Shown: positions 1-42,733 of the stretch, in pieces
Layout: every line of letters begins with the position of its first letter
Position numbering within the stretch: position 1 is the stretch's first letter
Source of the DNA: an uncultured Anaerolineaceae bacterium
Lineage (GTDB): Bacteria; Chloroflexota; Anaerolineae; 4572-78
NCBI GenBank assembly: GCA_964480075.1
Contig: CAYZQQ010000001.1
Coordinates: forward strand, 1-42,733
Length of the DNA: 42,733 nucleotides
Reading direction: 5' to 3'
Made by a program: the position numbers and the translations under genes
Notes under the pieces: model-generated
What the model was told of the DNA's origin: nothing
Seen by the model: only the letters and a program-made list of their open reading frames with translations
Databases searched by the model: none

Positions 1-84
1 CGTATCGTACTCAACCGCTCTATTTTTCGCCAATTTTTGGCGAAGGTATTGTAACTTCAAACCATTTATCACATCGCCAGCGCC

Positions 85-771
85 TTGGCGGAAGCCCGCA
101 AACCCGAAGCGTGTGCCTCGTGCCACCTCGGCCCAGACCATCCCGACATCGAAATCTACAATAACACCAAACACGGTCAAATTTACGCGACAGAAGGCGA
201 TGAATGGGAATGGGACAGCGCCCCCGATGCCTGGGAACCCGGCGACTACCGCGCCCCCACCTGCGCCGTCTGCCATATGAGCGGTATCGGCGAGTTGAAA
301 ACCACGCACAATGTTTCTGACCGGTTGTATTGGAACTTGTGGGCAAAATCGTCCAAAAAACGCGACTCAAACGACCCGATGAATGCGTTGTTTGGCAATG
401 GGGATGAAGGCCGTGCAAAAATGAAACTCGTTTGCAATGCCTGCCATAGCAGCCTGCACACCGACAATTATTTCGAACAGGGTGACCGTGCCGTTCAACT
501 TTACAACGTGGAATATTATGCTCCGGCTCTGAAAATGCTGAACGACCTGAAAGATAAAGGTCTGCTGAAAGATAATCCGTGGGATGATGAATTCCAAAAA
601 GTATATTACCATCTGTGGCACCATGAAGGTCGCCGCGCACGTCAGGGTGCAATGATGGGTGCGCCGGATTATGCCCACTGGCATGGGTTCTTTGAACTCC
701 AGCAAGATTTGTATAAATTGCAATCCATCTACAATTACCGCATCGAAAACAACGCCATCGAAACGCCATAA
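85..771 (+). CDS. Multihaem cytochrome c, hydroxylamine-oxidoreductase (HAO)/octahaem-family C-terminal fragment; probably truncated or a pseudogene
   Basis: The 228-aa ORF has three CXXCH motifs (CASCH, CAVCH, CNACH) and the C-terminal YYHLWHHEGRRARQG...HWHGFFE block typical of HAO-like proteins. It has no signal peptide. The only start is TTG with no SD, and an in-frame TAA lies at 52-54 just upstream. Confidence 0.6.
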   Translation: MAEARKPEACASCHLGPDHPDIEIYNNTKHGQIYATEGDEWEWDSAPDAWEPGDYRAPTCAVCHMSGIGELKTTHNVSDRLYWNLWAKSSKKRDSNDPMNALFGNGDEGRAKMKLVCNACHSSLHTDNYFEQGDRAVQLYNVEYYAPALKMLNDLKDKGLLKDNPWDDEFQKVYYHLWHHEGRRARQGAMMGAPDYAHWHGFFELQQDLYKLQSIYNYRIENNAIETP

Positions 772-790
772 TTCAGTCGATAGTGAAAAG

Positions 791-819
791 AAAACCCCGC
801 CGATTTGGCGGGGTTTTTT
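791..819. terminator. Bidirectional intrinsic terminator between convergent genes
   Basis: aaaa-CCCCGCC-gattt-GGCGGGG-tttttt: a 7-bp GC stem (795-813) with an A-run on one side and a T-run on the other. Confidence 0.8.
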
Positions 820-833
820 GTTGTGCGGATAAT

Positions 834-3680
834 TTACTGCCCGTTCACCTTTTCCAACCGCACCGCATTCGCCTTAAATTCCGGTATCTTGGCGATGGGG
901 TCGAGCTTCTCGTCGTGGGTCAGCATGTTGGCGGGCGATTCCCGCCAGTGGAACGACAGGAACACTACCCCCGGCGTCACTCGCTCGCCGACACGCGCCT
1001 GCGTCGTCACTTCGCCGCGACGGCTGACCAGTTTCACCATTTCACCATCGGCGATACCCAGCGACTCCGCATCGGAGCGATTCACTTCCACATACCCCGC
1101 AGGAACTTTCCAGTCCAGCCCTTCGCTTTTGCGAGTCAGCGTGCCGGTGTGGTAGTGGAACAGCACCCGCCCGGTGGTGAGAATGAACGGGTATTCGTCA
1201 TCCGGGTTTTCATACGGCAGATTTGGCACCGCCGGATAGAATCGCCCCACCCCGCGTGAGAATTTTCCAATGTGTAAAATCGGCGTGCCGAGATGGTCTG
1301 CGGCGGGACAGGGCCAGGCAAGCCGCTCGGTTCGCAAGCGTTGATGGGTCACACCGCCGTAAATCGGCGTGACATGTCGCGCTTCTTCTAAAATTTCCGC
1401 CGTGGAATTGAAATCCCAGTAGCCTTCGTCGGCGCGTGTGCGTCCCAATTTTTGGTCAACCGCCTTGGCAATTGCCGCCGTGATTTGCCAATCGGGTTTT
1501 GCCTGTCCGGGCGGCGGCACAATTTGATGAATCAACTGCACACGGCGTTCACTGTTGGTGAAGGTGCCATCTTTTTCCATTGAAACGGCGGCAGGCAACA
1601 CGATGTGCGCCAGTTGGGCGGTTTCGGTTAAAAATACATCCTGCAACACGAAGAAATCGAGCGCGCGCATGGCGTGCTCGGCATGATGCAGGTTCGGGTC
1701 GGAGAGAAGCGGATTTTCGCCCATAATATACAACGCATGCACATCTCCGTCCGCCATGGCGTGCGAGGCTTCCACCACCGTGTAGCCGACTTCGCCGGGC
1801 AGGTCGTCCATGCCCCACTTTTGGGCGACGGTTTTACGTGCGGCGGCATCGGTGACTTTTTGATACCCCGGCAGCACATTCGGCAGTCCGCCGAGGTCGC
1901 ACGCGCCCTGCACGTTTGCCTGCCCGCGCAGCGGATTCACCCCGCTGGACGGTTTGCCGATTTGCCCGCACAGCATCGAAAGACTTGCCAGCATGTGTAC
2001 CATATCGGTACCGTTGCTGCGCTGGGTGATACCCATTGCATACAGAATGGTGCTGTGTCCGCGCTCGTCATCGAAAATGGATTGCCCCGATTGCCGCTCG
2101 CCGAAAGCGTACAGCCGCGCCGCCAATTCGATTTTCTCGGCGGGAATGCCCGTTTCCAGCGCGGCAACTTCGGGGGTCATGTTCGCCACACTCTCCTTAA
2201 ATTCCTCAAAATTCTCGGTGCGCAATTCGATGAAATCCCAATCCGCCCACCCTTCGCGGATGATGACATGCGCCATCGCCATAAAAATAAAGATGTCCTG
2301 CCCCGGTTTCGGTTGCAGGTGCAGCGTGGCATGGTCGGTCATGCTGATTTTGCGCGGGTCAACCACTACCAGACTCGCGCCCTTTTTCACCGCGCGGATA
2401 ACTTCATAACTCAACACGGGATGGCTTTCGCCGGTGTTGGAACCGGTAATCAAAATGCAGTCCGCATCGGCGATACCGTGGATGGTGTTGGTCATCGCGC
2501 CACTGCCAAAACTCGTCGCCAGACCGGCGACAGTTGAGCTGTGTCACAATCGGGCGCAGTGGTCGATATTGTTGGTACCGACCCCCGCGCGCATAAATTT
2601 CTGAAAGAGATAGTTTTCTTCGTTGGTGCATCGCGCCGATGTTTGGCTGTGTATCGCATCGCCGCCATAATTTTTGATGACCTCCGCCAGTTTGGTGGCA
2701 GTCACATCGATGGCGGTTTCCCAACTGACGGGCACAAACCAGCTCGGGTCGGCTTCGCGCTCCAGCACGGTTTCGGTGGAGATTTGCCACGGCTCATCGG
2801 TGATGCCCAGCTCGTATGCCAAATCTTTGCGCATCAGCGGCTCGGTGAGTCGCCCCGGTTTGTCCACAAAATCCCAGCCGAAACGCCCTTTGACACATAA
2901 AAATTCGCCGTTGACGGTAGTGTCATCATTTTTGGGCGCTTTGGCATAAACAATTTTATCGCCTTTGGTGGCAAATTCCACCGTACAGCCGACACCGCAA
3001 TAACCGCAGACGGTCTTTTTGTGCTCAAATTCAAAATCGCGCCCCTGTCTCAGCCGCGAAACGGGTTGCAGCGCGTTGGTCGGGCAGATTTGCACACAGT
3101 TGCCGCAGAACACACACGACGATTCCGCCAGTGGCACATCAAACGCAGTGGAAATGACCGTCTCGAACCCGCGCTCGCTGAAATGGATGGCGTTCGCGCC
3201 AACAACCTCATCGCACACACGGACGCATTTGCCGCACATGATGCAATATTGATAATCACGCACGTAAAACGGATTGTCGTCAATATATTTCGCTCGCGAG
3301 AGTTCCACCGGGAAGGAACTTTCGGAAATGTTATACTGATATGCATATTTTTGCAGGTCGCAACTGCCGTTTTTATCGCACACCACGCAATCAAGCGGGT
3401 GGTCGGAGATGAACAAATCCATCACATGACGGCGCATATCTTCCACATGTTCGGTTTTGGTATGAACCACCATCCCGTCCTGAACGGTTGTGCCGCAACT
3501 GTGAACCGGATTCGGCATGCCGTCAATTTCCACCACACACATACGGCAACTGCCGCTGGGAATCAGGTCTTTGTGGTGGCACAAATGCGGAATGTCGATG
3601 CCGTGTTCCAGCGCCGCATCGAGCAGCGGCTGTCCGGCTTTGGCTTCAATTTGCTGGTTGTCAATGGTTATTTTTACCAT
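834..3680 (-). CDS. fdhA: Formate dehydrogenase alpha subunit, selenocysteine-containing (948 aa, UGA-Sec at 2546-2544); 2Fe-2S and 4Fe-4S N-terminal domains plus a molybdopterin oxidoreductase domain
   Basis: ORFs 2544..3680 and 834..2495 share one frame and are separated only by TGA. Read-through gives [33 protein letters not shown]. The N-terminus has NuoG-like Cys clusters and the C-terminus a molybdopterin dinucleotide-binding domain. SD is AGAGGTG upstream of the ATG at 3680. Confidence 0.9.
2510..2546 (-). promoter_or_regulatory. UGA-Sec codon plus bacterial SECIS stem-loop
   Basis: mRNA: UGA CAC AGC UC-AACU-GUCGCC-GGUCU-GGCGAC-g-AGUU. There is a 6-bp upper stem (2531-2515) and a 4-bp lower stem with one bulged G. 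The GGUCU apical loop lies in the same A-G-L codon register as in E. coli fdhF. Confidence 0.8.
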
Positions 3681-3767
3681 AGATGCACCTCTATTGGTTT
3701 TATGGATTCTGGATAATTCCCCATTGCTTGCGACAAATTCGGAATGACAAATTATTTCCTTGAAACA

Positions 3768-4121
3768 TTGTCATTCCCGCGCAGGCGGGAATCCACATTA
3801 GATTATTTTTTCGTACAAATCATCCCAATTAGGGTTCATTGCCTCAATGAGATTAATTTTCCACTGTCTATTCCATTTTTTCAATTGTTTTTCACGAGTC
3901 AGCGCAACGTTGATTTCAGGTGTTTCTTCAAAATAGACCAGCTGATGAACCTGATATTTTTTGGAAAGGCTCTCTGCCAAGTCATTTTTATGTTCGTAAA
4001 TACGCTTTACCAAATTATTGGTTACACCGATGTACAATGTGCCGTTTTTCTTGCTGGCTAAAATGTAAACAAAATAAGTGTTCATTTTTTTTCTTGGATT
4101 CCCGCCTTCGCGGGAATGACA
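3768..4121 (-). mobile_element. AT-rich GIY-YIG cassette bounded by inverted 27-nt palindromic repeats, inserted between fdhB and fdhA
   Basis: tgtcattcccgcgcaggcgggaatcca (3768-3794) matches the reverse complement of tggattcccgccttcgcgggaatgaca (4095-4121), differing by one base in the loop. The interior is about 35% G+C by hand count, against about 58% in a 60-nt sample of fdhB. Confidence 0.6.
3798..4085 (-). CDS. GIY-YIG nuclease family protein (UPF0213/YhbQ-like), 95 aa
   Basis: MNTYFVYILASKKNGTLYIGVTNNLVKRIYEHK... carries the GIY-YIG signature. I prefer the ATG at 4085, because the ORF-track extension to 4127 reads through the flanking repeat. Confidence 0.85.
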   Translation of the reverse strand: MNTYFVYILASKKNGTLYIGVTNNLVKRIYEHKNDLAESLSKKYQVHQLVYFEETPEINVALTREKQLKKWNRQWKINLIEAMNPNWDDLYEKII

Positions 4122-4123
4122 AA

Positions 4124-5878
4124 TCATAATTTAAATTCATCTGCGAAATTCTTCAGCGCCGATTGCATCGGGATGGCGACAGATTGCCCCAGTCCGCAGA
4201 ACGAAGCGTATTTCAACGTATCTGCCATTTGAGTCAATATGTCCGCATCCGCCGCGCCGATGTTTTCCGCGCGCATGTTGTCCAGCAGTTGGCGGGTGCG
4301 CCGCGTGCCGATGCGACACGGTGTGCATTTGCCGCACGATTCGCTTTCAAAAAAGTGCAGCAACTCGCCGAGCAAATCCACCGGCGACATACTTTCATCG
4401 GCGATGAGAAACGCGCCTGCACCGAGACCGATACCGTGTTCCCGCGCCGAAGCATAATCGATGGGAATATCGAGAAAATCGCGGTTGACGATGGTTCCCG
4501 CCGCGCCGCCGGTCAGTGCCATGTTGAAGGTCGAACCGGCTTTCATCCCGCCGCCAAAATCGTCAATAATTTGGCGCAGGGTCAACCCGAAGGGGGCTTC
4601 AAACAGCCCGGGTTGATTCACATGCCCCAGCAGCGTGTAAAGTTTTGTGCCGGCGCGCCCATCGCCGAGGCTGAGTTCGTTGTACCATTGTGCCCCATTC
4701 CGCAGAATGGCGGGCACGTTGGCAAAAGTTTCCACATTGTTGACAACCGTTGGTTTGTTGCGAAAACCGCTGACGGTGGGATATGGCGGGCGCATGCGCG
4801 GCTCACCGCGCCGCCCTTCCAACGATTCCAGCAGCGCGGTTTCTTCGCCGCAGATGTACGCCCCTGCGCCGCGATGGACGTGAATATGGAACGAAAAATC
4901 GCTGCCGGCGATATGGTCGCCGAGTTTACCGTATGCCATTGCCTGTTCAATGGCGAGTTCCAGCACATCCGCCTGTTCGGCATATTCGCCGCGAATGTAA
5001 ATATAGCCCTCGCGCGCGCCGATGGCATATCCGGCAATCGCCATTCCTCCCAACAGCAGATGGGGATTGCTGTCCATCAGCACGCGGTCTTTGAAAACCA
5101 GCGGCTCGCTTTCATCGGCATTGCAAACGATGTAACGGGTTTCATCGGCGGCTTCGGCGACAAATTTCCATTTCATACCGGTGGGGAAGCCCGCACCGCC
5201 GCGCCCGCGCAGATTCGAGTCGGTCACAATCGTCACCACATCCAGCGGCGAGCGTTCCAGTGCGGCGGTCAAACCCTGATATGCACCGTGCGCCAGCGCG
5301 GTTTCAATGTTGCGCGGGTCGATTTTATCGGTATTTGCCAGCAAAACGCGCGTTTCACCGGGACGGGATTGGGTGTAGGTATGTGGATGTGCGGGGGGAT
5401 TTTCGATGGAAGATTTGAGGTCGGCGGGGTTGAGGGTGATTTGAGCATGGTCATTCACCAGTGCGGCGGGGGCGTGGTCGCACAAGCCGAGACAACTGCT
5501 GCGTTCCACCGTCCACCCCGCACCGAGCGCAGTTTTTAGCGTGGTCATCACATCTCCGGCACAGTGCATCCAACACGCGGGACCATCACACACGCGGATG
5601 ATGTTTTCGGTGGTGGGCTCGGTGTTCAGCATGGTGTAAAAGGTCGATGTGCCATACATATCCGCAAAGGGAACGCCCATCGCGTGCGCGGTATGCGCCA
5701 CCGATTTTCTATCCAGATACCCTTCAGCCTGTTGAAGTTCCACCAGCGCTGGAATGACAGATTCGGCATCGCCGCGATATTTTTTCAACACAGCAGCGAT
5801 CGCCGGGAACGGTGGTTCATTCAATATGTTTCCTTGATAGGTTTGCTTTTGGCGCGATTTTCGGGATCGTTTCGCCAT
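4124..5878 (-). CDS. NAD-linked formate dehydrogenase beta/diaphorase subunit: NuoE-like 2Fe-2S domain fused to a NuoF-like FMN/NADH/4Fe-4S domain
   Basis: The 584-aa ORF has an N-terminal thioredoxin-like 2Fe-2S domain (CDGPAC...CLGLC), GRGGAGFPTG, and ESCGKCTPCR. A strong SD (AAGGAGG) precedes the ATG at 5878. Confidence 0.85.
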   Translation of the reverse strand: MAKRSRKSRQKQTYQGNILNEPPFPAIAAVLKKYRGDAESVIPALVELQQAEGYLDRKSVAHTAHAMGVPFADMYGTSTFYTMLNTEPTTENIIRVCDGPACWMHCAGDVMTTLKTALGAGWTVERSSCLGLCDHAPAALVNDHAQITLNPADLKSSIENPPAHPHTYTQSRPGETRVLLANTDKIDPRNIETALAHGAYQGLTAALERSPLDVVTIVTDSNLRGRGGAGFPTGMKWKFVAEAADETRYIVCNADESEPLVFKDRVLMDSNPHLLLGGMAIAGYAIGAREGYIYIRGEYAEQADVLELAIEQAMAYGKLGDHIAGSDFSFHIHVHRGAGAYICGEETALLESLEGRRGEPRMRPPYPTVSGFRNKPTVVNNVETFANVPAILRNGAQWYNELSLGDGRAGTKLYTLLGHVNQPGLFEAPFGLTLRQIIDDFGGGMKAGSTFNMALTGGAAGTIVNRDFLDIPIDYASAREHGIGLGAGAFLIADESMSPVDLLGELLHFFESESCGKCTPCRIGTRRTRQLLDNMRAENIGAADADILTQMADTLKYASFCGLGQSVAIPMQSALKNFADEFKL

Positions 5879-6095
5879 ATAATCCTCCTTTGGAAACAGC
5901 CATCAGCATCAATTTTTAACAACCCACTGACAATTCTGCTCGTTGGCATATAAATTTAATATTCACCATTATATCGTATTTTCCATCAAAATGATAATTC
6001 TTTCGTCAGCATACTCTATCATGGTTCTCTTCCAAATTGAAGTGAAAAGTGCAGCAATTCCCGTTTTAGATAAACGCTTTGAGTTGCCAAGTCGG

Positions 6096-6285
6096 AATAG
6101 AACACCGATGACACAGATAAAACGGATTAGCTCGGATAAAGTATCTTCTCAAAATATCGGGGCAAAGTAGTGTGTTTTTCTCGTAGGGACAGCCCAATGG
6201 GCTGTCCCTACCCTGAATTATTGAAAAGATACCGGATAAACGTAAAAAATCGGTGAAAATCTGCGTAGTGCAATCTGTGTGCTAT
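6096..6285. repeat. MITE-like imperfect palindrome with a central perfect 13-bp hairpin
   Basis: The left arm is aatagaacaccgatgacacagataaaacgg...gtatcttctcaa. The right arm is its approximate reverse complement (ttgaaaagataccgg...caatctgtgtgctatc). The centre is gtagggacagccc-aat-gggctgtccctac (6183-6211). Confidence 0.6.
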
Positions 6286-6420
6286 CAGCCACTTTGCAGC
6301 CGGTTCACACCGGGAATTGCGGTGAAAAGTGTCACGTTCTGCTCGTGACATTTGCCACAATGTGGTTGTTCCGTACCAATTCCCTATTGACGATACAGCC
6401 ACCCGGTTTAAACTGTACCC

Positions 6421-8760
6421 ATGACCGCGCTCATTCGCTTCGTTATCGCATGGTTTTTGGGCATTATTTTGGCGCGATGGTTCTCACTGTCACTGCCGAT
6501 ATTGCTGCCGCTGACCCTGTTTGCCGGAGCGGCGATTGTCCTGCTGCGACACAATACCCGTCAGCGCACCGCCGCCGTACTTTTGCTGACGGTGTTGCTC
6601 GGCGCAGGACGGTTCACGCTGGCACAACCCCACATCTCGCCCGACCATATCGCGTTTTATGACGATACCGGCTACCACACCTTCACCGGCGTCATCGCCG
6701 CTGAACAGGATGTGCGCGACACCCACACCCTGTATCGTCTGGCTGCCCAAACCATCACCACTGCCGATGGCATTTCGCATCCGGTACACGGGCTGATGTT
6801 GTTGAACGCAGCGCAGTATCCTGAATTTCATTTTGGTGACCGGGTGGAAATTCGCGCCCAGCCGGAAACACCGCCCGTTTTTGAAGATTTCTCCTATCAG
6901 GATTATCTCGCGCGTCAGGGCATCCTTTCGTATGCGCGCCGTCCGCGCATTACTCTGCTGGCTCCCCAAAAACAATTTTCGCTGCGCGCCGAAATCATAA
7001 CCATAAAGCACCGTGCGTCTGTTGCCATCAATCATATTTTACCCGAACCGGAAGCTTCGCTGCTAAACGGTATTCTGCTCGGCATTCGCGGCGGCATTCC
7101 CACCGATTTGTACGAGCAATTTAATGCTACCGGCACCAGCCATATCATCGTTATTTCCGGCAGTAATATTTCGCTGGTGGTCGCATTGCTGCTATTAGTG
7201 GGACAACGACTCATTGGGCGAAAACGGGCTGTATGGCTGGCTATTGGCGGAGTGACGCTGTACACGGTGATGGTCGGCGCCGACCCGGCGGTGGTTCGCG
7301 CCGCGGTGATGGGCGGATTGTATGTTTGGTCAATGCAGTTGGGACGTCCCAACGCCGTGCGGAACACGCTGTTCGCCGCCGGATGGCTCATGGCACTGCT
7401 GAATCCACTGGTGCTGTGGGATGTAGGTTTTCAGCTCAGTTTTATGGCAACGCTCGGATTGGTGGCGCTCGTTCCCACATTAGAAAGGCTCATCGGGCGA
7501 TATTTGTCGCCATACGCCATTCTCAATGAAGCGTTGCTGGTGACGCTGGCGGCACAAATTGCCACAGCGCCGCTCATTCTGTACCAATTCGGGCGATTAA
7601 GTTTGGTCAGTTTGCTGGCAAACTTTTTGATTGTCCCCGTGCAACCCCTGGTGATGTTTGCCGGCGCGGCGGCAACGGCGGTCGGTATGATTTCACTGCC
7701 GCTGGGAACCGTGTTCAGCTGGACGGTATGGCTGCCGCTGGCATGGACGGTTGCGGTGGTGCGCTGGGCGGCGAGAATGCACGGCGCCCAAATTACGCTG
7801 GCGCACGCATCGTGGTGGGTGATGTTGTGGCTGTACGCCATCATTGCCGCCACCGTTAGTTGGCTTCAAGCTCACTCAAAACGCCGATTTTCGAGTCGCG
7901 GTGGAAACATCCGCCCGCATCCGGTTGCGCTGGCAGCCGTGGCAATCACACTGCTGGCAGTCGTCCTTTCGCCGGTTTTACACACACTCCCGGATGGAAA
8001 CCTGCATGTGGCATTTTTAGATGTGGGACAGGGGGATGCCGTGCTGATAACCACCCCGCACGGCGAACAAATGCTGGTGGATGGCGGACCTTCGGCAGTA
8101 ACATTGAGCCAACGGCTGGGTGAAGAAATGCCGTTTTGGGACCATTCACTCGATGTGATGGTGAGCACCCATCCCGACAGCGACCATCTGACCGGATTGG
8201 TGGACACGGTACAACGGCTGGCAGTAGATTCGGTGCTGGTCAGCGATATGCACGGCAACTCGGCGCTGGCAAAAGCGTGGCGACGCACGCTGGCATTGGG
8301 GCACTCCCGCGTCATCACTGCCGATGCCGGGATGCGCATTCAGTTGGATGATGGTGTTTTAGTGCGCGTGCTGAACCCATCTGCCGCCAGCGTGGCGTTT
8401 CCCGACCGCAACAATCATTCGGTGACCACGGTCATTCAGTTGGGACATGTTCGTTTTTTGCTCTCCGGCGATTTGGAGGCTCCCGGCGAAGCCGCGGTGC
8501 TAAAATCCGGGCAGGATGTGCGCGCTACCGTGCTGAAAAGCCCGCATCACGGCAGTAACACCGGCTCCAGCCCCGCGTTTTTGGATGCCGTATCGCCGCA
8601 AATGGTGGTCATTTCGGTGGGAGCAGACAATCGTTTTGGGCATCCCGCCCCATCCACGCTGGAACGATATGCCGAGCGGGGAATTTCGGTATTGCGCACC
8701 GACCAGTTGGGTACGGTAGAACTGGTTACAGACGGGGCTCGGTTGTGGATGGAACGATAA
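6421..8760 (+). CDS. comEC: DNA internalization-related competence protein ComEC/Rec2 (polytopic membrane domain plus C-terminal metallo-beta-lactamase domain)
   Basis: The 779-aa ORF has many TM helices and the competence domain (GTSHIIVISGSNI). The C-terminal MBL motif is FLDVGQGDA...HPDSDH...SPHHGS. Confidence 0.85.
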   Translation: MTALIRFVIAWFLGIILARWFSLSLPILLPLTLFAGAAIVLLRHNTRQRTAAVLLLTVLLGAGRFTLAQPHISPDHIAFYDDTGYHTFTGVIAAEQDVRDTHTLYRLAAQTITTADGISHPVHGLMLLNAAQYPEFHFGDRVEIRAQPETPPVFEDFSYQDYLARQGILSYARRPRITLLAPQKQFSLRAEIITIKHRASVAINHILPEPEASLLNGILLGIRGGIPTDLYEQFNATGTSHIIVISGSNISLVVALLLLVGQRLIGRKRAVWLAIGGVTLYTVMVGADPAVVRAAVMGGLYVWSMQLGRPNAVRNTLFAAGWLMALLNPLVLWDVGFQLSFMATLGLVALVPTLERLIGRYLSPYAILNEALLVTLAAQIATAPLILYQFGRLSLVSLLANFLIVPVQPLVMFAGAAATAVGMISLPLGTVFSWTVWLPLAWTVAVVRWAARMHGAQITLAHASWWVMLWLYAIIAATVSWLQAHSKRRFSSRGGNIRPHPVALAAVAITLLAVVLSPVLHTLPDGNLHVAFLDVGQGDAVLITTPHGEQMLVDGGPSAVTLSQRLGEEMPFWDHSLDVMVSTHPDSDHLTGLVDTVQRLAVDSVLVSDMHGNSALAKAWRRTLALGHSRVITADAGMRIQLDDGVLVRVLNPSAASVAFPDRNNHSVTTVIQLGHVRFLLSGDLEAPGEAAVLKSGQDVRATVLKSPHHGSNTGSSPAFLDAVSPQMVVISVGADNRFGHPAPSTLERYAERGISVLRTDQLGTVELVTDGARLWMER

Positions 8761-8781
8761 CGGGGTGACTTGGGCACGCAA

Positions 8782-8811
8782 TTGGGCAGATTCACCTATT
8801 ATGGCTATAAT
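8782..8811 (+). promoter_or_regulatory. Candidate sigma70-type promoter
   Basis: TTGGGC, an 18-nt spacer, then a perfect TATAAT (8806-8811). If this promoter is used, the TTG at 8811 cannot be the start codon, which supports the ATG at 8850. Confidence 0.3.
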
Positions 8812-8849
8812 TGAGTTTCGCAGAATATCATTTTTCGCAGGATGCAAGT

Positions 8850-10568
8850 ATGAATCAACGAATGTTAGAACCCAAAGGCATGATACGCGAAACAACACCG
8901 CGCTCAACCGTGCAAATCACATTTGATGACGGGCGGGTGTTTGAAGGTCCCAAAGGCTCGATGATAGAGGATTTTATCCGTCCCGCCTTTCCCAAAAATA
9001 ACCCGCCGGTTATTGCATGCATGGTCAATAAACAGATGCGAGAATTAACGTACCATGCCTACACCGATTTGGAAGTGACGCCCATCATGCTGGCAGACAG
9101 CGACGGGCTGCGCATTTATCGCCGCTCGCTATCGCTGCTGCTCATCGCTGCGGCAGATGAATTGTTCCCCGGCATCCAAATTATCATCGATTACGGATTA
9201 AATTTCGGCGCATTTTATTTTGAGGTCAATCACCATCCGCCCCTTTCCGGCGATGATTTGTCTCGATTGCGTCACCGTATGCGAGAGTTGGTGGACGCAG
9301 ATTTACCCATTCACAAAGAGCGCGCGCCCCTGCCGGACGTTATCACCTATTTTAGAGAGAAGGGCTGGGACGACAAAGTTCGGCTGATGGAAACGCGCCG
9401 CAAAGATTATTTAACGCTGTATGCGCTTAACGGCATAAAAGATTACATGCAGGGGTATATGGTTCCGTCCACCGGCTATCTCAGTTCGTTTGACGTTGCC
9501 GTGTATGATGACGGCTATATTCTGCAATATCCCCGCTCAAAATCGCACAATCGCTTGCGCCCGCCGGTGGATTATCCCAAATTGGTCAGTGTTTTCAACG
9601 AAACGCGAGACTGGATGGAAAAGCTGGATGTGTATGATGTGGGCAAGCTGAACACCGTCGCCCGCACCGAGAAAATCCGCGAGCTGATTCTGGTGTCGGA
9701 GGCATTGCACGAACAGCGGGTGGCGCAGATTGCCACGCTCATCGCCAGCATTGGGCATATTCGGATGGTTACTATTGCGGGACCATCATCATCGGGGAAA
9801 ACCACATTTTCCAAACGATTGGCGATTCAATTGCGGTCTCATGGGTTAAAACTGATGACCATCGGCTTGGATGATTTTATTGTCAACAGAGAAGATACGC
9901 CCCTTGATGCGGATGGCGATTTCGATTATGAATCCATCAAAGCGCTTGATTTAGACCTTTTCAATTCGGTGATGCTGAAATTGATTAACGGTCAATCGGT
10001 AACCATGCCAAAATACAATTTTCTCACCGGGCAGCGCGAATGGGGCGAAACACTACAGGTGAGCAGCGAATACATTTTTATTGTGGAGGGAATCCACGGG
10101 CTGAACCCGGAGTTGGTCACGCAGATTCCCGTCGACCAGATTTTTCGGGTGTATGTTTCGGCGCTGACGCAGTTAAATCTGGACAATCACAATCGAGTTG
10201 CCACCACCGACACGCGGCTCATCCGGCGCATTGTACGCGATGCCACGTATCGCGGATACACCGCCAGCGATACCATTTTGCGCTGGCCCAAAGTTCGGCG
10301 CGGAGAACATACGTGGATTTTCCCATTTCAGGAAAACGCCGATATTTTGTTCAATTCGGCGCTGTTGTACGAAATGCTGGTACTCAAATCGCTGGCGGAA
10401 CCGTTGCTTTTGCAGGTGGAGCCGGGCAAACCCGCCCACCGCGAGGCGAAACGGTTGCTCTCATTTTTACAATGGTTCGATACGCTTAAAAGCACCGACT
10501 TCATCCCCGACAATTCCATTTTGCGCGAATTTATCGGCGGCTCCATTTTGCGTGATTATATGCCATAA
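8850..10568 (+). CDS. Uridine kinase/nucleoside kinase family protein with an N-terminal TGS/ThrRS-like extension
   Basis: P-loop IAGPSSSGKTTFSKRL, a uridine-kinase-like RLIRRIVRDATYRG block, and a roughly 300-aa N-terminal TGS-like region. The ATG at 8850 has an AGGA SD; the ORF-track start at 8811 is TTG. Confidence 0.7.
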   Translation: MNQRMLEPKGMIRETTPRSTVQITFDDGRVFEGPKGSMIEDFIRPAFPKNNPPVIACMVNKQMRELTYHAYTDLEVTPIMLADSDGLRIYRRSLSLLLIAAADELFPGIQIIIDYGLNFGAFYFEVNHHPPLSGDDLSRLRHRMRELVDADLPIHKERAPLPDVITYFREKGWDDKVRLMETRRKDYLTLYALNGIKDYMQGYMVPSTGYLSSFDVAVYDDGYILQYPRSKSHNRLRPPVDYPKLVSVFNETRDWMEKLDVYDVGKLNTVARTEKIRELILVSEALHEQRVAQIATLIASIGHIRMVTIAGPSSSGKTTFSKRLAIQLRSHGLKLMTIGLDDFIVNREDTPLDADGDFDYESIKALDLDLFNSVMLKLINGQSVTMPKYNFLTGQREWGETLQVSSEYIFIVEGIHGLNPELVTQIPVDQIFRVYVSALTQLNLDNHNRVATTDTRLIRRIVRDATYRGYTASDTILRWPKVRRGEHTWIFPFQENADILFNSALLYEMLVLKSLAEPLLLQVEPGKPAHREAKRLLSFLQWFDTLKSTDFIPDNSILREFIGGSILRDYMP

Positions 10569-10573
10569 AACAG

Positions 10574-10655
10574 TAGACCTCTTGCAAAAGTCATGTAGGT
10601 CACGTTTTTAACGTGACACCTTGATAATTCGTCACGCTATAAGCGTGACCTACAC
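10574..10655. repeat. Truncated copy of the triple-hairpin 'tagacct...gtaggtcacg' element
   Basis: It aligns along its whole length with 25670-25752. Its hairpins are gtcacgt-tttta-acgtgac and gtcacgc-tataa-gcgtgac. It lacks the right-hand terminal inverted repeat. Confidence 0.7.
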
Positions 10656-10704
10656 TAATTTTTTGTGATGACAAAACAACGTTTCTCAGAAGATGCAATC
10701 TCCG

Positions 10705-10740
10705 CAAAAAAAGCCGGCTGATAGTCAGTCGGCTTTTTTA
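10705..10740. terminator. Bidirectional intrinsic terminator
   Basis: aaaaaaa-GCCGGCTGA-tag-TCAGTCGGC-tttttt, with one mismatch in the stem, between convergent genes. Confidence 0.7.
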
Positions 10741-10787
10741 ATGCAAATTGCATTCCTGTGAGAAATGTTATTTTTCAATAAAAATTT

Positions 10788-10822
10788 TTCATTGTTCACT
10801 TTTCATTATTCATTATTCAGTG
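10788..10822. repeat. Heptanucleotide tandem repeat (STRR-like), 5 units
   Basis: Units are ttcattg/ttcactt/ttcatta/ttcatta/ttcagtg. The last unit contains the lepB stop codon. Confidence 0.7.
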
Positions 10823-11479
10823 AACCAACCCCGCTTCAGAGGGGGGCCAGTATGACACCCACGCTTTACCGACGATGTTGTGATATGATACGGGTCCAAA
10901 CGCCCGCGAATCATTTGACGCATTACGATTATCGCCCATGACAAAAACATGCTGCGCGGGCACAACTGTGGGACCATATCGCCCCAGAGTGGAACGCGCC
11001 AAATACGGCTCGTCGAGCATTTGCCCATTGATATATACCTTGCCATCGCGCACTTCCACGGTATCGCCGGGCAAACCAATCACCCGTTTGATGAGCAATT
11101 CTTTAGCATCATCACGTACTTTCAGCACGATAATGTCATCACGCACGGGCGAATGGAGTTTGTACGTCACTTTTTCAACAATCAGCCGCTCGTTGGTGTG
11201 CAGGTTGGGTTCCATACTTTGCCCGTAAACCCGCGTAGCTTGTGCCAAAAACAGGTTTATCAACAACGCAATAACAATGGCAGGGATGATGGTTTCCAAT
11301 GTTTCTTTTATCGCCCCACCCACTTGCCGCCACACCGACGGTTCGGCAGGGGGCGTTTCCGGCGGCGGCGTTTCAGCCGCAAAGGGCGGCATTTGCACAC
11401 CGTCATCATCGCTCAAATGCGGTTCGGTGGGATGGGTGTCTGCGGTGTCAAGCCGTTCAAAATTGTTATCCGAATTCAT
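10817..11479 (-). CDS. lepB: Signal peptidase I with a long acidic, Pro-rich N-terminal extension
   Basis: Catalytic Ser box GQSMEPNL, the KRVIGLPGD box and the GDNRNASNDSR box; SD AGAGG. Confidence 0.9.
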   Translation of the reverse strand: MNSDNNFERLDTADTHPTEPHLSDDDGVQMPPFAAETPPPETPPAEPSVWRQVGGAIKETLETIIPAIVIALLINLFLAQATRVYGQSMEPNLHTNERLIVEKVTYKLHSPVRDDIIVLKVRDDAKELLIKRVIGLPGDTVEVRDGKVYINGQMLDEPYLARSTLGRYGPTVVPAQHVFVMGDNRNASNDSRAFGPVSYHNIVGKAWVSYWPPSEAGLVH

Positions 11480-11560
11480 ATAATGCCTCTTGGGTCACAT
11501 TTTCCATCTGCTTTAGTTTACTCAACACGTCTCTTTTTGCCAAAGGCTGATGGTTGCATG

Positions 11561-11589
11561 AAAAAGACGCCGATTCCTCGACGTCTTTT
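11561..11589 (-). terminator. Weak candidate terminator/attenuator after pnp
   Basis: aaaagacg-(12 nt)-cgtctttt lies 18 nt after the pnp stop. The GC core is short, so support is weak. Confidence 0.25.
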
Positions 11590-11606
11590 GGGGTATTCCG
11601 GGGTGT

Positions 11607-13814
11607 CTACCGTCGGTCGCGTCGGTCTCCGCCTCGACGGTCGTTGCGCCGTCCGCCGCTGCGTCCGCCACTTTTGGGGCGGTCATGCGAGCGGGCTTCT
11701 TCTGCCGTCCAGCCTTCCAGCACGGCTTGCCGTGACAGCCGAATCTTGCCTTCGGGACTGACGTCAGTGACCATCACCATAATTTCATCGCCCATTTTTA
11801 CCACGTCTTCCACACTGTTGACGCGGTAATCTGCCAGTTGCGAGATATGCACCAGTCCATCTGTGCCGGGCAAAATTTCCACAAATGCGCCGAAATCGGT
11901 GGTACGGACAACGGTGCCGGTATAAATGCCGCCCACTTCGGCGGTGCTGGTGAGCAATTCAATTTTTGTCTGTGCGGCTTTTGCATTCTCTTGGTTATCG
12001 GTGGCGATGAACACCGTGCCATCCTCCGAAATTTCGATTTTCGCGCCGGTTTCATCTTGAATGGAACGAATCATTTTGCCCCCCGGTCCGATGACTTTCC
12101 CAATTTTTTCGGGGTCAATTTGGATGGAGTAAATGCGCGGCGCGTATTTTGAAAGGTCTGTTCGCGGCGCGTCAATCACTTCTGCCATTTTTCCCATAAT
12201 GTGGAAACGTCCTTCTTTTGCCTGTGCCAGCGCAGTTTCAAAGATGTCCCATGTTAGTCCGGAAATTTTGATGTCCATTTGCAGGGCTGTTACACCATCA
12301 GAGGTACCGGTCACCTTAAAGTCCATATCACCCAGCGCGTCTTCCATACCCTGAATATCGGACAGCACCACAAAATTGTCGCTGTCGTAGTCGGTGACCA
12401 ACCCCATTGCAATACCGGCAACCGGTTTTTTGATGGGCACACCGGCGTCCATCAGGCTCATGGTACTGCCACACACACTCGCCATTGAGCTGGAACCATT
12501 GGATGCCATCACTTCCGAAACGACGCGGAGGGTATACGGGAATTCTTCTGCGCTGGGAATAACCGGGAGGAGCGCACGTTCTGCCAGCGCGCCGTGCCCG
12601 GTTTCGCGGCGTTTGGTGCCGCCCACACGCCCGGTTTCGCCAACGGTGTACGGGGGGAAGTTGTAATGGTGCATATAGCGTTTGGTGTCTAACGGACCGA
12701 GCGTGTCGAGCCGTTGCTCTTCGCCGGGAGTCCCCAACGTGACGATGCTCATCACCTGCGTTTCGCCACGGGTAAACACGGCGCTGCCGTGTACGCGGGG
12801 TAAAACGCTTGCTTCGCCCCAAATGGGACGAATCTGTTTCGGGGTGCGTCCATCGGGGCGAATGCCTTCGTTGAGCACGCGGGTACGAACCAGTTTCTTA
12901 AAGTAGGTGCTGAATGCTCTTTTTACATCCCCGGCGCTGACGGTTTCGTCATTGGCAAATGCTGCTACCAATTGCTCGGTCAGGTCATCTTTGCGGCGAT
13001 TGGTTTCGGTTTTATCAACGGTGGTGTCCATCACGGCGGCGATGCGGTCATTTTCATTGAGCCATGCTTCAACTTTGGCTTGCACAGCAGGGTCAATATC
13101 CGAAGTGGACAGGTTGCGTTTTCCTTTCCCGATTTCATCGCGCATACGTTCCTGTAAAGCAATGACATTCTGAATGGATGTATGTGCCAGTTTCAATCCA
13201 TCGAGTAAAACATCTTCCGGCACTTCATTCGCCCCGGCTTCAACCATCAACACGGCTTCTTTAGTGCCGGCTACCCGCAGGTCGAGTTTACTTTCGCGCA
13301 TTTGAGAGATGGTGGGGTTTGCAATCAATTCCCCGTCAATCAACCCAACGCGAGCTGCGCCGACGGGACCCGCCCACGGAATATCGCTAATCATCATAGC
13401 GGCGCTGGCGCCGTTTAACGCCATAATATCCAGATGTTTTTCATCATCGGAAGAAAGCGCGGTGATGACCACCTGCACTTCATTGCGAATGGTTTTATCA
13501 AACAGTGGGCGCAGGGGGCGGTCAACCAGCCGGCAGATGAGAATCGCCTCTTCACTGGGGCGCCCTTCACGGCGGAAGAAGCTACCCGGAATACGTCCGG
13601 CAGCATACATTTTTTCTTCAAATTCCACGCTCAGTGGCAGGAAATCAATCCCTTCGCGAACGCTTTTGCTGGCAGTTGCAGTTACCAGCAGTACCGATTC
13701 GCCGGAGCGAACAATCACCGAACCGCCCGCCAATTGCGCGATACGTCCGGTTTCAAACGAAATGTCATCGTTTCCGATGGTGGTCGAGAATACCCGACCT
13801 TGTGGTGTAGACAT
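11607..13814 (-). CDS. pnp: Polyribonucleotide nucleotidyltransferase (PNPase) with an Arg/Gly-rich C-terminal tail
   Basis: Two RNase PH domains plus KH and S1 domains. GGAGG lies 6 nt upstream of the ATG at 13814 (MSTPQGRVF...). The tail reads RPKSGGRSGGRRNDRRGGDRRDRR. Confidence 0.95.
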   Translation of the reverse strand: MSTPQGRVFSTTIGNDDISFETGRIAQLAGGSVIVRSGESVLLVTATASKSVREGIDFLPLSVEFEEKMYAAGRIPGSFFRREGRPSEEAILICRLVDRPLRPLFDKTIRNEVQVVITALSSDDEKHLDIMALNGASAAMMISDIPWAGPVGAARVGLIDGELIANPTISQMRESKLDLRVAGTKEAVLMVEAGANEVPEDVLLDGLKLAHTSIQNVIALQERMRDEIGKGKRNLSTSDIDPAVQAKVEAWLNENDRIAAVMDTTVDKTETNRRKDDLTEQLVAAFANDETVSAGDVKRAFSTYFKKLVRTRVLNEGIRPDGRTPKQIRPIWGEASVLPRVHGSAVFTRGETQVMSIVTLGTPGEEQRLDTLGPLDTKRYMHHYNFPPYTVGETGRVGGTKRRETGHGALAERALLPVIPSAEEFPYTLRVVSEVMASNGSSSMASVCGSTMSLMDAGVPIKKPVAGIAMGLVTDYDSDNFVVLSDIQGMEDALGDMDFKVTGTSDGVTALQMDIKISGLTWDIFETALAQAKEGRFHIMGKMAEVIDAPRTDLSKYAPRIYSIQIDPEKIGKVIGPGGKMIRSIQDETGAKIEISEDGTVFIATDNQENAKAAQTKIELLTSTAEVGGIYTGTVVRTTDFGAFVEILPGTDGLVHISQLADYRVNSVEDVVKMGDEIMVMVTDVSPEGKIRLSRQAVLEGWTAEEARSHDRPKSGGRSGGRRNDRRGGDRRDRR

Positions 13815-13844
13815 AAAAATCCTCCGGATTTTTTTGATTGCCAT

Positions 13845-13918
13845 CCGGGGAATCTGGAACTGGGAACAAAATCAAATAGCGGCATTTGGTTCTATTCCCA
13901 AATCCAGTCATTCCCCGG
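13845..13918 (-). promoter_or_regulatory. Long imperfect stem-loop in the pnp 5' leader (candidate RNase III/autoregulation hairpin)
   Basis: ccggggaat-ctgga-actgggaa ... ttccca-aatccag-tcattccccgg, located between rpsO and pnp. Confidence 0.5.
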
Positions 13919-14052
13919 AGGTAGTTGATAATTTCGTGCGCCCGTTTCTATTTTTTAGCAGGCAACACGCCAACAAAAAAACAAGCAACGGAGAAACCCG
14001 TGGTTCTCACAATCGCCTGCCTTTTCGTTAGAGTAATACCAATTTCATAAAC

Positions 14053-14322
14053 TTACTTACGCAAACCAAGTCGTGGTAGCAGTGTTTTGTATCGTTGATA
14101 ATCTTTGCGGCTCAGATACGCCAGTAAACGGCGACGCTGCCCAACCAGCTTCAGCAACCCCCGCCGTGAACCTTCATCGTGCTTGTGTTGCTTCAGATGT
14201 TCAATCAGCCCGTTAATTCGGTGAGTTAACAGCGCAATTTGCACCTCGGGCGAACCTGTATCCTCTTCTGCCAGCTGAAAATCTTTAATAATTTGCTCTT
14301 TTATTTCTTTTGTGAGTGACAC
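14053..14322 (-). CDS. rpsO: 30S ribosomal protein S15
   Basis: 89 aa, ...[29 protein letters not shown]...; GTG start with a GAAAGGA SD. Confidence 0.95.
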
Positions 14323-14417
14323 GGCAATTCCTTTCTATCCGTCGGGCGACCAACAGAAACACACTCCGTTGGAACCCCAAGTGTCTTGGATAACTAGAGT
14401 TTATTTCAACAGCGTGC

Positions 14418-14446
14418 ATTATAGCACATACAGCCAACTTAGGCAA
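14418..14446 (-). promoter_or_regulatory. Candidate extended -10 promoter for rpsO-pnp
   Basis: On the minus strand: TTGCCT, a 17-nt spacer ending in TGc, then TATAAT. It lies about 95 nt upstream of the rpsO GTG. Confidence 0.45.
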
Positions 14447-14495
14447 ATGTTTTCACTTTTTAATGCACTGTGTTAAAATCTGAATGGAGGTTTTT

Positions 14496-15269
14496 ATGCA
14501 ATTTGACGTCTTTACGCTCTTTCCGGAAATGTTTGCGGGACCCTTTGCCCACAGCATCATTCGGCGCGCGCAGGAAATGAATTTGGTGGATATTGCGCTG
14601 CACAATATCCGCGATTATGCGCTCGACAAACACCACATGACCGACGACACCCCGTATGGCGGCGGCGGCGGCATGGTGATGAAACCCGACCCCGTTTTTC
14701 ACGCGGTGGAATCGGTACTGGGGACAGACGTGCCGCCAGAAGGATACATCCCGAATGGCACGGCGGAACGCCCGCCGATTATTTTGCTTTCGCCGCAGGG
14801 ACGGGTTTTTACCCAGAAGGTTGCGGAGGAACTGGCGCAATATCCCCGGCTGATGTTCATCTGCGGGCGATATGAAGGCGTAGACGAGCGGGTGGTGCAG
14901 TATCTCGCCACCGACCGGATTTCCATCGGCGATTATGTGCTGTCCGGCGGGGAAATCCCCACGATGGCAATTGTGGACGCACTCATCCGGCTCATCCCCG
15001 GCGTGCTGGGCGACCCCAACGGCGCGGCAAACGACTCGCACTCAACGGGATTGCTGGAATATCCGCATTACACCCGCCCGCCGGAATTTCGGGGGCACGG
15101 TGTGCCGGACATTCTGCTGTCGGGACATCACGCCAAAGTGGACGAATGGCGGCGGCAGCAAGCCCTGCTCCGCACACTGAAACATCGCCCCGATATGCTG
15201 GAAACCGCCCCGTTGACCGATGCGGACAGGAAGTTTTTGGAAAAAGTGGTCAAAATAGAACGCAGATGA
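14496..15269 (+). CDS. trmD: tRNA (guanine37-N1)-methyltransferase
   Basis: [13 protein letters not shown]..., with the YGGGGGM and [11 protein letters not shown] motifs. GGAGG lies upstream of the ATG at 14496. Confidence 0.95.
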
Positions 15270-15470
15270 CGCTGATAACACAGATTTCGTATGTCATTCT
15301 GAAAATTCGCTGCGCGAATTTTCCGGAATCCACAGCACAAACACCGGATTCCCGCCTGTGCCCGTTGTTTGGGTGCTTTCGCGGGAATGACATTTCTTTT
15401 TTTGAAAACTGTCCGGTGGCTGGATTTTATCTGTGAGAATCTGTAATATCCGTGTCATCTGTGTTCCGAT
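15254..15470. repeat. Composite nested repeat: outer 'aatagaac...acagat' inverted repeats enclosing a gene-less pair of tgtcattc/gaatgaca hairpin units
   Basis: The left arm (15254-15293) matches the reverse complement of the right arm (15422-15470) at about 26 of 31 positions. The inner units are at 15292-15332 and 15345-15392. Confidence 0.65.
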
Positions 15471-15522
15471 AAAACTGTCAGGTAGATAAAATTTCCAATT
15501 AACCAACCCAAAGGAGAAACCT

Positions 15523-17151
15523 ATGTTCACACACGGAGGCGAATTGGTCGGGCGCGCGCTGGCAGCGCAGGGTGTCGATACACTTTACACGCTGTGCGGC
15601 GGGCATATCGCGCCGATTTACGAAGGCTGCCTGAACCACGATATCCGCGTCATCGACTTTCGGCACGAGCAAGCTGCCGCCCACGCCGCCGATGCGCACG
15701 CACGGCTCACGCGCAATATCGGCGTGGCAGCAGTCACCGCCGGTCCCGGCGTCACCGATGCGGTAACAGCGGTGGCGAATGCATATCAAGCCCGCAGCCC
15801 GCTGATTCTGCTCGGCGGGGCGGCGCCGCTCAGCACCAAAGGGATGGGCGCATTGCAGGAAATGCCCCAAACCGACCTATTCAAAACCTTCACCAAAGCC
15901 AGTTTCACCCTCACCGACACGGCGCAAATCCCCGCACAGATGGCGGATGCTTTCCGCACCGCGCTGAGCGGTCGCCCCGGACCGGTTTTCATCGAACTGC
16001 CGTTTGATGTGTTGTTCAACGCCGTTGACCCACCCGAAATTTCCCCCAAAATCGAAATCGACCCCATCGAACCGGAAACGGGCGCGCTGGACAAAATTGC
16101 CACCCTGTTGCGTGATGCCCGCAAACCCATCATCATCGCCGGCACGCAGGTTTATTGGGATGGCGCCAGCGCCGCCCTGAAAAATCTCACCGAACAAACT
16201 GCCATGCCGGTGTTCACCAACGGTGCGGGGCGCGGCACACTGCCGATGGATCATCCCCATCTGTTCAAAGCCACCCGTTCCGCCGCGCTGAAAGAAGCGG
16301 ATGTGGTGGTGCTCATCGGCACGCCGCTCGATTTTCGGTTGAAATACGGGCGCGACTGGAACCCGAACAGCAAACTCATTCAGGTGGAAAATGATGCCGC
16401 CGAATTGAACCACAACCGCACCGCAGATGTCGCGCTGGCAGCCAATGCCCGGCTGGTGCTGGAAGGGCTTTCGGCGCGGCTGGGCGGGGTTCGTTTTGAT
16501 GATTGGCTCAGCCAGATGCAGGAAATGGAAGGCGAAAAACAGGCGAAGCTGGCGCAGTGGGCAGCGCTGGACGATTCGCCGGTCAACCATTTCCGTTTTG
16601 GTGCGGCAGTGAACAATTTTGTGGACGAAAACACCCTCGTCATCGGCGATGGCGGCGATATTGTGAGCGCCACTGCCAAAGTGCTGAATATCACCCGCCC
16701 CGGTCAGTGGCTCGACCCCGGACCGTTGGGCTGTCTGGGTGTCGGTGCGCCATTTGCCATTGCCGCACAGAATCTCTATCCCGATAAAAAAGTGCTGATT
16801 GTAAACGGCGATGGCTCTTTCGGGCTGAACGGGTTCGAATTTGACACCGCCATCCGCTTTAATTTGCCGATTGTGAGCATTGTGGGCAACGATGCCGCGT
16901 GGGGGCAGATTCGCGGCCCGCAAATCCAAATGGTGGGAAAAGAACGCGCCATCGCGTCATCGCTGGCGGCGACGCGGTATGACAAAATAGTGGCGGCAAT
17001 GGGCGGCTACGGCGAACATGTGGACAATCCCGCCGAGATTGAAGCCGCGCTGGCACGGGCGTTTGCCAGCGGAAAACCGGCGTGCATTGATGTCGCGCTC
17101 GACCCGGAAGGGATGCAGAAAACCGGCGCCAGCTCGCCGTATATTGTGTGA
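15523..17151 (+). CDS. Thiamine diphosphate-dependent enzyme (acetolactate synthase / oxalyl-CoA decarboxylase / 2-hydroxyacyl-CoA lyase family)
   Basis: The 542-aa ORF has the N-terminal Pyr domain ([12 protein letters not shown]...[11 protein letters not shown]) and the ThDP-binding GDGSF...N motif. SD is AAGGAG. Confidence 0.8.
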
Positions 17152-17276
17152 AGTTCTTGGTTTCGGGTTCGAAGTCTCAAATCTCTACCCCCACCCCAAC
17201 CCCTGGCAGGGGGAGGGAGTCGCCAAGGGCGGCAGAAGGGGGTCGGAAGCTCTAATCTTCGAAGGACACATAACAC

Positions 17277-18005
17277 ATGACGAATGACAAATCTCTATCT
17301 TCCAAAACCGCCATTATCACCGGCGCGGGGCGAGGCATTGGACGCGCCACCGCGCTGATGCTGGCGGCGCACGGCGCACGGGTATGCGTCAACGATGTGA
17401 ACCCAACCGCTGTCACTGCCACCACCGCAGCCATCACCGAGGCGGGCGGTATGGCAATGGACTTCACCGGTTCGGCGGACAACAAAATGCTGGTGCAAAG
17501 TATGTTCCAGCAGGTCATCGAAGCGTGGGACACGGTGGATATTCTAGTTACCTGCGCGGGTATCGAGCCACAAAGCGGGGTGCTGGAGCAGGGTGAATGG
17601 GAATGGATGCGCACGTTTGAAGTCAACGTGAAAGGCACATTTCTCTGCACCCAAATTGCCGGGCGGGTGATGCGCGAAATCGGCGGTGGGGTGATTGTCA
17701 CGATGGGCAGTTCGCCGCAGTACCCACCGCAAAAAACGGGGTACGGCGCGGTTGCCACCAGCAAAGCCGCCGTCGCCGAGTTTACCCGCCGCGCCGCCCA
17801 CGAGTTGTCGCCATTCGGCATTCGGGTGAACGGCATTGCGCCGGGGTACATCAAAACCCCGCTCAGCGAGCCATTTTGGGACACGCCGGGCATTCGCTGG
17901 GGCGAACCGGAGGACGTGGCGCGGGTGGTTATATTTCTGTGCAGCGGTGCGGCGCGGTTTGTCAACGGGCAAATCATCGCCGTGGACGGAGGGCAATCGG
18001 TATGA
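17277..18005 (+). CDS. SDR family oxidoreductase
   Basis: TGAGRGIGRA Rossmann motif and the C-terminal GQIIAVDGG block. The N-terminal MTNDK is encoded by heptamer repeats. Confidence 0.85.
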   Translation: MTNDKSLSSKTAIITGAGRGIGRATALMLAAHGARVCVNDVNPTAVTATTAAITEAGGMAMDFTGSADNKMLVQSMFQQVIEAWDTVDILVTCAGIEPQSGVLEQGEWEWMRTFEVNVKGTFLCTQIAGRVMREIGGGVIVTMGSSPQYPPQKTGYGAVATSKAAVAEFTRRAAHELSPFGIRVNGIAPGYIKTPLSEPFWDTPGIRWGEPEDVARVVIFLCSGAARFVNGQIIAVDGGQSV

Positions 18006-18319
18006 TAGATTTGGTCGCGGGAGGGCTATATTCAGTTTTGTGGGAGGATGGATTTCAGGTGGTGAAAGTACTCGCGGTGGATTCGGACATCGTTCATTTG
18101 AAAATCTACCGCAACAAATTTGACTCCCGCCCCATAAATGTGGATAGTTCCATGTTGAAATGTGATATCAATATGAACGATTTGTCCGGCATTGGCATTG
18201 GACATTTACCGGTAGCGCGAGACGGGTTTTTGGAAGATGAGCCGATTTTCATCCAACAGGATGTCGTCACCCCGGAAGAGATGGACGCCGTAACCCGGTG
18301 GCGATATGAAGACCCATAG
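18002..18319 (+). CDS. Hypothetical protein (105 aa)
   Basis: The ATG at 18002 overlaps the SDR stop (ATGA), suggesting translational coupling. I recognise no family. Confidence 0.55.
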   Translation: MIDLVAGGLYSVLWEDGFQVVKVLAVDSDIVHLKIYRNKFDSRPINVDSSMLKCDINMNDLSGIGIGHLPVARDGFLEDEPIFIQQDVVTPEEMDAVTRWRYEDP

Positions 18320-18328
18320 GAGGTTTTT

Positions 18329-18619
18329 ATGTCACCCAGAACACCTTTGAGTGCGGCGGAACTTTCTGCGGCGCTGGAAAAACTCCCCGGCTGGACCATC
18401 GAAAACGGAAAATTGCACAACGTTTTTGTCTTTGAAGATTTCGTCGCCGCGTTTGGGTTTATGACGCGAGTCGCACTGGCGGCAGAAGCGATGGATCATC
18501 ACCCCGAATGGCACAACGTGTACAAAACCGTCACTGTAGATTTGGTGACGCATGACGCGGGCGCAATCACCCAGTTGGATGTGAATCTCGCGCTCACCAT
18601 GGAACGATACGCGGGATAG
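18329..18619 (+). CDS. 4a-hydroxytetrahydrobiopterin dehydratase (pterin-4-alpha-carbinolamine dehydratase)
   Basis: 96 aa; AMDHHPEWHNVYKTVTVDLVTHDAGAIT matches the PCD signature. SD is AGGAGG. Confidence 0.85.
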   Translation: MSPRTPLSAAELSAALEKLPGWTIENGKLHNVFVFEDFVAAFGFMTRVALAAEAMDHHPEWHNVYKTVTVDLVTHDAGAITQLDVNLALTMERYAG

Positions 18620-18741
18620 CCACTCACGTGAATAACTTTTCCACAACTAAATAACGATGGAGTGCTTCAAACTACCCCTGCCACAAGATTGAAATGATTG
18701 CGCAATAGTTTTGGGATTCACCCAGAACGAAAGGGGCTGGT

Positions 18742-19590
18742 ATGAGCAAAATTAGACAGTGGTGGTTCAATGATCTTTCCGTTGGCGTGAAGGGCGTTTT
18801 TCTGGTATTGATGGCGAATGCCGTTCCTGCCATCATCATTTTGATGACCCTGCCGCATATGACCGAGACGCTGTTTGTCTGGACCATCAAACCTGCAATC
18901 AATGCGCGGTTGATTGGGGTGATGTATGCCAACGCGCTGATATTAATCGCCATTGGGGTTTTTCAGACCAGTTGGGCGCGGGTTCGCGTGATTATGGTGG
19001 TCATCACCCTGTTTTCTATTCTGGCAACCCTGTTGACCTTTGTTTATTTGAAACCGTTTCTGGCGCACCCGTGGTTTCATCTGACCTATTGGCTGGGGAT
19101 GTATTTCATTCTATTTTTCGCCGCCCCGATTGTTTTTGTGACCCATGAAAAAAAGTACGGCGGGCGACTGCCCGTCACCGTTCCGCTGAACACAGCCTCC
19201 AGATTGCTGGCAGCGGTATTGTTGCTCGCCAACTTGATTATCAGTTTGGGGTTATTTTTCAGGATAGATTTCGTCAATCAACTGCTGCCGTGGACGCTTC
19301 CACCGCTGGTGGGAGGTCTCATCGGGGTGCTGTTCATCACCCATACAGCGGCATTCGGTTGGGCGCTGTGGGACGGCGACTGGCTGCGGACGCGCCCGAT
19401 TTTCTGGCAGGCTCCGTTGACCGCGCTGCTATTCCTGCTATTGCCGTTGCTCCATCCCAACGATTTAAACGCTGATTCAACCACCACCCTCGCCGTGTAT
19501 GTTATTTTGACCGGGCTGGTGGTTGTGTTCGGAGCGGGTGTTGTGTGGAGCTACCGCGCCACCGAAAGTATGCCGGTTTATGAACCATAA
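18742..19590 (+). CDS. Polytopic membrane protein, unknown function
   Basis: 282 aa with about 8 hydrophobic helices; SD AAAGGGG. Confidence 0.65.
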   Translation: MSKIRQWWFNDLSVGVKGVFLVLMANAVPAIIILMTLPHMTETLFVWTIKPAINARLIGVMYANALILIAIGVFQTSWARVRVIMVVITLFSILATLLTFVYLKPFLAHPWFHLTYWLGMYFILFFAAPIVFVTHEKKYGGRLPVTVPLNTASRLLAAVLLLANLIISLGLFFRIDFVNQLLPWTLPPLVGGLIGVLFITHTAAFGWALWDGDWLRTRPIFWQAPLTALLFLLLPLLHPNDLNADSTTTLAVYVILTGLVVVFGAGVVWSYRATESMPVYEP

Positions 19591-20275
19591 AAACGGGCGC
19601 ACGGCAATTCGGGTGGATGCGCTGGGGCTGTTTCTCGCCGGATTAATCAACACCTTTTTGGCGTTGTTTGTGGCGGGTGTCGTTCTTTCGCCGGGGTCGC
19701 GCGCCGGTCAATCCAACCTGATTTTACGCGCACAGTGGATTGCCGGGCACAGCCTGCGCTGGCAAAGTGGCTGGCTATTCTGGTTTGCCGTTACGCTCAG
19801 TTTCGCGTGGAGTTTTTATGCGCTGGGGCGGCATTTGAACGTTGATGTCCCGTGGACATCGCTTTCAATTGGGGTTGCCCTGATTGCCGCCGCCGTTGAT
19901 ATTGTCGGCGTGCTGGTGAATATGACCGTTCTGCCCGCACTCGCGCCGGCAGTTGTCGGCGCTTCTGCCGAAACAACCGCCGCGACGCAAGCCATATTTA
20001 ATTCGATGGAAAGTCTGGCAAACGCCTTGACCAACGTGGCGGCATTCGGGCTATATTCCGTGGCAGGGTTGCTCCTGCTCCCGGCGGGAATTGCCACACC
20101 CAACTATTCCCGTTGGCTGGTATGGCTGGGGAGCGCGGAATGGGGTGTGGCAACCATTGCCACGGTGCTGTTGATTGTTGTGCCGAATTGGGCGACAATC
20201 CCGTTATTGGTCAGTTTTGCGCTATATGCACCGTGGGTATGGCTCAGCGCGGTGTGGATTTTGCGTGGGGAATAG
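19580..20275 (+). CDS. Polytopic membrane protein, unknown function
   Basis: The ATG at 19580 overlaps the preceding gene by 11 nt. The protein has 231 aa and about 6 TM helices. Confidence 0.6.
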   Translation: MNHKNGRTAIRVDALGLFLAGLINTFLALFVAGVVLSPGSRAGQSNLILRAQWIAGHSLRWQSGWLFWFAVTLSFAWSFYALGRHLNVDVPWTSLSIGVALIAAAVDIVGVLVNMTVLPALAPAVVGASAETTAATQAIFNSMESLANALTNVAAFGLYSVAGLLLLPAGIATPNYSRWLVWLGSAEWGVATIATVLLIVVPNWATIPLLVSFALYAPWVWLSAVWILRGE

Positions 20276-20278
20276 TTA

Positions 20279-21286
20279 TCATGCCCGATTTTTGCGTAGC
20301 CACAGCACGCCGCCGGGCATACTGCCGACATATACCACCGCCTGTTTGATGAGCGACAGCGCGAAGGCGAGCGTTTGCGGCACACCCACCAGCCCGTAAA
20401 AATACACATACAGCAGCGAGCCGGTTCCCAGCCCGCCGATGCTGATGGGCACAATCAGCAACACAGCGATAATTGGGTTGAACAGAAAAATGTACAGTGG
20501 CGGAATACTGCCGTGCAACCCGGCAACAATGCTCAAATCGACCAGCCCGGTCAGCACCACCGTGCCGACCCCCACCGCGAACGCGGTCAGCAGGGCGGTA
20601 TATTCGTGGCGATATGCGCCAAACGCTTCGGACAGCCGTTCATAAATGGGGGCGGCAATCTTCAGCACGGGCAGGGTGAACAGTTTGCCAATCAGCCTCC
20701 GTAAACGGTGACTCAACATCACCAAAAATACCCCGGCGATGATGACCATCCCGCCAATGGCGAGCCATTCCACCTGCGTCAGGTTTTGCACCAGCGACGC
20801 ATCCGCACCGAGTAAACTTCCTCCGATGCCATTTCGCACGATATACACCGCCGCAAACGCCGCCACCACTGCGGTAAACATAAACGCCATCAGTCCGATG
20901 ATGCGGTCTACCACCACCGATACCGCCGCATCGGCGCTGTGTTCGGTGTGTTTTGCCACCCCGAATCCGCGCATAACATCCCCGCCAACGTTGGCGGGCA
21001 AAAAATTGTTGAAAAAGAATCCCACAAAGGTGTAGTTGACCAGCGATTTCAGTGGCACGAACACACCCTGCGCCCGCAACAGGATAAACCATTTCAGCGC
21101 GTTGGTAAAAATTGCCAGCACAAAAAATCCCACCCCAAGCAACAAATACCCGTAATTGGCAGTGGTCAGTGTGTCGAGCAGCAACGCTCGGTCGGCGGGG
21201 TCGGACAGAAATCGGTACAGCAGATATGCCATCAGCCCCACGCTGATGATAATTTTCAGCAGGGTTATCAGTTTGTCTTTCATCAT
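20279..21286 (-). CDS. Flippase-like membrane protein (lysylphosphatidylglycerol-synthase TM-region / UPF0104 family)
   Basis: 335 aa with 8 or more TM helices. Its start overlaps the GT2 stop (ATGA). Confidence 0.65.
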   Translation of the reverse strand: MMKDKLITLLKIIISVGLMAYLLYRFLSDPADRALLLDTLTTANYGYLLLGVGFFVLAIFTNALKWFILLRAQGVFVPLKSLVNYTFVGFFFNNFLPANVGGDVMRGFGVAKHTEHSADAAVSVVVDRIIGLMAFMFTAVVAAFAAVYIVRNGIGGSLLGADASLVQNLTQVEWLAIGGMVIIAGVFLVMLSHRLRRLIGKLFTLPVLKIAAPIYERLSEAFGAYRHEYTALLTAFAVGVGTVVLTGLVDLSIVAGLHGSIPPLYIFLFNPIIAVLLIVPISIGGLGTGSLLYVYFYGLVGVPQTLAFALSLIKQAVVYVGSMPGGVLWLRKNRA

Positions 21287-22239
21287 TCTTTTTTGGCAGG
21301 TAAATGCGGCGAGGTGATATTGATGCCTTTAGCATCCACCGGACGCTTGACCTCTTTGGTTGTCCAGGCGATGTCCCACACCACATGGGTTTTCTTTTTG
21401 ATGCGGTAATCGTACCAGCCCAAACCTCGCGAATAAACTTCAATCACCCCCAGTGCAAACAGCGTCCACACCAGTCTAACCGCGCCCCAAACTTCTTCCA
21501 GCGCAAGCTTCACGACCTTTCCCGAATCAAGACTGGAGACCTGATAGCCGTATTTGTCTTTTAGATAAAGATGCCCGGCATGGTTGCGGCGCCGTTGTTT
21601 GACAAAATCGCTGACCGTTTCCGGTCCCATATTGAACACCACTGCATCGGGGGCGTACCGCACCTGCAACCCCCGCCGAATGACCAGCGCTTCCACAAAG
21701 GCTTCATCCATTGCCACATCGGGCGGAATGGCATCGAACACTTTGCGGAAGGCAATCAGTTCGCCCAGCCGGGGAATTTCCAAACAAAGTTGGTGCTCCA
21801 GTTTCAGCCGCAGGTGCGACAGAAACCCCACCACATGGTCGGGGGTGTTGACGGGCACTTTGTGCGCGCCGGTCATACCTACCGCCGGGTCGGCGAACAT
21901 GCCCACCATATTTTCAATGGCATCTTCGTGCGGCACGGTATCGCCGCTTTCCAGCACACAGATATTTTGGGTGGCGTGTGCCAAAAACACGTTGATGGCG
22001 CTTGTTTTTCCTTCGCGCCGCTCTTGCACAAATAATTGAATGCGGTCATCCATTGCCATATATTCGCGCACAATGTCTTCGGTGCGGTCGGTGCAACCCG
22101 ATGCCACCACAATAATTTCGGTGATGTCCACCACAAACAATCGCTGGTTTAGCATGGCTTCCAGTATCTGTGCCATGTTTGCTTCTTCATTATGCGCCGT
22201 AATACCCACGCTGCATTTAATTTTGTCAATCAAATTCAT
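21283..22239 (-). CDS. Glycosyltransferase family 2
   Basis: The N-terminal SVGITAHNEEANM... and the DTV/ED motifs are typical of GT-A fold GT2 enzymes. Confidence 0.8.
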   Translation of the reverse strand: MNLIDKIKCSVGITAHNEEANMAQILEAMLNQRLFVVDITEIIVVASGCTDRTEDIVREYMAMDDRIQLFVQERREGKTSAINVFLAHATQNICVLESGDTVPHEDAIENMVGMFADPAVGMTGAHKVPVNTPDHVVGFLSHLRLKLEHQLCLEIPRLGELIAFRKVFDAIPPDVAMDEAFVEALVIRRGLQVRYAPDAVVFNMGPETVSDFVKQRRRNHAGHLYLKDKYGYQVSSLDSGKVVKLALEEVWGAVRLVWTLFALGVIEVYSRGLGWYDYRIKKKTHVVWDIAWTTKEVKRPVDAKGINITSPHLPAKKE

Positions 22240-22255
22240 TGACCGGACCTCACAG

Positions 22256-22621
22256 TCAATTGTCCATCAGACGAACAAACAGAAAGCTTAAAAAACTCCC
22301 CGCCGCCATACTCAAGCCAATCGTAAAATATTGCGACCAAAAATCACCGGGAGGGTTGAGTGACAGCAACACCGCCGGGATAATGGTTAATATGCCAATG
22401 CTGAATACCAAAAACACGCCACGCGGTGCAGTTAAATCAGAAAATTTATACCCAATAAATACCAACACAATCATTCCGAGTGTGGTTAATCCGGTTTGCA
22501 CACCCCATTGTTGCCACCCCAAAATATGGTTTTGCCAGTCCAGCACAGCGATAACCATCAGCAAAATCACATAAAAGATTATAACGGCACGCCAAGAAAA
22601 CTCAGCCCGATAAGAGTGCAT
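22256..22621 (-). CDS. Small membrane protein (121 aa)
   Basis: Four hydrophobic segments. GGAGG lies 6 nt before the ATG at 22621; the ORF-track start at 22636 is TTG. Confidence 0.55.
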   Translation of the reverse strand: MHSYRAEFSWRAVIIFYVILLMVIAVLDWQNHILGWQQWGVQTGLTTLGMIVLVFIGYKFSDLTAPRGVFLVFSIGILTIIPAVLLSLNPPGDFWSQYFTIGLSMAAGSFLSFLFVRLMDN

Positions 22622-22673
22622 AATTTCCTCCAACACAATACCCGTGAACTATTTGAATCGGATTGTACCACAG

Positions 22674-23813
22674 TCAATTCGCTTCTATCAAATCATGCAT
22701 GTGACGGGCAATATCGAATGCTGCCTCCGGACGTGCCAGCGAAGCCGCGTTGCGCGTCATTTTTTTCAATATAGGCGCATAATCGCCGAGCCAATCACGC
22801 ACGAGTTGTCCGATTTCCTGTGGGTCTTCCGCCAATACCCCGGCGTTTCGTTCCTGCACATACGTGACATTGCCCGTTTCCTGACCGGGAATGTATCCAT
22901 ACAGAATCAATGGCAAGCGGGCGATAAAGGCTTCGCTGATAGTGCCGGGTCCCGCTTTTGTTACCAAAATATCCGCCGCGCCCATCAGTTCCGACATGTT
23001 TTTCACAAAGCCAAAATTTTTGGTGGGAATTTCCCACGGTACTGCGTCAAGTTGTGCTTTGAGCGCTTTGTTTCGCCCGGCGACAACCATCAGTTGTGCC
23101 TGTGATGCCGTTTGGGCGATGGCGCGCGCAATTTTTAAGACGGGACCCATGCCCTCACCCCCACCGACAACCAGCACGGTTTTTCGAGCGGGGTCTAACG
23201 TCAAATGACGTTTGAGCGTGGTTTTATCAGCCGGGATGTGCGAAAAATTCAGCGCCACCGGTTGTCCGGTGACCACCACTTGCTCCGGGCGCATTCCCCA
23301 TTTGAGCGCCAGTTCGCGGGCAGGGGTGGTGGGCACGGTACACAGCGACACGCCGGGACAAATCCATGTGGGATGCACACTGACCATATCGGTAACCACC
23401 GTTATAAACGGCACATGCGACATCCCGGCTTTATCACGCAACCGAACACCCAAATGATTCATTAACGGATGGACGGACACAATCAAATCCGGCTCAATCT
23501 CCTGAAAAAATTCCACGATGCGATGGCGCACCACCGGCGATACACCCGGCAGCACCACTTTGTGCGGCAATGGTTGCATAGTGGTAGAAATTGTCCACAT
23601 CAATTTCCATAGTGGCATGCCGGGACCCGCCATCCACGGATATGTGTCGGGAATGCGGTTAACGGGCCACGGGGTGTGGGCTTTCCACAAATCTTCTATC
23701 CGCGTTTGATAAGTATCGGGGTACAATGAGTGGACGGCTTCAGCAATCGCTTCGGCAGCGGCACGGTGTCCTCCGCCGGTATCGGACATCAAAAAAAGAA
23801 TGCGTTTTTTCAT
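22674..23813 (-). CDS. Diacylglycerol glycosyltransferase (MGDG-synthase-like, GT28 family)
   Basis: MKKRILFLMSDTGGGHRAAAEAI... is the characteristic MGDG_synth N-terminus, and the C-terminal half is a GT-B fold. Confidence 0.8.
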   Translation of the reverse strand: MKKRILFLMSDTGGGHRAAAEAIAEAVHSLYPDTYQTRIEDLWKAHTPWPVNRIPDTYPWMAGPGMPLWKLMWTISTTMQPLPHKVVLPGVSPVVRHRIVEFFQEIEPDLIVSVHPLMNHLGVRLRDKAGMSHVPFITVVTDMVSVHPTWICPGVSLCTVPTTPARELALKWGMRPEQVVVTGQPVALNFSHIPADKTTLKRHLTLDPARKTVLVVGGGEGMGPVLKIARAIAQTASQAQLMVVAGRNKALKAQLDAVPWEIPTKNFGFVKNMSELMGAADILVTKAGPGTISEAFIARLPLILYGYIPGQETGNVTYVQERNAGVLAEDPQEIGQLVRDWLGDYAPILKKMTRNAASLARPEAAFDIARHMHDLIEAN

Positions 23814-23819
23814 AGCTGA

Positions 23820-24050
23820 TTATCCCTGCACAACCGGTGGATTTTCCGCGCCCCGTGAGACGAATTGTTTTACCTGCCGGGCGAATTTACTGCGAGGCAG
23901 AAAAACTTTTCGGCGGCACGTTTGGCACTGTATGCCGATGTCGGTCCCCAACCGCACCACCCGCCAGCAGTTACCGCCACATGGATGCGTTTTTCGCATG
24001 CGCACCACATCATCCAATCGAATGTCGGTCGGGTCAATCACCGGTTTCAC
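23820..24050 (-). CDS. DUF951 family protein
   Basis: [39 protein letters not shown]. The start is ambiguous: GTG at 24050, or GTG at 24041, which has better spacing from GGGAG. Confidence 0.7.
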
Positions 24051-24113
24051 TCCCTATGTTGATGGGCTCATTATAGCCAATGCGCGTTAAAAACGAAAAC
24101 CGAAGGGGCAAAA

Positions 24114-24142
24114 TGTGGATTTGCTCATGGCTGTGTTATAAT
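24114..24142 (+). promoter_or_regulatory. Candidate extended -10 promoter for the yggT::M50 operon
   Basis: TGTGGA, a 17-nt spacer ending in TGt, then a perfect TATAAT (24137-24142). Confidence 0.4.
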
Positions 24143-24197
24143 ACCGCCCAAATAAATTGCGCGGCTATCCGGTCGCCATCCACAATCGAGTAATTTT

Positions 24198-25073
24198 ATG
24201 ACCCTACTTTACACTATCTTTTTCTATCTGCTTGAAATACTGAAATGGCTTATTTTAGCGCGGGTACTCCTGTCATGGTTGCCGATGGCAGGCATCCAAA
24301 TTAGCCGCTTTTATCCGGCGGTACAATGGCTCTACCGCATTACCGACCCAATTTTGCTACCGTTGCGCCCCTTCAGCCGAATTGGGATGATGGATTTAAG
24401 TCCCATCATCGCCTATTTTGTGCTTGATTTTCTGCAAAATATTGTGCGCGGCGGCTCATCCATCAAACAAACCATTGCGCTGGCAGTGGTGCTGGTTATC
24501 GCTTTCAGCGTGCATGAATTTTCGCACGCGCTGGTGGCAACCCGGCTGGGCGACTCAACTGCCAAAAATGCGGGACGACTCACGCTTGACCCACGCCGCC
24601 ATTTGGATGTGCTCGGCAGCATTATGGTGCTGGCAGTCGGCTTCGGTTGGGCAAAACCCGTACCGGTGAATCCATACAATCTGCGCAACGGACCGAAAAC
24701 AGGCATGGCAATTGTCGCGGCAGCAGGCCCCCTATCGAATTTGTTACTGGCGCTGCTGGCGGCGGTGCCGGTAAAACTCGGCATCATCGAACCCTCCTTC
24801 TATTCAGCATTTTTGCCCAACCCCACCGAGTTGTTCAGTTATTTCATCTGGCTGAATGTGGTGCTGGTCTTTTTTAACTTGCTGCCCATCGCACCGCTTG
24901 ATGGCTTTAAAGTGCTGGCGGGATTTCTGCCGTATCCAACTTCACAGTCGTTTTTAAAGCTTGAGCCATTTGGACCGTTGATTTTATTGCTTTTGATATT
25001 TTTGGGCGGACCGCTGTTTACTCGCTTGATTATCACCCCGACAAATATGGTTGTGGGGTGGCTGGTCGGATAA
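24198..25073 (+). CDS. Fusion protein: YggT-family membrane domain (N-terminal, about 85 aa) plus site-2 protease family (peptidase M50) domain
   Basis: The N-terminus LARVLLSWLP...ITDPILLPLR is YggT-like. It is followed by HEFSHALVA (HExxH), GRLTLDPRRHLD and LLPIAPLDG, all in one uninterrupted frame. Confidence 0.8.
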   Translation: MTLLYTIFFYLLEILKWLILARVLLSWLPMAGIQISRFYPAVQWLYRITDPILLPLRPFSRIGMMDLSPIIAYFVLDFLQNIVRGGSSIKQTIALAVVLVIAFSVHEFSHALVATRLGDSTAKNAGRLTLDPRRHLDVLGSIMVLAVGFGWAKPVPVNPYNLRNGPKTGMAIVAAAGPLSNLLLALLAAVPVKLGIIEPSFYSAFLPNPTELFSYFIWLNVVLVFFNLLPIAPLDGFKVLAGFLPYPTSQSFLKLEPFGPLILLLLIFLGGPLFTRLIITPTNMVVGWLVG

Positions 25074-25612
25074 TGACCGCGGTGAGTCACGCCCGCTATC
25101 GGGCGGCGCAATTTTTTGGCGCACTGCACGCCACTATCTCCACCGATGACGCACGGCTGGTAGAATCGGTACTCGGACATACACCCGCCGCATTGACGCT
25201 CTTTCGGCAGATGAGCACGTCCGACCGGCGCCACGCCATCGCGGTGGCAAAAACCCTGCGAGCCGCCGGGCACACCGACCCGCTACTGTTGCAAGCGGCA
25301 CTACTGCACGATGTTGGCAAATCGTTGGGACAACCGCTCATCCATCGCGTGTTGGTGGTATTGTTGCATAAATATTGTCCCGCCGCGCTGACATGGCTGG
25401 CAGATGCTCCACTTGAGTGCGCCCGCTGGCGGCGTCCGTTCGTCATCCATACCCGCCATCCGCAAATGGGCGCAGTATGGGCAAAAGAAGCCGGCTGTTC
25501 GCCATTGGTGGTTCATCTCATCGCAATTCACCAACAGCTGCCGGCGACGCTCCCGGTTTCATCGGCAGAAAAACTGCATACCGCACTTTATGCAGCAGAT
25601 AACGAAAATTAA
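25073..25612 (+). CDS. HD domain-containing protein
   Basis: RRHAIAVAK...LLHDVGK. The ATG at 25073 overlaps the upstream stop (TAATG). Confidence 0.7.
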   Translation: MTAVSHARYRAAQFFGALHATISTDDARLVESVLGHTPAALTLFRQMSTSDRRHAIAVAKTLRAAGHTDPLLLQAALLHDVGKSLGQPLIHRVLVVLLHKYCPAALTWLADAPLECARWRRPFVIHTRHPQMGAVWAKEAGCSPLVVHLIAIHQQLPATLPVSSAEKLHTALYAADNEN

Positions 25613-25625
25613 CCGGCTCAGAGAA

Positions 25626-25669
25626 AATAGAACACCGATTGTACGGATAACACAGGTTTACGCAGATAT
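25626..25669. repeat. Solo left arm of the 'aatagaac...acacag' repeat family
   Basis: The 14-mer aatagaacaccgat is identical at 6096-6109 and 25626-25639. No matching right arm occurs downstream. Confidence 0.55.
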
Positions 25670-25789
25670 TAGACCTTTTGCAAAGGTCATTGTAGGTCAC
25701 GTTAAAACCGTGACCTATTGACAATCCGTCACGCTACAAGCGTGACCTACACATGTTTTACTCATTTAGCTACTTATGCAAGAGGTCTA
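25670..25789. mobile_element. 120-bp MITE-like element with 13-bp terminal inverted repeats and three internal hairpins
   Basis: The TIRs are tagaccttttgca (25670-25682) and tgcaagaggtcta (25777-25789), matching at 12 of 13 positions. The hairpins are at 25672-25688, 25693-25717 and 25728-25746. Confidence 0.6.
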
Positions 25790-25835
25790 TTTTTTAAAAA
25801 GTAACGCCTCATTCAGCTAAAATTAGGGAACCATT

Positions 25836-26798
25836 ATGAGCACCGTAAAAATTACCATTGTCGGCACCGGAGCTATCGGCACATCGTTGGGATTGGCGCT
25901 GAAACAAACCGCAGACCCGCCGCAATTGATTGCCCACGATAAAGACCCGCTGGCGGCAAAAACGGCAATAAAAATGGGGGCGTTCGATAAATCGGAATGG
26001 AATCTCATCAATGCCTGCGATACGGCTGATTTGATAATTTTGGCTATCCCCCCCGGCGAAGTTCGCGCCACATTGGAAGCCATCGCCGGAGAATTAAAGC
26101 CAGATGCGGTCATAACCGATACGTTGTCCACCAAAGACGAAATTCTGCAAATGGCAACCGAAATTCTGCCGCCAACGGTTCATTTTGTGGGCGGACATCC
26201 CATTGTTTTTCCGGGGGGGAGTGGCACGGAACACGCTCGCGCCGACCTGTTTCAGCAGGCGCTATATTGTCTCACCCCCGCGCCGAATGTTGTGCCGGCG
26301 GCAGTGAAACTTGTTGAAGATTTGGTATTGCTGGTGGGCGGCACACCGTTTTACATCAACCCGTTGGAACATGACGGGCTGGTCAGCGCGGTAAACGATT
26401 TGCCGCTGCTGCTGAGTGTGGCGCTGGTGAACAGCGTCAGTCAATCGCCGGCGTGGGCAGAAACGCGAAAATTAGCCGGAAACACATTCGCACAAATTTC
26501 CGCAGGAGCGGCATTGGATGCAAAAACGCTGTCCGCCACATTGCGTGCCAATCGCGGCAATTTGGCGCATCGCATTGATGACATTATCGCCACGTTGCAG
26601 CAAGCAAAATTGCTATTGGCAGATGACGATCCTGCGGCGTTCGCCGCGTTTGTGGCGCATGCCGCTTCCACCCGCGATGAATGGCTCTTCGATTTTGAGG
26701 GGAACAAATTGAGCAGCTTATACGAAAAACCCATCGAAACGGCAAAAAAGGAGAATATGTTCAAACAACTTTTGGAGTTCGGCAGACGGCGAAAATAG
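25836..26798 (+). CDS. tyrA: Prephenate/arogenate dehydrogenase
   Basis: ITIVGTGAIGTSLGLAL Rossmann motif, plus the HFVGGHPI and PLEHD motifs. Confidence 0.8.
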   Translation: MSTVKITIVGTGAIGTSLGLALKQTADPPQLIAHDKDPLAAKTAIKMGAFDKSEWNLINACDTADLIILAIPPGEVRATLEAIAGELKPDAVITDTLSTKDEILQMATEILPPTVHFVGGHPIVFPGGSGTEHARADLFQQALYCLTPAPNVVPAAVKLVEDLVLLVGGTPFYINPLEHDGLVSAVNDLPLLLSVALVNSVSQSPAWAETRKLAGNTFAQISAGAALDAKTLSATLRANRGNLAHRIDDIIATLQQAKLLLADDDPAAFAAFVAHAASTRDEWLFDFEGNKLSSLYEKPIETAKKENMFKQLLEFGRRRK

Positions 26799-27469
26799 TG
26801 CCATTCGTATATATGTTGCAATGTGCCGATAATACACTATACACCGGCTGGACAACTGATTTACAGCAACGGTTGGCGGCGCACAATGCCGGACGCGGGG
26901 CAAAATACACCCGCAGTCGATTGCCGGTGCGGCTGATGTACAGCGAAACTTATGACACCCAAAGCGATGCGATGCGCCGCGAACGCGCCATAAAAGCTTT
27001 GTCACGCCGTGAGAAACTGGCACTCATCGCCAGTGGAAATATCATAGAGAACAGGAGGAAATCGATGGCAAAATTATCAACAATTGAAGGAATCGGCGAG
27101 ATTTACGCCGGAAAACTGCAAGCGGCGGGTATTACCAGCGTTGAGTCGCTGTTAAAGCAAGGCGCATCGACAGCGGGAAGAAAATCCATCGCTGAAAATG
27201 CCGGCGTCAGCGATAAATTGTTACTGGAATGGCTCAACCATGCCGATTTGATGCGCGTCAACGGTGTTGGCAGCGAATATGCCGACCTGCTGGAAGCCGC
27301 CGGGGTGGATACCGTGCCGGAGCTGGCACAGCGCAATCCCGACAATTTGTACGCCAAGATGCTGGAGATAGATGGAGAAAAACATCTGGTTCGGCGCACC
27401 CCCACTGCGGCACAGGTGGCAGATTGGGTTTCGCAGGCAAAAGATTTGCCGCGCGTCATCACCTATTGA
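26798..27469 (+). CDS. GIY-YIG nuclease (UPF0213) domain in frame with a DUF4332 domain; the DUF4332 part probably also initiates independently at ATG 27065
   Basis: The N-terminus is FVYMLQCADNTLYTGWTTDLQQRLAAHN. From residue 90 onward, MAKLSTIEGIGEIYAGKLQAAGI... is a complete DUF4332-type sequence. AGGAGG lies 6 nt upstream of the internal ATG. The GTG start overlaps the tyrA stop. Confidence 0.75.
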   Translation: MPFVYMLQCADNTLYTGWTTDLQQRLAAHNAGRGAKYTRSRLPVRLMYSETYDTQSDAMRRERAIKALSRREKLALIASGNIIENRRKSMAKLSTIEGIGEIYAGKLQAAGITSVESLLKQGASTAGRKSIAENAGVSDKLLLEWLNHADLMRVNGVGSEYADLLEAAGVDTVPELAQRNPDNLYAKMLEIDGEKHLVRRTPTAAQVADWVSQAKDLPRVITY

Positions 27470-27948
27470 CCGCACTAAATTTTACGCCGGTTTCGCTAAA
27501 GGTAGATACCGCGCTGTGGGGTAGTTTTTGGCACGGCGATGTTATTTCGCCGGGATATACCCTGCCCGCGCTGGAAGTAGCATTTCTGCGCGAAACCAAA
27601 ATTACGCAAACGATTACCTTGCCCACCCCTGCCGATTATTTGGCGGCGTTGCGCAACGCGCTGACGCAGTCGCCGCATCGCTATGATGCGGTTATGCTGG
27701 ATGGCGTTGCTGCTCGCCGAATCTCGGCGGCGGGGTGGGTGGTTTGGCTCATCAATGGGGAAATTGTGGCGGGGTATCCCGAACCAACCGCCGCTCTGCG
27801 CGATTATGCGGCATCGGTGCTGGAACAATATTTGCAGTGGCAAAAAGAGTGGCACACGCTGACGCACGCCACTCGCATTGACCGGCTCATTCAGGTTGAA
27901 CGGGCGCAACGAGTGATAGCGCTCCCGCCTGCCATTGCAACCGATTGA
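27466..27948 (+). CDS. Hypothetical protein (about 160 aa)
   Basis: The frame stays open after DUF4332, and a TTG start overlaps that stop (TTGA). The composition looks protein-like. The 3' end overlaps convergent murI by 62 nt. Confidence 0.4.
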   Translation: MTALNFTPVSLKVDTALWGSFWHGDVISPGYTLPALEVAFLRETKITQTITLPTPADYLAALRNALTQSPHRYDAVMLDGVAARRISAAGWVVWLINGEIVAGYPEPTAALRDYAASVLEQYLQWQKEWHTLTHATRIDRLIQVERAQRVIALPPAIATD

Positions 27949-28720
27949 CTTCCGGCGCAAAAGCCGTTGTTTGCCCCAGCAATCGGCGCATTGCCACGCC
28001 GTCATCGGTCGCAAAAAAATGGCGGCGCGGCGCACCTGCGTTTGCCAGCGCGCACCGGGCTTCCAGCACTCGCCGTACCTGCGCCGCAACCGCGTCCGCC
28101 GGGTCGATAATAGTTACCGCTTCCCCCACAATTTTCCGTATCACCGGTATCAAAAACGGATAATGGGTACATCCCAGCGCCAACTGGTCGATATTCTCTG
28201 CCAGCAGCGGCAGCAGATATGCTCGCAATAACGCTTCGGCATGAGTGCCGGAAATTTCGCCCGCTTCCACCAGCGATACCAACCCATGCGCCACACGCCG
28301 ATGAACCTTTACCCCGCTCGCAAATGTGCGGGTCGTGCGGGTGAATAATTCGCCGTGAAACGTCCCTGCGGTTGCCAACACGCCGATGTGTCCCGTGCGG
28401 GTTGCCATCGCCGCCGGTTTCACGGCGGGTTCCATCCCCACAAACGGCACATCGAACGTGGTGCGGAGAGGTGTCAATGCGGCAGCGCTGGCGGTATTGC
28501 AGGCTACCACAATCAGTTTTGCCCCCCGTGCCAGCAAAAAGCGGGTTATTTCGGTGGAATAGTGGATGATGTCGGCGGCGGGTTTGGGTCCGTATGGGCA
28601 GTGAGCGCCATCTGCCACATACAGGGTCGATTCAGCGGGCAGCAATTGCACCATCTGCCGCCACACCGACAAGCCTCCCACCCCCGAATCGAACACACCG
28701 ATGGGGCGATTATCTGCCAT
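27887..28720 (-). CDS. murI: Glutamate racemase
   Basis: IGVFDSGVGGLSV, IVVACNTASA and LGCTHYP motifs; ATG at 28720. Confidence 0.9.
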   Translation of the reverse strand: MADNRPIGVFDSGVGGLSVWRQMVQLLPAESTLYVADGAHCPYGPKPAADIIHYSTEITRFLLARGAKLIVVACNTASAAALTPLRTTFDVPFVGMEPAVKPAAMATRTGHIGVLATAGTFHGELFTRTTRTFASGVKVHRRVAHGLVSLVEAGEISGTHAEALLRAYLLPLLAENIDQLALGCTHYPFLIPVIRKIVGEAVTIIDPADAVAAQVRRVLEARCALANAGAPRRHFFATDDGVAMRRLLGQTTAFAPEVNRLQWQAGALSLVAPVQPE

Positions 28721-29474
28721 TATCCTGCCCGGCAGGGTGACGACAGGCTTCAACGAATGCGGTAAAAATGCGGCGCGCTTTTTCGTCTTTTTCCACCAAT
28801 TCTTCGGGATGCCATTGCACGCCCAAACAGAATGGATGACGCGGGACTTCAATGACTTCCGAAATGCCATCGGGGGTATGCCCCACCACCCGAAACGGGT
28901 CGGGAATGGATTGAAGGGCTTGATGATGCAGGCTGTTCACCGCGAATTTTTGTGCGCCCACCACTTGTGTCAACCGCGAGTCCGCATCCAGCAACACCTC
29001 GTGCGCCAAATAATCGCGGGAAAAGCCGCCTCGGCGCTGCAAAAAATCGTGCCGCCCGGCGGCGGGCAATTGAGTCGCAATATCCTGATACAGCGCGCCT
29101 CCTGCCGTCACCGTCATCACCTGAAACCCGCGACAGATACCCAACAGTGGTTTTTTATCGGCGACTGCCCAGCGAGCCATCGTTAATTCTACCGTATCGC
29201 GTTCAGTCTGAATATCGACGGTGGCAGGGTGAGGCGCTTGATTGTATCGTGCCGGGTCAATATCGCCCCCGCCGGTGAGCAACACCCCATCTGCCAGTTG
29301 GTACAGCGTGTGCAATTGCGTTTCTGTAACTTCCATAGGAATGAGAAACGGTGCGCCACCGGCGGCAACCACCGCGCGAAGATAGGCATTGTTTTGAGAG
29401 TTGATTTCCCTGCCCGAAGGGCGGATGCTGGTATCGTGCCGGCACGGGATGGCGATGACGGGACTGGGCTTCAT
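28710..29474 (-). CDS. Class I glutamine amidotransferase, peptidase C26 / gamma-glutamyl-GABA hydrolase (PuuD)-like
   Basis: GICRGFQ (nucleophile Cys), HHQA and VQWHPE motifs. The gene overlaps murI by 11 nt. Confidence 0.8.
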   Translation of the reverse strand: MKPSPVIAIPCRHDTSIRPSGREINSQNNAYLRAVVAAGGAPFLIPMEVTETQLHTLYQLADGVLLTGGGDIDPARYNQAPHPATVDIQTERDTVELTMARWAVADKKPLLGICRGFQVMTVTAGGALYQDIATQLPAAGRHDFLQRRGGFSRDYLAHEVLLDADSRLTQVVGAQKFAVNSLHHQALQSIPDPFRVVGHTPDGISEVIEVPRHPFCLGVQWHPEELVEKDEKARRIFTAFVEACRHPAGQDNGR

Positions 29475-29567
29475 AAATGGGATACCTCAATTTTAGGGTT
29501 TGCACCATGTGCAACAAATGGCGTAATCAGTTAAATTTCAACACAGATATTTCACAAATACGATGGT

Positions 29568-30230
29568 TCACTGCGCTTGTGGTTCAGTGGTATCAATCAT
29601 CACCGCATAAACGCCCCGCAATTCGGGGTCAACCAACTTACCGATAGCAATCATCACCTGGTCGGCATATTCTTGGAGTTGCGCCATTCTTTCTTTGCCT
29701 GATACCGGTGGCAGATATATCAGTTCGCCAATATTAATATGGATGCGCAACCGGTGGAAATGGAGCAGGTTTTTTACCAGCCCCAACTGCCCCGAAATGC
29801 CGATGGGCAAAATGGGAACATTCGCTTTGGTTGCCAAATATGCCACTCCCGCTTTAGCATATTGAAGCCCTCCCGTGCGGCTGCGTGTCCCTTCCGGCGC
29901 CAGCCCCAGAATTCCATCTGCTTTCAACGCCCGCAACGCGGCTAATAAAGCCATCCGGTCAACTTCGCCACGGTGAACAAAAATGCCCCCCGCTGTCCGC
30001 ACCAGCCACCCCACAAAAAATTGGTGTTCCCATTTTTTTGCGACAAATACGGTGATTTTTCGGGGCGGGAGCGCAGCCAGCAATACAACCGGATCAATCA
30101 ATGCCAAATGATTGATTGCCAAAATAAATGCACCGTCCTGCGGAAAATGCTCCATACCGCTAACTCTTATTTTGGCGATTATCTTGAATATTTTGTCGAA
30201 AACAATTTGCAACAAACGGTATTTCTCCAT
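29568..30230 (-). CDS. plsC: 1-acyl-sn-glycerol-3-phosphate acyltransferase
   Basis: NHLALID (HX4D) and APEGTRS motifs. Confidence 0.8.
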   Translation of the reverse strand: MEKYRLLQIVFDKIFKIIAKIRVSGMEHFPQDGAFILAINHLALIDPVVLLAALPPRKITVFVAKKWEHQFFVGWLVRTAGGIFVHRGEVDRMALLAALRALKADGILGLAPEGTRSRTGGLQYAKAGVAYLATKANVPILPIGISGQLGLVKNLLHFHRLRIHINIGELIYLPPVSGKERMAQLQEYADQVMIAIGKLVDPELRGVYAVMIDTTEPQAQ

Positions 30231-30306
30231 AAAAGCACGTCCAATTTTACGATGGTTAAGAAATTGGTGGTGGTTATTTTTGACTGCTAGAATAAATCAT
30301 CCAATT

Positions 30307-30380
30307 TGTCATTCCGTAAATTTCCGAAGGAAATTATCCGGCAACAGAATTTATGGATTCCCGCTTTCGCGGGAATGACA
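30307..30380. repeat. Gene-less pair of tgtcattc/gaatgaca hairpin units (same family as the GIY-YIG cassette termini)
   Basis: The left unit is 30307-30340 (stem aaatttcc-gaa-ggaaatt). The right unit tggattcccgctttcgcgggaatgaca (30354-30380) matches 4095-4121 except for one loop base. Confidence 0.65.
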
Positions 30381-30442
30381 TCACTGACGTTACACAGTTT
30401 GAAATCTGACAAAGTCAAGATATGTCCGGTTGTAATTTTCCT

Positions 30443-30466
30443 CCCACCCCCAAATTCGGGGGTGGG
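30443..30466. repeat. G/C-tract hairpin
   Basis: cccaccccc-aaattc-gggggtggg, a 9-bp stem. A related ccccacccc/ggggg tract lies at 17186-17218. Confidence 0.5.
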
Positions 30467-30577
30467 GAATATCCGGATTTTTAGGTTTTTGACAACAATT
30501 TCAGTCATTGCAATTTTGTCAAATCCGTGACTGCGTAAGGTGAGTGACATCAGTCAATTTGAGCCACTACCAAGAAA

Positions 30578-31564
30578 TTACGGGCTTGTTGACCCTTTTT
30601 GCAACGCTTGAGCCTGTACCCCATATCGATTGACCACCGCATCGGGGATGGTCAAGTCAACCTGAAATGGCGTGCGCGCACCACTTTTCAGCACCACCAC
30701 ATCAAGCTGCACCTGCCGCAGTGCGACAATTCTCCCGGCATCATCGTAGGCGGTAACCACCAACTTCACGGTTTCGGCATCTGCCGCGCCGGTATTTTCA
30801 AGCTGACCGCTGACCCGGTAGGTTTTCCCCCCCATCTGTGATGCAGATACCTCAACCGGGTTCAAATCAAGATAATATCTTGTTTTACCCTGCAATGGCA
30901 CTGCCGCTACCGCCGCCACCTGATATTGAGCAAATGAAGTGGGCGGGTCATCAAAGGGGATAGCAAATGGCACGGTTTGCCCCACAGGCACAACATCAAG
31001 CGCGGTGTATGCCGCCTGCGATGCCAACAAAGTGCCGGTTCCATCAAACAAATTCACACCCACTACCATCTCGGATAGCGTGCTGCCACCGGGGTTGACC
31101 ACTTCTCCAAAACACCACAGTGTTCCCGACGGGTTTTCCACAAAGTTAATGCCGCGAATGTTGAGCGGAAACGGGGTGGCGGTGGCGGTAGGCGCGCCGG
31201 AGGTATCTTCCGGTTCCGGGATAATCAGGGTTTGGTCAATTTGCAGCGACCGGGGGTCAATGATACCATTTGCCACCTGGACCGCTTCGGCATCCACGCC
31301 AAATTGAATGGCGATACCCAATAGCGTATCGCCGGACTGTACTGTATAAATAATGGGCGTGGGAGTCATCGTTGGGGTGGCGGTGGGTTCCGGGGTTGCC
31401 GGGCGGGGGGTGGCGGTGGGGCGCAGGGTTACCGTGGGTAGCAGTGTCACCGCCAATGCGGGGGTAGACGTCAACTCGGCAGCCATCGGCGACGGTTCGG
31501 GAGTAATGAGTTGTCCGCACGCCAGCAGTGTTACCACCAGCGCCAAAAAAGCATAACGTTTCAT
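30578..31564 (-). CDS. LysM domain-containing lipoprotein
   Basis: Lipobox LLAC after MKRYAFLALVVT, a Pro/Thr-rich linker, and the LysM domain YTVQSGDTLLGIAIQFGV... Confidence 0.8.
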   Translation of the reverse strand: MKRYAFLALVVTLLACGQLITPEPSPMAAELTSTPALAVTLLPTVTLRPTATPRPATPEPTATPTMTPTPIIYTVQSGDTLLGIAIQFGVDAEAVQVANGIIDPRSLQIDQTLIIPEPEDTSGAPTATATPFPLNIRGINFVENPSGTLWCFGEVVNPGGSTLSEMVVGVNLFDGTGTLLASQAAYTALDVVPVGQTVPFAIPFDDPPTSFAQYQVAAVAAVPLQGKTRYYLDLNPVEVSASQMGGKTYRVSGQLENTGAADAETVKLVVTAYDDAGRIVALRQVQLDVVVLKSGARTPFQVDLTIPDAVVNRYGVQAQALQKGSTSP

Positions 31565-31572
31565 AAGTCCAA

Positions 31573-31581
31573 ATTATACCA
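31573..31581 (-). promoter_or_regulatory. Extended -10 element (TGgTATAAT) 8 nt upstream of the ATG; implies a leaderless or near-leaderless mRNA
   Basis: The minus strand reads tgGTATAAT-ttggactt-ATG, with no SD in the 8-nt gap. Confidence 0.35.
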
Positions 31582-31800
31582 CAACCTATGCCAAAAGTCG
31601 GAAATCTAAGCTGAAAATTCCCCCAAAAATGAGATTCACATAATATTGCGTTTGTGTCCATACTATGGTAAACTGATTATGGTATGTTAATAATGAGCGT
31701 AACTGCCATTTTTGCAGCGCGAGATGGGAAAACAAACGGGGTGTCGTCTGCCCTTCACCGAACTCAAAACCTGAAACTATTTACAAGGGAGTGGTTCATC

Positions 31801-32676
31801 ATGGATGCAACAGTCAGCGGTTTTTTAAAGTTTTTGGAAGCGGAAAAAGGATATTCAGAAAATACTGTTGCCGCTTACCGCAACGACCTCACCCAATTTA
31901 CACGCTTCATCAATGCCAACGTTAGTGACAATTGGTCAGATGTTACCCGCAATCACATTGACGACTATATTGTTGAATTGAAAGACACCTCTCGCAAGCC
32001 ATATTCTTCTTCCACTATTGCCCGCAAAGTGGCAGCCATAAAATCCTTTTTCCATTATCTTATCGCCGAGGGAGTGGTACAGCTTGACCCCACTGCTACG
32101 CTTGATTCGCCAAAAGTAAAAAAACGATTACCCAAAGTTATGTCCATAGAAGACATCAACAAACTATTAGACGTTACCAACGCCGACGATGCGCCCAAAT
32201 CCCGCCGCGACCATGCGATGCTGGAACTGCTGTATGCCTCCGGTATGCGCGTCACCGAATTGGTTTCACTTAATGTGGATGACGTGGATTTTTCAGAAAG
32301 CGTCGTCCGTGTAAAAGCAAAAAAACATGGGGTGAAAGAACGATACATCCCTGTTGTCGGCGATGCTTCGGATGCCCTAAAAACCTATATCGAACAGGGT
32401 CGCCGCCAATTGTTACATACCCAAACTGAATCGGCGCTATTTCTGAACCATCGCGGGCAACGATTAACCCGTCAGGGTGCGTGGCTCATCATCAAACGGT
32501 ATGTGGAAGAAGTTGGCATTCCCGGTAACGTTACGCCGCACACGCTGCGCCATTCGTTTGCCGCGCATAAATTGAGCCACGGAAAATCGTTGCAGGATAT
32601 TCAAAAACTTTTGGGACATGCCAATATTTCCACCACACAGGTTTATACGCATTTGGTAGATAATTCTGAAGATTAA
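31801..32676 (+). CDS. xerD: Tyrosine recombinase XerD/XerC family
   Basis: MDATVSGFLKFLEAEKGYSENTVAAYRNDL..., followed by the RRDHAMLELLYASGMRVTEL, HTLRHSFA and LGHANISTTQVYTH catalytic boxes. Confidence 0.85.
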   Translation: MDATVSGFLKFLEAEKGYSENTVAAYRNDLTQFTRFINANVSDNWSDVTRNHIDDYIVELKDTSRKPYSSSTIARKVAAIKSFFHYLIAEGVVQLDPTATLDSPKVKKRLPKVMSIEDINKLLDVTNADDAPKSRRDHAMLELLYASGMRVTELVSLNVDDVDFSESVVRVKAKKHGVKERYIPVVGDASDALKTYIEQGRRQLLHTQTESALFLNHRGQRLTRQGAWLIIKRYVEEVGIPGNVTPHTLRHSFAAHKLSHGKSLQDIQKLLGHANISTTQVYTHLVDNSED

Positions 32677-32704
32677 CTGCTTCCCAATAGAAAATTTTTT
32701 GAGC

Positions 32705-32738
32705 ATTGGCGACTGGGAGCCAGCCGCCAATCTTTTTG
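32705..32738 (+). terminator. Intrinsic terminator after xerD
   Basis: TTGGCG-a-CTGG-gag-CCAG-c-CGCCAA followed by tcttttt. Confidence 0.55.
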
Positions 32739-32760
32739 GTTATTGAAAGGCGCCATCCGG

Positions 32761-33606
32761 ATGGATACCATAACAATACCACAAATTCAAGAAGCCGCCG
32801 ATTTCATTTGCCGGCAAACGCCGCTGCGACCGAAAATCGCGCTCACACTCGGTTCCGGGATGGGACCGTTGGCGGCAGAAATTACCCACACCACCATCAT
32901 TCCCTATACCGATATTCCCTATTTTGCGCCGTCAACCGTGTCGGGACACGCCGGGCAACTGGTCATCGGCAAATTGCAGGGACACACCGTGCTGGCAATG
33001 CAGGGGCGGTATCATTTTTATGAAGGGCATAGTATGCAATCTGTCACTCTGCCCGTGCGGGTGATGAAACTGCTCGGTGTGGAGATTTTTGTGGTCACCA
33101 ATGCGGCCGGCGGGTTGAATCAATCGTTCGCCGTGGGCGATTTGATGCTCATCACCGACCATATCAACTTTACCGGTATGGCGGGACACCATCCGCTGCG
33201 GGGACCCAATTTGGATGATTTCGGTCCCCGTTTTCCCGATATGTCCACCCCGTATGATTTGGAATTGCAAGCGATGGCGCAAGCGGCGGCACGGCGCGCC
33301 GGATTCACGTTGCAGCAAGGTGTGTATGTCAGTTTGGCAGGTCCATCATTTGAAACTCCCGCCGAGATTCGCTTTTTGAAAATCATCGGGGGTGATGCGG
33401 TGGGCATGTCCACCGCGCCGGAAGTGGTGGTCGCCCGCCACAGCGGGATTCGCGTGTTGGGTATCAGCGGTATTTCTAACGTGGCGATCACCGATACTGC
33501 CAGCAACCAGAAAACCAGTCATGAAGAAGTGCTGGCAGCCAGCCGGATGATGGCGTCAAAACTCATCAAATTGGTTAAAGGCATTCTTATTGAGATGAGC
33601 AACTGA
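32761..33606 (+). CDS. Purine nucleoside phosphorylase (PNP/MTAP family, PunA-type)
   Basis: LGSGMG, GRYHFYEG, NAAGGLN and VGMSTAPE motifs; ATG at 32761. Confidence 0.85.
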   Translation: MDTITIPQIQEAADFICRQTPLRPKIALTLGSGMGPLAAEITHTTIIPYTDIPYFAPSTVSGHAGQLVIGKLQGHTVLAMQGRYHFYEGHSMQSVTLPVRVMKLLGVEIFVVTNAAGGLNQSFAVGDLMLITDHINFTGMAGHHPLRGPNLDDFGPRFPDMSTPYDLELQAMAQAAARRAGFTLQQGVYVSLAGPSFETPAEIRFLKIIGGDAVGMSTAPEVVVARHSGIRVLGISGISNVAITDTASNQKTSHEEVLAASRMMASKLIKLVKGILIEMSN

Positions 33607-33662
33607 CGCACAACTTATCGGCAAGTTGTACGAGAAGCGTAGGGCAACTGTCGAAAAATAAT

Positions 33663-33691
33663 TTGCCACAACTCGCCACAATTCGTATACT
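33663..33691 (+). promoter_or_regulatory. Candidate sigma70-type promoter
   Basis: TTGCCA, a 17-nt spacer, then TATACT, about 45 nt upstream of the ATG at 33739. Confidence 0.4.
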
Positions 33692-33738
33692 CTGCCATGG
33701 AATTTAACGTAACTCTCTGAAAGGCACGCTGGCGGCAC

Positions 33739-34467
33739 ATGTCAATCCTGGTAAAATTCATCGCCGATAACGCCCTGTGGGCATATCTTTTTTTGGCGCT
33801 ATTGGCGCTGTGGCAAGTCCGCGTGATGAGCCTGGCAATCCGCGAGCGCAACCGGTCAATTTTTGCACTGGAAAAAGAAAACGCCAGCACCCGTCTCAAC
33901 CGCGCCATCGTCAACGTATTTTTCTTGATACTGCTGACCGGCGGCGTATATTACACATCGAACATACTGATTACCGAAGTTCCACTACCCGAAAGCACGC
34001 CCGCCCCCACCCAAATTGTTCAACTACCGCCCACCCCCACCATTCCCATATTGCTGCCCACGCCCACCCCGACGCTCACCCCCACCCCGCGTCCCACCTC
34101 AGTTGCCCAACCCGCCGCAGAAACGCCCACACCGGAAACGCCCGCCGATGCCGGCACGCCGCCCAACTGTCCCAACCTTTCCGCTCGCATCACCCAACCC
34201 GGCGATGGCGCCACCGTGTCCGGGTTGGTGCAAATATTCGGGGCAGCAGTGGTGGATAATTTTGACTACTATAAAATCGAATTTCGCGCACCGGGCAGTG
34301 ACTGGAACTTCATTCAAAACTACGCTACCCCTGTGACCGATGGCTTTTTAGCTGTATGGAACAGCGATACCGTACCCACCGGCACGTATGGTTTTCGATT
34401 GGTGGTGGTTGACAAAACCGGCAATTACCCCGAACCCTGCCAAATTACACTGAATGTGGTACGCTAG
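33739..34467 (+). CDS. Membrane-anchored protein with a Pro/Thr-rich linker and a C-terminal beta-rich domain; unknown function
   Basis: Two N-terminal hydrophobic helices, the linker PTPTIPILLPTPTPTLTPTPRPT, and a roughly 100-aa C-terminal domain. Confidence 0.6.
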   Translation: MSILVKFIADNALWAYLFLALLALWQVRVMSLAIRERNRSIFALEKENASTRLNRAIVNVFFLILLTGGVYYTSNILITEVPLPESTPAPTQIVQLPPTPTIPILLPTPTPTLTPTPRPTSVAQPAAETPTPETPADAGTPPNCPNLSARITQPGDGATVSGLVQIFGAAVVDNFDYYKIEFRAPGSDWNFIQNYATPVTDGFLAVWNSDTVPTGTYGFRLVVVDKTGNYPEPCQITLNVVR

Positions 34468-34480
34468 TCCAACCCAAGCA

Positions 34481-34519
34481 AAAAAACGGGCAACCCGCAT
34501 TGGGTTGCCCGTTTTTTTG
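34481..34519. terminator. Bidirectional intrinsic terminator
   Basis: aaaaaa-CGGGCAACCC-gcatt-GGGTTGCCCG-ttttttt, between convergent genes. Confidence 0.85.
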
Positions 34520-34525
34520 CTCAAA

Positions 34526-36661
34526 CTATTCATCGCCGCGCAATAGCGGCGTGTACAATCTGTTGGAATAATCTTTGAGCATCCGCGTCATACTAAATTG
34601 GGGCGCAACCGTTTTGATTGATTCGCGCATAATTGCGGTCCATCCTTCGGGAACGCCCACTTCGTTACGGTCATAGAATGCCGGAACCACCGCATTTTCC
34701 AGCAATTCGTACAAATAATTGGCGTCTCGGTGGTCATCCGAATCTTCATCGGTACCGATAACCCAACCGTTTTTGCCGTCAAACGCTTCGGGCCACCAGC
34801 CATCACTAATACTCAAATTGGGAATGCCATTCAATCCTGCTTTTTGCCCGCTGGTGCCACTCGCTTCATACGGGCGACGGGGGGTGTTCAACCACACATC
34901 CACCCCGGAAACCAGATGCCGCGCCACATTAATATCGTAATCTTCTACAAAAATAATATGCCCGGCAAGTCCCGCTTCAAAAGAGCGGTGATACACTTCT
35001 TTGATAAAATTTTTGCCCGGCTCATCGCGGGGATGCGCTTTTCCGGCAAACACAAACTGCACGGGGCGACCGGGCGTGTGAATGATGCGCTTTAGCCGTT
35101 CCACGTCCGTAAAAAGAATGGTGGCACGTTTATAGGTGGCAAATCGGCGGGCAAACCCGATGGTGAGTGTATTATTATTCAATAATTGATAGGTGGCATC
35201 CAACTGCCCCCGGTCTGCACCCAACCGAGCCAATCGCGCCCGCGTGCGCATCCGCACAAAATTGAGCATTCGCGCCCGCATTCGATTGCGTAAATCCCAC
35301 AAGTCCGCATCAGAAGTCTGGTCAATTGCCTGCCACATGTCAGGGTCATTAATATTCAACACCCAATCTTTGCCCATCAATTCATCAAATTCAGTTTTTA
35401 ATTGCGGTGAGAGCCAGCTTTCGGTATGTACCCCGTTGGTCACATGGGTGATGGGGCAATTCTCGGCGGTGTGGTCGGGCCAGAGCCAGTGCCACATTTG
35501 CCGCGAAACTTCGCCGTGCAATTTGCTGACGCCGTTCCGTTTGTTGGAATAGCGCAGTCCCAGCACGGTCATACCAAAAGTCGGTCCCCAACTTTGGTCA
35601 TGGCGCGCCATTTCCAAAAACTGGTCCTTGGAAATGCCCATTTTGTCCCAAAAACCGGCGAAGAATTTCTCCATCATTGGGAATGGAAATGCATCGTGAC
35701 CGGCGGGCACCGGCGTATGGGTGGTGAACACCGATGAGGCTTGCACCCGTTTAACCGCATCTTCATATGATGTTCCCGATGTCACATACTCGCGGATGCG
35801 TTCCAGCACCAAAAATGCGGAATGCCCTTCATTCATGTGGAAAATATCGGGCATATGCCCCAGCTTTCGCAGGGCGCGCACGCCGCCGATGCCCAACACC
35901 ATTTCTTGCGCCAGCCGCATCTCTTGATCTCCGCCATACAACCGCGCCGATAACTCCCGGTCAGCGGTGTCGTTGGGGTGAATGTCAGTATCCATCAAAA
36001 ACAGGGGAACATTTCCCACTTGAATTCGCCACACTTTGGCATACACCGTGCGTCCGGGTAAATTTACCGCTACCACCACCTCTTTCCCATTGGCATCGAA
36101 TGCGGGCAGCGCGGGAACTTCTGTGAATCGCACTTTTTGGTAGATGGCTTCTTGCGTGCCATCGGCGGTGATAACCTGCTTAAAATATCCCTGTGGATAC
36201 AAGAAACCCACCCCAATCAGTGGCAAGCCCAAATCGCTGGCTTCTTTGGTATGGTCGCCGGAGAGAATACCCAACCCGCCGGAATAGATGGGCAGGCTTT
36301 CGTGCAGTCCAAACTCCGCCGAGAAATAGGCGATAGTTTTGCCCGATAATTCGGGAAATTTTTGCGCGAACCATGTTTTGTCGAATACCTGATAGCTGTC
36401 AAATTCCGTCAGCACGGCATGGTAGGCGCGCAAAAAATCGGCGTCTCTCGCGACGGCATCCAATGCCGATTGTCGCACCTCTCGCAGGAATTTTACAGGA
36501 TTGTGGTAAATTTCCTCCCATAAATCGGCATCAATTTTCTGATACAGCGCACTCGCTTCGGGGTGCCAGCTCCACCACAGATTGTAAGCCAGTTCCAGCA
36601 AGCGTTGAATGCGTTGGGGCAACGGAGTGAACCCCGCCGCCAATTGAATGGTGGTATCCAT
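34526..36661 (-). CDS. glgP: Alpha-glucan (glycogen/maltodextrin) phosphorylase, GT35
   Basis: The 711-aa ORF has the short-form alpha-glucan phosphorylase architecture (LSGGLGILSGDH, the EASGTSGQKA pyridoxal-phosphate Lys region). SD is GGAGG. Confidence 0.85.
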   Translation of the reverse strand: MDTTIQLAAGFTPLPQRIQRLLELAYNLWWSWHPEASALYQKIDADLWEEIYHNPVKFLREVRQSALDAVARDADFLRAYHAVLTEFDSYQVFDKTWFAQKFPELSGKTIAYFSAEFGLHESLPIYSGGLGILSGDHTKEASDLGLPLIGVGFLYPQGYFKQVITADGTQEAIYQKVRFTEVPALPAFDANGKEVVVAVNLPGRTVYAKVWRIQVGNVPLFLMDTDIHPNDTADRELSARLYGGDQEMRLAQEMVLGIGGVRALRKLGHMPDIFHMNEGHSAFLVLERIREYVTSGTSYEDAVKRVQASSVFTTHTPVPAGHDAFPFPMMEKFFAGFWDKMGISKDQFLEMARHDQSWGPTFGMTVLGLRYSNKRNGVSKLHGEVSRQMWHWLWPDHTAENCPITHVTNGVHTESWLSPQLKTEFDELMGKDWVLNINDPDMWQAIDQTSDADLWDLRNRMRARMLNFVRMRTRARLARLGADRGQLDATYQLLNNNTLTIGFARRFATYKRATILFTDVERLKRIIHTPGRPVQFVFAGKAHPRDEPGKNFIKEVYHRSFEAGLAGHIIFVEDYDINVARHLVSGVDVWLNTPRRPYEASGTSGQKAGLNGIPNLSISDGWWPEAFDGKNGWVIGTDEDSDDHRDANYLYELLENAVVPAFYDRNEVGVPEGWTAIMRESIKTVAPQFSMTRMLKDYSNRLYTPLLRGDE

Positions 36662-36748
36662 GTAACCTCCAAATTTGGGTCAGTGTTAAAAGTTTTTACC
36701 TGTGAGATTTTAGAGCAAATGCCATTAATCAACAAACTCAATTCGCGC

Positions 36749-37408
36749 TTATCGGCGGCGGGTGACGCCGATTTTGGGACACATATCCGCCAGCGGGCAT
36801 TTGCTGCACCACGGCGACGTGGGGTGGCAGATGGTTTGCCCCAGCGTTACCAGCAGCGAATTGTATGCTATCCAGTATTTTTGCGGCAATTTTTCACGCA
36901 GCGCCAGCTCCGTTTCCTCCGGCGATTGGGTCTGCACGTATCCCCACCGGTTGGAAATGCGGTGAACGTGAATATCCACGCAGATGCCGGGCAGTCCAAA
37001 GCCCATCGTCAGCACCAAATTGGCGGTTTTGCGCCCCACGCCCGGCAGTGACAGCAATTTATCCAGCGTGTGCGGCACGTCCCCGCCGAAATCGTCCAGC
37101 AGTTTTTGGCTGGTTTTCAAAATACTGCGCGCTTTGTTGCGATAAAATCCCACTGGATAAATGGCATTTTCAATTTGCGCCGGGGTGAGTTTCATCATTT
37201 TGGCGGGGGTTTCCGCCAGTGCGAACAATTTCGGCGCGGCGATGGCGGTGGTGCTGTCTTTGGTTCGCAAGCTGAGCAGGGTGGCGATGAGAATTTTGTA
37301 GGGTGTTTGATGGGTTTCGCTCATTTGGTCAATGAGCGGTTGGGGCATCGTTGCTGTCACATTTTGCAAAACGGCAATCGCATCGGTAATGGGGAAATCG
37401 GTGGTCAT
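36749..37408 (-). CDS. nth: Endonuclease III
   Basis: HhH-GPD motif LPGVGRKTANLVL and a C-terminal CX6CX2CX5C cluster (CHPTSPWCSKCPLADMC). Confidence 0.9.
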   Translation of the reverse strand: MTTDFPITDAIAVLQNVTATMPQPLIDQMSETHQTPYKILIATLLSLRTKDSTTAIAAPKLFALAETPAKMMKLTPAQIENAIYPVGFYRNKARSILKTSQKLLDDFGGDVPHTLDKLLSLPGVGRKTANLVLTMGFGLPGICVDIHVHRISNRWGYVQTQSPEETELALREKLPQKYWIAYNSLLVTLGQTICHPTSPWCSKCPLADMCPKIGVTRRR

Positions 37409-37495
37409 TGAACACTCCCGGTATTGCGGCGAACATTGTTTTTGGGTACACTGTTGTCACCTTTACTATAGACGTCCATCGAAAAAGGAGCAATT

Positions 37496-39199
37496 ATGGA
37501 CCGCGCCATACCTGTATCCAGCAATGAAGAAATTGACCTGTATATGCGCACCTACTATTCGGTGCTGCGCTCCAGCGGCGAAGTGCAGGTGCGCTCATTG
37601 GAAGAAACCCATTCCGGCATGAATGCCAGCTTGCATCAGGGTGCCAACGGCAATGCGATTGATGTTTCGGCGTTTGTATACAGTTCGCTGCGATTGCCGG
37701 TGTGCGCCAAAGATATTCGGCTGGTGCTGCTGGGGCAATCCGCCGAAGTTTTTACCCGCCGGGGCTATCCGCATATTGAAACGTGGTCGGTGGTGCAGGC
37801 GCGAGCGCGGCGCCGCAAGATGTTTTTTGATGACCATGAAACGCTGGCGGTGTTCATCAACAGCATTTCTGATATTGACGATTTGGTGCCGATGCTGACC
37901 ACTTATCAAATTGAATGGAACAAAATGCACCAAAAATTCACCCGGTATGGGCTATTGCGCCGCGATAACATCACGATGGCAGAATTTAAAGAGGCGCTGG
38001 AGCTGGATGATGCCGATTTTGCTAAATTGAAACAGGTATGGGGTGAAGCCATTTCTGACCATTTGATGCAGGTCGTCCGCGCCGAAAAACGGTTCGCCCT
38101 GCGCATGCTGGCGGGGTCGCGTACCGATTATCGCCGTGCCACACAGGGATGGTGGCAACATGCTATGCGACACTGCGGCGTGCCCAATGTTCACGACCGT
38201 CCGGTGTATTTTGTGTCATCCAATATGCATGCCCTGCCCAATTTATTGGGTGGGTATGCCCACGCCATTACCGATACCCTCTATGATTTTTTGGAAATGG
38301 AAAATCCGGAAGGATTGGTGGCAGAATACCACCGGCTCAATTTAGAAACTCAACCGGGTCAGCGAGAAAATTTATTCTATTACCTCCTGCGGCAATATTT
38401 GGCTTCAGTCGGCGGCGAAGCCCATGCGGCGCAAAAAACAGCCCATGAACTTTCGCATGGGATTCACAACGTTCTGCGTCCCTTTAATTTAGATGTGGGG
38501 GTGCAGGTAGTAGAATTGTCGCAGCTTGACCCGTCTTTCTTCGACCCGCGCCTGAATCTCCCGGATGCCGATTGGACGCAATTGCGCCACAGCGAGGCGC
38601 TGATTGTGAACATTGATTATCCACTGGGAATGGCGGCTTATGAAATTCTGGCGCACGTTTCGGCAAATGTGGGCGTATTGAAAGGGGTGTACATTTTGGG
38701 CAAAGCCGCCACATTGAACGGACGTGTCGGCGATGTGATGATCCCCAACGTGCTGCATGATGAACATTCGCGCAACACTTACCTGTTTTCCAACTGTTTT
38801 TGCGCCGGGGATGTGGCGCCGTATTTGGGGTTTGGCACAGTGTTGGACAATCAAAAAGCCGTCACGGTGCGCGGCACCTTTTTGCAAAACAAACAATTTA
38901 TGCACCTGTTTTACAAAGAGGGCTATACCGATATTGAGATGGAAGCGGGACCATACCTCAGTGCCATGTACGAAAATATCTCGCCGAAGCGGTATCCGGT
39001 CAACGAAATTGTAAAGGTGTATGCCGAACAGCCGTATGACATCGGCGTGTTGCATTACGCCTCGGATACCCCATACAGCAAGCGGCAATCGCTGCTGTCC
39101 AAAAGCCTGCTCTACTTTGGTATGGACTCTTCTTATGCCACGGCGGTGGCAATCCTGCGGCGGATTTTCTCGCAGGAATTAGGCATCACATCCAGCTGA
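37496..39199 (+). CDS. Hypothetical 567-aa protein; the C-terminal roughly 230 aa resemble the nucleoside phosphorylase/AMP-nucleosidase (PNP_UDP_1) fold and the N-terminal roughly 330 aa are unassigned
   Basis: A strong SD (AAAGGAG) is present. The C-terminal blocks LIVNIDYPLGMAAY, ILGKAATLNGRVGDVMIP, TDIEMEAGPYL and GVLHYASDTPY match the order of conserved blocks in Amn/PNP-type enzymes. Confidence 0.6.
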   Translation: MDRAIPVSSNEEIDLYMRTYYSVLRSSGEVQVRSLEETHSGMNASLHQGANGNAIDVSAFVYSSLRLPVCAKDIRLVLLGQSAEVFTRRGYPHIETWSVVQARARRRKMFFDDHETLAVFINSISDIDDLVPMLTTYQIEWNKMHQKFTRYGLLRRDNITMAEFKEALELDDADFAKLKQVWGEAISDHLMQVVRAEKRFALRMLAGSRTDYRRATQGWWQHAMRHCGVPNVHDRPVYFVSSNMHALPNLLGGYAHAITDTLYDFLEMENPEGLVAEYHRLNLETQPGQRENLFYYLLRQYLASVGGEAHAAQKTAHELSHGIHNVLRPFNLDVGVQVVELSQLDPSFFDPRLNLPDADWTQLRHSEALIVNIDYPLGMAAYEILAHVSANVGVLKGVYILGKAATLNGRVGDVMIPNVLHDEHSRNTYLFSNCFCAGDVAPYLGFGTVLDNQKAVTVRGTFLQNKQFMHLFYKEGYTDIEMEAGPYLSAMYENISPKRYPVNEIVKVYAEQPYDIGVLHYASDTPYSKRQSLLSKSLLYFGMDSSYATAVAILRRIFSQELGITSS

Positions 39200-39800
39200 T
39201 AACGCCCTGCCAAAGTTGATACACGCCAAAAACCGCCAGCGCCGCCGCCGACAGTATCCCAAGCGTGCGTGTCGCCGTGTGCCCCAAATGGCGCGTGGTG
39301 GCGAACACCACAATCAACATCGCCGTGCCGGTAATGAACATGCCATAAAATCCTCCCAGAAAGCCCACGCCCAGCGCCGGCGATTGTCGCCACCCGTCCA
39401 ACAAAATAGGACCCGCCACCAAACTCCAAAAAATGTACGGATTCGGATTCAGCAGGTTCATCACCGCGGCTTGCCCCAAGCTCTGCCGCCCGGATTGCGC
39501 ATCCGGCTCACGGAAAAACGTCTCTTTCCGTGCCGACTTCCACACCCTCCACGCCAAAAACAGAATGAATCCCCCGCCGACGATGCGTAAACCCGACAAA
39601 AACCAGTCGGGGGTTTGGGTTAAAATCAGCAGCATCAGCGTCACAATGGGAATATCACTGATTAACGGCGCAAATGCTGCCGGAAGGGTGCGTTTCCAGC
39701 CATTTTGCAATGACAGCGCCAGCAATAATGTTTGCAACGGACCGGGGCTGATGGCGGCATAAAATCCAAACGATATTCCGGTGAATAAGTATCCAAGCAT
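39186..39800 (-). CDS. LysE family amino-acid efflux translocator
   Basis: MLGYLFTGISFGFYAAISPGPLQ..., with 6 TM segments. GGAGG lies upstream of the ATG at 39800. The 3' end overlaps the convergent gene by 14 nt. Confidence 0.75.
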   Translation of the reverse strand: MLGYLFTGISFGFYAAISPGPLQTLLLALSLQNGWKRTLPAAFAPLISDIPIVTLMLLILTQTPDWFLSGLRIVGGGFILFLAWRVWKSARKETFFREPDAQSGRQSLGQAAVMNLLNPNPYIFWSLVAGPILLDGWRQSPALGVGFLGGFYGMFITGTAMLIVVFATTRHLGHTATRTLGILSAAALAVFGVYQLWQGVISWM

Positions 39801-39948
39801 GCGTTCCTCCGCAATGATGCGTGATGCACGCATCATCACATAAATTGGGGATGATGGCAAATTGGCACACCCCGTTCTTCCCGGAATGCGCCGATTGGCG
39901 GATTGTCAGCTTGCCGCGCCTCCATTATACTGGAAACCGACACTGAAT

Positions 39949-40129
39949 ATTCCCCGCAGCAAATTGAGGCGTATCAAATTATCATTTCGGGAATTTTCAC
40001 AGGGAATTATCCGGAATCCATCGTGGTGACGATGGATTTCCACCTTCGCACCCGCAACAGGCGGGAATAACATACGCGGCAAGCCACGGGGAATTAAATC
40101 CGCAACTCATTAACAACCTGAATTCGGGG
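39949..40129. repeat. Cluster of degenerate attcccgc/gcgggaat-type hairpin repeat remnants
   Basis: attccccg...cgggaat (39949-39994), ccggaatcca (40011-40020), cccgc-aacag-gcgggaataaca (40051-40072), cggggaatt (40087-40095) and gaattcgggg (40120-40129). There is also an 11-bp hairpin at 40013-40041. Confidence 0.45.
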
Positions 40130-40161
40130 TAAGCAAAACAATACTCAAATGAGATAAAAAT

Positions 40162-40221
40162 AGTCCACCAATTTACACAGATACACTCTGATTTTTATTT
40201 TTCTGTGATTGTCTGTGGACT
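40162..40221. repeat. Short inverted repeat of the 'acacagat' family
   Basis: agtccac-caatttacacagata ... tctgtgattgtct-gtggact. Confidence 0.45.
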
Positions 40222-40260
40222 GAAAATTTTATCCCGAACTGAGGTTAACAGGATATTTTT

Positions 40261-41160
40261 ATGAAACTCGCCATTTTTGCCGATGTGCATGGCAACAAAG
40301 CCGCGCTGGAAGCGGTGCTGGAGGATATTGACCGCCAGCGCCCCGATGCCATTATCTGCGCGGGCGATGCCGTCAACCCGTTTCCCGAATCAGAAACGGT
40401 ATGGGAAACCCTCCGTGCGCGAAATATCCCCGTCGTGCGCGGCAATCACGAAGAATATATGTTAGCATATTACCAGCCCGACCGCAATCCCGACATCCGG
40501 CAGCTCATTCAATTTATGCCGGCCCGGTTTGCGGCGCAGAAACTTTCTACCCACACCATCACCGAAATTGACGCGCTGCCGCTGACCCGCACCATTTCCG
40601 GTCCCGCCGGGGACGACGTGCTGGTGTGTCACGCCTCGCCAGTGAGTGCGAGCCGTAGTTTTGCCGCCGGAATTGATGCAGATATGGCAGCCGCATTGAC
40701 ACATATCCCCGCCCAAACTATCGCCGGGGGGCATGTGCACATGCAGTGGCAGATGCGCTGGCGCGATAAATTTTTGGTACTGGCGGGGAGTGCCGGACAA
40801 CCCTTTGGTGCGACAACCGATGCGCAATATCTGATGCTCACCCATCGAAACGGAAAGTGGCACGCCGCGCACCACACCGTGCCATATAATTTAGAAGACA
40901 CCCTTCGCGCCATAACAGAAAGCCGATTTTTGCTGGCAGGCGGACCCCTCTCGTGGCTGATGCTTGATGAATTACTGACCGCCGAACTGCGGATGGTGCC
41001 GTTTCTGCGAAAATTTTGTCCATCCTCCCGCCCTACCCGCCTACCGGAATGGGCGGCATGGGTGCGCCGCTATTTGGAAGCCATCGGACGGTGGCAGGTG
41101 TTGCAACCGTACATCCGCGAGGCGTATTTTGCTATCGCCGCCGAAAAAATACACGGGTGA
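40261..41160 (+). CDS. Metallophosphoesterase family protein with a C-terminal extension
   Basis: MKLAIFADVHGN, AGDAVN, GNHE and GGHVH motifs. Confidence 0.8.
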   Translation: MKLAIFADVHGNKAALEAVLEDIDRQRPDAIICAGDAVNPFPESETVWETLRARNIPVVRGNHEEYMLAYYQPDRNPDIRQLIQFMPARFAAQKLSTHTITEIDALPLTRTISGPAGDDVLVCHASPVSASRSFAAGIDADMAAALTHIPAQTIAGGHVHMQWQMRWRDKFLVLAGSAGQPFGATTDAQYLMLTHRNGKWHAAHHTVPYNLEDTLRAITESRFLLAGGPLSWLMLDELLTAELRMVPFLRKFCPSSRPTRLPEWAAWVRRYLEAIGRWQVLQPYIREAYFAIAAEKIHG

Positions 41161-41170
41161 AACGATGAGA

Positions 41171-41205
41171 TTGGTTATTTGTCCTTTGTCATTCGTCCTT
41201 CGTAA
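41171..41205. repeat. Heptanucleotide tandem repeat (STRR-like), 5 units
   Basis: Units are ttggtta/tttgtcc/tttgtca/ttcgtcc/ttcgtaa. Confidence 0.65.
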
Positions 41206-41304
41206 AACGTGATGCGTGAAAGTGAGAAAGTGTGCAGCCGAAAAAATAAGATTGGCATTCGCCCATTTGCCTTTTGCATTTTTAATTTTGCATTGGCTTC
41301 CCCC

Positions 41305-42733
41305 TCACCGCAGCACCAACGGCAGAAATACTTTATTCGGTCCCCCCCATTGACCGCCCGCGCTAATTTCATCCAGACAGAAAGTGGTGGGCGTGCCGCC
41401 GTTCTGCGTCACCGTGAACCGCACGCCCAAATCTCCGGAATAAACGTCATTTGGCGGCAGTAAAAATGTCCCCATACTGCCGCCAAAAATTGCCGTGCCG
41501 CTGATGGGGGTCGTCGGCAAATTGAGTGGCAGAAAGCTATGCTGCCAGCCGCCGGTATCGGCGGAAATAGTGATGGGTGTGGTGGGCGGCAGTCCATCCG
41601 GGGCAAAAATCTCTGCCGTCAGCGCATCATTGCTGTCACCCTGCGCCCGCAGCCAAAACGACAGCGTCGGGCGATACATGTCGGTAACGATGGCGGTGGC
41701 GGTGAGCGCACCCGTTTGGGTGATGCACAAACTGGCACTCCCCGCGCGGGGAGCGGCAGCATCAAACATCGGCGCGGCGAGGGTGTGCTGCCAGCCTGCC
41801 AGCGAACCCTCAAAATCACCATTGGCGATGAAATCATCGGGCGGGCGCAGAGTCAGCGTTATGACACCCATCCCCACCGTCGGCACATCCACCCACACGG
41901 GAGACGGCGATTGCCAGCCGGTGGCGGTGGTCGCCGTAATACCGAATGTCCCCGCGCCGGTGTTCATGCTGAAGACTCCCCCTGCGCCGCTGGTGGTCTG
42001 TGTCAGCGCGCCGCTCACCGCCACCATGGCGCCGCTGATGGCGTTTTCGGTATTGTTGAAAATTGTGCCGTTCAGCGCGCCGCCGAGTGTGAGTGTGCGC
42101 TCTTGCCATACGCCGGGCATATCAATATCGCTATTATAGCCTTCTGAACGGGTTTGCCATGCCCGTACGCGGACGCGATAACTGTGCCCCACTGTACCGT
42201 CAAAAATAGCAACCGTACTCCGATTTAATTTTGTTTGCAACGCTGTCCAATTTGCGGCGGTTTCATCGCGATATTGCACTTCATACCCTTTTAGTGTCCA
42301 ATCGGACTGCGCCGCCCCTGCCCAGTTTGCGGAAACGGTTGTACCGGTTGCTGTCACGCTGAAACTGTTGATGACCGGCGCCATGTCAAAATTCGCCGCG
42401 TCGAAATATACCATATCCAAATCCGTATGGTTGGATGAAGTATTTTCCGGCGCGGAAACTTTGGCGAACACCGTGACGATGTTCGATTGCGCCGTCGCCG
42501 CAACGTCCATATACACCCAAAATTTGTCGTTGCTGTCCGGCTCGCTCCACACAACGTTGGCACTGGAGGGGTCGGTGCCGCCGGTGGGGTCAATGCCCAC
42601 CATTTTTACCATCACCCCGTTGCTATCGGGGTAACCGGGACCGCGCCAATATGTGACCATTCCCACATCGAAAGCGTAATCTTCCCCCGGCGTGACCGGA
42701 ATTTGCTGGTACACTCCCGCGTCAAATTCATAG
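41305..42733 (-). CDS. Secreted/surface protein (5'-partial; the frame is open to the window edge) with a jelly-roll-like N-terminal region, a fibronectin type III domain and a carboxypeptidase-regulatory-like domain
   Basis: The ORF-track 'M' at 42714 is GTG, and upstream codons (YEFDAG) continue to position 42733. The FN3-like block is WTLKGYEVQYRDETAANW...YRVRVRAW. The protein ends in the hydrophobic-basic tail KVFLPLVLR. Confidence 0.65.
   Translation of the reverse strand, partial: YEFDAGVYQQIPVTPGEDYAFDVGMVTYWRGPGYPDSNGVMVKMVGIDPTGGTDPSSANVVWSEPDSNDKFWVYMDVAATAQSNIVTVFAKVSAPENTSSNHTDLDMVYFDAANFDMAPVINSFSVTATGTTVSANWAGAAQSDWTLKGYEVQYRDETAANWTALQTKLNRSTVAIFDGTVGHSYRVRVRAWQTRSEGYNSDIDMPGVWQERTLTLGGALNGTIFNNTENAISGAMVAVSGALTQTTSGAGGVFSMNTGAGTFGITATTATGWQSPSPVWVDVPTVGMGVITLTLRPPDDFIANGDFEGSLAGWQHTLAAPMFDAAAPRAGSASLCITQTGALTATAIVTDMYRPTLSFWLRAQGDSNDALTAEIFAPDGLPPTTPITISADTGGWQHSFLPLNLPTTPISGTAIFGGSMGTFLLPPNDVYSGDLGVRFTVTQNGGTPTTFCLDEISAGGQWGGPNKVFLPLVLR

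Follow-up and report, generated by a model that had tools for sequence, protein, structure and literature searches.

On the minus strand of the window (the whole stretch of DNA analyzed, 42,733 nt, contig CAYZQQ010000001.1 of assembly GCA_964480075.1, from an uncultured Anaerolineaceae bacterium), the ORF listing gave 2544..3680(-) and 834..2495(-) as two entries, and public collections store these halves as separate proteins of 378 and 553 aa. Are they two genes, or a single formate dehydrogenase gene (fdhA) in which an in-frame UGA is read as selenocysteine (Sec)? A first-pass annotation of this DNA had proposed one selenoprotein that an ORF caller would report as two truncated proteins. The evidence below makes it very probable that 834..3680(-) is one fdhA gene of an Anaerolineae-type Chloroflexi, with the UGA at codon 379 decoded as Sec under the guidance of SelB and a downstream hairpin. 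Its product would belong to a cytoplasmic NAD(P)-linked formate dehydrogenase, FdhAB.

The 949-codon frame 3680..834(-) ends with a TAA at 836..834. The sole stop inside it was the TGA at 2546..2544, so the two ORFs share one frame with a single interruption, as had been claimed, and the read-through peptide quoted for the region around the UGA matched ours. The ATG at 3680 was preceded by AGAGG, a Shine-Dalgarno-like motif. Reading through 834..3680(-) gave a product of 948 aa from this 948-codon gene, annotated as the alpha subunit of NAD(P)-linked formate dehydrogenase. Against the TIGR01591 (Fdh-alpha) profile, the read-through protein scored 776.6 bits, above the curated cut-off of 666.25. 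Profile positions 1–671 of 672 aligned with residues 223–941 in one stretch across the UGA. The Pfam domains found were Fer2_4, NADH-G_4Fe-4S_3, Fer4, Molybdop_Fe4S4, Molybdopterin and Molydop_binding. The first three form an N-terminal NuoG-like 2Fe-2S/4Fe-4S module (residues 1–204), and C-terminal to it lies the molybdopterin (Mo/W-bisPGD) catalytic domain.

The read-through protein was aligned with Escherichia coli FdhH (41.5% identity over 679 aligned positions). The in-frame UGA (2544..2546, minus strand) aligned with U140 of FdhH, and the conserved residues K264, H380 and R585 aligned with K44, H141 and R333, respectively. The U-H motif (the metal ligand followed by the conserved His) and the catalytic Arg of a Sec-containing FdhA were both present. 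Among the full-length homologues with 55–65% identity, 118 of 119 had Cys at the equivalent position (DHCARL-C-H), and homologues with TGA there were found in other organisms. The site is therefore occupied by the Cys/Sec pair seen in Sec-containing FdhA. These alignments agree with the proposal that the UGA sits where Sec or Cys ligates Mo or W. We interpreted codon 379 as the predicted Sec codon and Mo/W ligand, and the in-frame UGA almost certainly encodes Sec. One homologue, P0120, had W at this site and was suspected to be a TGA translated under genetic code 4; the actual codon proved to be TGG.

The mRNA downstream of the UGA can fold into a hairpin (2510..2535, minus strand) that begins 8 nt past the UGA. 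It consists of a lower stem (AACU/AGUU), in which the G at 2514 bulges out, an upper stem (GUCGCC/GGCGAC) and an apical loop GGUCU (2525..2521). The fold and the 8-nt offset were as first described, and the hairpin was part of the minimum free energy (MFE) structure, which had -25.6 kcal/mol over 61 nt (z = -2.57; equaled by 2 of 200 shuffles). The 33-nt hairpin segment by itself gave an MFE of -13.1 kcal/mol. On the other hand, the lower stem was particular to the window sequence: in most relatives it was unpaired, and conservation was limited to the upper stem of 6 bp and the GGUCU loop. We designated these two elements, GUCGCCGGUCUGGCGAC at 2515..2531(-), the conserved SECIS core.

The published bacterial SECIS (bSECIS) consensus calls for an apical loop of 3–9 nt on an upper stem of 4–16 bp, a G at one or both of the first two positions of the loop (the G[G|U] pattern), a distance of 16–37 nt from the UGA to the loop and an MFE of -7.5 kcal/mol or lower (PMC13188914). 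The fdhA hairpin satisfied all four constraints, with a 5-nt loop on a 6-bp stem, a loop starting with GGU, 18 nt between the UGA and the first loop G, and an MFE of -13.1 kcal/mol or lower. No Rfam family matched anywhere in the window at gathering thresholds. In a permissive scan, SECIS_3 (RF01989) aligned over its full length (positions 1–59 of 59) to 2491..2549(-), with 46.1 bits and E = 1.1e-9 over 301 nt; this is short of the gathering score of 63, and part of the score comes from coding-sequence similarity. The UGA, the lower helix and the apical hairpin of the model are in register with those of the window. Its consensus clearly derives from FDH-alpha coding sequence, and its loop is GUC closed by A-U, as opposed to G/U at the closing position in the window. 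SECIS_3 matched every TGA-type locus tested, and the Cys-type locus L008 gave no match. The published model and the SECIS_3 match both support the predicted SECIS; the hairpin resembles SECIS_3, and we did not file it as a member of that family.

The hairpin had first been called fdhF-like, and this held for the loop and its register. In the E. coli fdhF SECIS, GGUCUG (Gly-Leu codons) places G23 and U24 in the loop at the same distance from the UGA as in fdhA. In the window, GGUCUG occupies positions 22–27 counted from the U of the UGA, and G23 and U24 lie in the apical loop. These two nucleotides are important for SelB binding in SECIS elements of the E. coli fdhF type. The likeness did not extend to the stem. 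In the E. coli element a U (U17/U18) bulges from the 5' strand of the upper stem, and an A-U pair closes a loop of 4 nt. The window hairpin has no such U: its 6-bp upper stem is perfect, its loop has 5 nt, and the sole bulged nucleotide is the G in the 3' strand beneath that stem. The SECIS of Moorella thermoacetica fdhA, known from co-crystals with SelB, presumably has the same GGUCU loop on a 6-bp G/C-rich stem as the window. A full-text literature search for the hairpin sequence GCCGGUCUGGC gave no match.

To see how far the hairpin is conserved as RNA, a codon alignment of 12 fdhA sequences (about 2.85 kb) was used. The 17-nt core was the longest invariant nucleotide run in this alignment. 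Among 508 five-codon windows, the hairpin was the single one in which all codons were identical; over the alignment as a whole, codons were identical in just 17% of the columns with a conserved amino acid. The Cys-type loci L008 and L011 encode the same peptide, HSSTVAGLA, with other codons that do not form the hairpin. In a more distant fdhA copy of L018 (8124), a compensatory change from G-C to A-U at pair 19–29 kept the hairpin and altered two amino acids. This was the one compensatory pair in the covariation test, in which 11 of 500 shuffles reached the observed score. With so little variation in the stem, covariation in the classical sense lends thin support. The fdhA hairpin offers a clean example of a SECIS with an invariant 17-nt core amid saturated synonymous sites.

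These features suggest how the gene would be decoded. By the time the ribosome arrives at the UGA, SelB would be attached, through its C-terminal winged-helix domains, to the hairpin 12–33 nt downstream. The putative target of SelB is the core, with G23 and U24 exposed in the loop. SelB would bring Sec-tRNA(Sec) into the A site, competing there with RF2, translation would proceed over the remaining 569 codons, and Sec at codon 379 would ligate the metal (Mo or W) of the bis-pyranopterin cofactor. Both SelB binding and selenium incorporation at codon 379 are predicted here from the sequence; for binding and SelB-dependent read-through, the conservation of the core at the nucleotide level and the compensatory change in L018 lend indirect support. 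The genes for this machinery were searched for around fdhA. With ARAGORN, neither the window nor 12 related loci yielded a tRNA of any kind, tRNA(Sec) included. NCBIfam scans of 38 proteins, those of the 37 window ORFs and the read-through FdhA, gave no SelA, SelB or SelD, and tblastn with the E. coli SelA, SelB and SelD gave no matches in the window or in any of the loci. The 42.7-kb contig and the flanks of 17 related loci are thus devoid of selA, selB, selC and selD, which would lie elsewhere in the genome. This is supported by reports on related Anaerolineales, whose single-cell genomes contain a Sec-type FDH together with SelB (PMC4959059). A tRNA(Sec) is known in Chloroflexi (PMC5389517), and among bacterial selenoproteins FdhA is the most widespread (PMC1794560).

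The same hairpin could also serve the insertion of Cys at the UGA, by an opal-suppressor tRNA(Cys) that mimics tRNA(Sec) (selC* type) and a SelB paralogue that would still need a SECIS-like element. The sequence evidence in the window is compatible with either amino acid, Cys works at this site in most FDH homologues, and selC* tRNA(Cys)UCA/selB* systems have been described in Deltaproteobacteria (PMC5389517). However, SECIS-dependent Cys recoding was reported there from Syntrophobacterales and Desulfobacterales only, and the related Anaerolineales are reported with an ordinary SelB and Sec-annotated FDH (PMC4959059). Canonical Sec decoding is also the simpler account of all the data. We therefore consider Cys insertion improbable; if true, Chloroflexi would join the groups with SECIS-dependent Cys recoding.

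The age of the TGA was judged from relatives for which DNA was available. These were 12 Chloroflexi genes (68–94% amino acid identity to the window protein) from eight GTDB species-representative MAGs and from JGI metagenomes; a metagenome scan added only three loci. All 12 had TGA at the same codon, within one continuous conserved frame. The more distant L018 copy (8124) likewise had TGA at the catalytic codon, and an independent JGI contig of identical sequence had the same TGA. In the databases, clustering at 90% identity places the N-terminal fragment in a group of 16 members from many assemblies, nearly all of 378–380 aa. The dN/dS ratios were 0.08–0.20 upstream of the UGA versus 0.11–0.20 downstream, and dS was 1.1–1.4 between clades, with synonymous sites near saturation. 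The low downstream dN/dS at such dS indicated that the downstream half is translated and that the TGA is old. The continuous TIGR01591 match and the TGA in 12 of 12 relatives bear out the proposal of one selenoprotein in place of two genes.

Two of the related loci showed peculiarities of their own. L015 had a private TAA at codon 321, and L018 carried, besides the copy described above, another with TGG at the catalytic site and a frameshifted C-terminus.

If a Cys codon (TGC or TGT) had mutated to a stop, or had been misread in sequencing or assembly, the result would be a pseudogene or a mis-sequenced gene with the same appearance. A single base change turns TGY into TGA, one-off stops do occur in such data, as in L015, and L018 has the damaged copy with TGG at the site. 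But the TGA recurs at dS >1 in 12 other genes whose assemblies and species are independent, and also in the independent JGI contig, and purifying selection is equal on both sides of it. An error or mutation would also need to strike the one catalytic codon among 948, beside a selected hairpin. A lesion of either kind is accordingly very unlikely.

Could the UGA instead terminate one polypeptide and the ATG at 2495 initiate another, making a naturally split FDH? This is what the ORF callers and public databases give, with proteins of 378 and 553 aa. However, the break would fall inside the Pfam Molybdopterin domain (residues 277–739), exactly at the metal ligand. The 17 codons between the UGA and Met396 would then be spacer, and they are conserved as protein: 11 of the 17 residues are identical to those of E. 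coli FdhH, and dN over this stretch among the relatives is 0–0.06. This accords with their earlier description as ordinary molybdopterin-domain sequence. In full-length homologues Met396 is a conserved residue within the chain (GSGAMTN), and the ATG at 2495 has no Shine-Dalgarno motif, whereas the starts of fdhA and its neighbor fdhB have one. There is hardly any chance that the gene is split. The pseudogene, sequencing-error and split-gene readings were all rejected.

UGA is reassigned in some uncultured bacteria, and a genome-wide sense UGA (genetic code 4 or 25) would let fdhA be read without special recoding. Of the 25 window ORFs with family support, however, 12 end in TGA, so the codon keeps its normal role as a stop, and the fdhA TGA is the only one in the 42.7 kb with in-frame open stretches of >150 codons on both sides, no other window gene having such an interruption; the reading is effectively refuted.

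With Sec decoding as the preferred reading, the type of enzyme was deduced from the neighboring gene. Upstream of fdhA and in the same orientation lies fdhB (4124..5878, minus strand), with a Shine-Dalgarno motif before its start. It encodes a fused NuoE-like and NuoF-like diaphorase subunit (2Fe-2S, FMN/NAD(P)H-binding, 4Fe-4S). The NuoF family TIGR01959 matched residues 181–583 (E = 7e-145) and NuoE matched residues 26–160 (E = 2e-25); the Pfam domains were 2Fe-2S_thioredx, Complex1_51K, SLBB and NADH_4Fe-4S. A homologue of fdhB was directly upstream of fdhA in every relative with upstream flank. In the 70% clade (L004–L006, L009 and L013) the NuoE-like and NuoF-like parts matched separately. 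The fused NuoE-NuoF partner thus points to an NAD(P)-linked FdhAB, and the NuoG-like module on the alpha subunit next to this fusion is the arrangement of FdhAB/FdsABG-type enzymes. The metal (Mo versus W) and the nucleotide cofactor of FdhAB remain putative assignments.

The correction is an ordinary annotation fix that leaves the current understanding of Sec decoding unchanged, and its value is practical. This fdhA and at least 15 near relatives sit in public databases as two truncated proteins each. When the metabolism of Anaerolineae from marine sediment and the subsurface is reconstructed from the split entries, a complete NAD(P)-linked formate dehydrogenase/CO2 reductase would be overlooked or misjudged, and so would the selenium dependence of these organisms.

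Marine Anaerolineales are already known from the literature to have Sec-type FdhAB, and the window fdhA adds another example. The single amplified genome An-B22, from marine subsurface Anaerolineales, encodes an NAD(P)-dependent FdhAB whose active site contains Sec (PMC5736913). FdhAB of An-B22 and of M. thermoacetica (Moth_2312–2314) are heterodimeric and cytoplasmic, with 2Fe-2S/4Fe-4S and molybdopterin domains and Sec in the alpha subunit and a NuoF-like beta subunit (PMC5736913, PMC4959059). By these published descriptions, the window FdhAB has the same architecture and gene pair, except that its beta subunit is a NuoE-NuoF fusion. E. coli FdhH (FdhF, Sec140) has the same catalytic module, with UGA followed by CAC in both genes. 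Unlike FdhA, it lacks the NuoG-like N-terminal Fe-S module and a NuoEF partner and works in formate hydrogenlyase.

The best PDB matches to FdhA were Rhodobacter capsulatus FdsA (6tg9) and Methylobacterium extorquens FoDH1 (7vw6), with E of about 1e-193 over residues 2–947. Both are alpha subunits of NAD-dependent FDH with the same NuoG-like N-terminus and catalytic domain. Unlike the Desulfovibrio entries among the same matches, they were not labeled as Sec-containing by their depositors. We take the metal ligand in both to be Cys.

The formate dehydrogenase alpha gene fdhA occupied window positions 3680..834(-) as one 949-codon frame, and translation gave TGA 2546..2544 as its sole internal stop. 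The ORF lister called the halves apart, at 2544..3680(-) (378 aa) and 834..2495(-) (553 aa), and public protein collections store them as two proteins, P0121 (378 aa) and P0109 (553 aa). The records of both proteins give a contig of 42,733 bp, and the window is therefore an entire contig. The first-pass annotation had described the frame, the TGA and the two ORFs accurately. It had proposed a single selenoprotein gene, and this was upheld, observation and interpretation alike, by the single frame, the UGA on Sec140 of E. coli FdhH, the conserved TGA and the hairpin.

A separate 6,465-bp JGI metagenome contig of identical sequence was split identically. Clustering at 90% identity grouped the N-terminal fragment into a set of 16 members from NCBI, JGI, ENA and Logan assemblies, nearly all of 378–380 aa, so the truncation of fdhA recurs widely. 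Within the window, 2546..2544 was the only TGA with an in-frame open stretch longer than 150 codons on either side.

The read-through product (948 aa) matched NCBIfam TIGR01591 (formate dehydrogenase subunit alpha) with 776.6 bits (curated cut-off 666.25) in a single stretch, residues 223–941, that crossed the UGA. Pfam placed a 2Fe-2S domain, a NuoG-type 4Fe-4S region and a 4Fe-4S dicluster domain in residues 1–204, followed by Molybdop_Fe4S4, Molybdopterin (277–739, with UGA codon 379 inside) and Molydop_binding. The closest solved structures were the NAD-dependent FDH alpha subunits 7vw6/7e5z and 6tg9 (E ~1e-193, nearly full length); E. coli FdhH (1aa6) matched with E = 1e-147. Upstream in the same orientation, fdhB (4124..5878(-)) was a NuoE-like and NuoF-like fusion by family and Pfam matches. 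The pair is predicted to encode a cytoplasmic, NAD(P)-linked formate dehydrogenase/CO2 reductase of the FdhAB type.

Codon 379 aligned exactly with Sec140 of E. coli FdhF (context CCARV-U-HGPSVAGL; reference sequence from NC_000913.3), with 41.5% identity over 679 aligned positions. H380, R585 and K264 were the conserved counterparts of E. coli H141, R333 and K44. Among the best 120 database homologues, 118 of the 119 full-length proteins (55–65% identical, mostly Chloroflexi MAGs) had Cys at the site, in DHCARL-C-H. We interpreted the UGA and this Cys as a classical Cys/Sec pair.

DNA-level searches yielded 12 loci from GTDB species-representative genomes and three from JGI metagenomes. Every Chloroflexi relative covering the site had TGA at this codon (loci L002, L003, L004, L005, L006, L007, L009, L013, L015, L016 and L017; 68–94% amino acid identity to FdhA), and two Spirochaetaceae homologues (~57% identity) had TGT. 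The MAG loci L009 (Caldilineaceae) and L013 (Anaerolineae) also contained a second FDH-alpha paralogue, Cys-type (TGC), at about 892..2884 and about 1360..3447, respectively. It lay ~10 kb upstream of the TGA-type gene, with extra NuoF-like and NuoG-like genes in between. A single locus can thus combine a Sec and a Cys isoenzyme.

The minimum free energy (MFE) fold of 2550..2490(-) included the hairpin proposed in the first-pass annotation (-25.6 kcal/mol, z = -2.57, 2 of 200 shuffles as stable). Numbered from the U of UGA, it consisted of an upper stem GUCGCC/GGCGAC (16–21/27–32), an apical loop GGUCU (22–26) and a lower stem with a bulged G33 (12–15/34–37), which was formed in the window sequence only. 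In E. coli fdhF, GGUCUG occupies these positions too, so that G23 and U24, the loop bases that SelB contacts, coincide. The description of the element as 'fdhF-like' was apt for the loop and register, which are common to both, but the 5' bulged U was absent and the stem more regular.

The published bacterial SECIS model, as quoted in PMC13188914, sets four constraints: a loop of 3–9 nt on an upper stem of 4–16 bp, at least one G in the first two loop positions, a UGA spacing of 16–37 nt and an MFE threshold of -7.5 kcal/mol. The window hairpin was within all four (5 nt on 6 bp, G at both positions, 18 nt and at most -13.1 kcal/mol). It also agreed with the general description of bacterial SECIS hairpins, with 6–8-bp stems and a conserved loop G ~20 nt after the UGA (PMC4605307). 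A permissive Rfam scan gave one match, RF01989 SECIS_3, at 2549..2491(-) (46.1 bits, E = 1.1e-9), which extended over the entire model and kept both the UGA and the hairpin in register. The score was below the gathering score of 63, and the element is therefore not filed as a curated SECIS_3 member. SECIS_3 matched every TGA-type locus tested (32.6–43.7 bits) and gave no match in the Cys-type locus L008.

In a codon alignment of 12 TGA-type genes (~2.85 kb), columns with a conserved amino acid had a mean pairwise codon identity of 0.62, and only 17% showed one and the same codon throughout the alignment. Codons +5 to +9 (GTC GCC GGT CTG GCG) were identical in 12/12, the sole such case among 508 five-codon windows. 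The 17-nt run GUCGCCGGUCUGGCGAC was the longest invariant nucleotide stretch of the alignment, and the second and third longest likewise adjoined the UGA. The Cys-type loci L008 and L011 encoded the same HSSTVAGLA peptide with other codons (GTG GCG GGT CTG GCC and GTG GCG GGC CTG GCA), and the hairpin was formed in neither.

A distant TGA-type gene on locus L018 (39–49% identity) had GUCACC-GGUCU-GGUGAC. Here pair 19-29 had changed on both sides from G-C to A-U, which kept the pairing and altered two residues (Ala to Thr, Ala to Val). The pair-count test was modest (82% of cells paired, one compensatory pair, 11 of 500 shuffles reaching the observed score), a consequence of the near-constant upper stem. 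By the same test, the lower stem of the proposed hairpin was unpaired in most relatives, which leaves the upper stem with its loop as the conserved functional core.

L018 (Logan contig ERR14788038) contained two tandem FDH modules, 2547..5201 (site codon 3708) and 6906..9836 (site codon 8124). Of these, the one more similar to the window gene (59% identity) had TGG (Trp) at the Sec/Cys site. It kept the hairpin as GUCACC-GGUCU-GGUGGC, with one U.G pair, and still matched SECIS_3, but its C-terminus was divergent and apparently frameshifted. Decay of a Sec gene or faulty assembly may account for this copy. The second copy was the one with the TGA and the compensatory stem change.

The six codons before the UGA, 2564..2547(-) (-18 to -1 nt; GAC CAC TGC GCC CGR TTG), were nearly invariant in nucleotides across the 12 TGA-type genes, including a 14-nt invariant run. 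In the MFE fold they and the UGA paired with 2499..2494 to form an extended lower helix. Selection for efficient recoding may have shaped this upstream context.

By analogy with the established mechanism of Sec decoding in bacteria, the C-terminal winged-helix domains of SelB, loaded with Sec-tRNA(Sec), would bind the apical hairpin while the ribosome sets the UGA in the A site. Sec would be inserted at 379, ligating Mo or W beside H380 and R585, and electrons would pass along the FdhA Fe-S chain to FdhB and its FMN/NAD(P) site. The sole alternative compatible with the sequence data is that a selC*-type tRNA(Cys) and a SelB paralogue insert Cys in a SECIS-dependent manner, and we consider it very improbable.

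Two polypeptides, with a restart at ATG 2495, would fit the separate ORF calls. The 17 codons from the UGA to this Met were conserved protein sequence (dN 0–0.06; 11 of the 17 residues shared with E. coli FdhH), and a break at the UGA would take the metal ligand out of the Molybdopterin domain interior. No Shine-Dalgarno motif was found before ATG 2495; the fdhA and fdhB starts had AGAGG and AGGAGG. These observations argue against a restart.

A recent nonsense mutation or sequencing error was excluded by the persistent TGA and by selection. By the Nei-Gojobori method, dN/dS was 0.08–0.20 upstream of the UGA and 0.11–0.20 downstream, and dS between clades was 1.1–1.4. This indicated equal purifying selection on both halves and a TGA that outlasted near-saturating synonymous divergence. 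The fdhA of L015 had a private in-frame TAA at codon 321 (about 3756..3758), Glu in all other sequences, on an otherwise 93%-identical metagenome contig. This TAA, probably a sequencing error or recent nonsense mutation, has the look of a real one-off stop, unlike the conserved TGA.

Reassignment of UGA as a sense codon was ruled out, since TGA terminates 12 of the 25 family-supported ORFs in the window; the in-frame TGA of fdhA therefore requires site-specific recoding.

Searches of the contig and of every flank retrieved gave no gene for tRNA(Sec), SelA, SelB or SelD, and we infer the organism's Sec-decoding trait from the conservation pattern and the literature. In single-cell genomes of Anaerolineales from the Okinawa Trough subsurface, FDHs with active-site Sec and Sec-specific elongation factors were annotated, and An-B22 had both (PMC4959059). 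The enzyme of An-B22 has been described as an NAD(P)-dependent FdhAB similar in kind to the NADP-dependent, Sec-containing FdhAB of Moorella thermoacetica (PMC5736913). Chloroflexi are known to have tRNA(Sec) species (PMC5389517), and FdhA is the most widespread bacterial selenoprotein, with an evolution that parallels the Sec trait (PMC1794560). The window fdhA adds one more case to a well-known kind, Sec-type FdhA genes accompanied by a bacterial SECIS, of which there are earlier reports from this lineage. Such genes are routinely split by gene callers, and the value of the result lies in annotation, not in surprise.

Between fdhB and fdhA, 3798..4127(-) encoded a 109-aa GIY-YIG domain protein (Pfam PF01541, E = 4e-17), whose start ATG overlapped the fdhB stop (ATGA). 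Among close relatives it was present in L003 only (66% identity); in L002, L007, L015 and L016, fdhB was followed directly by fdhA. This distribution suggests that the operon acquired it as a sporadic and possibly mobile insertion.

Convergent with fdhA, 85..771(+) encoded a multi-haem cytochrome with three CxxCH motifs, a weak hydrazine-dehydrogenase-like match and, on the JGI copy, a match to Pfam PF13447. The overlapping ORF 20..769(-) had no family match. The cytochrome–fdhA synteny was kept in L002, L004–L006, L010, L012 and L015, with the cytochrome at 78–89% identity. Between clades the cytochrome was better conserved than FdhA (~71%), a hint that the two may be functionally linked.

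Follow-up and report, generated by a model that had tools for sequence, protein, structure and literature searches.

A GIY-YIG nuclease gene between two putative recognition hairpins in the formate dehydrogenase operon of an uncultured Chloroflexi bacterium

Small AT-rich genes that interrupt an otherwise ordinary operon raise the question of what they encode and how they came to be there. Here the question is posed by a GIY-YIG gene that sits, together with two nearly identical palindromes in inverted orientation, between fdhB and fdhA of an uncultured member of the Chloroflexi. We asked whether gene and palindromes form one module, to which family that module belongs, and whether the operon junction records its arrival, using the whole 42.7-kb stretch of DNA analysed (42,733 nucleotides, hereafter the window) and homologous loci from other genomes. 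An initial annotation, made from the letters alone, had held that genes of this kind are usually annotated without defined element boundaries. That view is superseded by work on the Ssn family, endonucleases that cut ssDNA site-specifically, and on its NTS/SRM repeats, including the arrangement NTS-ssnA-NTS (Chenal et al. 2025, Nat Commun 16:2388; PMC11893778). [quoted passage not shown] The Ssn/NTS system and its cassette-like boundaries are thus already published; what is new here is the insertion polymorphism among relatives, together with the exact NTS-to-NTS extent of homology between paralogues of one MAG and the finding that low G+C is a family trait.

Anatomy of the locus and its hairpins

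Open reading frames and Pfam matches place three co-oriented genes on the minus strand, in the order fdhB-like NuoE/NuoF fusion, GIY-YIG gene (hereafter ssn), fdhA, which upholds the annotated position, length and orientation of the small gene. The features of the window that bear on the argument are as follows.

834 to 3680, minus strand: fdhA, which follows ssn and encodes the alpha subunit of formate dehydrogenase.
3703 to 3750, minus strand: variant of the long-stem SRM in a decayed state (TTGTCATTCCG...GGAATTATCCAGAATCCA), situated after the cassette and ahead of the ribosome-binding site of fdhA.
3768 to 3796, plus strand: downstream NTS, (T)TGTCATTCCCGCGCAGGCGGGAATCCAC, inverted relative to ssn; the published SRM search pattern fits it at 3769-3796.
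3798 to 4085, minus strand: ssn, 288 nt including the stop, encoding a 95-aa single-domain GIY-YIG nuclease (MNTYFVYILAS...; Pfam PF01541, E=4e-17).
4094 to 4122, minus strand: upstream NTS, (T)TGTCATTCCCGCGAAGGCGGGAATCCAA, forward on the ssn sense strand; 12 nt separate its stem from the ATG.
4124 to 5878, minus strand: fdhB-like NuoE/NuoF fusion, an fdhB-type diaphorase subunit of 584 aa, the upstream neighbour of ssn.
15292 to 15392, plus strand: gene-less intergenic SRM doublet, a forward long SRM (15292-15333) followed by a reverse NTS (15346-15392).
30307 to 30380, plus strand: gene-less intergenic SRM doublet, a forward long SRM (30307-30347) followed by a canonical reverse NTS (30354-30380).

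The stop codons of fdhB (TGA, 4124-4126) and ssn (TAA, 3798-3800) confirm the annotated spacing, with a hairpin unit starting 3 nt beyond the last base of each. Downstream, fdhA is preceded by a Shine-Dalgarno sequence of its own (GAGGTG) and contains an in-frame TGA (2544-2546). A ComEC gene lies next door at 6421-8760 and adjoins the fdh operon. The AT-richness ascribed to the interior relative to fdhB was borne out: G+C in 200-nt windows is 0.35-0.37 across 3700-4099 and 0.52-0.60 in the flanks, and ssn itself has a G+C of 0.344 against 0.549 in its 3-kb flanks.

A longer reading frame also had to be considered. A 109-aa ORF starts at an ATG at 4127 that overlaps the fdhB stop (ATGA) and reads through the hairpin into the 95-aa gene; its PF01541 match spans residues 18-92, essentially all of the 95-aa protein, with no second domain. 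We rejected this translationally coupled longer product as the conserved form because homologues begin M(N/K)xYxVYIL and comparable extensions at other loci simply read through the hairpin. ORFs adjoining ssn genes routinely run on through the hairpin, a point to be borne in mind when such loci are annotated.

The inverted repeat arms (3768-3795 and 4095-4122) are 28 nt long and 96% complementary, with one loop base different. Each unit folds, as originally described, into an 8-bp stem, ATTCCCGC/GCGGGAAT, with a 4-nt loop. The 27-nt inverted units of the initial annotation held for the second copy (4095-4121, one loop difference), while the first starts at 3769 rather than 3768. The unit reads TGTCATTCCCGCG(A/C)AGGCGGGAATCCA in the window and folds at about -14 kcal/mol when taken as RNA, or -9.5 when taken as DNA (z -2.4 to -4.5). 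Its recurrence exceeds chance: the window holds three copies of the core ATTCCCGC-N4-GCGGGAAT where 0.08 are expected, and 0/100 shuffles gave that many. The third core copy is the NTS at 30354-30380, which has no adjoining ssn.

Both flanking units agree with 26/28 positions of the published NTS consensus. The terminal consensus G is absent from all three window NTS copies, as is the first consensus C; all of them keep the GTC arm as well as the C directly 3' of the stem, and the GTCAT arms of the two flanking units point outward from the cassette. Exact matches to the dRS3 core lie at 3773, 4098 and 30357. When the window was scanned with the published SRM pattern, a second match was found at 30353-30380, and the unit at 4094-4122 missed the pattern at its last degenerate position only. 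Both gene-less doublets in the window share one layout, a forward long-stem SRM, 6-12 nt, and a reverse NTS; the NTS at 15346-15392 carries a 25-nt loop expansion and folds as DNA at -25 kcal/mol (z -4.8).

Family membership and architecture across homologous loci

The encoded protein groups with Ssn. It aligns without gaps to the N. gonorrhoeae ssnA-locus product over 90 of 95 residues at 57% identity (E=4e-37); this gonococcal product (L093 601-870, from two chromosomes filed as PLSDB plasmids) served as a stand-in for N. meningitidis CAX49033.1. E. coli YhbQ shares only superfamily-level similarity with the window protein, 26% identity over 81 residues (E=2e-7), and the UPF0213-type assignment of the initial annotation does not survive this comparison. 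Measured against the gonococcal proxy, the protein falls within the homology threshold of the discovery paper (E<1e-10, >75% length) and narrowly misses its strict threshold of >=60% identity (PMC11893778). The predicted catalytic residues Y7, Y18, R28, E65 and N72 lie in the motifs VYIL, LYIG and REKQLKKWN. Aligned through the Neisseria sequence, Y7, Y18 and E65 correspond gaplessly to Y6, Y17 and E64 of N. meningitidis SsnA, residues whose mutation abolishes cleavage (PMC11893778). The window further shares with the Ssn family a single-domain layout of ~94 aa without an accessory DNA-binding domain, NTS/SRM hairpins both 5' and 3' of the gene, and, within its 42.7 kb, additional NTS/SRM copies beyond the cassette.

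Homologues are numerous (7996 found, mostly about 95 aa), and proteins 60-76% identical occur in many phyla, often on short contigs. Searches of curated collections placed the protein in no other system. No NCBIfam model scored above its cut-off, the group I intron endonuclease model TIGR01453 reaching 27 bits against a cut-off of 56, and a sequence search of the PDB returned no solved relative. PADLOC gave only E ~1e-3 matches to PDC-S14, so a known defence system is unsupported. A phage vehicle is likewise unsupported, with no homologue among the 50,697 phage records of INPHARED and one relative only in IMG/VR. Plasmid matches were mostly to large secondary replicons or mislabelled chromosomes.

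To determine whether hairpins regularly accompany the gene, the check that the initial annotation had proposed, we surveyed the 80 closest genomic homologues (57-72% identical over the best tblastn segment) which, with the window, make 81 loci. They come from Proteobacteria, Chloroflexi, Patescibacteria, Omnitrophota, Planctomycetota, Nitrospirota, Bacteroidota and others. A forward unit lies at most 200 nt upstream of ssn in 72/81 loci and a reverse unit downstream in 59/81, with both present in 53/81; at control positions in the same 81 loci the rate was about 5%. Inspection of the flanks by eye gave the same picture as the count, and the association holds. The window itself shows that the near-canonical Neisseria-type NTS reaches far beyond Proteobacteria. 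In the published survey, at least one flanking NTS-like SRM was reported for 71% of SsnA homologues and SRMs on both sides for 42% (PMC11893778). Median spacing was 18 nt between stem and start codon (window 12) and 9 nt between stop codon and stem (window 5).

Several other features of these loci were informative. First, ssn is AT-richer than its flanks in 79/79 loci, with a mean difference of 0.11 and a correlation with host composition of r=0.83; the difference of 0.21 in the window is at the high end among surveyed loci. Because this bias is found in every locus compared, low G+C is weak evidence of recent arrival, and the low G+C of the window gene is largely a family trait. Second, two MAGs each hold a pair of ssn paralogues (L020/L021 and L039/L040) on different contigs with unrelated flanks, and in both pairs homology runs exactly from the GTCAT at the outside of the upstream NTS to the ATGAC at the outside of the downstream NTS.

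Taken together, these sequence comparisons make it very probable that the locus is an NTS-ssn-NTS module, a gene for an Ssn-family nuclease placed between two copies of its cognate recognition hairpin. By itself the locus adds little, being one more Ssn/NTS pair, this time from an uncultured member of the Chloroflexi. Its value lies in the operon junction that it occupies.

The fdhB-fdhA junction in relatives and the question of mobility

To examine the junction in other genomes, close FdhB relatives were traced to their contigs, with the following states (percentages are FdhB identity to the window).

L085, 89%: empty; fdhB and fdhA overlap (ATGA), there are no repeats, and the FdhB tail is 4-5 aa longer.
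L081, 88%: empty junction as in L085.
L087, outgroup, 62%: empty; 10-nt gap and a long FdhB tail.
L082/L083, 87%: no ssn; doublet of a long-stem SRM (forward) and a decayed NTS (reverse).
L086, 88%: occupied by a different ssn allele.
L084, 79%: occupied by an ssn of the L086 allele type.

The junctions of L085 and L081 are the empty sites for which the initial annotation had suggested looking. These two closest relatives have neither gene nor repeats, which supports its reading of the cassette as acquired, with hairpins for its defined boundaries. In relatives whose junction is empty, FdhB has a C-terminal tail that exceeds that of the window protein by 3-5 aa. On this sequence evidence, acquisition is supported, and the cassette is an insertion into a formerly compact, translationally coupled fdhB/fdhA junction.

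The occupied junctions differ from one another. The L086 and L084 Ssn proteins are 90% identical, compared to only 68% for either against that of the window, and nucleotide identity between the window and L084/L086 is ~0.70 in ssn and 0.85-0.91 in the flanking fdh genes. Position differs as well: L086 and L084 carry ssn inside a long-SRM(forward)...NTS(reverse) doublet, and the window carries its NTS-ssn-NTS cassette upstream of the long-SRM remnant at 3703-3750, a homologue of the long SRMs that L082, L084 and L086 have at this junction. Since the segment ACCAATAGAGGTG..ATG, which now supplies the fdhA ribosome-binding site, is common to all four occupied or remnant junctions, the gap was probably opened once. 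Its content has turned over since, as judged from the different allele and position in sister lineages and from L082, where the gene has been lost, plausibly by a deletion between the palindromic cores on either side of it; these cores are both direct and inverted repeats. How many insertions and losses took place, and in what order, cannot be fixed from the FdhB/FdhA neighbour-joining tree, which is nearly star-like and in which L084 is a mosaic with the first ~800 nt of its fdhB divergent. The arrangement in the window is stable: four further contigs, each from a different other sample, carry the identical protein within the same fdhB-ssn-fdhA order.

One operon junction therefore exists in four states among genus-level relatives: empty, doublet only, with one ssn allele, and with another allele elsewhere in the gap. 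This provides a natural experiment on the mobility of NTS-ssn-NTS, a question left by the discovery paper and on which we found no later papers in the literature searched, and a defined system for insertion, replacement and loss.

Whether the module moves itself is a separate matter. It is possible, though we consider it doubtful, that the module is an autonomous mobile element in which Ssn acts as transposase or homing nuclease and the NTS act as terminal inverted repeats. Several observations fit such an element: the empty sites in the closest relatives, two ssn alleles at two positions in one SRM-rich gap, same-MAG paralogues bounded exactly by the outer ends of the NTS, the spread of 60-76% identical proteins over many phyla, often on short contigs, and a gene that is always AT-richer than its host. 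The discovery paper itself remarked on the IS-like architecture of NTS-ssnA-NTS and compared it to REP/RAYT (PMC11893778). The proposal could also, with some reservation, take in the gene-less forward-plus-reverse SRM doublets as its non-autonomous derivatives, much as REPINs are mobilised by RAYT transposases. Three such forward-to-reverse doublets are seen in the window and relatives, and over all loci adjacent pairs run forward-to-reverse 36 times against 14 reverse-to-forward, a rough and only indicative count since the relaxed hairpin finder (6-8 bp stems) gave many false positives in ordinary coding DNA. Movement or site conversion might conceivably proceed through ssDNA intermediates that favour SRM-bearing places.

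Other observations count against it. We looked for a target-site duplication or a conserved target at the cassette ends and could define neither. The inverted units leave one predicted cut per strand, so that IS200/IS605-like excision of a single-stranded circle is not expected, and GIY-YIG enzymes have no known strand-transfer activity. Because the protein database holds no copy more than 90% identical outside the same population (its cluster has 1 member), no recent jump is visible, and the locus is identical in the four further contigs from other samples. Spread among relatives is equally possible by homologous recombination through the fdh flanks, and MAG bins can be chimeric. Autonomous mobility is plausible but unproven, and self-mobilisation hypothetical. 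Should the module propagate itself, which we regard as the less likely case, it would form a new mechanistic class in which a 95-aa GIY-YIG ssDNA nuclease stands in place of an HUH or DDE transposase. The doublets at 15292-15392, at 30307-30380 and at the L082 junction would then be candidates for its REPIN-like non-autonomous offspring, and preferential landing in intergenic spots that already hold SRMs would explain why sister lineages have two unrelated ssn alleles in the same fdhB-fdhA gap.

Two further readings sever the gene from its hairpins and fare much worse. The hairpins could be RNA-level elements of the fdh operon (a terminator, an attenuator, or a processing or stabilising stem-loop) with the GIY-YIG gene an unrelated passenger, and indeed they lie in transcribed intergenic space directly after stop codons and fold well as RNA. 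We find this very improbable. No terminator-like site or above-background promoter signal was found at the hairpins, and no U-tract follows their stems. The whole window gave no Rfam match at gathering thresholds and the hairpins are therefore not a curated RNA family. Across phyla, the same units accompany homologues of the GIY-YIG gene in unrelated settings, the closest relatives have the operon without the hairpins, and N. meningitidis SsnA showed no RNA interaction (PMC11893778). Least credible of all, and close to negligible, is a classical I-TevI-like homing endonuclease or YhbQ/UPF0213-type DNA-damage nuclease beside chance REP-like palindromes, for which the GIY-YIG fold, the sub-threshold TIGR01453 match and the distant similarity to YhbQ can be cited, and against which stand a length of only 95 aa without a DNA-binding domain, the lack of an intron or intein context, the near-absence of viral homologues, the far closer match to the Neisseria ssnA product, and a hairpin association that is specific and oriented.

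Predicted action of the module and comparison with known systems

Taking the locus to be an NTS-ssn-NTS module, its action can be sketched from the literature on characterised homologues. [quoted passage not shown] By homology to the Neisseria and Wolbachia enzymes, the window Ssn would bind its NTS only as ssDNA with the hairpin extruded, reading the stem sequence together with the asymmetric arms, GTCAT on the 5' side and C just 3' of the stem. It would cut the NTS strand a few nt (about 3) 5' of the GTCAT arm and ignore duplex DNA, RNA and the complementary strand. Because the GTCAT arms face outward, the predicted cuts lie just outside the cassette, one per strand: on the sense strand in or next to the fdhB stop codon, and on the plus strand around 3760-3766. 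Loop-expanded and long-stem SRM variants may still be substrates, since extensions at the loop position of the NTS are tolerated in vitro (PMC11893778).

In the meningococcus, SsnA lowers transformation by NTS-bearing DNA (PMC11893778). A likely effect of the window enzyme, by analogy, would be cleavage of NTS-bearing ssDNA such as incoming transforming strands, with recombination shaped around NTS sites; the neighbouring ComEC gene may be noted in this connection. If the module is mobile, it would more likely move via recombination or repair at nicked ssDNA, or uptake of cut transforming strands. Expression of ssn would probably come from read-through from the fdh promoter, with fdhA keeping its own ribosome-binding site; transcription along with the operon is plausible because the genes are co-oriented and the hairpins show no terminator or promoter signal.

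The module can be set against several known systems. Unlike I-TevI-type homing endonucleases, the window protein has no linked DNA-binding domain, intron or phage context. YhbQ (UPF0213) is likewise a small stand-alone GIY-YIG protein of ~100 aa, but its identity to the window protein is confined to the low level given above, and we know of no report of NTS-type hairpins flanking yhbQ.

REP/REPIN-RAYT systems offer a parallel in architecture. In both, a small nuclease gene lies between inverted hairpin repeats that are also scattered intergenically as singlets and inverted doublets, and hairpins are recognised in ssDNA. The enzymes differ, RAYTs being Y1 HUH proteins of the IS200/IS605 type, whereas GIY-YIG is the sole Pfam match of the window enzyme, which lacks the Y1 HUH signature. 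Ssn has no known covalent intermediate or strand transfer, and mobilisation of repeats by Ssn is hypothetical.

The dRS3 repeats and neisserial intergenic mosaic elements (NIMEs) resemble the window in the repeats themselves. Three exact ATTCCC-N8-GGGAAT copies occur in the window, and the fdhB-fdhA gap of the window and of L086 is a mosaic of repeats and short spacers. The density in the window is far below that of pathogenic Neisseria, where the gonococcal ssnA locus has 7 cores in 1.5 kb. The phylum is another one, and no association with surface-antigen genes was seen in the window.

The closest match is Neisseria Ssn. Both proteins are single-domain GIY-YIG enzymes of ~94-95 aa with the same catalytic residues and 57% identity, both genes have on each flank an oriented near-NTS hairpin (ATTCCCGCG-N-CGCGGGAAT, with GTC and C arms), and additional solo NTS copies lie in intergenic DNA of the window. 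The window host differs in being an uncultured, Anaerolineae-like member of the Chloroflexi, as judged from named protein matches, rather than a symbiont or pathogen, with the cassette inside a formate dehydrogenase operon; its NTS do without the first C and last G of the consensus, and a long-stem SRM variant forms doublets. The nearest units are arranged forward-ssn-reverse in the window and reverse-ssnA-forward at the gonococcal locus inspected, and the outward-facing geometry is therefore not universal. Specificity differs among Ssn homologues (PMC11893778). The window contributes a new predicted enzyme and site pair to the toolbox of ssDNA cutting.

Base composition and reading frame of ssn

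At all 79 of the 79 loci compared, spanning many phyla (the closest genomic homologues, L001-L080, together with the window), ssn was AT-richer than its own 3-kb flanks, with a mean ssn-versus-flank offset of 0.11, and its composition followed that of the host G+C (r=0.83). The low G+C of ssn is a compositional offset of the whole family. Its possible causes include a biased amino-acid content, mobility and a requirement that the strands open.

Gene callers prolonged ssn ORFs across the hairpin, both in the window (3798-4127, reverse strand) and in the homologous proteins P0044, P0050, P0057 and P0085, and read-through of the hairpin produced the recurring pseudo-peptides ICHSREGGNP, SFPR(K/R)RES and WIPACAGMT. 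The 109-aa call in the window consists of the conserved 95-aa protein plus an extra MICHSREGGNPRKK, and its start ATG overlaps the fdhB stop (ATGA).

The fdh operon and its ComEC neighbour

Within fdhA (834-3680), an in-frame TGA at 2544-2546 on the reverse strand, in the motif NIDHCARL*HSSTVAGL, separates ORF halves of 378 and 553 aa that share one common frame. The gene was likewise called split on five contigs of FdhB relatives (L081, L082, L083, L084 and L087), into 320-379 aa and 551-564 aa. This TGA is most likely the codon of an active-site selenocysteine rather than the mark of a pseudogene.

Directly upstream of the fdh operon, in divergent orientation, lies a gene for a ComEC/Rec2 competence channel (6421-8760). 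The neighbour is of interest because Ssn in Neisseria targets incoming single-stranded DNA (PMC11893778). The adjacency is syntenic in L081, L082 and L087, and ComEC stood next to the fdh operon already before ssn was inserted. In the ssn-carrying relative L084, ComEC lies downstream of the operon instead of upstream. The L084 operon itself is mosaic, since the opening ~800 nt of fdhB (4001-4800) are just 63-78% identical to relatives, whereas identity is about 80-93% over the remainder of fdhB and in fdhA.

Repeats with and without ssn, and likeness to known elements

The window also holds two gene-less doublets of the long-stem variant of the Ssn-related motif (SRM) and NTS, the hairpin repeat that brackets ssn:

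15292-15392, inverted doublet without a gene, long-stem SRM (forward) then NTS (reverse), AT-rich intergenic spacer
30307-30380, inverted doublet without a gene, long-stem SRM (forward) then NTS (reverse), AT-rich intergenic spacer

The loop of the NTS copy at 15346-15392 contains a 25-nt insertion. Both doublets are similar in look to REPINs.

At the gonococcal ssnA locus (L093; NZ_CP119142.1, 1881119-1882588), the nearest NTS units run reverse-ssnA-forward, opposite to the order in the window, and seven cores of the Neisseria palindrome dRS3 (ATTCCC-N8-GGGAAT) occur in 1.5 kb. The conserved VYILAS start has no in-frame ATG immediately before it at this locus, so ssnA may be frameshifted there. 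The locus is that of two N. gonorrhoeae chromosomes, 2.17 Mb each, which are filed as plasmids in PLSDB.

Elsewhere, half-units form a tandem array at the L033 homologue (~3290-3390, with GGCCTGCGCGGGGATGAC at least four times), and ssn in the FdhB relative L086 is surrounded by three successive long-SRM and NTS doublets (2352-2970). These are mosaics similar in kind to neisserial intergenic mosaic elements (NIME), at ssn loci outside Neisseria.

Follow-up and report, generated by a model that had tools for sequence, protein, structure and literature searches.

A heterotypic doublet of Ssn-related hairpin motifs, probably copied as a unit, downstream of trmD in an Anaerolineaceae genome

The 101-base intergenic element at positions 15292-15392, downstream of trmD in the 42,733-nucleotide stretch of DNA analysed here (the window), belongs to a published family, the Ssn nucleases with their NTS/SRM repeats (PMC11893778), which went unrecognised in the initial annotation of this DNA. 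We consider it probable that the element, which is non-coding, combines two hairpins of the Ssn-related motif (NTS/SRM type) and is copied as a doublet, as a member of a REPIN-like population whose partner is a single-copy nuclease. The comparisons given below directly support the assignment to the family, the doublet architecture, the maintenance of the hairpin, the spread through intergenic DNA, the gain and loss from species to species, and the association with ssn.

The element is located between trmD (14484-15269; Pfam tRNA_m1G_MT) and the gene for a ThDP-dependent enzyme (15523-17151). The TrmD protein is 79-89% identical to TrmD of Anaerolineaceae and Chloroflexota MAGs, in which the trmD-ThDP synteny is conserved. 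The repeat resembles neisserial dRS3, but a Neisseria (dRS3/NIME) source was rejected on the 89% identity of TrmD to its Anaerolineaceae counterparts. Inspection of the open reading frames of the window revealed no credible gene inside the element, and an Rfam search of 14000-17000 gave no relevant match. The boxes, stems and coordinates initially assigned to the pair proved correct to the base. The outer 8-mers TGTCATTC (15292-15299) and GAATGACA (15385-15392) enclose the inner boxes GGAATCC (15325-15331) and GGATTCC (15346-15352), with 14 nt between the boxes; the separation of 12 nt given earlier corresponds to 15333-15344, the spacer obtained when the units are counted as full family members of 41 and 48 nt. 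In the left unit, gaaaattcgc (15301-15310) and gcgaattttc (15314-15323) form a perfect 10-bp stem around tgc, and in the right unit cccgc (15351-15355) and gcggg (15381-15385) flank a 25-nt loop (15356-15380). As single-stranded DNA, the left unit is predicted to fold into a hairpin of -9.9 kcal/mol (z -3.6) and the right unit into one of -8.3 kcal/mol on the motif strand and -9.8 on the other. Profile searches with nhmmer assigned the left unit to the B type (36.8 bits, E 9e-9) and the right unit to the C type (65.6 bits, E 1e-17) of the repeat family described below. Full-length copies of the element, at 79-85% identity, are present on at least 11 other contigs. The 8-mer TGTCATTC occurs 428 times genome-wide. 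In the window there are 10 occurrences where 1.6 would be expected, a count reached in none of 100 shuffles and well above random expectation. The family members found in the window are collected in Table 1.

Table 1. Units of the repeat family, and the ssn gene, in the window
Feature	Position	Strand	Details
Degenerate B-type unit	3701..3750	-	just outside the ssn cassette; 26.4 bits
A-type unit (canonical NTS/SRM), ssn cassette border	3767..3797	+	TGTCATTCCCGCGCAGGCGGGAATCCA
ssn, 95-aa single-domain GIY-YIG nuclease, presumed cognate enzyme	3801..4085	-	Pfam GIY-YIG, E 2.7e-17
A-type unit, opposite ssn cassette border	4095..4123	-	inverted partner of the 3767-3797 unit
Convergent doublet, complete	15292..15392	.	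B unit and inverted C unit, 12 nt apart; ends TGTCATTC / GAATGACA as terminal inverted repeats
B-type unit (long-hairpin SRM variant)	15292..15332	+	TGTCATTC-TGAAAATTCGC-TGC-GCGAATTTTC-CGGAATCCA
Variable spacer	15333..15344	.	4-16 nt among copies, unconserved
C-type unit	15345..15392	-	canonical A hairpin (ATTCCCGC/GCGGGAAT) + conserved 21-nt insert following the GAAA loop
Sister doublet, B + inverted A	30306..30382	.	one of 113 B+A copies
Solitary B-type unit	39982..40022	+	

The genome containing the window (G000) is a 3.87-Mb, 639-contig Anaerolineaceae (Chloroflexota) MAG. Its repeat units were collected by exact-box extraction, followed by nhmmer searches with four profile HMMs. This gave about 328 hairpin units sharing the frame TGTCATTCC…GGAATCCA, a lower bound, like all copy numbers given here, in a fragmented assembly where 16 of the units are no more than 60 bp from the end of a contig. 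Four types were distinguished: the canonical type A (26 nt, consensus GTCATTCCCGCGAAAGCGGGAATCCA, 127 copies); A2 (31 nt, 12 copies); B, a long hairpin with a 15-bp stem (40 nt, consensus GTCATTCCGGAAATTTCCGCAGGAAATTATCCGGAATCCA, 165 copies); and C (47 nt, 24 copies), which is A with a conserved 21-nt loop insert. TGTC…ATTC and GGAAT-CC are present in all four types as well as in both units of 15292-15392. The census altered the reading of two features of the pair. The stem of the left unit, initially taken for an unrelated replacement, is a variant of the B type of about 165 copies and shares its stem core AAATT…AATTT; the expanded loop of the right unit is shared by the C-type subfamily, of which 20-24 copies are found in the genome, 22 of them in doublets with B. 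As a separate observation, 15 of 106 A units have the loop TTTC, not GAAA, relative to their asymmetric flanks, indicating a palindromic core flipped within its frame.

The units are organised predominantly in pairs. Convergent pairs with a spacer of 4-16 nt make up 142 of the 183 clusters, and 40 units are single. All 142 doublets are heterotypic, with B joined to A (113), C (22) or A2 (7), and like was never paired with like; the element at 15292-15392 is one of the 22 B+C doublets. This pairing rule does not agree with the earlier suggestion that the pair is the GIY-YIG cassette minus its gene, given that both ends of the cassette are of type A. The doublet termini extend to GTCATTC…GAATGAC with AT immediately outside each end (AT-GTCATTC…GAATGAC-AT). 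Flanks unique on either side were found for at least 81 of 134 doublets, which indicates independent insertions and not segmental duplications; the remaining doublets are embedded in larger repeats. No target duplication beyond the possible AT was detected at any offset in an all-offset search, the sole signal being an artefact of one larger repeat, and the joined flanks of the doublet had no uninterrupted copy within its own genome. When gene calls were approximated by crude ORFs, only 16 of the 142 doublets (11%) fell within an ORF, although 89% of the genome is ORF.

Several other repeats were observed around the doublets. The doublet at 30306-30382 is directly followed by a separate repeat of about 165 bp (window 30380-30547), copies of which occur at 72-86% identity on contigs C58, C52, C47 and C228 and in the related genome G006; in the plsC-LysM spacer, at least three families of repeats form a mosaic. 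Two B(+)…C(-)/A(-) pairs, at C98:4590-5067 and C136:7160-7402 of G000, have long 'spacers' of 381 bp and 167 bp without a long ORF, and may be doublets that received an insertion. Y1 (RAYT-like) transposase genes of G000 carry REP-like hairpins of their own (CCCCGCCGCTTGCGGCG…; C245:3700-4600 and C120:6400-6650). About 15 doublets are flanked by motifs similar to these hairpins (GCTGCGGGGTATCAAAAT … GCAAGCCACGGGGAAT), a similarity which suggests that Ssn-type doublets are nested in a second, RAYT-type repeat family.

The published counterpart of this family is known from Neisseria, where about half of the dRS3 copies are a longer, oriented motif named NTS (CGTCATTCCCGCGMAVGCGGGAATCYRG; Chenal et al., Nat Commun 2025, PMC11893778). 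SsnA of Neisseria meningitidis, a 94-aa single-domain GIY-YIG nuclease, binds NTS as single-stranded DNA only and makes a strand-specific cut a few bases 5' of the motif; Ssn is inactive on RNA, and 'Ssn-related motifs' (SRM) flank the homologues of Ssn in different phyla (PMC11893778). The base of the palindrome and the C following it matter for binding and the preceding GTC for cutting, and activity of SsnA was abolished when the palindrome was changed with the hairpin kept (PMC11893778). The family in G000 resembles NTS/SRM in its frame, GTC-ATTCC…GGAAT-CC, in its hundreds of intergenic copies, in the single small GIY-YIG gene bracketed by the motif, and in belonging to a system that spans phyla. 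The A unit is nearly identical to NTS, its consensus TGTCATTCCCGCGAAAGCGGGAATCCA differing from the published motif at the first and last positions only. Both units of 15292-15392 are inverted repeats within the 20-50-nt range of the published motifs, are predicted to fold as single-stranded DNA hairpins, and have the asymmetric flanks, GTC before the palindrome and C after it. Unlike NTS/SRM as published, the main form here is a heterotypic convergent doublet, and the host is a Chloroflexota MAG. The B units, with their 15-bp stem, and the C units, with their 25-nt loop, fall outside the published SRM pattern, HGTCWYN(0-2)YYVSBRHN(0-5)WNVSBRGN(0-2)RNCYNB, which misses both units at 15292-15392 because of its limits on loop and stem length. 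Of the family units in the window, it matched just two, at 3769-3796 and 30353-30380. Genome-wide it gave 99 matches, compared with about 17 in block shuffles, and of the four unit types it catches only A.

The boxes of the pair are, as proposed initially, those that also border the GIY-YIG cassette, where two A units, A(+)/A(-), flank ssn. No other gene in the genome is bracketed in this way. The product is a single-domain GIY-YIG protein of the size typical of the Ssn family (cd10448, about 95 aa), with the Pfam domain covering residues 4-78 of 95, and it has about 8000 homologues of about 95 aa, thousands of them at 93-96 aa. A tblastn search of the genome with Ssn gave a single match, and the assembly yielded no other close Ssn homologue; sequence searches of NCBIfam and PDB returned no family and no structure. 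Two other candidate partners were considered and rejected. There was no second Ssn paralogue that could match the B type, the other GIY-YIG matches being UvrC and a 256-aa fusion, and the Y1_Tnp genes on C245, C403 and C19, candidates for a RAYT-type (Y1 transposase) partner, had no units nearby.

Whether the hairpin is maintained by compensatory change was determined with a gapless alignment of 69 distinct 38-nt B sequences, scored against the 15-pair hairpin. The partner cells were paired in 94.7% of cases compared with 89.0±0.5 in shuffles, and 55 cells were changed on both sides compared with 19±3.2, a number that none of 500 shuffles reached. Sliding the partners by one column, as a control, lowered pairing to 45-63%. 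The variation is found in the inner stem, with pairs 12-26, 15-23 and 16-22 each showing 2-4 Watson-Crick types, and the outer stem and boxes are nearly invariant. Since inheritance within sub-lineages inflates these cell counts, independent evidence was sought in sister species. The amplified inner stem proved to be different in each: AAATTTCC/GGAAATT in G000, AATTTCCC/GGGAAAT in G002 and AAATTCGC/GCGAATT in G005. In a variant named B', both boxes are altered together, from ATTCC/GGAAT to ATACC/GGTAT, and the A partner keeps the standard boxes; 29 exact matches were found in G002, G003 and G005, and one more in G010. The change of the B' boxes without a change in the A partner means that pairing is kept within the unit and not across units, a result more consistent with intra-unit hairpins than with a long cruciform. 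These results bear out the original proposal that the hairpin is conserved through compensatory replacement of its stem.

Comparison with related genomes revealed gain and loss of doublets between species. The trmD-ThDP spacer is without the doublet in G001, G002, G004, G005 and G006, all of the same genus, and in further Anaerolineae MAGs. A joined-flank search with 12 other doublets showed that the doublet at C5:8895-8969 is common to G002 at the orthologous site and absent from G003, G004, G005 and G006; at the C85 and C39 loci, relatives have an uninterrupted sequence. Orthologous intergenic DNA at the trmD, C85 and ssn loci is too diverged to be aligned to a base-precise empty site. A second, unrelated inverted repeat with repeated CACAGAT motifs surrounds the trmD doublet (window 15264-15287 and 15424-15466; CAGATGAC…GTCATCTG). 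Its right arm has about 15 copies in G000 and more in G001, G002, G003, G006, G009 and G015, and the doublet appears to have landed in the loop of this outer repeat, because in G002 the outer repeat follows trmD and no doublet is present. At C5:8880-9060 the inserted block, as judged against G002-G006, consists of the doublet plus about 64 bp, and the ribosome-binding stretch CTACCYTTC, which precedes the start of the downstream gene, flanks the block on either side, leaving that gene with a ribosome-binding site.

The ssn cassette lies between two genes of a formate-dehydrogenase operon in G000 and G002 (69% aa identity), and G005 and G006 have an empty site at this locus. The orthologous site of G003, a repeat-rich genome, is a run of about 100 N (C107, ~4871-4970). 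Exact counts of B and A units were 142 and 159 in G002, 48 and 44 in G005 (67% complete), and 33 and 21 in G003; G010 had 2 B and no A, and G027 had none. DNA searches gave few repeat matches in G001, G004 and G006, the exact-pattern counts covering the other genomes. Repeat abundance tracks the clade with ssn at the formate-dehydrogenase locus. Two other Anaerolineae ssn genes (72-75% identical) are also bracketed A(+)/A(-), in unrelated operons, which fits the NTS-ssn-NTS layout (PMC11893778). In G027, A2 units alternate with an unrelated hairpin in direct tandem arrays of 80-bp period, which, set against the doublets of G000, makes the doublet one among several packagings. At one G027 locus (C1014, 1150-2250) two ssn copies were observed inside such arrays, with GTGCCCGA…TCGGGCAC as the second hairpin, in a NIME-like layout unlike the G000 doublets. 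Box-conserving variants were also seen in other Anaerolineae, one with an unrelated inner hairpin (CCCCCGCCTTTGCGGGGG; locus L128, 1892-1936) and one with a compensatory stem (ATCCCTGC/GCAGGGAT) at the end of an ssn cassette (locus L129, 9957-9982).

Among known repeat systems, REPINs with their RAYT partners (Bertels and Rainey 2011, PMC3116915; PMC3337134) come close in organisation. As in REPINs, hairpin repeats are inverted around a short spacer, doublets far outnumber singlets (142 vs 40), master sequences and a single-copy, repeat-flanked partner gene exist, and the copies are intergenic without target duplication. Unlike REPINs, the arms always differ in type and the partner is a hydrolytic GIY-YIG nuclease, not an HUH/Y1 transposase; no repeat-flanked HUH/Y1 transposase gene was found, the Y1 genes of the genome being unassociated with units. 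The NIME of Neisseria, built of dRS3 and RS elements (PMC1797815), are similar in that A units satisfy the dRS3 formula ATTCCCN8GGGAAT (97 copies), are intergenic and lie in some cases in mosaic repeat regions. They differ in consisting of long dRS3 arrays with RS elements of 50-150 bp between, whereas isolated doublets with spacers of 4-16 nt are the form here, and neither unit of 15292-15392 fits the formula, the right one having a 25-nt loop and the left one lacking CCC/GGG. Palindrome-associated elements derived from IS200/IS605, which move by single-stranded DNA 'peel and paste', likewise have ends that are single-stranded DNA hairpins with asymmetric flanks and make no target duplication; in contrast to them, the hairpins here are inverted on opposite strands and not both on one, and there is no HUH transposase.

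The position of the element, 23 nt past the trmD stop and followed by a T-run (TTTCTTTTTTT), raised the question of whether it acts mainly at the RNA level: terminator or mRNA-stabilising functions have been proposed for some REP elements, and the doublet might be a stem-loop of this kind after trmD. The predicted fold of the doublet transcript is indeed stable (-43.5 kcal/mol, z -4.4). However, the T-run is outside the family, since the flanks differ at other copies, and the gene-oriented GC-rich stem with T-run of an intrinsic terminator was not recovered, a terminator scan making no call at the doublet. Across the genome, doublets showed no orientation bias with respect to co-directional genes (34:32) and lay between divergent genes about as often as between convergent ones (17 vs 16). 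G·T and A·C mismatches in B units were symmetric (34 vs 38), giving no sign of selection on one, transcribed strand, and Ssn is without action on RNA (PMC11893778). We therefore regard an RNA-level role as unlikely. The initial annotation had offered selection on a DNA cruciform or an RNA hairpin; maintenance of structure is upheld by the compensatory changes, and the RNA part is left without support by the mismatch and orientation counts.

It had also called the pair MITE-like, and in a loose sense this is apt for a dispersed, gene-less repeat that some species have and others lack at the orthologous site. A classical MITE, with ssn as passenger cargo and with ATGTCATTCC terminal inverted repeats recognised by the transposase (DDE or other) that moves it, would account for the terminal inverted repeats of about 10 bp, for the numerous copies in unique contexts, and for the AT conserved on both sides if this is a 2-bp target duplication. 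Yet no duplication beyond that AT was found at any offset, no transposase gene is bounded by such ends, ssn being the only gene bracketed by convergent units, and the Y1 transposase genes have hairpins of another kind and lack units, all of which makes this origin most improbable. Passive spread of doublets, with the units serving as recombination or integration sites or as substrates for homologous recombination, has a precedent in the dRS3 of Neisseria, which are integration targets, as for filamentous phage integrases, and proposed recombination hot spots in the literature; some doublets also lie inside larger mosaic repeats. We nevertheless judge it very unlikely, as no recombinase is associated with the units, and the strict B plus non-B pairing, species-specific masters and many unique flanks would be hard to produce by passive recombination.

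The explanation we favour, a doublet of Ssn-related motifs copied as such, can be outlined as follows. Each unit keeps the asymmetric frame 5'-(A)TGTC-ATTCC…GGAAT-CCA-3', and, the two units facing each other, each strand bears one sense unit at its 5' end. When the DNA becomes single-stranded, in replication, in repair or as incoming DNA, every unit would fold its own hairpin, and Ssn would be expected to bind the sense unit and to nick the strand a few bases 5' of it. With a sense unit at the 5' end of each strand, the predicted nicks fall just outside both ends of the doublet, on opposite strands. The doublet, and not the single hairpin, would be the unit copied around the genome. We infer that Ssn recognises the units, B units especially, that it cuts at this position, and that it drives or maintains their spread. 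By analogy with SsnA, whose activity was abolished by changes in the palindrome (PMC11893778), the B units may be poor substrates or none. The genome encodes ComEC and DprA, so that import of single-stranded DNA is possible, though genes as widespread as these do not amount to evidence. A counter-point is G005, which has a homogeneous, recently amplified population and yet no ssn found in a genome that is 67% complete. The copying mechanism is missing from this explanation, because a GIY-YIG enzyme hydrolyses DNA and is not known to carry out strand transfer. One tentative proposal, which we hold to be possible and rather doubtful, is that the heterotypic doublet is the replicator of a REPIN-like population with a GIY-YIG single-stranded DNA nuclease as partner in place of an HUH transposase, that nicks on opposite strands outside its ends induce repair synthesis at the nick or gap, and that the master hairpins of each species evolve with their own Ssn.

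The Ssn/SRM system, one year old, is already published, and what we describe is a genuine, once-mobile repeat and not a new kind of system; doublets or REPIN-like units are unmentioned in the Ssn paper (PMC11893778), where this packaging is undescribed. The new elements are descriptive: a heterotypic doublet, B with non-B, that is amplified as a unit, two types of unit beyond the published pattern, species-specific master stems, compensatory change that reaches the boxes, and sites present or absent within one genus. Counts of such families made with the published motif pattern are more than 3-fold too low (99 vs 328). The genus offers a natural experiment, with sister species that have none, few or hundreds of doublets and each its own hairpin variant. 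The A, B, B' and C units are defined substrates for establishing what Ssn reads, the base of the hairpin with its flanks or the whole stem, and the idea of Ssn/SRM as a RAYT/REPIN-like partnership, a speculation in PMC11893778, becomes testable.
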